From Candidatus Cloacimonadota bacterium (GTDB lineage: Bacteria > Cloacimonadota > Cloacimonadia > JGIOTU-2): 32,967 nt of DNA. Shown here one piece after another: positions 1-32,967 of the stretch. Within the stretch, counting starts at the first letter, position 1. Each line of letters begins with the position of its first letter. The stretch is taken from NCBI GenBank assembly GCA_014384665.1, contig JACNFI010000041.1, positions 1 through 32,967 on the forward strand, given 5' to 3'. The notes under the pieces were generated by a model. That model had not been told where the DNA came from and did no database searches. It saw only the letters and a list, made by a program, of their open reading frames with translations. Both the position numbers and the translations under genes were made by a program.

Positions 1-9
1 TTAAATCTT

Positions 10-93
10 TGGAGTAGCCAAGTCTCTTGGCTATATTCGGCGAGAGATCCATTCTCCGTAGGTTTACTCCGAAGGATGAACTCGCCGACTCCA
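10..93 (-). repeat. Nested GC-rich palindromic element directly 3' of queC; its core is homologous to 5299-5351
   Basis: Inverted repeats tggagt/actcca (10-15 / 88-93) and cggcgag/ctcgccg (38-44 / 81-87) are read directly. The reverse complement of 49-80 (ttcatccttcggagtaaacctacggagaatgg) closely matches 5307-5339 (ttcatccttcgtagtagaaactacggagaacgg). Confidence 0.6.
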
Positions 94-96
94 GAT

Positions 97-774
97 TTAC
101 CAATTAATAGGAATTTTATAAGGAATAGAATCTTTAAATCCTGCTTCTTTAAATGCTTTGATTCGTAATCTACAACTATCGCAAACACCACAGGCAATAT
201 CAGAATTTTGATAACAAGACCAGGTTAGATGAAGAGGTGCTTTAAGTTCAAAACCGAGCTTTACAACTTCTGCTTTGGACTTATGTAAAATTGGAGTTTC
301 AATAGTAATGTCTGTTTCCGGCTTGGTGCCAAATTTAATCATTTTGTTATACGCATTGAAAAAACTTTCTCTACAATCAGGATAACCAGAACTATCCTCT
401 TCCATTGCTCCAATAAATATTTTCTTTGCGTTTATAACTTCTGCCCAGGAGACAGCAATTGCAAGCAAATTAGCATTACGAAATGGCACATAAGTATTTG
501 GAATTTCATTTGAAGAAATATTTGGAACATTCAAACTTATGTCAGTCAAACTTGAACCACCAATTTTCTTTAAGTATTCTATATCAACGGATAATCTCTC
601 TTTTGCTTTATAATAATCAGATATGTCATAAAAAGCATTCTCTTCACGCTTTGCAGTTCTTTGTTTATAATTGATATGCAATAAACACAATTGGTAATTC
701 CTATTTGCAATGGCAGTTGTCACACAACTATCAATTCCACCACTAAGAAGTATAATTGCCTTTTCTTTTTTCAT
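97..774 (-). CDS. queC: 7-cyano-7-deazaguanine synthase (QueC)
   Basis: 225-aa ORF with the N-terminal PP-loop LLSGGIDS and a C-terminal Cys cluster (CGVCDSCRLR) typical of QueC. Length is typical for the family. Confidence 0.9.
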   Translation of the reverse strand: MKKEKAIILLSGGIDSCVTTAIANRNYQLCLLHINYKQRTAKREENAFYDISDYYKAKERLSVDIEYLKKIGGSSLTDISLNVPNISSNEIPNTYVPFRNANLLAIAVSWAEVINAKKIFIGAMEEDSSGYPDCRESFFNAYNKMIKFGTKPETDITIETPILHKSKAEVVKLGFELKAPLHLTWSCYQNSDIACGVCDSCRLRIKAFKEAGFKDSIPYKIPINW

Positions 775-889
775 ATTTCCAAATGTGTAAATTCTTTTCT
801 CATTGACAAGATTTTTATGAATATTTCTTTTTGTTTTATGCTTTTTATTGCTGTTAATGGAAAAATTACATCTGTGTTAATCAGTTTCA

Positions 890-950
890 CCCCGTTAAAT
901 AACTTAAAATAATCCTGTATGGATTACTAAAATGACTCTATTTAACGGGG
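890..950. repeat. Palindrome in the queC/dus divergent intergenic region
   Basis: Outer arms ccccgttaaata (890-901) and tatttaacgggg (939-950) flank the hairpin taatcc-tgtat-ggatta (910-926). The ATG at 932 lies inside this element. Confidence 0.6.
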
Positions 951-982
951 TTATTCAGTGTTTTTCTGTGTGCTATTTAAAA

Positions 983-1945
983 ATGAATTCAATATTTTCA
1001 AATAAAACCTGGCTTGCTCCTCTTGCGGGATATACAGATACTGTTTATAGGAAAATCTGCAAATCTATGGGAGCAGATGTTGTAATGAGCGAAATGATAA
1101 GTGCTGATGCTTTGATATATAAAAACCCTAAAACAAAAATATTAGCAGAATTTGATGAAGAAGAACGACCAATTGGATTGCAGATTTTTGGAAATGATGC
1201 TCATAAAATATCTGAAGGTATAAAAATATTGAAAGAATATCAACCTGACTTTATTGACATAAATATGGGATGTCCGATAAAGAAGATTGTCAAAAATGGC
1301 TCTGGGGGTGCTCTTCTTAAAAATCCTGAAAAAATAAAGGAAATAGTTTCATCTGCTGTGAAAGTAATTGATAATGAATTTCCTCTTACAATAAAAATCC
1401 GTTCTGGCTGGAATTCTGATGAAAGTTTGCTTGAAATAGTGAAGATAATTGAATCTGAGGGAGCCTCTGGGATTTGTCTTCATCCCAGAACAAAAACGCA
1501 GATGTTTTCTGGAAAAAGCAACTGGGATTTAATCAGGAAAGTTAAAGAAAAAACCAGAATTCCAATCATCGGAAATGGTGATATCAAAACCCCAGAGGAC
1601 GCCAAAAAGATGGTCGTGCAAACAGGTTGTGATTCCATTATGATTGGACGTGGTGTAATTGGAAATCCCTGGCTATTTCGGCAGATAAAAAATTATTTAC
1701 AAAATAAAACCTATAATTCAATTTTGCCATCAAAAAAGATTGAGATGATTTTCTTGCATTTTGAAAAATTGAAGAAAAAAATTGGAAGCAAAATAGCATT
1801 GAAATCGATGAGAAAATTTATTCCTTATTATACAAAAGGGATGAAAAATGCATCAAAATTGCGACAAAAATGCAATCAGACAAGTGATGAGATGCGATTT
1901 ATTCAATATTTGTTGGATTTCAAAGTAGGTCTTAAAAATGGATAA
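983..1945 (+). CDS. dusB: tRNA-dihydrouridine synthase (Dus family, DusB-like)
   Basis: Motifs LAPLAGYTD, DINMGCP and HPRT, a TIM-barrel flavoenzyme pattern plus a C-terminal helical domain. I prefer the ATG at 983 (MNSIFSNKTWLAPLAGYTD) because the track start at 932 sits inside a palindromic repeat. The subfamily call is tentative. Confidence 0.8.
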   Translation: MNSIFSNKTWLAPLAGYTDTVYRKICKSMGADVVMSEMISADALIYKNPKTKILAEFDEEERPIGLQIFGNDAHKISEGIKILKEYQPDFIDINMGCPIKKIVKNGSGGALLKNPEKIKEIVSSAVKVIDNEFPLTIKIRSGWNSDESLLEIVKIIESEGASGICLHPRTKTQMFSGKSNWDLIRKVKEKTRIPIIGNGDIKTPEDAKKMVVQTGCDSIMIGRGVIGNPWLFRQIKNYLQNKTYNSILPSKKIEMIFLHFEKLKKKIGSKIALKSMRKFIPYYTKGMKNASKLRQKCNQTSDEMRFIQYLLDFKVGLKNG

Positions 1946-2819
1946 AAATATCAAAGCACTACTCTGGGAAGCAGAACATCATATAAAATCCAACTGGATT
2001 CTATCTGTGGAAATATTAGAGGATATAATTAAAAAAGCGCCTTATACCCTTTCTGCTTATGAGATACTTTATAGTATTTTCGTGCGTAATTCTTTGTTCA
2101 AGAAAGCAGAAAGCACACTAAAACGGGCTATGATATTTTTTCCAGATAATGACCATCTATTTTTTTTAATGGGCAATATTTATATCGCACAGAAAGGGAA
2201 AGCATGGAAAGCGATTGAATACTACCAGAAAGTAAAAAAAAGGTTTCCAGAATTAGAATTTAATCTTGCTCTGGCATTAGCATATCAAGATAGAAAAAGA
2301 GAAGCAATAAAAATATTTGAGAGAATAATTCCCTACTTCAGTCATTTAGTAACTTCTTATAGTTTTTTTGCAGAACAATATATATCCTTGAAAGAATATG
2401 ATAAGGCAATTGATGTGCTCAAAACTGCTGAGAAGAAATTTCCTGCAAATAAGGAAATATATTATCTTATTGGAATTTGTTATAACAAGAAGAAGAATTG
2501 GATTCAAGCTTATTTATATTTTGAAAAAACAAGGGAATTGGGTTACTCTACAGCAGAATTCTACAATACTTTTGGTGAATGTTGTCATAATATGGGAGAT
2601 TTAGAAAGTGGTATTAAATATCTGAAAAAGAGCATTGCACAGAATATGTTTTACATAAAATCGTATTTGGATTTAAGTAAGTTATACATTCTAAAGAAAG
2701 ATTTTTCTAATGCAAAGAAGTACTTAAGCATTGCCAGAAAAATTGACCCATTAAATATCTATATTGTATTAGCTTCAGAAAGATTAAGACGTCTTTTCAA
2801 GAATATGGAGAAATTATGA
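1938..2819 (+). CDS. TPR-repeat protein
   Basis: 293 aa with repeated about 34-aa A/Y/L-rich helical units (for example AIEYYQKV, AIDVLKTAEKKFP, GIKYLKKSI). It overlaps the dus stop by 8 nt, which looks like an operon. Confidence 0.65.
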   Translation: MDKNIKALLWEAEHHIKSNWILSVEILEDIIKKAPYTLSAYEILYSIFVRNSLFKKAESTLKRAMIFFPDNDHLFFLMGNIYIAQKGKAWKAIEYYQKVKKRFPELEFNLALALAYQDRKREAIKIFERIIPYFSHLVTSYSFFAEQYISLKEYDKAIDVLKTAEKKFPANKEIYYLIGICYNKKKNWIQAYLYFEKTRELGYSTAEFYNTFGECCHNMGDLESGIKYLKKSIAQNMFYIKSYLDLSKLYILKKDFSNAKKYLSIARKIDPLNIYIVLASERLRRLFKNMEKL

Positions 2820-3703
2820 AAAATTTTTGGATAATGATTATAGCTTTTTTATTAGCCCTTACTATTTGGGTTGAAATAAAGCTAGCAAAAGTTCAAAGGC
2901 TTAATATAAAAGTTCCAGTAGCAATTACAAATTCTCCAACAGCTTTAATTCCTCTATCTATTGAACCGGGATATTTAGACCTGACCATTGAAGGAAAAGG
3001 ACGGGAGATTCTGTTATACAATTTAGAAAAAAACTCATATTATATTGATTTAAAAGATACTCATTTTGGGAATAATTATAAACCTATAAATTATGAAGAA
3101 CTTAAGAATCTTGCAGATAAAAATCTTAAAATTGTGCATAAAGCTCCATCTAAAGAAATTATTATCTATATGGATATTATGATATCTAAGTTAGTTCCAG
3201 TAAAACCGACTTTTGTTGATGATGAAAGCAGGATATATTTTATTGAAAATAGTCTTGCCGTTTTACCTGAGAATATTCAGGTTAAAGGTCCGAAAACATT
3301 AATTAAAGATATTTGTGAAATAGCCAGCTTACCTTATAATATAAAAAAACAGGATAATCTAACCCTTAATTTAATTCATCCTTCAAATACATTAATTACT
3401 TATGATAAATACACTGTAGATATCAAGAAAAGGGAGCCTAAAATAATTCAAAAGACCATCTCTGTGATACCTATATTATCAGATAAAAGTATTGAGATAT
3501 TTCCAAATTCTGTGAGTATTAAAATTTCAGGAGAAGAAAAGATTTTACAAAATATTCAACCTGAAGATTTCATTGCGGAAATAGATACATCCGTATCTTT
3601 GGAGATAGACAGTTTAGTAGCAGTGCAAATTTATCTGCCAGATGGAGTAGAACTAATTGCTCAAACTCCAACCTATGTAAGAATTAAAAATGTTCAAAGA
3701 TGA
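2816..3703 (+). CDS. YbbR-like repeat protein, membrane anchored
   Basis: N-terminal TM segment followed by 3-4 repeats of a beta-rich unit ending in the pattern V.V.G....L..I (NIQVKGPKTLIKDI, SVSIKISGEEKILQNI). It has a 4-nt overlap with the upstream gene. The family call is by eye only. Confidence 0.5.
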   Translation: MKNFWIMIIAFLLALTIWVEIKLAKVQRLNIKVPVAITNSPTALIPLSIEPGYLDLTIEGKGREILLYNLEKNSYYIDLKDTHFGNNYKPINYEELKNLADKNLKIVHKAPSKEIIIYMDIMISKLVPVKPTFVDDESRIYFIENSLAVLPENIQVKGPKTLIKDICEIASLPYNIKKQDNLTLNLIHPSNTLITYDKYTVDIKKREPKIIQKTISVIPILSDKSIEIFPNSVSIKISGEEKILQNIQPEDFIAEIDTSVSLEIDSLVAVQIYLPDGVELIAQTPTYVRIKNVQR

Positions 3704-3763
3704 TATTATATTTAATTGAGGGATGTGCATAATGCCATATTTATTAATAGATAGGGTATCGTT

Positions 3764-3874
3764 TAACGGTTGCGCAGCTCGAAACGGTTGACGGAAAACG
3801 GTAAACGGCACTTCTATCCCCGCGGACGCGGGGATTGCCGTAAAACGTAACGAGTCGCTCAACCGCAACCGTTA
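3764..3874. repeat. GC-rich long palindrome upstream of tsaD
   Basis: Perfect 11-bp outer arms taacggttgcg (3764-3774) and cgcaaccgtta (3864-3874). Central hairpin atccccgcg..cgcggggat (3816-3835). The arms are rich in ACGG/CCGT motifs. The shadow ORF 3653..3868 is explained by this element. Confidence 0.7.
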
Positions 3875-3972
3875 GACCTCGTTTATAATATGAATCATTC
3901 TTTCTATATTCACTTGTGATTTATGCACATTCCTCAATTAATTATATTTATAATTCAAAAGGTGATATTTTT

Positions 3973-5013
3973 ATGTCATCCTATTTATTAAGGGAAATAG
4001 ATTTGAAAGATATAATAGTTTTAGGGATAGAGACATCCTGTGACGATACATCCATAGCAGTCGTGGATAGTAATTTCCATATCTATTCAAATATAATTTC
4101 TTCACAAGTAATACATAAGAAATTTGGAGGAGTAGTTCCTGAACTTGCTTCAAGAGAACATATAAAGGGAATAATACCCATTATGGATATTGCTCTCAAA
4201 CGAGCAAAATTGTCTTTGGACAAAATTGATGCCATTGCTGTCTCTACTAATCCCGGGCTTATCGGTTCTCTTTTAGTTGGTCTTTCTTTTGCCAAAGGTC
4301 TTGCGTATAGTATGGGAAAACCATTGATTTCAGTAAATCATATTTTAGGACATGTTTTCGCTAATTTTTTAGAGCATCCAGAAATAGAATTTCCATTTAT
4401 TGCATTGATTGTTTCTGGAGGGCATACTGAGTTAGTAAATTTTTCATCTTTTGATAACTTTGAAGTAATTGGAAGAACAGTTGATGATGCAGCCGGGGAA
4501 GCATTTGATAAAATTGGCAAATTATTAAAACTCTCATTTCCAGGAGGTCCAGAAATTGATAATCTTGCAAAGAATGGTGATAAACATGCAATTAGTTTTC
4601 CATTACCGATGATAAAACAAGCAAATTATGATTTTAGTTTTAGTGGATTAAAAACCTCTGCTGCTTTATATATTCAAGACAACAACATAGATTTAAGTAG
4701 TGAGAATCTATATAATTTTGCAGCAAGCTTTCAAAATTCTATTGTTCAGGTTCTATTTAAAAAAACTATATCGGCTATTAAAGAAAATAACATAAAAACT
4801 TTTTTACTTGCAGGTGGGGTTGCAGCAAATTCTGAGTTAAGAAAAATTTTTGATGATTATGCTAATGAACATAATTTGAATGTATTCTATCCATCTCAAG
4901 AACTTTGCACTGATAATGCTGCAATGATAGCTTGTGTCGGTATTTTTAAATATAAGAAAAAACAGTTTGCTGATTTAAACATTAACGGTTCTTCTATAAA
5001 AGGTATAAACTAA
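3973..5013 (+). CDS. tsaD: tRNA N6-adenosine threonylcarbamoyltransferase TsaD
   Basis: GIETSCDDTS, HILGH and GGVAAN motifs of the Kae1/TsaD family. The ATG at 3973 is preceded by aaaaggtga. The 19 upstream codons in the track look spurious. Confidence 0.9.
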   Translation: MSSYLLREIDLKDIIVLGIETSCDDTSIAVVDSNFHIYSNIISSQVIHKKFGGVVPELASREHIKGIIPIMDIALKRAKLSLDKIDAIAVSTNPGLIGSLLVGLSFAKGLAYSMGKPLISVNHILGHVFANFLEHPEIEFPFIALIVSGGHTELVNFSSFDNFEVIGRTVDDAAGEAFDKIGKLLKLSFPGGPEIDNLAKNGDKHAISFPLPMIKQANYDFSFSGLKTSAALYIQDNNIDLSSENLYNFAASFQNSIVQVLFKKTISAIKENNIKTFLLAGGVAANSELRKIFDDYANEHNLNVFYPSQELCTDNAAMIACVGIFKYKKKQFADLNINGSSIKGIN

Positions 5014-5170
5014 ATGAATTTTATAAGAAGCTTAAATTCATTTCCGCAAAAAACTTTTAATCTTAAAAGTCGTATAAGAAGTATATAATAAAAAACTGAG
5101 GAATCCTTGAGTCCGCTCTAAAAACCATTAAAATGGTTAAAGTTCATTATTTTCCTTGAATCCACAACTT

Positions 5171-5270
5171 ATCCCCAATTTAATTGGGGATGTGGGCTAC
5201 CTAATACACTAACTATAGGCGAATTAGTGTCATAGAAGCCCACAGTTTTATCCCTGATTTAATCGGGGAT
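5171..5270 (+). repeat. Triple-hairpin intergenic module (family with 16450-16532 and 21276-21355)
   Basis: H1 is atccccaatttaattggggat (5171-5191). H2 is gtgggct/agcccac (5192-5198 / 5237-5243) with inner acactaa/ttagtgt (5206-5212 / 5224-5230). H3 is atccctgatttaatcggggat (5250-5270). Confidence 0.7.
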
Positions 5271-5298
5271 GGGTAGAATGTAAAAAAAACCTAAATTT

Positions 5299-5351
5299 AA
5301 CCCCTTTTCATCCTTCGTAGTAGAAACTACGGAGAACGGGCAGGGGTTTTT
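5299..5351 (+). terminator. Structured 3' element / probable intrinsic terminator after tsaD
   Basis: The stem aacccct/aggggtt (5299-5305 / 5342-5348) encloses the cgtagt-agaa-actacg hairpin and is followed by a T5 run. Its core is shared with the element 3' of queC, in the same orientation relative to the upstream gene. Confidence 0.5.
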
Positions 5352-5399
5352 ATAGTGAACCCAATGATATTATTTTCAGAATCTCTTTGAGGAGTAACA

Positions 5400-6515
5400 A
5401 TGAAGATATTTTATCTGTTTTTTATATATTTTTTCATTTGCGCCTATTGTCTATTAGCACAAGAAATTTCATTCACAGCAGAGGATAATCCCAATGATGA
5501 TGGAACAGGTATCATACTTATGTGGAAAATTGAAGAAGAAAATGTTGAAAAAATAATTATTGAGAGAAGTTCTGATGGCACAAATTTTATAGAAATTGCA
5601 AATCCAATGATTTCAGATGAACAATACTTAGATGTGCAAGACATCAAACCAAACATAAAATATTTCTACCAACTAAATTTGTATAACCGGAATGGAGAAG
5701 AGATTATATCGCCATTACAAACTACTGTTTTTGCAAAAGCAGAATGGTTTAACTCCAACCGTTATCCTCTTTTTCTTATGACAGTCCTGCTTGCATTTGC
5801 GATTATTTATTATATTGTTTCAGCAAGGAAAGGAAAACATCTATTCATAAGACGAATAAGTGGATTAGAGACTATTGAAGAAGCTGTTGGACGAGCAACC
5901 GAGCTTGGGAAACCATTGTTATTTGTACCAGGTATACTTGATCTTGATGATATGCAAACACTTGCGGGACTCAATATTCTGAGTCATTTAGCTCAAAAAG
6001 TAGCTCAATACGAGTCCACTTTATATGTGCCTGTTTGTCGTTCAATGGTTCTATCAACTGCAAAAGAGATTGTGAAAGAATCATATCTAAAGGCAGGCAG
6101 GCCTGATGCTTTCAATCCTGATTCTGTTTTCTATTTAACAGATGACCAATTTGGGTATGTTGCAGGTGTTGATGGTATAATCATGAGGGAGAAACCAGCA
6201 GCGAATTTTTATCTCGGAGCTTTTTATGCAGAATCTCTAATTCTGGCTGAAACCGGATTTGAAAGTGGTGCCATTCAGATTGCTGGAACTGCAATGCCGT
6301 CGCAAATACCATTTTTTGTCGCCGCATGTGATTATACACTTATCGGAGAAGAACTGTTTGCTGCATCTGCATATCTTTCAAATGAACCTGCTCAATTAGG
6401 TAGCCTGAAAGGACAGGATGTGGGAAAAGCAATAATTATTATTACATTTCTCGCCGGGATTGTATTAGAAATGTTTGGAATACATTTTTTGAAAGAATTT
6501 TTTACTATGCATTAA
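5400..6515 (+). CDS. Membrane protein of unknown function: signal peptide + Fn3-like ectodomain + TM + about 220-aa conserved domain + C-terminal TM (gene A of a 4-gene operon)
   Basis: A gaggag RBS lies 5 nt upstream. N-terminal hydrophobic leader, TM YPLFLMTVLLAFAIIYYIV followed by a basic patch, and terminal TM AIIIITFLAGIVLEMFG. I cannot name a family with confidence. Confidence 0.75.
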   Translation: MKIFYLFFIYFFICAYCLLAQEISFTAEDNPNDDGTGIILMWKIEEENVEKIIIERSSDGTNFIEIANPMISDEQYLDVQDIKPNIKYFYQLNLYNRNGEEIISPLQTTVFAKAEWFNSNRYPLFLMTVLLAFAIIYYIVSARKGKHLFIRRISGLETIEEAVGRATELGKPLLFVPGILDLDDMQTLAGLNILSHLAQKVAQYESTLYVPVCRSMVLSTAKEIVKESYLKAGRPDAFNPDSVFYLTDDQFGYVAGVDGIIMREKPAANFYLGAFYAESLILAETGFESGAIQIAGTAMPSQIPFFVAACDYTLIGEELFAASAYLSNEPAQLGSLKGQDVGKAIIIITFLAGIVLEMFGIHFLKEFFTMH

Positions 6516-6524
6516 AAAGTTTAG

Positions 6525-6600
6525 CCACGAACTTACACGAACAACCACTAACTTTATTTTTTAATTAATTCTGTTAGTGTCAGTTAGTGTTAGTTCGTGG
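6525..6600. repeat. CCACGAA-type palindromic element between genes A and B
   Basis: The left arm ccacgaacttacacgaacaaccactaac (6525-6552) and right arm gttagtgtcagttagtgttagttcgtgg (6573-6600) are imperfect reverse complements. Related arms occur at 27115-27145 and 29974-30049. Confidence 0.6.
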
Positions 6601-6619
6601 TAAAAAATATTGAGGAAAA

Positions 6620-7315
6620 ATGAGAAGACAGATACCTTTGTTTATTACTTTTTTTATTGGAACCATTATCCTTGTTTCTGAATTCATCCCTCATAAACCG
6701 TTTGGTAATATATCAACTACTTTGGGAGGATGGTTTTTGATTATTTCTGGCTTTGCAATTATTTTAGGGCAATTAAACCTATTCAAAGTAAACCTTACAA
6801 AGATTTCCAGAAAAGCTCCAAACTGGCAATACTATATTATATCATTAGTATGTTTTCTCATTATGTTAGTTTGTGGTATTTTATGGGGGACGCTCAGACA
6901 ACCTGGACTTCTGTATAACAGTGAGGGGCTTGTTGCTTTTTTCGGACTCAAACCTTTTGATTATATTTTTAAATATTTATTTGAAAATCTCTCTGCTACA
7001 ATGTTTTCTCTTCTGGCATTTTTTATGGCTTCTGCTTCTTACCGGGCATTTAGAGCAAGAAATGCTGAATCAACACTTCTCCTTGTCGCGGCTGTGCTGG
7101 TCATGTTAGGAAGGACAACAATTGGAAGCACACTTACAGGTTGGATACCAGATTCTTTAACTTATCTTCATCTACCCAATATAGCTAATTTTATTATGGA
7201 ATATCTAAATACAGCAGGACAGAGAGCAATAATGATATGTGCAGGACTTGGGGTTATTGGAAGTTCACTCAGGATTATTCTCGGGATTGAACGCTCATAT
7301 TTAGGAGGTAGATAA
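6620..7315 (+). CDS. Polytopic membrane protein of unknown function (gene B)
   Basis: 231 aa with about 6 hydrophobic segments and a gagga RBS. It ends 2 nt before gene C. Confidence 0.75.
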   Translation: MRRQIPLFITFFIGTIILVSEFIPHKPFGNISTTLGGWFLIISGFAIILGQLNLFKVNLTKISRKAPNWQYYIISLVCFLIMLVCGILWGTLRQPGLLYNSEGLVAFFGLKPFDYIFKYLFENLSATMFSLLAFFMASASYRAFRARNAESTLLLVAAVLVMLGRTTIGSTLTGWIPDSLTYLHLPNIANFIMEYLNTAGQRAIMICAGLGVIGSSLRIILGIERSYLGGR

Positions 7316-7317
7316 CA

Positions 7318-8145
7318 ATGTCATTGTTCCAAAAATTAATCCATATAGATAGAAGAATCATATTTATTCTGATTTTTTTTGGAACCGCAGTTCCGTTACT
7401 ACTTGTTTTAAATCTTCCTGTTGAAGTGACAAAGAATGTAAAAAATGTATATAAAATGGTTGAAGAAACACCTGAAGGCTCACCTGTAATAATCTCTTTT
7501 GACTATGACCCATCCACAAAACCAGAGATACAACCAATGGCTGTTGCGATAATTCAGCAATCTTTACGAAACAAACTTAAGTTAATTTGTATTGCTCTCT
7601 GGCCTATGGGTGTTCAACTGTGTAATGAAGCCTTTGAGCAGGTTTTGCCTTTGTTCCCTGAAGTAAAATACGGTATAGATTATGTAAACTTGGGATATAA
7701 AGCCGGGGGAATGGTTACGATCAATCATATGGCAAAAGACCTTCCCAGCACATTCCCCACAGATGCAGGTGGAATACCAATAGATGAATTTCCTATAATG
7801 AAGGGTATTAATAATTTTAGTAAAATCGGTTTTGTTGTTGGTCTTTCGGCTGGTGATCCCGGATTAAAACAATGGGTAATGGTGGTACATGATGCGTATG
7901 GTAGGCCTGTTGCTGGTGGTTCTACTGCTGTTCAAGTTCCATATCTATTACCGTATGTGAATGAACAACAGCAACTAACCGGGCTTGTAGGTGGATTAAA
8001 AGGTGCAGCAGAATATGAAAAATTAATCAATCAACCAGGATTTGCCACAAAAGGTATGGATGCACAATCCGTTGCACATCTTATTATTATTCTACTTATT
8101 GTGATTGGTAATGTTGGCTTTTTTATAACAAAAAGAACAAAATAA
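7318..8145 (+). CDS. Bitopic membrane protein of unknown function, apparent paralog of the C-terminal domain of gene A (gene C)
   Basis: An aggagg RBS lies inside the end of gene B. It has N- and C-terminal TM segments. By eye, VAGGSTAVQVPYLL resembles IAGTAMPSQIPFFV of gene A, and KGMDAQSVAHLIIILLIVIGNV resembles KGQDVGKAIIIITFLAGIV. Confidence 0.75.
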   Translation: MSLFQKLIHIDRRIIFILIFFGTAVPLLLVLNLPVEVTKNVKNVYKMVEETPEGSPVIISFDYDPSTKPEIQPMAVAIIQQSLRNKLKLICIALWPMGVQLCNEAFEQVLPLFPEVKYGIDYVNLGYKAGGMVTINHMAKDLPSTFPTDAGGIPIDEFPIMKGINNFSKIGFVVGLSAGDPGLKQWVMVVHDAYGRPVAGGSTAVQVPYLLPYVNEQQQLTGLVGGLKGAAEYEKLINQPGFATKGMDAQSVAHLIIILLIVIGNVGFFITKRTK

Positions 8146-8233
8146 TAATTTCTAATATATTGAGCGTTAATGACAGGTATATGAACACTAATTATGTGCT
8201 TAATATTTTTTTAGAAGATAATTGGGAGACTGT

Positions 8234-8875
8234 ATGGCTTTAATTATGGAACGAATCGGCATTTGGGTTGGAGCAATTTTAACTTTTGCTATATTCAGTT
8301 TTTTATACAGGGATAACCCTTTTTATAAGATTGCTGAGCAGATTTTCATTGGCATTTCTGCTGGTTATTGGTTTATCTATACAATCTATAATATTCTAAT
8401 TCCAAACCTGTTCACTCCACTATTAACCAATTTTTCTGCGAATCTTTTGCTTCTCCTTCCAGCATTGTTGGGTATTCTTATGTTATGTCGTTTAATTCCA
8501 AGAATTGATTGGGTGAGCAGGTATTCTATTGCATTGGTTGTTGGCACTACAGCAGGGCTCTTTTTCAAACGATACTTGCAATCTGATGTGATTAATCAAA
8601 TGAACGCAACAATGATAAATCCCTTTTCAGCTCCAGATTTAGCCGCAACTATCGGACAACTTATCTTGATAATTGGCACAGTTACAGGGATAATATACTT
8701 TTTCTTCAGCAAAAAACATGAAGGGGTTTTTGGTGGAACAGCCCGTGTTGGTATATTTTTCTTGATGATTAGTTTTGGAGCAGCATTCGGATATACTGTT
8801 ATGGCTCGTATCTCTCTACTAATAGGAAGATTGGATTTCCTGCTTGGTGATTGGCTGGGGATAATTAAGCCTTAA
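8234..8875 (+). CDS. Polytopic membrane protein of unknown function (gene D)
   Basis: About 6 hydrophobic segments. I prefer the ATG at 8234 (gggag RBS 5 nt upstream) over the TTG at 8222. Confidence 0.7.
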   Translation: MALIMERIGIWVGAILTFAIFSFLYRDNPFYKIAEQIFIGISAGYWFIYTIYNILIPNLFTPLLTNFSANLLLLLPALLGILMLCRLIPRIDWVSRYSIALVVGTTAGLFFKRYLQSDVINQMNATMINPFSAPDLAATIGQLILIIGTVTGIIYFFFSKKHEGVFGGTARVGIFFLMISFGAAFGYTVMARISLLIGRLDFLLGDWLGIIKP

Positions 8876-8996
8876 TTAAAGACGGAATAAAATTCCCTCG
8901 TGGATATTCAGCCAAAGGCTGATGAGCCCCAGGCTCACAAGCAACATACTTGAACCAGCAATAGCGAATTTAACCTTCAAGGTTTCCAAAACCTTC

Positions 8997-9110
8997 AAGG
9001 TCTTTTATTTTCTTTTCTATTCTTGATAACATAATATCAATCTAACTTTTAAAGTAAAAATCATTTGAGGTATGAAATGGAAAACATATTCTCAAATAGT
9101 GATGTTCAAA
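8997..9110 (+). repeat. Degenerate duplicate of the moxR promoter region and first 15 codons (left copy)
   Basis: 114 nt aligned to 10198-10311 with 5 mismatches. These include TTGATA versus TTGACA and loss of the first ATG (ttg at 9065). Confidence 0.9.
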
Positions 9111-9142
9111 TTATGAAATGTACTTTCCCAAATCATTTCTGC

Positions 9143-9511
9143 TTAAATCGTTCTTTGATACTTTATCAGAAAATATTTAGGGGTTATTATTTGAACATTA
9201 TGAAAAGATTTAATTTTAAGCAAATGTTTATCACCAGTTACTATATAATCAGCATTACCTTCCAATGCACATGAAAGAAATTTGTTATCTTCTGGGTCCT
9301 CTTTGATCTTATCTACTTTTAGTTTTCCAGAAACAAGCATTGTATCAAGACCTAATGAAATTTCTACATTCTGAATATCTAAATCAGAAAGTTTATAGCT
9401 CTTTTTAATCTTGGGATAGTGGAGAACACGAATCACTTCCTCAATTATTTCTGTTGAAGTTACAAATACAAACTTTCCCTTCTCCCACATCTTTAGGCAC
9501 TTATAAATCAA
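9143..9511 (-). pseudogene. PIN-domain toxin (PIN_3 / TIGR00305-like), C-terminal fragment lacking the N-terminal catalytic Asp segment
   Basis: KGKFVFVTSTEIIEEV....DPEDNKFLSCALEGNADYIVTGDKHLL matches the C-terminal two-thirds of this PIN family. The ORF opens only with TTG just after an in-frame stop, and the DTNV segment is missing. Confidence 0.6.
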
Positions 9512-9565
9512 AACTTACCAACAAGTTGTCGTGAAATTTTTCGCTTAAATGACAAATATCAAATA

Positions 9566-9708
9566 TCTAATTTCTAATAAAATTTCAAATGACTAAAAAT
9601 CAAAAAATGGATACTGAAAAATCTTAGTTGATACATAGCGTAGTTGTGATGAATTATGAATGATTAGACATTTGAGTTTTGGCATTTTATTTGACATTAG
9701 AAATTAGA
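9566..9708. repeat. AT-rich inverted-repeat element lying in the gap of the split PIN gene
   Basis: Perfect 13-bp inverted repeat tctaatttctaat (9566-9578) / attagaaattaga (9696-9708), with partial extension on both sides. Confidence 0.55.
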
Positions 9709-9871
9709 ATTTTGGAATTGCTAACTTATTATTAACTGAAAATTTTCTCACTCGAAGAGTGGTCTTTTTTCTATGCTTGTCATTGAAAAAAATTAGTATC
9801 TGATAAGGATAACCTTGTGGAATTATAACACCACTTACAATTACATTAGTATCAATTACGCATCTAAGCAT
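9704..9871 (-). pseudogene. PIN-domain toxin N-terminal fragment (MLRCVIDTNVIVSGVIIPQGYPYQILIFFNDKH...)
   Basis: 55-codon ORF absent from the track (too short). Its ATG (9871-9869) lies 1 nt after the antitoxin stop. It carries the VIDTNV catalytic-Asp motif, then runs into unrelated sequence and a stop. Confidence 0.6.
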
Positions 9872-9872
9872 T

Positions 9873-10124
9873 TTATTCTCTAACTGATTGAATGGCTTCT
9901 TTTATATCTGCACTTGCTTGTTTTAGTGGTATATTCCTGTTTCTATAACGAATTTCATCAAGTGATTGAAAACGAACAAATCTCTCAATATCAGGCACTA
10001 ATTTAAGTAATTTCTTCTTCTCCTTTTCACTGAGTAGTGAAATTGCAACAGCTATCTGCTCGGGTAAAAGTTTTAAATATGCTCTCTGTTTTAACATTTC
10101 TATCACCTCATTAACTATACTCAT
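9873..10124 (-). CDS. Putative antitoxin of the PIN module (family not recognised)
   Basis: 83-aa ORF immediately upstream of the PIN start in classic antitoxin-toxin spacing (TAA-A-ATG). The assignment is by position only. Confidence 0.45.
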   Translation of the reverse strand: MSIVNEVIEMLKQRAYLKLLPEQIAVAISLLSEKEKKKLLKLVPDIERFVRFQSLDEIRYRNRNIPLKQASADIKEAIQSVRE

Positions 10125-10197
10125 ATTTGAAAAACCTATTTGTCAAGAAAAATATTATTCAATTCTGTGATATAAAATTTCAAGATTCAAAAATTTA

Positions 10198-10311
10198 AAG
10201 GTCTTTTATTTTCTTTTCTATTCTTGACAACATAATATCAATCTAACTTTTAAAGTAAAAATCGTATGAGGTATGAAATGGAAAACATATTGTCAGATAG
10301 TGATGTTCAAA
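10198..10311 (+). repeat. Functional copy of the duplicated moxR promoter / 5' end (right copy)
   Basis: See 8997-9110. It contains the TTGACA box (10225-10230) and the moxR start. Confidence 0.9.
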
Positions 10312-11282
10312 CAATTGAAAATCTATCTAAATCACGAGAAACAATTATTAAAGAAATCCACAAAGTTATTATTGGGCAGGATAAAGTAATTGAGTATTTT
10401 CTTATCTCTTTATTTGCAAATGGACACTGTCTTCTTGTTGGAGTTCCAGGATTGGCAAAAACGTTGCTAATCAGCACAATTGCACAAGCTCTGGATTTGA
10501 AATTCAGTCGTATCCAATTCACTCCAGATTTAATGCCTTCAGATATAACTGGTACGGATATTCTCACGGAAGATAGAACAACAGGAAAAAGAATTTTCCA
10601 ATTTGTAAAAGGTCCAATTTTTGCAAATGTTATTCTTGCAGATGAGATAAACCGTACTCCACCAAAAACGCAGTCCGCACTTCTCCAAGCTATGCAAGAA
10701 AGAGAAGTTACAGCAGGAAATAATACTTTCCCTTTGTCTCCTCCATTTTTTGTTCTTGCCACTCAAAATCCGATTGAGCAGGAAGGCACATATCCACTTC
10801 CAGAAGCACAATTAGATAGATTCATCTTTCATATTGATATTGATTATCCAAGTTATGAAGAAGAGAAGCAGATTGCAGAATTCACCACAAGCCAGGAATT
10901 CCCCAAAATCAATAAAGTTATTGATGGAGAAGAAATTACTAAACTGCAAAAGTTTATCTTCAAAATACCTGTATCTGAACACATTCTAAAATTTGCAGTA
11001 GAACTTGCCAGAATTTCCCGTCCCAATGAAAAAGATGCCCCTGATTTTGTGAAAAAATTGGTCAACTGGGGTTCCGGACCGCGTGCTTCTCAATACCTAA
11101 TTTTAGCATCAAAAACCAGAGCTGCCCTATATGGTAGATATACTCCCACTATAGAAGATATTGAATTCGTTGCAACACCGATTTTGCAACACCGCATTTT
11201 ACTGAACTTTGCTGCTGAGGCAGAAGGTATTAAATCAAAAGATTTGATTGATAAGTTGATAAATTATGTTAAGAAAAAATAA
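10266..11282 (+). CDS. MoxR-family AAA+ ATPase
   Basis: Walker A GVPGLAKT, Walker B ILADEINR, and the MoxR-typical PKTQSALLQAMQE and ATQNPIEQEGTYPLPEAQLDRF. The true start may be the in-frame ATG at 10278 (gagg RBS 6 nt upstream). Confidence 0.9.
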   Translation: MRYEMENILSDSDVQTIENLSKSRETIIKEIHKVIIGQDKVIEYFLISLFANGHCLLVGVPGLAKTLLISTIAQALDLKFSRIQFTPDLMPSDITGTDILTEDRTTGKRIFQFVKGPIFANVILADEINRTPPKTQSALLQAMQEREVTAGNNTFPLSPPFFVLATQNPIEQEGTYPLPEAQLDRFIFHIDIDYPSYEEEKQIAEFTTSQEFPKINKVIDGEEITKLQKFIFKIPVSEHILKFAVELARISRPNEKDAPDFVKKLVNWGSGPRASQYLILASKTRAALYGRYTPTIEDIEFVATPILQHRILLNFAAEAEGIKSKDLIDKLINYVKKK

Positions 11283-11293
11283 TCTACAAAAAA

Positions 11294-11528
11294 ATGAGAT
11301 ATGCAAAATACCCTTTTCTTGTCATTCCGTACTTGATGCGGAATCCAAAATCTTTTCCACACTTTCGTGGGGACAAGTATTTTAATGGATTCCCGTCCCC
11401 GATTTCTCGAGGACAAGCTTTCACGGGAATGACACTCGTCTTGGTGTAGCCCGTCTTGACTCGCCAACGCCGAGACAGGCAAGCCATAGCCAGAAATGAA
11501 GTGAAATTATCTATTTTGCAGATCTCAT
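11294..11528. mobile_element. MITE-like element, copy 1
   Basis: TIRs atgagatatgcaaaat (11294-11309) and attttgcagatctcat (11513-11528) match 15/16 as reverse complements. Flanking direct repeats are tacaaaaaa (11285-11293) and tacaaagaa (11529-11537). The interior is built of gtcattcc...ggaatgac hairpins. Confidence 0.8.
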
Positions 11529-11557
11529 TACAAAGAAACTATACGGAGGAACTTAAA

Positions 11558-12448
11558 ATGAGAAAAAAGCAATTAATAATAAGTGGTTTATTAGTAATAG
11601 GATTACTAATATTCCTTCTCTCATCATGCACAACTAAGAAACCAAAGAGTGAACTTACTCAAACCGAAGAACTGGTTACTTTTGTCAATAAAGCGGTTGA
11701 ATTGATAGAAAAGGAAGGTGAAGATTGTTTTCCTGAATTCAGAAAGAAAGATAGTAAATGGTTTCACAATGACTTGTATATTTTCGTATGGGGTCTGGAT
11801 GGAATGAGATATGTATATCCACCAAACCTTGATGGTGAAGGTGAAAATATGCTTGATTTAAAAGATATTAACGGAAAACCGATAGGAAGATTGATTGTTG
11901 ATGCAGCATCAGGTAAAAAGGGTGAAGGTTGGGTTCATTATCAATGGCCCAAACCAGAAAAAAAGGAACCATCATGGAAAAGCACTTTCGTAAAAAGAGT
12001 AACTGCTCCATCCGGAAAAACTTATCTTGTTGGAAGTGGCTTGTATGACCTTAAGATTGATAAAAGTTTTATTGTCGAAGAGGTTAATGATGTTATTGTT
12101 CTGATTAAAAAAGTTGGCATTACATCTCTGGATACAATACGAGCAAAATCAAGCGAGTTTATATTTCTGGATACTTATGTGTTTGTAAAAGATATCAAGG
12201 GAAACGAATTGGTAAATCCAGCTTTTCCGGAATTGGAAGGACAAAATTTATATGATTTGCAGGATTCTAATGGGAAATATTTTATTCGCGAGGAACTTGA
12301 AATACTAAAAACTAAAGATGATTGCTGGATGGATTATATGTGGCCCAAACCTGGAGAGACTGAACCTTCAAAGAAATTGGTTTATGTTAAAAAAGTGGTT
12401 GTTGGACAAGATACACTTGTTGTTGGTGCTGGTTATTTTACTGAATAA
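11558..12448 (+). CDS. Lipoprotein with two tandem sCache_2-like sensor domains and no output domain
   Basis: Lipobox LLSSC after a signal peptide. ggagga RBS at 11545-11550. Duplicated motif GEGWVHYQWPKPEKKEPSWKSTFVKRV...YLVGSGLY and DCWMDYMWPKPGETEPSKKLVYVKKV...LVVGAGYF. The track start at 11456 lies inside the MITE. Confidence 0.7.
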   Translation: MRKKQLIISGLLVIGLLIFLLSSCTTKKPKSELTQTEELVTFVNKAVELIEKEGEDCFPEFRKKDSKWFHNDLYIFVWGLDGMRYVYPPNLDGEGENMLDLKDINGKPIGRLIVDAASGKKGEGWVHYQWPKPEKKEPSWKSTFVKRVTAPSGKTYLVGSGLYDLKIDKSFIVEEVNDVIVLIKKVGITSLDTIRAKSSEFIFLDTYVFVKDIKGNELVNPAFPELEGQNLYDLQDSNGKYFIREELEILKTKDDCWMDYMWPKPGETEPSKKLVYVKKVVVGQDTLVVGAGYFTE

Positions 12449-12453
12449 ATTTA

Positions 12454-12634
12454 ATGAGTTCTGCAAAATAGCATTCGCGTGTCATTCCCAATATTGTCAT
12501 TCCCAACTTGATTGGGGATTGATTGGGAATCCACAAACCTTTCCCCACTTTCGTGAGGACAAGTATTTCTACTGGATTCCCGTTTACACGGGAATGACAA
12601 GTTAGGTGAATTTTCCATATTTTGCAGAACTCAT
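12454..12634. mobile_element. MITE-like element, copy 2
   Basis: Perfect 16-bp TIRs atgagttctgcaaaat (12454-12469) / attttgcagaactcat (12619-12634). The 8-bp direct repeat taaattta occurs on both sides (12446-12453 and 12635-12642). The left copy contains the stop codon of the Cache gene. Confidence 0.8.
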
Positions 12635-12657
12635 TAAATTTAAGATAAGGAGTATTG

Positions 12658-12906
12658 ATGAAAGAAAATGTAAAAGATGAATTCAGAGTAAAGGGAGAAA
12701 TGTTATTAAAAAAAGTTAAAGAACTTATCCATCAAGGGAATATTAGAAGAATAATTATCAAGAATGAAGAAGGAAAAACATACCTTGAAATTCCTGTAAC
12801 CGTAGGATTAGTTGGAGTTGTTTTACTTCCTGTTTGGGCTGCAATAGGAGCTTTAGCTGCAGTTGCATCCAATTTCACAATTGAAATAATAAAAAAAGAG
12901 GATTAA
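12658..12906 (+). CDS. DUF4342-like small membrane-associated protein
   Basis: The pattern KVKELIHQGNIRRIIIKNEEGKTYLEIPVTVGLVGVVLLPVWAAIGALAA matches my recollection of DUF4342. An aaggag RBS lies upstream. Confidence 0.65.
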   Translation: MKENVKDEFRVKGEMLLKKVKELIHQGNIRRIIIKNEEGKTYLEIPVTVGLVGVVLLPVWAAIGALAAVASNFTIEIIKKED

Positions 12907-12923
12907 TAGGCTCTTATAGATTC

Positions 12924-12949
12924 AACATCGACAAAATGTTGTCGATGTT
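12924..12949 (+). terminator. Hairpin after the DUF4342 gene
   Basis: Perfect 11-bp stem aacatcgacaa / ttgtcgatgtt with a 4-nt loop. The T tract is weak. Confidence 0.4.
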
Positions 12950-12979
12950 TGTAACATACTGTTTAAATAAATAATGATT

Positions 12980-13210
12980 AAATCCGAAATTCGAATAACG
13001 AAATTCGAAACAATTTTCAAATTTTCAAAATTCAAATAACCAAAACAAGATTCCTGCCAGTCTGGGTCTCTGTTTAGGCTTAGCCAGTCTCGGCTTAGCC
13101 GAGCCTAGACGGACCTAGTCTGTCGGGGCTTGGCCCCGCCAAAACCGAATACATTGTTTTTAACATTTGAACATTCGGATTTCGAATTTCGAATTTCGAG
13201 TTTCGCATTT
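12980..13210. repeat. Large composite palindrome: AT-rich (ttcgaatttcg)n arms around a GC-rich core
   Basis: The left arm aatccgaaattcgaataacgaaattcgaaac is mirrored by cggatttcgaatttcgaatttcgag. The core contains the palindromes cggcttagccg and ggggcttggcccc. Confidence 0.7.
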
Positions 13211-13251
13211 AAAATTTATCTATTTTTTTTATAACTGCACCACAGGGGCCA

Positions 13252-13325
13252 CCTCTTCCGAGCAATGTCTCGGACGAGGCGTAGTATCTTATAAATAATA
13301 TTCGTGTCAATCTGGACGCCGAGAC
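13252..13325 (+). other. Unique GC-rich structured segment upstream of gadC
   Basis: Hairpin cctcttccgag (13252-13262) / ctcggacgagg (13269-13279). Alternative pairing gtctcgg (13267-13273) / ccgagac (13319-13325). Confidence 0.35.
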
Positions 13326-13373
13326 CGATAATTTGATGGTGTTTATAAAATTGTAATTTGGAATTTACCTGCC

Positions 13374-13419
13374 CCGTGAAATAAGAAGTAATTTTTGCTT
13401 TGTAAAAATTATTTCACGG
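13374..13419. repeat. Hairpin element in the gadC leader
   Basis: 10-bp stem ccgtgaaata / tatttcacgg with inner taattttt/aaaaatta pairing. It is flanked by direct repeats of gtaatttgRaattt. Confidence 0.5.
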
Positions 13420-13509
13420 TGTAAAATATTTGTAATTTGAAATTTGTGATTTCCAGTTTATCTGGGGTTGGAGATTCAGAAATAAATGTGATTCAAAGGA
13501 GAACAAAAA

Positions 13510-14949
13510 ATGATAGAGAAAAAAATTGGAAGAAAAGTATCAATGGGAGTATTTGCTCTTGCAATGATGAATGTTGCAGCAGTAATGAGTTTGCGTGGCT
13601 TACCAATGATGGCGAAGGAAGGATTATCAATGATTTTCTACCTTTTATTTGCCTCGTTGTTGTTTTTGGTTCCCGTTTCGTTGATTTCTGCAGAATTAGC
13701 CACTGGTTGGCCTAAATCAGGTGGTGTATATCGCTGGGTTAGAGAAGCATTTGGACCAAAATTGGGTTTTACAGCTATCTGGCTTCAATGGATTCAAAAT
13801 GTAATATGGTATCCTACTGTGCTTGCTTTTGCTGCTGGTAGTTTATCATATTTATTTCTTGAGCCAGCTCTTGCAAATAATAAAATATTTAATCTTTTCG
13901 TGATTCTTGTAGTCTATTGGGGAGCAACATTTGTGACTTTTAGGGGGGCAAAGACTTCAGGAAAGTTAACTTCAATTGGTGTCATTTGTGGAACTTTGGT
14001 TCCTGGTTTATTAATTATTATATTAGGCATTGTCTGGTTAATTCAAGGTAATCCGCTGGAATTTTTAAATGTTAGCAAAGGTCAGACATTAAATTTCTTT
14101 CCTAATTTCAATAATTTTAAAAGCATTGCATTTTTATCAGGGATAGTTTTACTATTTGCAGGAATGGAAGTTGGGGCGGTTCATGTTTTAGAACTAAAAA
14201 ATCCCAAAAAAGAATTTCCAAAAGCTGTTTTTCTGGCTATGTTTATAATTATTATTGTATTTGTATTGGGTTCATTGGCTGTCGCTGCTGTTTTGCCTAA
14301 ATCTCAGATTAGTCTTACTGCAGGAATAATGCAGGGTTTTGATGACCTGCTCATTAAATTTCACATTCATTGGTTGCTTCCTATAATAGGATTTCTTGTT
14401 ACTTTTGGTGCAGTAGGAGGAGTTTTAGCATGGATAGCCGGTCCGAGTAAGGGTTTATTAGCAACTGCAAAAGACGGTGACCTTCCTCCTTTTATGCAAT
14501 ATACTAATAAGGCAGGTGTCCAAACCCATATCCTTTTCATTCAAGGAGCAATTGTAACTTTAATTTCTCTTGTATATGTAGTCATGCCGAATGTTAGTAG
14601 TGCATTTTTCTTATTAACTGCTTTAACAGCAATCCTTTACCTTGTTATGTATATTCTACTTTATAGCTCAGCTATAAGGCTAAGATACACTCAACCTGAT
14701 GTTGTTCGAACTTATAAAGTTCCAGGTGGTAAGGTAGGATTATGGATAGTGGCAGGTATAGGATTATTAGCAGTTGTCTTTGCTTTCTTTGTAGGTTTTT
14801 TTCCTCCCATTCAACTTACTGTTGGCAGCCCAACATTTTATGTATTCTTTCTTATTATTGGAGTTATTATTTTTGTAGGTGCTCCGATAATTATAAATAT
14901 GGCTAAGAAACCAAGCTGGATACCTAAAAATAAGGAAATAAAAAGTTAA
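13510..14949 (+). CDS. gadC: APC-family amino-acid transporter, probable glutamate:GABA antiporter
   Basis: 479 aa with about 12 TM segments and APC-type sequence. It has an aaggag RBS and lies directly upstream of glutamate decarboxylase. Confidence 0.75.
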   Translation: MIEKKIGRKVSMGVFALAMMNVAAVMSLRGLPMMAKEGLSMIFYLLFASLLFLVPVSLISAELATGWPKSGGVYRWVREAFGPKLGFTAIWLQWIQNVIWYPTVLAFAAGSLSYLFLEPALANNKIFNLFVILVVYWGATFVTFRGAKTSGKLTSIGVICGTLVPGLLIIILGIVWLIQGNPLEFLNVSKGQTLNFFPNFNNFKSIAFLSGIVLLFAGMEVGAVHVLELKNPKKEFPKAVFLAMFIIIIVFVLGSLAVAAVLPKSQISLTAGIMQGFDDLLIKFHIHWLLPIIGFLVTFGAVGGVLAWIAGPSKGLLATAKDGDLPPFMQYTNKAGVQTHILFIQGAIVTLISLVYVVMPNVSSAFFLLTALTAILYLVMYILLYSSAIRLRYTQPDVVRTYKVPGGKVGLWIVAGIGLLAVVFAFFVGFFPPIQLTVGSPTFYVFFLIIGVIIFVGAPIIINMAKKPSWIPKNKEIKS

Positions 14950-14970
14950 AATATTAATTAGAAAGGAGTT

Positions 14971-16392
14971 ATGATGTTATCAAAAAAAGTAAAATTACAT
15001 GAATTAAGCGAGCAGGAGAAGGTTCTTACTCCTACTTATGGTTCCAGAGAATTAGAAACGGCAGTGCCGAAATATGAAATGCCCGAAAACGAAATGCTTC
15101 CCAAGACTGCCTATAATATTATTCATGATGAATTGATGCTTGACGGTAATGCAAGGCTCAACCTGGCTACATTTGTTACTACCTGGATGGAGCCTGAAGC
15201 CAGACAATTAATGGCTGAGACATTTGATAAAAATATGATTGATAAGGACGAATATCCACAAACTGCAGAAATTGAAATGCGTTGTGTGAATATGCTTTCT
15301 CGATTATGGAACTCTCCTGACCATGAAGAAGCCACTGGTTGCTCTACAATCGGTTCCAGTGAAGCAGCTATGCTAGGCGGAATGGCATTGAAGTGGAAAT
15401 GGCGGGAGAGAATGAAAGCAAAGGGTAAATTAACAGACAAACCCAATTTGGTGATGAGTATTGGTGTCCAGGTTTGCTGGGAAAAATTTGTAAAATACTG
15501 GGATATTGAACCGAGGTATGTCCCGATGGACAAGGGATGTTATCTACTTGATCCAGAAAAAGCCCTTGAATTATGCGACGAAAATACCATCGGTATTGTA
15601 GGTATTATGGGAATAACATACACGGGTCAATACGAAGATATCAAAGCACTCAACAACGCTCTTGAGAAATACAATGCAGAAACAGGTTATGAAATTCCGA
15701 TTCATGTTGATGCTGCAAGTGGTGGATTTATTGCTCCTTTCATTCAAAAAGACATTGTATGGGATTTTCGTTTGAAATGGGTAAAATCCATTAATGCTTC
15801 TGGACATAAGTATGGTTTAGTTTATCCTGGTGTGGGATGGATTGTTTGGCGTGATAAGGATGAATTACCTGAAGAGCTTATTTTCTATGTAGAGTATTTA
15901 GGTGGTAAGATGCCTACATTTGCTATTAATTTCTCTCGTCCAGGCAACCAAATTGTGGCTCAATATTATAACTTTCTCCGCTTAGGAAAAGAGGGCTATA
16001 GAAAAATCCAGCAAACTTGTAAAGAAGTTGCGCTCTATCTATCTGGAGAAATTGCAAAAATGGGACCTTTTAAATTGATTTCTAATGGAAGCGACATTCC
16101 TGTATTTTGTTGGACATTGAAAGAACCACAGAAGAACTGGACACTTTATGATATGGCTGAACGATTACGAGACAGAGGTTGGCTTGTCCCCGCATATCCA
16201 ATGCCTGATAATATTAGTGATATGGTGGTGGAAAGAGTGGTTGTTAAAGAAGGCTTTAGCCATGATATGGCAGACCTATTGTTAAAAGATATGAGACGAC
16301 ATCTTGAATATTTTAATTCACTTACAACACAAACTCAGTCAGCAATCGCAGTTTCTCAAGACAAAAAAATAAATGTTCACTTTCATCACTAA
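14971..16392 (+). CDS. gadB: Glutamate decarboxylase (PLP-dependent)
   Basis: Group II decarboxylase with the PLP-lysine motif SINASGHKYG, plus IHVDAASGGF and TWMEPEA as in GadA/GadB. The start may be the second ATG (14974). Confidence 0.9.
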   Translation: MMLSKKVKLHELSEQEKVLTPTYGSRELETAVPKYEMPENEMLPKTAYNIIHDELMLDGNARLNLATFVTTWMEPEARQLMAETFDKNMIDKDEYPQTAEIEMRCVNMLSRLWNSPDHEEATGCSTIGSSEAAMLGGMALKWKWRERMKAKGKLTDKPNLVMSIGVQVCWEKFVKYWDIEPRYVPMDKGCYLLDPEKALELCDENTIGIVGIMGITYTGQYEDIKALNNALEKYNAETGYEIPIHVDAASGGFIAPFIQKDIVWDFRLKWVKSINASGHKYGLVYPGVGWIVWRDKDELPEELIFYVEYLGGKMPTFAINFSRPGNQIVAQYYNFLRLGKEGYRKIQQTCKEVALYLSGEIAKMGPFKLISNGSDIPVFCWTLKEPQKNWTLYDMAERLRDRGWLVPAYPMPDNISDMVVERVVVKEGFSHDMADLLLKDMRRHLEYFNSLTTQTQSAIAVSQDKKINVHFHH

Positions 16393-16413
16393 TAAATATA
16401 ATCACGAATTATT

Positions 16414-16578
16414 TAGTGTCTGTCCGTAAAATCAGATCCTTGCGAATGGTCCCCAATTTAATTGGGGATGGGCCTTCGCAATGGTTGATTCGCTCTACAA
16501 AACCATTCCGAATCCCCAATTGAATTGGGGATCCAACCATTCAGAAGGTCTAAAAAATGAGTTTACGGACAGATACTA
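16414..16578. repeat. Inverted-repeat-bounded triple-hairpin element 3' of gadB
   Basis: Inverted repeats tagtgtctgtccgtaaa (16414-16430) / tttacggacagatacta (16562-16578). H1 tccccaatttaattgggga (16450-16468). H2 aatggtt/aaccatt (16480-16486 / 16501-16507). H3 atccccaattgaattggggat (16512-16532). Confidence 0.75.
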
Positions 16579-16695
16579 TTTAGAATTATATATAATAATC
16601 TATTAACAGTCGATTAGAGTTATAATGACCATAGAATAAAAATGATTTGTAACAAATATTAAAAATTTATAAAATAAAAAAAAATAAAAAAAAAC

Positions 16696-16724
16696 TTGAC
16701 ATAAAAAATATAAGAAAATTAAAT
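16696..16724 (+). promoter_or_regulatory. Sigma-70-like promoter candidate (TTGACA-N17-TTAAAT) just upstream of repeat copy 1
   Basis: TTGACA at 16696-16701, 17-nt spacer, TTAAAT at 16719-16724. The same aaaaacttgaca box recurs at 16820-16831 upstream of the cassette. Confidence 0.3.
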
Positions 16725-16734
16725 AGGTTTCTCA

Positions 16735-16796
16735 TAATTCCCTCCTTTATCCCGATGTTATCGGGATACAGCCGCCTCCCCGGCGGCTTTTTTTTT
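16735..16796 (+). terminator. 61-bp double-hairpin + T9 module, copy 1 (identical to 18538-18598)
   Basis: taattccctcctttATCCCGATgttATCGGGATacaGCCGCCtccccGGCGGCttttttttt. Hairpins at 16749-16767 and 16771-16787, T run at 16788-16796. Confidence 0.7.
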
Positions 16797-16950
16797 CCAT
16801 ATCATATATTTATTGGCTAAAAAACTTGACAAATAATTAAATTTTAAAGTTAAGTATAAATAAAAATAGAAAATTTTTATTATATTTTTAAAAAGTTTAA
16901 TAATAAATGAACACATTTTTATAATCTGTAATAAATATAAGAGAGGATAA

Positions 16951-17736
16951 ATGACATTAGTTATATCAGTAAGAGTACCAGATGGTATTGCAATTGGAGC
17001 TGATAGTTTATCAACAACTCACTCTAATTTGAGATTTAAAGGTAACATAGAGACCAAATGCCCAAAATGTGGTAAGAGAATTTTGCTTAAAGACCTACCA
17101 GGACCTCCGATTCGTATTCCTGTAGCTAATTTTCCCACTGCACAAAAGTTATTCCCTATAAGAGAAAATTTCGGAGTTGGTTTTTACGGTATGTCTATAA
17201 TCAATGGTATAACAATATATAACCATATTAAAAGTAATAACAAGAAGTGGGAAAATTTTACAGAGGTATCTCAACTTGCAGATGCTTTAGGAAAATATTT
17301 TCATAATGAATTAAAAAAACAAATCAAGGATATTGAAAAAGCACCTGATAGTTTTATCCCATTAGGGTTTCAACTCGTGGGATTTGATGAGGAATCAAAG
17401 CCCTGGGGACAAACGGTTACTGTTTACCTAGGTAAGAATATTAAAACTGAAGTAAAAGATAAGATTGGATGCAGTTTTGGGGGAGAAGGTTATGTAGTTA
17501 AAAAACTCTGGGAGTTAAGAAAAGAAATGGGTAAAGGAGCACTATATGCAAGCTTTTCTTTGCAAGATGCTGTAGAATATATCGACTTTTTGATAGGAAC
17601 AACAGCAAAATTTCAGAAATTTGCAAATATGATTCCAACGGTGAGTGAACCTGTTGACATAGCAGTGATAACAGGATATAGTGGTTTTAAGTGGATAAAA
17701 AGTAAAGGATATATAAAAATACTTGAAAAGAATTAA
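16951..17736 (+). CDS. HslV/proteasome-beta-like Ntn (threonine) hydrolase with a CxxC-containing insertion
   Basis: The N-terminus MTLVISVRVPDGIAIGADS parallels E. coli HslV MTTIVSVRRNGHVVIAGDG. Also present are the later AQKLFPI Lys, GVGFYGMS, LGFQLVGFDE, GCSFGGEGY and VDIAVITGYSGF. gagagga RBS upstream. Confidence 0.65.
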   Translation: MTLVISVRVPDGIAIGADSLSTTHSNLRFKGNIETKCPKCGKRILLKDLPGPPIRIPVANFPTAQKLFPIRENFGVGFYGMSIINGITIYNHIKSNNKKWENFTEVSQLADALGKYFHNELKKQIKDIEKAPDSFIPLGFQLVGFDEESKPWGQTVTVYLGKNIKTEVKDKIGCSFGGEGYVVKKLWELRKEMGKGALYASFSLQDAVEYIDFLIGTTAKFQKFANMIPTVSEPVDIAVITGYSGFKWIKSKGYIKILEKN

Positions 17737-17751
17737 AGAGAGGAAATTATC

Positions 17752-17973
17752 ATGAATATAAATCGGGATATAATCAAAACTGAACCTTATAGTGAATCAG
17801 GAAAAGAAATTTTTCCGGTAGTACATATTTACTATGAAATTTCTCCACCATCCATTTCCAATCCACAATTTAATTTATCCAATACAACAGATATAATTGA
17901 TGACACAGCTTACTTTGTGAGTCCTCAAGTAGACAGATTTTCAAAAGCGTGGCAAAAACTAGCAAAAAGGTAA
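17752..17973 (+). CDS. Small protein of unknown family; positional candidate antitoxin/adaptor
   Basis: 73-aa ORF with a gagagga RBS 7 nt upstream. It lies 15 nt after ORF1 and overlaps the doc-like ORF. Confidence 0.5.
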   Translation: MNINRDIIKTEPYSESGKEIFPVVHIYYEISPPSISNPQFNLSNTTDIIDDTAYFVSPQVDRFSKAWQKLAKR

Positions 17974-18383
17974 TAAAATATCTCTCAAGAAACGATATTC
18001 TTGAGTTGAATTTCCAATTTGTAAATTATTATGGTGGTATTTATTTCAAAGGTGATTTAAATATAGCTAATGAAAATTCACTAAGCTATCTTTTACATTC
18101 TGTAGATGCTTCATATTTTGGCAAAAAGCTTCATCATTCTTTATTTGAAAAAGCAAGTGCTTACGCTTATTATATTATTAAAGATCACATATTTCACGAT
18201 GGTAATAAGAGAACCGGTATGGCCTCTACAATATTGTTTTTAGAAAAGAATGACTATATTCTTATTCCTGAAATTTCACAAGATGACATAGTTAATTTAG
18301 CTATTAGTATTGAAGATGAAAAAACATCGAAATCAGCACTCGGACTTTGGTTTAAAAGTAATACACAGTTAATCACAAAATAG
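17949..18383 (+). CDS. doc: Doc-family (Fic-fold) toxin
   Basis: Doc signature HIFHDGNKRTG (nt 18186-18218) and the size typical of Doc. The start is uncertain (GTG at 17949 gives a 25-nt overlap with the upstream ORF). Confidence 0.8.
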   Translation: MAKTSKKVIKYLSRNDILELNFQFVNYYGGIYFKGDLNIANENSLSYLLHSVDASYFGKKLHHSLFEKASAYAYYIIKDHIFHDGNKRTGMASTILFLEKNDYILIPEISQDDIVNLAISIEDEKTSKSALGLWFKSNTQLITK

Positions 18384-18537
18384 TAAATTAGTGGTTTTTA
18401 TACTACATTCTTTCGAATAATTACTAATATTTATCTTCTTCATTCCCAACATTTTGCTTGCGCCTTATAAGATTTTTACAAGTGGAAATAGGATAAAGAG
18501 AGAATGTGTACAATTTATATATTAATTATGTATCTTC

Positions 18538-18598
18538 TAATTCCCTCCTTTATCCCGATGTTATCGGGATACAGCCGCCTCCCCGGCGGCTTTTTTTT
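18538..18598 (+). terminator. 61-bp double-hairpin + T8 module, copy 2
   Basis: Base-for-base identical to 16735-16795. It lies 6 nt from the comEC stop on the opposite strand. Confidence 0.7.
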
Positions 18599-18604
18599 AT
18601 GCCA

Positions 18605-20974
18605 TTAAATATCAGTAATAAAGATTTCTTTTTCTGACAGTATAGTTTTAATCTTTAAATCCTCACCATCAGAAGAGAAAATAATTGCACCATCTTCATC
18701 TGTGCGAAAAAATCTGACATTATGTTTATGCAATCTATCTAAAGTCTTATCACTTGGCAAACCATAGCGGTTAAATTTTCCAACAGAAATAGCACCGAAT
18801 TCCGGAGAAGTTAATTCTAAAAATTTATTTGTAGAAGAAGTATTACTACCATGATGACAGACTTTCAAAACATCAATGTCCAATCCTGCACTATATTTTT
18901 CACAAAGCCAGTTTTCAACCTCTTTCTCGGCGTCACCGGTAAGAATAAAAGAAAAATCTTTATATTCACATTTCAGTACTATAGAATAGTTATTAATATT
19001 TTTGGTGGAAAATTCTGAATATGGAAAAAGTAATTTGATTTTCATCTGTGAAAATTCATCAAAGGCAAGTGATGTATCCGCATAAATAACTTCAATATTT
19101 TTTGCTTCAATTTTTCTGCATAGATTATAGTAGAGTGAAGAATTATATTCACATTCTGGCATCAAGATAGATTTAATTTTAATTTTATCTAAAAGATAAC
19201 CTGCCCCTCCAATATGGTCTGCATGAGGATGAGTAAGAACGAGTAAATCAAGCTTTCTCACCTGTTTGCTTTGCAAGAAAGGTAAAACAACTTTTTCACC
19301 AAAATCAATCTTATTAGTCTTATTTCCAGTATCAATCAAAATGTTTTTTTTTGAAGGTGTTTTAAGAAAAATTGCATCTCCAGTTTGAACATCCAGAATT
19401 GTGAGTTCTACTCGAGGTGAGTATAAAAATGCTGGAAGGAATATTAAACCAAAGATAAGGAATGTAGATGTCAAAATGTAAACAAATTTTCTGGATATCC
19501 TGTTTTTCTCTTTCCATATTAGAATTAGAAGAACAAAAATTATGAATACAAAAATCACCTGCCAAATTTCAACATTTAGAAAGTCAAAAAGTAAAATCCT
19601 TTTATAACTTACAAAATTAGAAATTGAAAAAAGTAAATTTAAAAGAAGTCTATTTGCCGCAATATAATAAACATTTATGCTTGCAAGAGGAAAGAAGATG
19701 GCAAGAATAGACAGAGGTAAAATAATGGAAATAATAGGAATGGCTATCACATTTGCAATTATTCCACCAAAAGCAATTTTATGAAAGTAATATACAGTTA
19801 GGGGAGCAAGCACTAATTGTACAACAAAGCTTATCATCATCAGATTTAAAAGCCAATAAGCAGGTTTATATTTTTCATAAAGACCATAAATTACTCTGGA
19901 GAAGATTGGGTAGATAACCAATATTGCAAAAACTGAGAGAAATGAGAATTGAAATCCCACACTGAAGATCTGCTGAGGATTTATCAGTAAAATTATAAAT
20001 CCTGCTGCAAATAGGATGTTAACATTTTCTGTTTTCCGTTGTAAGATTTTGGAAAATAAAAGAAGGCTTATCATAATCACAGCACGTTGAACTGAAGGTG
20101 CAGAATGTGAAAGTAAAACATAATATAAAAGAGCAAGAATAGTTAAGATGCGAGCTAAGTTTCGTTTTCGTATTATTACTTGCAAAATTGTAAGAAGGAT
20201 TAAAGCAATCACCCCCGTGTGCAGTCCGCTGACTGCTAAGATATGACTCAAACCAGAATTAGCAAAATCTTCTTTGATGTTTTTATCCAGAGCATCCTTC
20301 TCTCCTAATAGAATTGCTTTGATAAATCCTGCATATTTTTGTGAAAAGAGATTGTCAATTCGGTTTCTTAACCATTTTCGAGGACCAATTACAAGAATTG
20401 AATAGAGATTTTTGGTTTGATTTTCAATTGTAATAGAATTTGAATATATAAAAGCTGTGGCATATATACCTTTATTTTCCAGATATTCTTTGTAGTTGAA
20501 ACTGTAAGGATTGTTATTTTTATATGGCTTTTGAATACTCGCATAAATGCTGATTCTGTCACCATAATTGGCATAAGATTTCCCATTAACTCGGACAAGG
20601 ATTTTGCCACAAATTTCAGTTTCTTCAATTTTTTGAATGGATAATACAAATCTTGTTTTACCTGAATGGTATATCGGCTCCTCATCAATAAAGCCTGATA
20701 TATTTAACTTCTCATTACCCAATTTGTTAATTATCTTTGAGATATGATTTGTTGGATGGTTTGATGATATTGAAAACCGAAACGCTCCAAATAAAATAAG
20801 CAGAAAAAATAAAATATAAGTTGGCTTGACTTTGCTAAAAAGAAGGAATAAAAGGCTACAAATAAACAAAGCCAAATACCACATAAAAGAAATATAAATA
20901 TTTTCAGAAAAAACTATACCTATTGTAAAAAAGAATGTAATCGGAATAAAAGGTTTATTTGAGATTTTCTCCAT
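18605..20974 (-). CDS. comEC: DNA internalisation competence protein ComEC/Rec2
   Basis: 789 aa with an N-terminal DUF4131-like region, a polytopic competence domain, and a C-terminal metallo-beta-lactamase domain (LVLTHPHADHIGG). Confidence 0.9.
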   Translation of the reverse strand: MEKISNKPFIPITFFFTIGIVFSENIYISFMWYLALFICSLLFLLFSKVKPTYILFFLLILFGAFRFSISSNHPTNHISKIINKLGNEKLNISGFIDEEPIYHSGKTRFVLSIQKIEETEICGKILVRVNGKSYANYGDRISIYASIQKPYKNNNPYSFNYKEYLENKGIYATAFIYSNSITIENQTKNLYSILVIGPRKWLRNRIDNLFSQKYAGFIKAILLGEKDALDKNIKEDFANSGLSHILAVSGLHTGVIALILLTILQVIIRKRNLARILTILALLYYVLLSHSAPSVQRAVIMISLLLFSKILQRKTENVNILFAAGFIILLINPQQIFSVGFQFSFLSVFAILVIYPIFSRVIYGLYEKYKPAYWLLNLMMISFVVQLVLAPLTVYYFHKIAFGGIIANVIAIPIISIILPLSILAIFFPLASINVYYIAANRLLLNLLFSISNFVSYKRILLFDFLNVEIWQVIFVFIIFVLLILIWKEKNRISRKFVYILTSTFLIFGLIFLPAFLYSPRVELTILDVQTGDAIFLKTPSKKNILIDTGNKTNKIDFGEKVVLPFLQSKQVRKLDLLVLTHPHADHIGGAGYLLDKIKIKSILMPECEYNSSLYYNLCRKIEAKNIEVIYADTSLAFDEFSQMKIKLLFPYSEFSTKNINNYSIVLKCEYKDFSFILTGDAEKEVENWLCEKYSAGLDIDVLKVCHHGSNTSSTNKFLELTSPEFGAISVGKFNRYGLPSDKTLDRLHKHNVRFFRTDEDGAIIFSSDGEDLKIKTILSEKEIFITDI

Positions 20975-20987
20975 TATTATATTTAGT

Positions 20988-21210
20988 ATGAGTTCTGCAA
21001 AATGAGTAATTTCACTTTATTTCTGGCTATGGCTTGCTTCGTCAAGACAAGTGTCATTCCCGTGAAAACGGGAATCCATTCCTTACAACCTGTCTTTTAC
21101 TGCGTCTTCACTCTATATGGATTCCCGATACCCAATCAAGTTGGGCACGGTCGGGAATGACATCTGTGAGAGTTTGGAATGACATGAAAATGCAATTTTG
21201 CAGAACCCAT
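20988..21210. mobile_element. MITE-like element, copy 3 (inverted relative to copy 1)
   Basis: TIRs atgagttctgcaaaat (20988-21003) / attttgcagaacccat (21195-21210) match 15/16. Perfect 9-bp direct repeats atatttagt lie at 20979-20987 and 21211-21219. The internal taatttcactttatttctggctatggctt matches the reverse complement of 11481-11509. Confidence 0.85.
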
Positions 21211-21275
21211 ATATTTAGTAAATTAGTAAACTGGTGAACTGGTATATTTGTTGGTTTCCAATTAGTCAGTAAAAA

Positions 21276-21355
21276 CTTGCGAATGGTTATAAACCTTCGC
21301 GATTTATCCCGTTGAATCTGTTTGTAATTCAACTGGGATGGTTTTGATTTGCTCT
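21276..21355. repeat. Hairpin module 3' of dxr, related to the 5171-5270 / 16414-16578 family
   Basis: The cttgcgaatggtt...accttcgcg hairpin and atcccgttgaat / attcaactgggat (21306-21317 / 21327-21339), followed by gatttgctcta (compare gattcgctcta at 16487). Confidence 0.55.
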
Positions 21356-21362
21356 ATTATAA

Positions 21363-22523
21363 TTATATTCGCGTTAATTCGCGTAAATTAGCGGTTGCCA
21401 AAATCTCTTTTTTGACTTTTTTATCAATAGACAAAATCGTTTCAAGGTCAGGATTTGCAATATTGGATTTATTCAAACTTTTCTCAATAATCTTATAAAT
21501 ATCATTGAATTTTATTTTTTCTCTTAAAAAAAGTGATACTGCAGCTTCATTTGAAGCATTAAAGATTGTAGGCATAATCCCACCAGCTTTCCCAACCTGA
21601 TAAGCAATTTTCAAAATCGGAAATTTATCATAATCAACTTTATGAAATGTCAGGTCTGGCAATGATGTTATATCTGTAAATTGAGCTGAGGCTGGAATTC
21701 TTTCAGGATAAGAAAGGGCAAATTGAATCGGAATTTTCATATCTGGATAACTCATCTGTGATAAAATAGACCCATCTATAAATTCAACCATAGAATGTAT
21801 TATGGATTGTGGATGGATAACAACTTCAATCTGTTCATATTTCAAACCGAAGAGATGATGAGCCTCAATTACTTCTAAACCCTTGTTAGCCATTGTAGCA
21901 GAATCAATCGTAATCTTTTTTCCCATTTTCCAGGTGGGATGCTTAAGTGTATCTTTTAGTTTAATTTTATCAAAATCTTCCAATTTCCAATTGTTAAATG
22001 GACCTCCTGAAGCTGTGAGAATTATTTTTCTTATCTGGGATGATAAGGAATTTCCAAGCAAACATTGCATAATAGCACTGTGTTCACTGTCAATTGGTAT
22101 TAATCGGCATTCGTTCTTTTTTGCCATCTTTATAATAATATCCCCAGCCATTACCAAAGATTCCTTATTTGCTAAAGCAATATTGTGCTTACTTCTCAAA
22201 CCAGCAACAGTATATCTTAAACCCGCGGACCCAACAACAGCATTTAGTAGAATGTCATAATTTAGGTTGTTCAAGAGTTCCAATAATTTATCTTCCCCAA
22301 AATAGATTTTTTTATTGGTATTTATTTTAGATTTTAGTTTTTCATTTGTAATAGCTAAATAGGGGATATTTAATTTTTCAGCATACTCAAATAAAATTTT
22401 GTGGTTTTTGTGTGCAGTTGCCAGGGCAATTTCAAATTTATCATAGTGTTTTTTTACTACTTCGATAGTAGATTTACCGATTGAACCTGTTGCTCCTAAA
22501 AGTGCGATTTTCTTTTTTGACAT
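21363..22523 (-). CDS. dxr: 1-deoxy-D-xylulose-5-phosphate reductoisomerase
   Basis: LGATGSIGKST NADPH-binding N-terminus and the LANKESLV, DSEHSA and NKGLEVIEA motifs. Confidence 0.92.
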   Translation of the reverse strand: MSKKKIALLGATGSIGKSTIEVVKKHYDKFEIALATAHKNHKILFEYAEKLNIPYLAITNEKLKSKINTNKKIYFGEDKLLELLNNLNYDILLNAVVGSAGLRYTVAGLRSKHNIALANKESLVMAGDIIIKMAKKNECRLIPIDSEHSAIMQCLLGNSLSSQIRKIILTASGGPFNNWKLEDFDKIKLKDTLKHPTWKMGKKITIDSATMANKGLEVIEAHHLFGLKYEQIEVVIHPQSIIHSMVEFIDGSILSQMSYPDMKIPIQFALSYPERIPASAQFTDITSLPDLTFHKVDYDKFPILKIAYQVGKAGGIMPTIFNASNEAAVSLFLREKIKFNDIYKIIEKSLNKSNIANPDLETILSIDKKVKKEILATANLRELTRI

Positions 22524-22526
22524 TTA

Positions 22527-23345
22527 TTACCTGATAAAAATAAAATAAAAATATAGAAAAGGAGCACTAATCATAAGACTATCAAATCTATCAAGAATGC
22601 CGCCATGTCCGGGAAGAAGCTTAGAAGTATTTTTTACCTGAAAGTCTCTTTTTAGATTGGATTCAATCAAATCCCCTAATTGTCCGATAATACCGACTAT
22701 AATTCCGTAGGCAACTATATCTTTCCAATCTGTAAGCAGGTAAAATTTCCAGATAGCATTTATGATTATATTGAGTAAGTAAGCAAATACAAAAGCAGAT
22801 AATATTCCAGTAAGAAAGCCCTCAAGGGATTTCTTTTCACTTGCTTTAAAAATGTTACGATGCTTGCCAAATTTTGCTCCCACAAAATAAGCTGCTGTAT
22901 CTGTTATCCAAACTAAAATCATAAGTAAAATCAAAAGTAGATTTCCATTTTCTAATTTTCTGATGAGAAACATAAATTCTAATAATAGTGGGATGTATAA
23001 TAAAGCAAAAATTGTATATGCAACCCTTTCAGATGATTGACTTGTATAATCCCTAACTACATCAAAGATTAGTGTTAGAGTGAAGATTAAAATATAAATA
23101 AATATTATATTATTCAAACCAATAAAAAAAACATACCAGTTGATTAATAATGCTGTAATTATTAGAAAAGTAAAATTTAATTGAATTTTTTTCTTTTGTT
23201 TGACAAGTTTATAGAATTCTATTATACTTAAAACAGATATTATACTAATAAGAATTTGAAGGTAAATTCCTCCAAGCCAGGCGCCTATTAATAGAAATGG
23301 ACCAAAACAAAAAGCACATAATGTTCTTACTGCAAGGGGTTTCAT
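22527..23345 (-). CDS. cdsA: Phosphatidate cytidylyltransferase
   Basis: Polytopic protein with the C-terminal signature KRDFQVKNTSKLLPGHGGILDRFDS. Confidence 0.88.
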   Translation of the reverse strand: MKPLAVRTLCAFCFGPFLLIGAWLGGIYLQILISIISVLSIIEFYKLVKQKKKIQLNFTFLIITALLINWYVFFIGLNNIIFIYILIFTLTLIFDVVRDYTSQSSERVAYTIFALLYIPLLLEFMFLIRKLENGNLLLILLMILVWITDTAAYFVGAKFGKHRNIFKASEKKSLEGFLTGILSAFVFAYLLNIIINAIWKFYLLTDWKDIVAYGIIVGIIGQLGDLIESNLKRDFQVKNTSKLLPGHGGILDRFDSLMISAPFLYFYFIFIR

Positions 23346-23371
23346 ATTTTGTTATAAATAAGCTTTGTGTG

Positions 23372-24094
23372 TTATTTGACACCGCCAAATTTGCGAGTTC
23401 TTTTTTGAAAATCTAATATTGCTTGCATATATTCTTCTGGAGTAAAATCTGGCCAGAGGGTATCTGTAAACCACAATTCAGAATAAGCCGTCTGCCATAT
23501 CAGAAAATTGCTAAGCCGAATCACTCCACTGGTGCGTATAACTAAATCCGGGTCTGGAAATTTACTTGTGTAAAGATAATTAGAGAATTCATCAATTGTA
23601 AGTTTGTTGATTTGCTTCTGTAACATCTTTTCAACTGCTTCCAAAATCTCATTTCTGCCACCGTAGTTAATTGCTAATATTAAGTTTAAGCCGGTATTGT
23701 TTTTTGTTCTTTGATAGGAATCATTGATTTTCTTGATAAATCTTTTACTCAAATCCTTTTGTGAGCCAATAAAATGTACTATTACATTATTTTTTGCCAG
23801 ATTATTGATTTCTCTAATCAGAGTATTTTCTATAAGAGTAAGAACAGCTTTGGCTTCCTTTTCGGGTCGTCGCCAATTTTCTGTTGAGAATGCATATAGT
23901 GTAAGATACTTAATGCCCAGATGGCCTGAAGTATCAACTACACCTCTAACAGCTTCCACTCCTGCCTGATGTCCTTTTATACGAGATAAGCCTCTAAGCT
24001 TTGCCCATCTGCCATTACCATCCATAATAATAGCAATATGGCTGGGTATAAGACCTTTCTTTACTTTTCTGATTAATTCCTCTTTAGTTTTCAT
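23372..24094 (-). CDS. uppS: Isoprenyl transferase / undecaprenyl-diphosphate synthase
   Basis: HIAIIMDGNGRWA, FSTENWRRP and RTSGVIRLSNFLIWQ motifs. Confidence 0.92.
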   Translation of the reverse strand: MKTKEELIRKVKKGLIPSHIAIIMDGNGRWAKLRGLSRIKGHQAGVEAVRGVVDTSGHLGIKYLTLYAFSTENWRRPEKEAKAVLTLIENTLIREINNLAKNNVIVHFIGSQKDLSKRFIKKINDSYQRTKNNTGLNLILAINYGGRNEILEAVEKMLQKQINKLTIDEFSNYLYTSKFPDPDLVIRTSGVIRLSNFLIWQTAYSELWFTDTLWPDFTPEEYMQAILDFQKRTRKFGGVK

Positions 24095-24230
24095 AGAGAC
24101 TTATTGTATTTTTTATATCTGCTCCAGCCAACGAATTCAACAATTTTCATGTTCCTTTGTATCTCGTTTTGTCAGGACAGAAATGTTTCATATTGTAATA
24201 ATCAGAATAAGTTTATATCATTTGTATTTA

Positions 24231-25688
24231 TTAAATCTCGGAGATACTACCTATTTTTTTTCGTAATCTACTAACAGATATTCCCAATTGGTTACGATAT
24301 TTTGTAACAACCCTCAAAGAAATATCTATTTCTTTTTTGGCTAATAAATCTTTAATTTTTTTATCGCTCAGCGGTTTTGATTTATTTTCATTATCAATTA
24401 TTTTGCTAATTTCCTTTTTAATTATTTGTGATGAAGTATCACCCACTTTTTTAGTAAAGAACCACCTCAATGGATAAACGCCAAATGGTGTATCAATGTA
24501 TTTATCTTTTACTACACGGCTTATAGTGGATATATCTCTATTAACATGTCTTGCCACATCATCATAAGTCATTGGAGATAATGATTTTTTTCCTTCATTA
24601 AAGAATGAAGGTTGACTACGAATAATTTCATTGGTGATTTTATGTAAAGTTTCTCTTCTAATCCAAACAGCCTTAACATAGTTTTCTGCTGATAGTAGTT
24701 TTGATTTGATATATTTTATTGTACTTACTTTGTTGTGACTTTTAGCAATCAACCGCCTTGCATATTCCTGATTAACTGCTAATTCAGGAATGTTTTTATC
24801 ATTAATAATAATCTCTAATTTTCCATCTATTTCTTTAACTATAATGTCTGGGATGATATAAGATAAAGTTTTAGAAGAGATACTACGACCAGGTTTAGGG
24901 TCCAGATGACTGATAATTTCTTTAATTATGAGAATTTCATCTAAAGACATATTATATTTTTTTGATAATTTATTATATTTTAGGTTTTGCAATAAATCCA
25001 GATCATTTTTTATTATTTCAATCACAATACCATTATTGGTTTCATTATCATCCAGTTGAGCAATAAGGCATTCTGCGAGATTTCTTGCACCAATTCCTCT
25101 TGGATAAATTCCCATAATCATTGAATGAATTTCCTCTGCTCGGGAAATAGTGAGAGAAAAATTCTCAGCAAGGTCTTCCAAATCTGTATGAAGATAACCA
25201 TTCTTATCTATGCTATTTAATAATATATCAGCAAATTCCTGCTCATTCTTGTTTAGATGTAATTCTTTTATTTGTCTATTAAATATATCCCATAAACTTT
25301 CCCGCTCTTTTTCATAATATTCAAATTTGTACGATTCAGGTATTGATTTATTGTTGGGTTCAAATTCAAATTTAGTATTTTGGATTTCATCTAAATCATT
25401 TAATATTTTGTTTATTTCCTGTATTTCTTCAGTCAAATCATAATCTTCATTTTCGTCAGATTGGAGCTCTGGGCTGTTTTCTTCAATTTCTTTAGATAAA
25501 TCAAATTCTTCTGATTCTTCTTTTATATCTTGAAGAAAAGGATTACAGCGAAGTTCTTTTTTTAAGGAGATTTCCAATTCCAAGATTGGCTTCTGCAACA
25601 ATTCTGCTGTGATAATCATTTGTGGAGAAAGCCAAGACTTTTGTATTTGCTTTTGCCTGCTCCCTACTCCAATATTTTGATTAGCCAT
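24231..25688 (-). CDS. rpoN: RNA polymerase sigma-54 factor
   Basis: N-terminal Gln/Leu-rich region I, an acidic region II, a C-terminal HTH, and an RpoN-box-like LRVVTKYRNQLGI. Confidence 0.88.
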   Translation of the reverse strand: MANQNIGVGSRQKQIQKSWLSPQMIITAELLQKPILELEISLKKELRCNPFLQDIKEESEEFDLSKEIEENSPELQSDENEDYDLTEEIQEINKILNDLDEIQNTKFEFEPNNKSIPESYKFEYYEKERESLWDIFNRQIKELHLNKNEQEFADILLNSIDKNGYLHTDLEDLAENFSLTISRAEEIHSMIMGIYPRGIGARNLAECLIAQLDDNETNNGIVIEIIKNDLDLLQNLKYNKLSKKYNMSLDEILIIKEIISHLDPKPGRSISSKTLSYIIPDIIVKEIDGKLEIIINDKNIPELAVNQEYARRLIAKSHNKVSTIKYIKSKLLSAENYVKAVWIRRETLHKITNEIIRSQPSFFNEGKKSLSPMTYDDVARHVNRDISTISRVVKDKYIDTPFGVYPLRWFFTKKVGDTSSQIIKKEISKIIDNENKSKPLSDKKIKDLLAKKEIDISLRVVTKYRNQLGISVSRLRKKIGSISEI

Positions 25689-25892
25689 AGTTTAATAATT
25701 TTTATTATGAAAATTTTTTGTCAATTATTTATTGAATAATGAATTCAATATATAAAGTATGAGAAATTAAATAATGTAAAGTTTGACAAACCGTATAGAA
25801 ATCAAATTTTTAAGATAAATGAGATAATTCCTTGAAAATGCATTTATAAATAATAGTGAGAAGTGTCAGTTCAGTGAAATTTAGGAGAAACA

Positions 25893-26375
25893 GTGGAGAT
25901 AAAATCAGTTAATTTAGAATTTCCAGAAGATTGTAATATTATTTTAGGGCAGTCCCACTTTATCAAAAGTGTAGAAGATATTTATGAAGTTATGGTAAAT
26001 TCTGTCCCGGGTATTAAATTTGGTTTTGCATTTTGTGAAGCATCTCAAGACTGTTTAATTCGCACAGATGGAACTGATGAAGAACTTAAAAAAATTGCAG
26101 TGAAAAATATGGAAAATCTTGACGCAGGACATTCGTTTATCATTATCTTAAAAGATTCTTTCCCAATAAATGTTCTGAACAATCTAAAAGGCTGTTATGA
26201 AGTGGTAAATATCTTTTGTGCAACTGCAAATCCTGTTGAAGTTATTATTGCAAAAACCGAACAAGGTTGTGGAATTCTTGGTGTTATTGATGGCTATTCT
26301 CCAAAAGGTGTTGAAGGTAAAAAAGATATTAAAAAGAGAAAAGAATTCTTGCAGATGATAGGATATAAGAGATAA
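25893..26375 (+). CDS. Adenosine-specific kinase family protein (PF04008-like, former DUF355)
   Basis: IILGQSHFIKSVEDIYE, VPGIKFGFAFCEAS and CATANPVEVIIAKTEQGCGILGVIDG match my recollection of this archaeal/bacterial family. GTG start with an aggag RBS. Confidence 0.7.
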   Translation: MEIKSVNLEFPEDCNIILGQSHFIKSVEDIYEVMVNSVPGIKFGFAFCEASQDCLIRTDGTDEELKKIAVKNMENLDAGHSFIIILKDSFPINVLNNLKGCYEVVNIFCATANPVEVIIAKTEQGCGILGVIDGYSPKGVEGKKDIKKRKEFLQMIGYKR

Positions 26376-26929
26376 TGAGACTGTTTTTTGCTTTTGCTTT
26401 TCCTGAAAGGATTAAACATATTGTTGCACAAAATGTCTCTATTTTACGAAGAGAAATCCCCAAAGGTATAAAGTGGGTTGAAAAGGAAAACCTTCATATT
26501 ACTTTCAGATTTTTGGGTGAAGTTAATCCCAATATCCTGGATGACTTAAGCAGACAAGTTAAAATTATTTCAAGAACATTTTACTCATTTTCTATCTCTT
26601 TGGGAAAATTAGAAATAGTGCCAAACTTACATCGTCCCAGAATTATCTGGTATAATATGATAGAGAACAGTGATACTGCAAATAAAATTTTTTATGAGGT
26701 TGAGAAAATACTTAAAAATTTTGGATTTGAGAAATCTAATCGTCCTTTAAAACTACATGCTACTCTTGGTCGCATAAAATATTCTGTTAATGCAAATTGG
26801 GAAACCATTATAAAGAAAATTAAACCTATTTCAGAAACTATAATGTGTAAAGAACTTACTCTATTCAAAAGTCAATTGACAGCTTCAGGACCGATTTATA
26901 CAGTTGTTCAAAAATTTAATTTCAAGTAA
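26375..26929 (+). CDS. thpR: RNA 2',3'-cyclic phosphodiesterase (2H family, ThpR/LigT)
   Basis: Two HxT/S motifs: HITFRFLG and HATLGR. Confidence 0.85.
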   Translation: MRLFFAFAFPERIKHIVAQNVSILRREIPKGIKWVEKENLHITFRFLGEVNPNILDDLSRQVKIISRTFYSFSISLGKLEIVPNLHRPRIIWYNMIENSDTANKIFYEVEKILKNFGFEKSNRPLKLHATLGRIKYSVNANWETIIKKIKPISETIMCKELTLFKSQLTASGPIYTVVQKFNFK

Positions 26930-27114
26930 ATTTATTTAACAATGAATAACCTTCAATAGAAATTTTACTGCTGAGGGAAAAGTAGCATAAATATTTATTA
27001 TGATTAGTTTTCATTCTTTGTTAAATTAATATGTTCTTTGCATTTATTATAGACTTTCTGGTCTAAAAAGAAATGCAAGTTTAAAAGATTTATATTTTGA
27101 AAAAATTATATAAT

Positions 27115-27145
27115 TTTTTGTGTATTTTTGTGTGATTTCGTGGCT
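27115..27145. repeat. Solo arm of the CCACGAA / CACAAAA repeat family
   Basis: tttttgtgtatttttgtgtgatttcgtggct is the reverse complement of agccacgaaatcacacaaaaatacacaaaaa. Compare 29974-30005. Confidence 0.5.
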
Positions 27146-27164
27146 AAAATATTATGGAGAGAGA

Positions 27165-28115
27165 ATGAAAATACTTATCACAGGCGGAGCAGGCTTTATT
27201 GCATCACATATTGCAGATGCTTATATTGAGCAAGGTCATAAGGTTGTAATTGTTGATAATCTATCAACAGGCAATAGAGATAATATAAATCCGAAAGCAA
27301 AATTTTATCATATTGATATTTGTGACAGCAAATTAGAAAATATTATCAAAACTGAAAAACCGGATATTGTAAATCATCATGCGGCACAAATTAGTGTCCC
27401 AGTTTCTACTAAAGACCCTATTTTTGATGCAGAAGTAAATATATTAGGAACAATTAATATTCTGCAGAATTCTGTAAAATATGATATTAAAAAAGTAATA
27501 TTTTCTTCAACCGGTGGTGCAATTTATGGAGATGCAGATGAGTATCCAACAACAGAAAATTATGTTCCCAAACCAGTCTCACCTTATGCAATTGCAAAGT
27601 TTTCAGTTGAAAAATACCTACATTATTATAATCATGAGTTTGGATTAAATTATCTTGTTCTTAGGTATTCAAATGTTTATGGTCCTCGTCAAATTCCTCA
27701 CGGAGAAGCTGGGGTTGTCTCAATATTTATTGAAAATATATTGCAAAGTAAATCATCCAATCTTTATACTTACCCGGAAAATCCTGATGGAATGATTCGT
27801 GATTATGTATTTGTTGGTGATGTGGTAAAAGCAAATTTAATCGCTCTTGAAAGAGGCGATAATGAGGTTGTCAATATCGGTATTAATACAGAAACCACAA
27901 CTGGCACTCTTTATCATCAGATTGCGGAGTTGATGAATTCAGAAATTAAACCTAAAAGAATGGGAGCACGACCCGGTGATATTCATAAAAGTTGTCTTGA
28001 TATTTCAAAAGCAAACAAAATTCTAGACTGGTATCCAAAAACAACACTAAAAAATGGAATAAAAGAAACTATTGAGTTTTTCCAAAATAAACAAAGTAGA
28101 AAGGAAATTAAATAA
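27165..28115 (+). CDS. NAD-dependent epimerase/dehydratase (extended SDR, GalE-like)
   Basis: GGAGFIASH Rossmann motif and SPYAIAK (YxxxK). The ATG at 27165 with a ggagagag RBS is preferred over the GTG at 27120, which lies in a repeat. Confidence 0.85.
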   Translation: MKILITGGAGFIASHIADAYIEQGHKVVIVDNLSTGNRDNINPKAKFYHIDICDSKLENIIKTEKPDIVNHHAAQISVPVSTKDPIFDAEVNILGTINILQNSVKYDIKKVIFSSTGGAIYGDADEYPTTENYVPKPVSPYAIAKFSVEKYLHYYNHEFGLNYLVLRYSNVYGPRQIPHGEAGVVSIFIENILQSKSSNLYTYPENPDGMIRDYVFVGDVVKANLIALERGDNEVVNIGINTETTTGTLYHQIAELMNSEIKPKRMGARPGDIHKSCLDISKANKILDWYPKTTLKNGIKETIEFFQNKQSRKEIK

Positions 28116-29437
28116 TGAAAGTAGCAGTAATAGGCACAGGATATGTAGGATTAGTCACAGGCACATGTTTAGCAGAAATGGGCAATAAGGTAATTTGTGT
28201 TGATAATAATCAGGAAAAGATTAAGATGCTTAATAAAGGTGAAATACCCATTTTTGAATACGGATTAAAGGAAATGGTTGATAGAAATGTTGAGGGAGCG
28301 AGAATAACTTTTACAACAGATATACAAAAGGCAGTTGAAGAATCATTAGTGATTTTTATCGCAGTTGGAACACCACCAGATGAAGATGGTTCTGCTGATT
28401 TGCAATATATTCTTGCAGTTGCAAAGGATATCGGTAAATACATAAATGGTTATAAAGTTATTGTTGATAAATCTACAGTTCCAATTGGCACTGCTGATTT
28501 GGTGAAGAAAACTATTTTGTCTGAAATGAAAAAATGCAAATTAGATTACAAGTTTGATGTTGTTTCTAATCCTGAATTTTTAAAGGAAGGAATGGCTATT
28601 GAAGATTTTATGAGACCTGATAGAGTTATTATCGGAACTGATAGCGATAAAGCAAAGAGTGTTATGAATGACCTTTACTCTTCATTTACTTTCCAGACTA
28701 ATAGAATTATCTTTATGAGTATCCGCTCGGCTGAAATGACAAAATATGCTGCTAATGCAATACTTGCCACAAAAATTTCATTTATGAATGAGATTGCAAA
28801 TTTATGTGAGAAGGTAGAAGCCAATGTAGAAGATGTAAGAATGGGAATCGGTTCGGATAGTCGGATTGGTTATAAATTTCTTTATCCAGGTGTAGGATAC
28901 GGTGGCTCTTGTTTTCCAAAAGATATAAGAGCGTTAATAAAGATTTCAAAAGAGAACAATTCATCTTCATCTGTTTTAGAATCAGTTGAGAAAGTGAATG
29001 AAAGACAAAAATTTGTTCTTGTTGATAAAATCTGTTCTCATTTTGGAGACGATTTAAAAGAAAAAACATTTGCAATCTGGGGACTTTCATTTAAACCGAT
29101 GACAGATGATATGCGGGAAGCACCTTCAAGCATTATTATTAATGAACTGATTAAGAAAGGTGCAAAAATCCAGGCGTATGACCCACAGGCAATGAATGAA
29201 GCAAGAATAATTTTTGGAGATAATCCAAGTATTAGCTATTCTGAAGATCAATATCAAGCATTGAAGAATGCTGATGCTTTAGTTCTTATTACTGAATGGC
29301 ATCAATTCCGTCATCCTGATTTTGAAAGAATAAAAAATGCTTTGAAGCAAAAGGTAATATTTGATGGTAGAAACCAGTATGATCCTCAAAAAACCAGAGC
29401 AAATGGTTTTACCTATTTTTGTGTTGGAAAGCCATAA
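28115..29437 (+). CDS. ugd: UDP-glucose 6-dehydrogenase
   Basis: GTGYVGLVTG, NPEFLKEG and the catalytic-Cys motif GGSCFPKD. Confidence 0.92.
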   Translation: MKVAVIGTGYVGLVTGTCLAEMGNKVICVDNNQEKIKMLNKGEIPIFEYGLKEMVDRNVEGARITFTTDIQKAVEESLVIFIAVGTPPDEDGSADLQYILAVAKDIGKYINGYKVIVDKSTVPIGTADLVKKTILSEMKKCKLDYKFDVVSNPEFLKEGMAIEDFMRPDRVIIGTDSDKAKSVMNDLYSSFTFQTNRIIFMSIRSAEMTKYAANAILATKISFMNEIANLCEKVEANVEDVRMGIGSDSRIGYKFLYPGVGYGGSCFPKDIRALIKISKENNSSSSVLESVEKVNERQKFVLVDKICSHFGDDLKEKTFAIWGLSFKPMTDDMREAPSSIIINELIKKGAKIQAYDPQAMNEARIIFGDNPSISYSEDQYQALKNADALVLITEWHQFRHPDFERIKNALKQKVIFDGRNQYDPQKTRANGFTYFCVGKP

Positions 29438-29487
29438 TACATAAATTTCAGACCAAATTTTAAAAATGTTATTAATGAAAAAATAAG

Positions 29488-29967
29488 ATGAAAGTTTTTT
29501 TTTATAATAAAGACAATATAAATACTGATTTGATGTTTCCGGGAAAATATACTTATGAATCATCAGACCTTGAATTCATTAAAGAGCATCTTTTTGAAGA
29601 TTTAGATGTAAACTTTCCCAAAGAAGTTCAAAAAGGTGATGTGATTCTTGCTGGTGAAAATTTTGGTTGTGGCTCCTCAAGAGAACAGCCTGCAGTTGGA
29701 TTAAAATATGTTGGTGTAAAAGCTATAATAGCCAAATCCTTTGCTCGTATATTTTATAGAAGTGCAACAAATCAGGGATTACTTCTAATAGAATGCCCGG
29801 AGGCTGTTGATTATTATAAAGAAGGTTTCAGCATAGAAATTGACGAAAGAAATGGTAATTTAAAAATAGGAGACAAAATTTTTCAATTCCCACCATTACC
29901 AAAACAGATGAGAGAAATTATTGAAAGTGGTGGGTTATTAAAGAATATTAAGAAAAAAATAAGCTAA
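29488..29967 (+). CDS. leuD: Aconitase-swivel / 3-isopropylmalate dehydratase small-subunit-like protein
   Basis: GENFGCGSSREQPA motif. No large subunit lies adjacent, so a role in leucine biosynthesis is uncertain. Confidence 0.65.
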   Translation: MKVFFYNKDNINTDLMFPGKYTYESSDLEFIKEHLFEDLDVNFPKEVQKGDVILAGENFGCGSSREQPAVGLKYVGVKAIIAKSFARIFYRSATNQGLLLIECPEAVDYYKEGFSIEIDERNGNLKIGDKIFQFPPLPKQMREIIESGGLLKNIKKKIS

Positions 29968-29973
29968 ATGATT

Positions 29974-30049
29974 AGCCACAAAATCACACAAAAAGACACA
30001 AAAGGATTTTTTATATTTATATAGTTTTTTGTTGGTTTTTGTGAGATTT
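29974..30049. repeat. CACAAAA-type palindromic hairpin after the leuD-like gene
   Basis: agccacaaaatcacacaaaaagacacaaaagg (29974-30005) faces ttttttgttggtttttgtgagattt (30025-30049). aaatcacacaaaaa pairs with tttttgtgagattt. Confidence 0.6.
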
Positions 30050-30060
30050 CTAATAAAAAA

Positions 30061-30504
30061 ATGGAGGAAAGAATGGAAATTAAAAAATTAATCGCTGAAA
30101 TTAAGGAAAATATTGAGAAAACAGCAAATATTAAATCTATCTTTGGTGATACCAAAAAAGTTGATAATGTCTCAATAATTCCTGTTGCCTCTATTCAATT
30201 CCAGGGTGGAGGAGGAGGTGGTTTCGGTGAAATGGAAGGAAAGCCAGAAAAAGAATCTGAAACTCTTGAAGAAGTGGAAACAGATGAGAATAAGAAAAGA
30301 GGAAAAGGCAGAAAAGGAAAAGGTGGTGGAATGGGAATGAAAGTTGATGTCAATCCTGTTGGGTATATTGAAATCAAAGATGATAATGCTAAATTTGTTG
30401 AGATAATTGATAAAACAAAATTAATCATAAAAGGTATGAAAGTATTTATGATAGTCTTTATCCTGCATACAATTAGACATATTTTGAGGAGGAAGAAAAA
30501 ATAA
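30061..30504 (+). CDS. GerW/YtfJ-family protein with a Gly- and Lys-rich insert and a C-terminal TM
   Basis: SIFGDTKKVDNVSIIPVASIQFQGGGGGGFG ... VNPVGYIEIKDDNAKFVEI matches the Spore_YtfJ pattern. The start could be 30073. Confidence 0.6.
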   Translation: MEERMEIKKLIAEIKENIEKTANIKSIFGDTKKVDNVSIIPVASIQFQGGGGGGFGEMEGKPEKESETLEEVETDENKKRGKGRKGKGGGMGMKVDVNPVGYIEIKDDNAKFVEIIDKTKLIIKGMKVFMIVFILHTIRHILRRKKK

Positions 30505-30675
30505 ATTATTAATTTAGTTTATTTGTTATAAAGTTTGATTATCAAATTCAATAGATATAATTGCAATTTGCACAACTACTATATCAAATTTTAAAAGAAA
30601 AATAGTTACCAATTAACTAGATTGCATAGGAATTTCCTTTTTTTCTGACACATAAGTTTATGGTAGATAAATCTT

Positions 30676-30745
30676 AACCCGTAACCCGTAACCCGTAACC
30701 CGTAACCCGTAACCCGTAACTCGTAACCCGTAACTCGTAACTCGT
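30676..30745. repeat. Heptanucleotide tandem repeat (AACCCGT)6 then AACTCGT/AACCCGT variants, 10 units
   Basis: Units counted directly: 30676-30717 holds six perfect AACCCGT, followed by AACTCGT, AACCCGT, AACTCGT, AACTCGT and a degenerate aacttga. Confidence 0.95.
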
Positions 30746-30797
30746 AACTTGATTTTTATCTGTCAAATATTTCATAATTTAAATATTCAATATTAAC

Positions 30798-30853
30798 AAT
30801 CCGACAACCCCGCTTATCCCAACAAGTTGAGAACAAGTCAGTGCTGTCGGATT
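30798..30853. terminator. Inverted repeat in a convergent intergenic region
   Basis: aatccgaca (30798-30806) / tgtcggatt (30845-30853), a 9-bp stem with a large loop. Terminator function is not assured. Confidence 0.3.
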
Positions 30854-30880
30854 GGTCTTATATCTTCAGCTACTTGCTTC

Positions 30881-32023
30881 TTATCTGATTAGTGTCATCT
30901 TTTTGATTTCAGTGTAACTAAGGGTCTTAAGCTGATAAAAATAGATACTTGTTGGAAGATTACCAGCATCCCATAATGCTATTCCATTATTGGCTTCAAT
31001 AGTTTGTAATAACTGTCCAGAAATATTGTAGATTCTGATTTCTACTGGCTCTGTTATCAGTCTACCCTTGATTGCATATTTTATGGTTGTTAAAGTTGAA
31101 AATGGGTTAGGATAATTCACTAATGTATTCTCAGTAAACGCATCTATGTAACCACCGCTACCATCCTCAGGTGTGATACTGATAGAAGAATAAACACTTA
31201 TCTCACCACCAAGTTCAACTGATTCTAACCAGTAATAATAAGTCATATCAAGCTCTACAGGATTATCATCAATAAAGTTATACTCCTGCAGTTCAGAAGT
31301 AGTGCCATGTCCGGGAATTAGAGCAACATTGATTTTTATTGCTGTCTCAAATGCGTCATCTGTATTACGATAAATGTTGAATCCAATTACATCTGTCTCG
31401 CTGGCAGTGAGCCAGCAAATGGAAATATAATCATATTCAGTAACATAAGTGGCTGTGAAAGCTGCAAGTTCAACTGGAAGGGTTGAATTATCAATATCAG
31501 TAGCTATTACAGGATTATATTTAGTAGTATTATCATCATAATATTGCTGATCACTCATTAAAGATTCTTCAAAACTTAAACCAGCTGTTTCCGTTTGATC
31601 TGCAATTTCTATCTTAACATGCACTAATTGAGTGGCAGTATCAGGCAAATCATTGCCCCAGCCTGAAACAGATGTATATTCAAATGTAATAGCCAACCTG
31701 TATGTTTGGTTGTCATTTACAATAAGAATATATAGTGGTGGACCTTGTGTAGTTGTGAGTGTTCCCTTTGTAACTGTCACTTTCCCATTTGTATAAATAC
31801 TTGCTCCAAAGCCAGCAGTATTATAATTTATTAAAGCAATACCTGTACCTATTTTAGTACCTACTTCACTTGCAGCAGCCATTACATCAAACTCATAAAA
31901 AGTCGTATCTTCACTTGTTGTTATTTCTCCATTAGCAAAGGTAAATTCAATACCTACATCAGCAAATAGTAATATGGGTAGTATTAACAAAAGGCATAAC
32001 AAAAATACAAATATTACTCTCAT
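30881..32023 (-). CDS. Secreted protein with an Fn3-like repeat domain and a T9SS C-terminal sorting domain
   Basis: Signal peptide MRVIFVFLLCLLLILPILLFA. C-terminal NYPNPFS...IYNISGQLL...IYFYQL...KKMTLIR is typical of type A T9SS CTDs. Confidence 0.8.
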   Translation of the reverse strand: MRVIFVFLLCLLLILPILLFADVGIEFTFANGEITTSEDTTFYEFDVMAAASEVGTKIGTGIALINYNTAGFGASIYTNGKVTVTKGTLTTTQGPPLYILIVNDNQTYRLAITFEYTSVSGWGNDLPDTATQLVHVKIEIADQTETAGLSFEESLMSDQQYYDDNTTKYNPVIATDIDNSTLPVELAAFTATYVTEYDYISICWLTASETDVIGFNIYRNTDDAFETAIKINVALIPGHGTTSELQEYNFIDDNPVELDMTYYYWLESVELGGEISVYSSISITPEDGSGGYIDAFTENTLVNYPNPFSTLTTIKYAIKGRLITEPVEIRIYNISGQLLQTIEANNGIALWDAGNLPTSIYFYQLKTLSYTEIKKMTLIR

Positions 32024-32151
32024 TTTTTCTCCTTAATGTAATGTATATATATATTTTGATATATGATTCAAAAAAATTATAATATTATTTCTAATTATCT
32101 CCACTACAACATATTGTGGAGAATTCGGAATATCTGTCCCAAAGGATGAAT

Positions 32152-32493
32152 TTAATGTGACGCCTTCTTTATCAATATAAGCCTCTTAGTTTCATATAGA
32201 TTGCCATTCACCTGTAATTGATAAAGATATATTCCTGTTAATTGTTCAACTCCATTCTCATCTTTTCCATCCCAGGGAATACCCACTTCATCATCTCCAT
32301 AAGCTGTTCCTTTGTATAAATCCTTTACCAGCTCACCACGAATGTTGTATATCTTTACCTCTGCTCTTGCTGTTTTTGGAAGAAGAAAACTTATCTTTGT
32401 TGAACATCCTGCAAGAGGATTCGGCTTATTCTGATAAAGCCCATATTGTTTCGGTATTGTATGTGTCTCGTAATGGCTCTGGAGTCCCTTGAA
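32152..32493 (-). pseudogene. T9SS C-terminal sorting domain in a frame offset by 1 nt from the upstream ORF (3' part of a frameshifted gene)
   Basis: My own translation of this frame gives ...IPKQYGLYQNKPNPLAGCSTKISFLLPKTARAEVKIYNIRGELVKDLYKGTAYGDDEVGIPWDGKDENGVEQLTGIYLYQLQVNGNLYETKRLILIKKASH*. It has no start codon of its own, so it is absent from the ORF track. Confidence 0.7.
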
Positions 32494-32967
32494 TTATTAC
32501 TATAGCAGGCTCATATCTATGAAATGCTCCACCTAAATCCACGCTCTCAATCCAATACCAATCAGTTTCTCCCTGAATTCCATCCAATTCAACATCCTCA
32601 TAAATATAATGATGAGGTTCTGAAGTCGTGCCATAACCTTCAATTAAATAATCAGTTATTCTTTCAGCAGTTGTGAAATCCTCTTCCGTATTTCTGTAGA
32701 TAAACCAACCGAGATTGTCTGTCTCACTTTGTGTTACCCAATAAAGCGTTGGAACATTGTTGAGATATTGTGCTGTGAATATAGAGAGTTCTACCGGTAG
32801 GGTTACATCGCCATTGCCATAATAAGTTGGTGTAATTAGTTGAAAACGTGCGTTCCACCAAGCTGAATTAACTTGATCCCAATATAAATCAGACTCTACA
32901 GAAGGATCAGTGATAGTCATTCTTACTGTATAGAGATGGTACTTAACTCCTTGCGTAAGATTAACAC
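32426..32967 (-). pseudogene. 5' part of the same T9SS cargo gene; open to the window edge (partial)
   Basis: The frame remains open upstream of the track's Met through 32967. It contains LPVELSIFTAQY...WFIYRN...WYWIESVDLGG, paralogous to the domain in 30881..32023, and ends at a premature stop (32426-32428). Confidence 0.7.

Follow-up and report, generated by a model that had tools for sequence, protein, structure and literature searches.

A predicted proteasome-fold peptidase (ORF1), a small orphan protein (ORF2) and a Doc-family toxin (ORF3) are encoded by a three-gene cassette that recurs as a unit in several bacterial phyla. The three genes are tightly coupled and co-diverge, and their juxtaposition is not a one-off. 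The cassette was noticed in a contig of a Candidatus Cloacimonadota bacterium (assembly GCA_014384665.1, contig JACNFI010000041.1), of which a stretch of 32,967 nucleotides was analyzed (the window from here on). The original prediction, made from this sequence, described it as a candidate protease-coupled toxin-antitoxin (TA) or defence module. Our own proposal, to which we would give even chances, is that it is a mobile and self-contained tripartite TA module, possibly involved in abortive infection, the peptidase of which most likely turns over ORF2.

Layout and surroundings of the cassette

The three co-directional ORFs, the 15-nt gap with its GAGAGGA ribosome-binding site, the 25-nt overlap between ORF2 and ORF3 and the exact position of the Doc-type motif were all recovered when the coordinates were re-derived. 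The features are listed below by their position in the window.

16951..17736, + strand: ORF1, 261 aa, ATG start; predicted proteasome-fold N-terminal-nucleophile (Ntn; Thr) peptidase of an unnamed family; site equivalents T2, D18, K66 and G80; insertion of ~33 residues at the S3/S4 site
17752..17973, + strand: ORF2, 73 aa, ATG start; orphan small protein, putative antitoxin
17949..18383, + strand: ORF3, 144 aa, GTG start; Doc-family (Fic fold) toxin by homology
18186..18212, + strand: Doc-type catalytic motif HIFHDGNKR, within ORF3
16941..16947, + strand: ribosome-binding site GAGAGGA of ORF1
17738..17744, + strand: ribosome-binding site GAGAGGA of ORF2, in the ORF1-ORF2 gap
16897..16925, + strand: candidate sigma-70-type promoter TTAATA-17-TATAAT, 26 nt 5' of ORF1, by consensus match only
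16718..16795, + strand: left copy of a direct repeat, 78 nt, with an intrinsic terminator (stem 16770-16788 plus T-run)
18521..18598, + strand: right copy of the direct repeat, 78 nt, with a terminator (stem 18573-18591 plus T-run); abuts the comEC stop codon

The sequence of the gap between ORF1 and ORF2 is AGAGAGGAAATTATC. At the other junction, the GTG at 17949 is the sole canonical start ahead of the conserved Doc core and sits in the Ala-Trp codons of ORF2. Shuffled sequences were not poorer in promoter-like sites, and support for the promoter is weak. No Rfam family was found in the window or its intergenic regions and no tRNA gene in the window.

On the 5' side the cassette is preceded by genes for an amino-acid permease and a PLP decarboxylase (gadC/gadB-like), and on the 3' side it is followed by comEC on the opposite strand. 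The neighbourhood is of the housekeeping type, and the window does not form a defence island. The early remark on missing partners was confirmed by inspection of the neighbours: neither the cassette nor the genes adjoining it encode an HslU-type ATPase, an alpha subunit or a Phd/YefM protein, and a MoxR-type ATPase located ~6 kb upstream is the sole AAA protein seen in the window.

The cassette had also been taken for an insertion between gadB and comEC, a view that gains support from the flanking 78-nt repeats, the two copies of which are 94% identical, and from the limits of homology, since nucleotide similarity to the two closest relatives is restricted to 16915-18380, i.e., the three genes. 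The terminator in the left repeat would end the upstream permease/decarboxylase operon, and the one in the right repeat would end the cassette transcript. An exact search of metagenome contigs for the core of the repeat retrieved no empty site, and thus we infer the insertion only from the repeat and the limits of homology. The repeat was absent from all the relatives' loci retrieved. A Logan contig (L156, 1802 nt, spanning 16766-18567) was suspected to be an excised circle because its length matches the spacing of the repeats; its ends do not overlap, and it was rejected as the product of a k-mer graph break inside the repeat.

The toxin, the peptidase and the small protein

By homology, the last gene of the cassette encodes a bona fide Doc-family protein. 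ORF3 matched the Pfam family Fic (PF02661; 1.9e-11, 45.1 bits for a cut-off of 24), TIGR01550 DOC_P1 (53.7 bits, cut-off 38.65) and the PHROG 'Doc-like toxin' (3e-22), and its closest matches in the PDB were Doc proteins. In PADLOC it matched only the Fic region of candidate systems. AMPylating Fic proteins carry a Gly where the Doc motif has a Lys; the motif of ORF3 follows the pattern HxFx[DE][AG]N[K]R with the Lys, as in Doc, and HxFxDG[NST]KR was retained in all the sets of three genes (triads) examined (17/17). The Doc proteins of the triads are core-only, with 119-151 aa, and have no pro-segment.

Judging from its structure model and from the conservation of its residues, ORF1 is a proteasome-type Ntn hydrolase with intact catalytic residues. 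The Ntn/T1 fold that had been expected was found in the AF2 single-chain model (pLDDT 86, pTM 0.80), for which the top 50 Foldseek matches in the PDB were all 20S proteasome subunits (E ~1e-7, probability 1.00), with target-normalised TM-scores of up to 0.68 as given by Foldseek. The best viral match was a phage 'proteasome beta' protein (E = 2.8e-11). The secondary structure elements of the model keep the S1-S11/H1-H5 order and form an alpha-beta-beta-alpha sandwich. In a profile alignment, residues 4-30 of ORF1 were in register with residues 3-29 of mature beta1. The best E of the ORF1 profile against PDB sequences was only ~0.2, and Pfam (including Proteasome, PF00227), NCBIfam and PADLOC gave no family for ORF1 even at E <= 1. 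Since no sequence model matches, ORF1 is counted as T1-type by its fold and active site. For the ~33-residue insertion at S3/S4, AF2 predicts a hairpin with high confidence, flanked by hinges of low confidence. As a rule, proteasome-family peptidases need to be assembled into rings to be active, and the insertions of ORF1 may preclude such an assembly.

The Thr/Asp/Lys triad proposed from the sequence is near-invariant in the family. The N-terminus of ORF1 is MTL, and M-[TS]-L was present in all 24 close homologs, among which D18 and K66 (the latter in AQKLFPI) were invariant. In a broader sample, consisting of 106 representatives of 50%-identity clusters, position 2 was T in 54 and S in 28, the remainder being N-terminally truncated, and conservation was 80/84 for D18, 98/99 for K66 and 91/100 for G80; G178 was near-invariant as well. 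The equivalents of Asp17, Lys33 and Gly47 of the proteasome were assigned by alignment register and by spacing, which is 14 residues both for K66-G80 and for Lys33-Gly47. The family comprises 458 clusters at 50% identity (E <= 1e-3), and in a look-up of their clusters the relatives went by the name 'hypothetical protein', with the accessions of Fuchs et al. (2021) not among them. Two automatic JGI labels of proteasome/HslV appeared among the source names of the relatives. A zinc ribbon, suggested by a weak match to RNA polymerase subunit P, was discarded, as there is one CxxC knuckle only and it is lost in several homologs.

The likeness to HslV stressed in the original prediction does not hold in a strict sense. 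Both are bacterial proteasome-family peptidases, and they share an N-terminus of the type MT-hydrophobic-...-S-V-R...D-G, with the Thr exposed after removal of Met and in register over residues 1-27 when ORF1 was aligned (hhalign) to an approximate HslV sequence. However, HslV (ClpQ) is a compact protein of ~175 aa partnered with HslU, whereas ORF1 has 261 aa with insertions (the one of ~33 residues among them), no HslU and no match to Pfam Proteasome, and its best matches are 20S subunits.

ORF2 is predicted to be disordered except for a C-terminal helix (residues 58-72), which contains the conserved motif F/Y-x-x-A-W-x-x-L-A. As had been said of it from the start, it belongs to no assignable family, and profile searches leave it as an orphan: it had no match in Pfam, NCBIfam or PADLOC and no significant one in the PDB, a DNA-binding domain could not be recognised, and an hhalign comparison to an approximate sequence of P1 Phd gave a probability of 0.3%. 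A similarity to ribosomal protein bL31 (E ~0.5) was treated as chance. The ORF2 family was encountered only in triads. In its predicted disorder plus C-terminal helix ORF2 looks like a labile antitoxin, a putative role assigned by position, size and motif only, and Doc is neutralised by C-terminal helices in Phd and PanA-Phd-C (PMC10440598).

Recurrence of the trio and exchange of its toxin pair

Pooling the loci and counting ORF1 lineages as distinct at 95% identity, a Doc gene was located within 1.2 kb downstream and on the same strand in 37 of the 69 assessable lineages. The expectation that ORF1 homologs would recurrently sit beside Doc is thus sustained, in several phyla and in unrelated contexts. 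All five of the longer contigs encoding ORF1 homologs contained the trio, and a small ORF was found between ORF1 and Doc in every curated triad (18/18), there with the shared C-terminal motif, and in most of the others. The triads come from WOR-3, Deltaproteobacteria/Syntrophales, Armatimonadota, Bacteroidota, Spirochaetota and Zixibacteria, which makes at least six named phyla, and are located in unrelated genomic neighbourhoods, one of them adjoining an integrase-like gene (integrase by sequence reading) in a contig predicted to be viral. Gene order is identical in all curated triads, with gaps of 0-15 nt or overlaps, and HslU was absent from the related loci examined.

The three genes have diverged together. 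The Mantel correlation was 0.84 for ORF1-Doc, 0.71 for ORF1-ORF2 and 0.69 for ORF2-Doc (each p = 2e-4), and the co-divergence reaches down to ~33% ORF1 identity. The median identity among triads was 45% for ORF1, 39% for Doc and 20% for ORF2, and the apparently fast divergence of ORF2 is the pattern expected of an antitoxin. Fusions of ORF1 and ORF2 (Rosetta-stone) did not appear among 150 representatives. The other 32 of the 69 lineages are without Doc, some having only a small helical partner and some being solitary, and the ORF1-type peptidase is therefore not obligatorily tied to the toxin.

Sister clades of ORF1 exchange the pair formed by small protein and toxin for MazF or PIN-like pairs, i.e., the toxin pair is modular. 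In two loci (L108 and L137) the ORF1-family gene is followed by a different small protein and PemK/MazF, in another (L028) by PemK and in a fourth (L019) by a PIN-like gene. Within the close family, other neighbours are an AAA_15 ATPase with a RelA/SpoT protein (L030) and a putative type I restriction-modification methylase (L024 and L031), while more distant relatives (L045 and L055) adjoin TIR-domain proteins. At the MazF, PIN-like and other loci, none of the small proteins was matched by the profile of the Doc-type ORF2, and a single small-protein family across toxin types was rejected on these grounds. Near the N-terminus of the small partners there is a hydrophobic strand with a Pro after it; its conservation is loose, and the feature is anecdotal, without statistical support across toxin types. 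The small protein of L108 has, also anecdotally, an 'EAWKNL' tail.

Possible roles of the peptidase

The neutralisation of Doc by ORF2, the action of ORF1 on ORF2 and the biological role of the module that we infer are the following. As a Doc kinase-type toxin, ORF3 would be expected by homology to phosphorylate EF-Tu, halting translation, and ORF2 would be the small disordered antitoxin that neutralises it via the conserved C-terminal helix. ORF1 would be catalytically competent, share its transcript with the other two genes and be coupled to them in translation, and would most likely degrade or clip free ORF2, rendering the antitoxin labile independently of host Lon/Clp. No unfoldase ATPase would be needed, because ORF2 would be already unfolded, and the ATP-independent degradation of unstructured proteins is established for 20S-type particles (discussed in PMC8665760). 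Once synthesis from the operon stops, by loss of the cassette or by phage shut-off, ORF2 would be consumed and Doc released. If ORF1 does degrade ORF2, this would explain how the cassette stays functional after transfer between distant phyla. More tentatively, and at somewhat less than even chances, the cassette may stand for an unrecognised TA/abortive-infection class, in which a disordered antitoxin is consumed by a proteasome-like Thr/Ser peptidase that is dedicated to this task, independent of ATP and built into the module as its timer or trigger; this would be the first physiological function for an orphan family of proteasome homologs. The module would be portable across phyla because no host Lon/Clp is required, and the pairing of one peptidase family with Doc, MazF and PIN-like toxins would make it combinatorial.

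The substrate of the peptidase could be the toxin instead, with ORF1 cleaving Doc to inactivate it (type-VII-like) or to activate it and ORF2 acting as adaptor or inhibitor of the peptidase. The strict conservation of the catalytic residues, the invariable first position of ORF1 in the operon and the fact that the strongest co-divergence is that of ORF1 and Doc (r = 0.84) are consistent with this, but we consider it unlikely: core-only Doc proteins (119-151 aa) have no pro-segment to process, folded toxins are poor substrates for a peptidase without an ATPase, and a specific toxin-cleaving enzyme is hard to reconcile with a family that pairs with unrelated toxin folds (MazF, PIN-like). A different possibility is suggested by connectase, a monomeric proteasome homolog in which an insertion at S3/S4 confers sequence specificity (PMC8665760). 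The ~33-residue insertion of ORF1 lies at this same site, that of the connectase lid (PMC8665760), and could be incompatible with ring assembly, so that ORF1 might be a specific transpeptidase or ligase (connectase-like), or a scaffold, that modifies, tethers or stabilises ORF2 without degrading it, comparable to the SecB chaperone, by which the antitoxin is stabilised in toxin-antitoxin-chaperone (TAC) systems. The strand followed by Pro in the small partners also points in this direction, although without statistical support across toxin types. Such a non-degradative role appears improbable to us, as neither a ligation motif nor a second substrate is evident and a pure scaffold would not need the conserved Thr1/Asp17/Lys33/Gly47.

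Addiction modules often adjoin genes that they stabilise, and ORF1 might be an independent (e.g., housekeeping or stress) peptidase alongside which an orphan antitoxin-Doc pair travels, with no functional coupling. Nearly half of the ORF1 lineages are without Doc, some of them solitary, and, according to a survey of proteasome homologs, genomic contexts were not informative (PMC8665760). Nevertheless, the identical order of the genes in all curated triads, with their 0-15-nt gaps or overlaps, the co-divergence of the three to ~33% ORF1 identity, the restriction of the ORF2 family to triads and the DNA common to relatives, which covers exactly the three genes, make this very unlikely. The peptidase could also be a sensor and second effector, with ORF2 plugging ORF1 until a phage trigger titrates or destroys ORF2 and unleashes both the peptidase and Doc. 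The TIR-domain (L045, L055), AAA_15 plus RelA/SpoT (L030) and type I methylase (L024, L031) neighbours and the triad that adjoins an integrase-like gene in a contig predicted to be viral go along these lines, and protease-containing TA defence systems do exist (RosmerTA, PMC10440598). We nonetheless hold this to be highly improbable given that PADLOC has no model that fits ORF1 or ORF2 and recognises in ORF3 only the Fic region of candidate systems, that the context of the window is housekeeping, and that solitary ORF1 genes exist, from which it follows that the peptidase is not intrinsically toxic.

Returning to the proposed turnover of ORF2 by ORF1, the cassette has features in common with phd-doc (of phage P1 and its homologs), namely the HxFxD[AG]NKR motif of its Doc-family toxin, an overlap of the toxin start with a small gene ahead of it, a (putative) antitoxin largely disordered with a C-terminal helix, and the format of a compact mobile module. 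It differs in having three genes rather than two and a peptidase within the operon, whereas phd-doc relies on host ClpXP/Lon. The antitoxins of phd-doc-type systems are Phd/YefM (or AbrB, Xre, YhfG) proteins with a DNA-binding domain; ORF2 is not Phd/YefM, has no such domain and shows no detectable similarity to Phd. The original claim that a self-encoded threonine peptidase in a TA operon is an undescribed layout stands insofar as the layout was not found in the literature consulted, nor was any paper linking a proteasome homolog with Doc or TA systems. Proteases in TA operons as such do have a precedent in ImmA/IrrE (COG2856), with the predicted COG2856-Xre-toxin three-component systems (PMC2701414) and RosmerTA (PMC10440598). 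There too the protease is inside the TA operon, one protease family is combined with different toxin families, and the systems are linked to mobile elements and phage defence (PMC2701414, PMC10440598). However, those enzymes belong to the HEXXH zinc metalloproteases and usually have an Xre HTH repressor as fusion or partner, whereas ORF1 is a predicted Thr/Ser Ntn enzyme with no HTH partner; neither HEXXH metalloprotease nor Xre HTH domains were found in ORF1 or ORF2 (Pfam, NCBIfam, PADLOC), and Doc is not among the reported partners of the ImmA/COG2856 systems. In TAC systems, too, the TA operon has a third component that is dedicated to protein homeostasis and presumably decides what becomes of a disordered antitoxin, but there it is a SecB-like chaperone that protects the antitoxin, while the proteasome-fold peptidase would probably have the opposite effect; the gene order is different as well. 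If our reading is true, a proteasome-fold enzyme would join the SecB chaperone and the ImmA metalloprotease in the short list of TA third components.

To our knowledge, no function has been assigned to prokaryotic proteasome homologs other than HslV, Anbu, BPH and connectase. ORF1, likened to the named subfamilies by description only, resembles the orphan proteasome homologs (WPH, PHI, PMI-1 to PMI-6, PHD and others) and connectase in its proteasome-like core with Thr/Ser1, Asp17, Lys33 and Gly47, in the absence of propeptide and AAA+ partner, and in having insertions at defined sites, which is S3/S4 in connectase, PMI-5 and PMI-6. Fuchs, Alva and Lupas (2021) described 22 prokaryotic proteasome-homolog families with no genomic context suggestive of function (PMC8665760), whereas the ORF1 family shows a clear toxin linkage. 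This linkage is the first lead that genomes offer on what these uncharacterised proteasome relatives may do, and it provides a testable hypothesis. A small, specific and ATP-independent Thr peptidase with a defined short substrate might also become a tool, as connectase proved to be.

Layout and recurrence of the cassette

The cassette and its flanking repeats occupy the following positions in the window.

16951-17736, + strand: ORF1, candidate proteasome-fold Ntn peptidase gene, 261 aa
17752-17973, + strand: ORF2, small orphan ORF and putative antitoxin, 73 aa
17949-18383, + strand: ORF3, predicted Doc toxin gene, 144 aa, GTG start
18186-18212, + strand: Doc motif HIFHDGNKR, within ORF3
16718-16795 and 18521-18598: two copies of a 78-nt direct repeat, 94% identical, with an identical terminator-containing core

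The three ORFs, the 15-nt spacer between ORF1 and ORF2 (AGAGAGGAAATTATC, with GAGAGGA inside), the 25-nt overlap of ORF2 and ORF3 and the position of the Doc motif are all as originally predicted, and a second copy of GAGAGGA is located just 5' of ORF1. The sole canonical start of ORF3 is the GTG at 17949, inside the GCG-TGG codons (17946-17951) that encode a conserved Ala-Trp of ORF2. Since Doc starts at or past the ORF2 stop codon in the other triads, this AW motif is a feature of the protein and not a by-product of the overlap. The cassette is preceded by an amino-acid permease and a PLP-dependent decarboxylase and followed by ComEC (opposite strand) and then dxr, cdsA, uppS and rpoN, i.e., by housekeeping genes and not a defence island. 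The sequence is identical to that of contig JADHWB010000001.1 (GCA_016783705.1) across the 6.8 kb compared.

By all the sequence tests available, ORF3 is a Doc toxin, in agreement with its first assignment. It matched Fic in Pfam (1.9e-11), TIGR01550 DOC_P1 (53.7 bits, cut-off 38.65) and the PHROG 'Doc-like toxin' (3e-22), and the closest solved structures are Doc proteins, P1 Doc among them. In PADLOC, larger candidate proteins were matched over their Fic region alone, and no defined defence system was indicated.

The same order of ORF1, small ORF and Fic gene appeared, with unrelated flanks, in all five longer contigs encoding ORF1 homologs (42-80% identity). Scans of one genome per GTDB species, IMG/VR and JGI metagenomes provided 146 further loci. 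Collapsing ORF1 at 95% identity left 83 close-family lineages, 69 of them with enough downstream sequence to judge, and in 37 of these a Doc gene is found on the same strand within 1.2 kb downstream. The hosts of the trio include WOR-3, Deltaproteobacteria/Syntrophales, Armatimonadota, Bacteroidota, Spirochaetota and Zixibacteria. Pairwise identities are correlated between ORF1 and Doc (r = 0.84), ORF1 and ORF2 (0.71) and ORF2 and Doc (0.69; Mantel p = 2e-4 each), with median identities of 45% for ORF1 (the highest), 39% for Doc and 20% for ORF2 (the lowest). Among the triads compared, every Doc copy kept the catalytic motif and every ORF1 copy the nucleophile, and the genes overlap or are separated by 0-15 nt. 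Recurrence, co-divergence and tight spacing taken together argue that the trio is a long-lived functional unit and not a one-off juxtaposition of chance neighbours. A decaying triad may be present at L032 (4788-5176), where the tail of the small ORF, GETLRKLSNE, is of a related type and the next ORF, of 63 aa, resembles what is left of the N-terminal part of a Doc.

Fold and active site of the ORF1 family

No curated model of Pfam, NCBIfam or PADLOC matched ORF1, and in PHROGs the match, to a function-unknown family, was limited to residues 212-255. A word-indexed search retrieved 24 full-length homologs, while HMMER, run exhaustively against 1.84 billion cluster representatives, retrieved 458 clusters at E <= 1e-3 (47 at E <= 1e-30), mostly of about 260 aa and with the alignment beginning at residue 1. 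The database names found for the family are 'hypothetical protein' throughout, except for two automatic JGI labels. The AlphaFold2 model, built from an alignment of 24 sequences, is confident (pLDDT 86, pTM 0.80), and its top 50 Foldseek matches in the PDB are exclusively 20S proteasome alpha/beta subunits (E ~1e-7, probability 1.00, target-normalised TM-score <= 0.68). Among viral models, a phage 'proteasome beta' protein ranked first (E = 2.8e-11).

In a profile search, the alignment of ORF1 residues 4-30 with mature yeast beta1 (residues 3-29) was in register, and hhalign gave an in-register alignment of residues 1-27 with HslV of E. coli, which counts as a lead only. From these alignments Thr2 is the equivalent of the Thr1 nucleophile and Asp18 that of Asp17. 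Lys66 and Gly80 are 14 residues apart, the same spacing as between Lys33 and Gly47 of the proteasome. Among 106 representatives position 2 is Thr in 54 and Ser in 28, and Asp18 (80/84), Lys66 (98/99) and Gly80 (91/100) are well conserved; the N-terminus reads M/V-[TS]-[LI] in 108 of 150. Fold and conserved residues together mark ORF1 as a proteasome-fold Ntn peptidase with an intact active site. The original prediction of an HslV/proteasome-like Thr-hydrolase thus stands for the fold and for the conserved Thr, Asp and Lys, but HslV itself is ruled out by the larger size of ORF1, its insertions and the lack of HslU.

Between Asp18 and Lys66 the model has some 33 extra residues, folded as a beta-hairpin insertion between low-confidence hinges, at the S3/S4 site. 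This site holds the specificity lid of connectase, and PMI-5 and PMI-6 also carry insertions there (PMC8665760). A more distant peptidase subfamily of the same superfamily (MTIAISLKVNDGLVLAADSA...PTVGGPIEIAAITKHEGFKWI) was seen on predicted viral contigs of IMG/VR (L066-L074), usually with a short ORF next to it on the 3' side.

ORF2 and a possible mechanism

A single-sequence search with ORF2 found one homolog only, from the same trio in a relative. Nevertheless, every curated Doc-linked locus has an ORF of 61-86 aa at this position. The alignment of 18 of them revealed a strand-like hydrophobic stretch, in most cases with Pro after it, and a conserved C-terminal motif (approximately I-I-D-x-H-L-x-x-Y-x-x-A-W-x-x-L-A), and a profile search against 5.8 billion proteins found members on triad contigs only. 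AlphaFold2 predicted residues 1-57 to be disordered and 58-72 to form a helix. No similarity was found to the PDB or to a Phd sequence. Phd and the PanA 'Phd-C' fusion both neutralise Doc by means of C-terminal helices (PMC10440598), and ORF2 has the look of a labile antitoxin whose neutralising element is linear.

The best-supported reading of the cassette is a tripartite toxin-antitoxin or abortive-infection module, although its physiological role, like the key mechanistic step, is a proposal. The disordered ORF2 would hold Doc via its C-terminal helix, and the co-expressed peptidase would clear free ORF2. As this substrate is already unfolded, an unfoldase ATPase would not be required, which fits the lack of any AAA+ partner; 20S-type particles degrade unstructured proteins without ATP (PMC8665760). 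Other roles for ORF1 have to be weighed. It may be a peptidase directed at the toxin, a sensor or a second effector, or, considering its predicted S3/S4 insertion, a specific ligase or a scaffold in the manner of connectase. That it is simply adjacent to an ORF2-Doc pair would sit poorly with the co-divergence of the three genes. We favour the module with a third, proteolytic component, in which ORF2 probably neutralises Doc and ORF1 probably acts on ORF2.

The cassette shares its toxin with phd-doc, but its antitoxin is from a different family and there is one extra gene. Systems with an ImmA/COG2856 protease, RosmerTA among them (PMC2701414, PMC10440598), similarly combine a built-in protease with varied toxins, but the enzyme of the cassette is of a different class and there is no HTH. 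The tripartite logic is shared by TAC systems, where the antitoxin is affected in the opposite way to that proposed here. The orphan proteasome homologs share fold and catalytic residues with ORF1, and their survey explicitly reported no informative genomic contexts (Fuchs et al., 2021; PMC8665760). Our literature search found no paper linking a proteasome homolog to Doc or toxin-antitoxin systems, and the three-gene layout appears so far undescribed, as had been supposed.

Alternative partners and probable mobility

The toxin pair is swapped between clades of the ORF1 family. At L108 (3001-4342) and L137 (287-1632) the peptidase gene is followed by an unrelated small ORF and then by PemK/MazF (4e-9 and 4e-26), and in an archaeal MAG (L028, 633-1978) PemK is directly 3' of the peptidase gene (1e-13). 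The tail of the L108 small protein, EAWKNL, resembles that of Doc-type ORF2. The Doc-type ORF2 profile did not match the small proteins of non-Doc loci, a result in keeping with small proteins that each serve one toxin. Other partners are a weak PIN-like gene (L019), an AAA_15 ATPase with a RelA/SpoT protein (L030, 4937-8120) and, in Poribacteria (L024, L031), two unknown genes on the 3' side, the next one being, judged by eye, presumably a type I restriction-modification HsdM methylase. TIR-domain proteins adjoin distant relatives outside the close family (L045, 4945-5820; L055, 4324-4902). The genes near the L024, L030, L031, L045 and L055 peptidases are of kinds typical of conflict systems. 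In one subclade (L093, L095, L098, L103, L125, L129, L133, L135, L140, L143) the sole partner, just downstream, is a conserved helical protein of about 65-80 aa starting MSYAYxxGQEAxALxYYxK, with no toxin gene evident, which suggests that the peptidase and its small partner are the core unit. The copies in Saprospiraceae are solitary.

The proposed insertion of the cassette between the decarboxylase and comEC is favoured by the repeats, each copy of which ends in an intrinsic terminator, and by the extent of DNA homology: the two closest relatives, which carry the cassette in different genomic contexts, match (76-80% identity) only over 16915-18380, i.e., the three genes plus a leader of about 35 nt. 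However, no empty site was found when the flanking repeat was sought in metagenome contigs and the fetched loci. A 1802-nt Logan contig (L156), equal in length to the repeat spacing, was considered as an excised circle and proved to be an assembly-graph break instead. The cassette of the closest WOR-3 relative (L009) has its own unrelated 39-nt direct repeat (3106-3144 and 4956-4994, 87% identical), so insertions flanked by repeats may recur. A triad is also present on a predicted viral contig (L064/L115, IMGVR_UViG_3300028593_000039; 4001-6648 in L064; ORF1 39% identical), where the gene immediately 3' is, judging by eye from its sequence, what we take to be a tyrosine integrase-like gene.

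Directly 3' of the decarboxylase stop codon there is a long imperfect palindrome (16414-16578), folding as a single extended hairpin (-81.8 kcal/mol, z = -9.9 versus shuffles). No Rfam family matched it; a terminator, a structured RNA and a MITE-like element are all conceivable.
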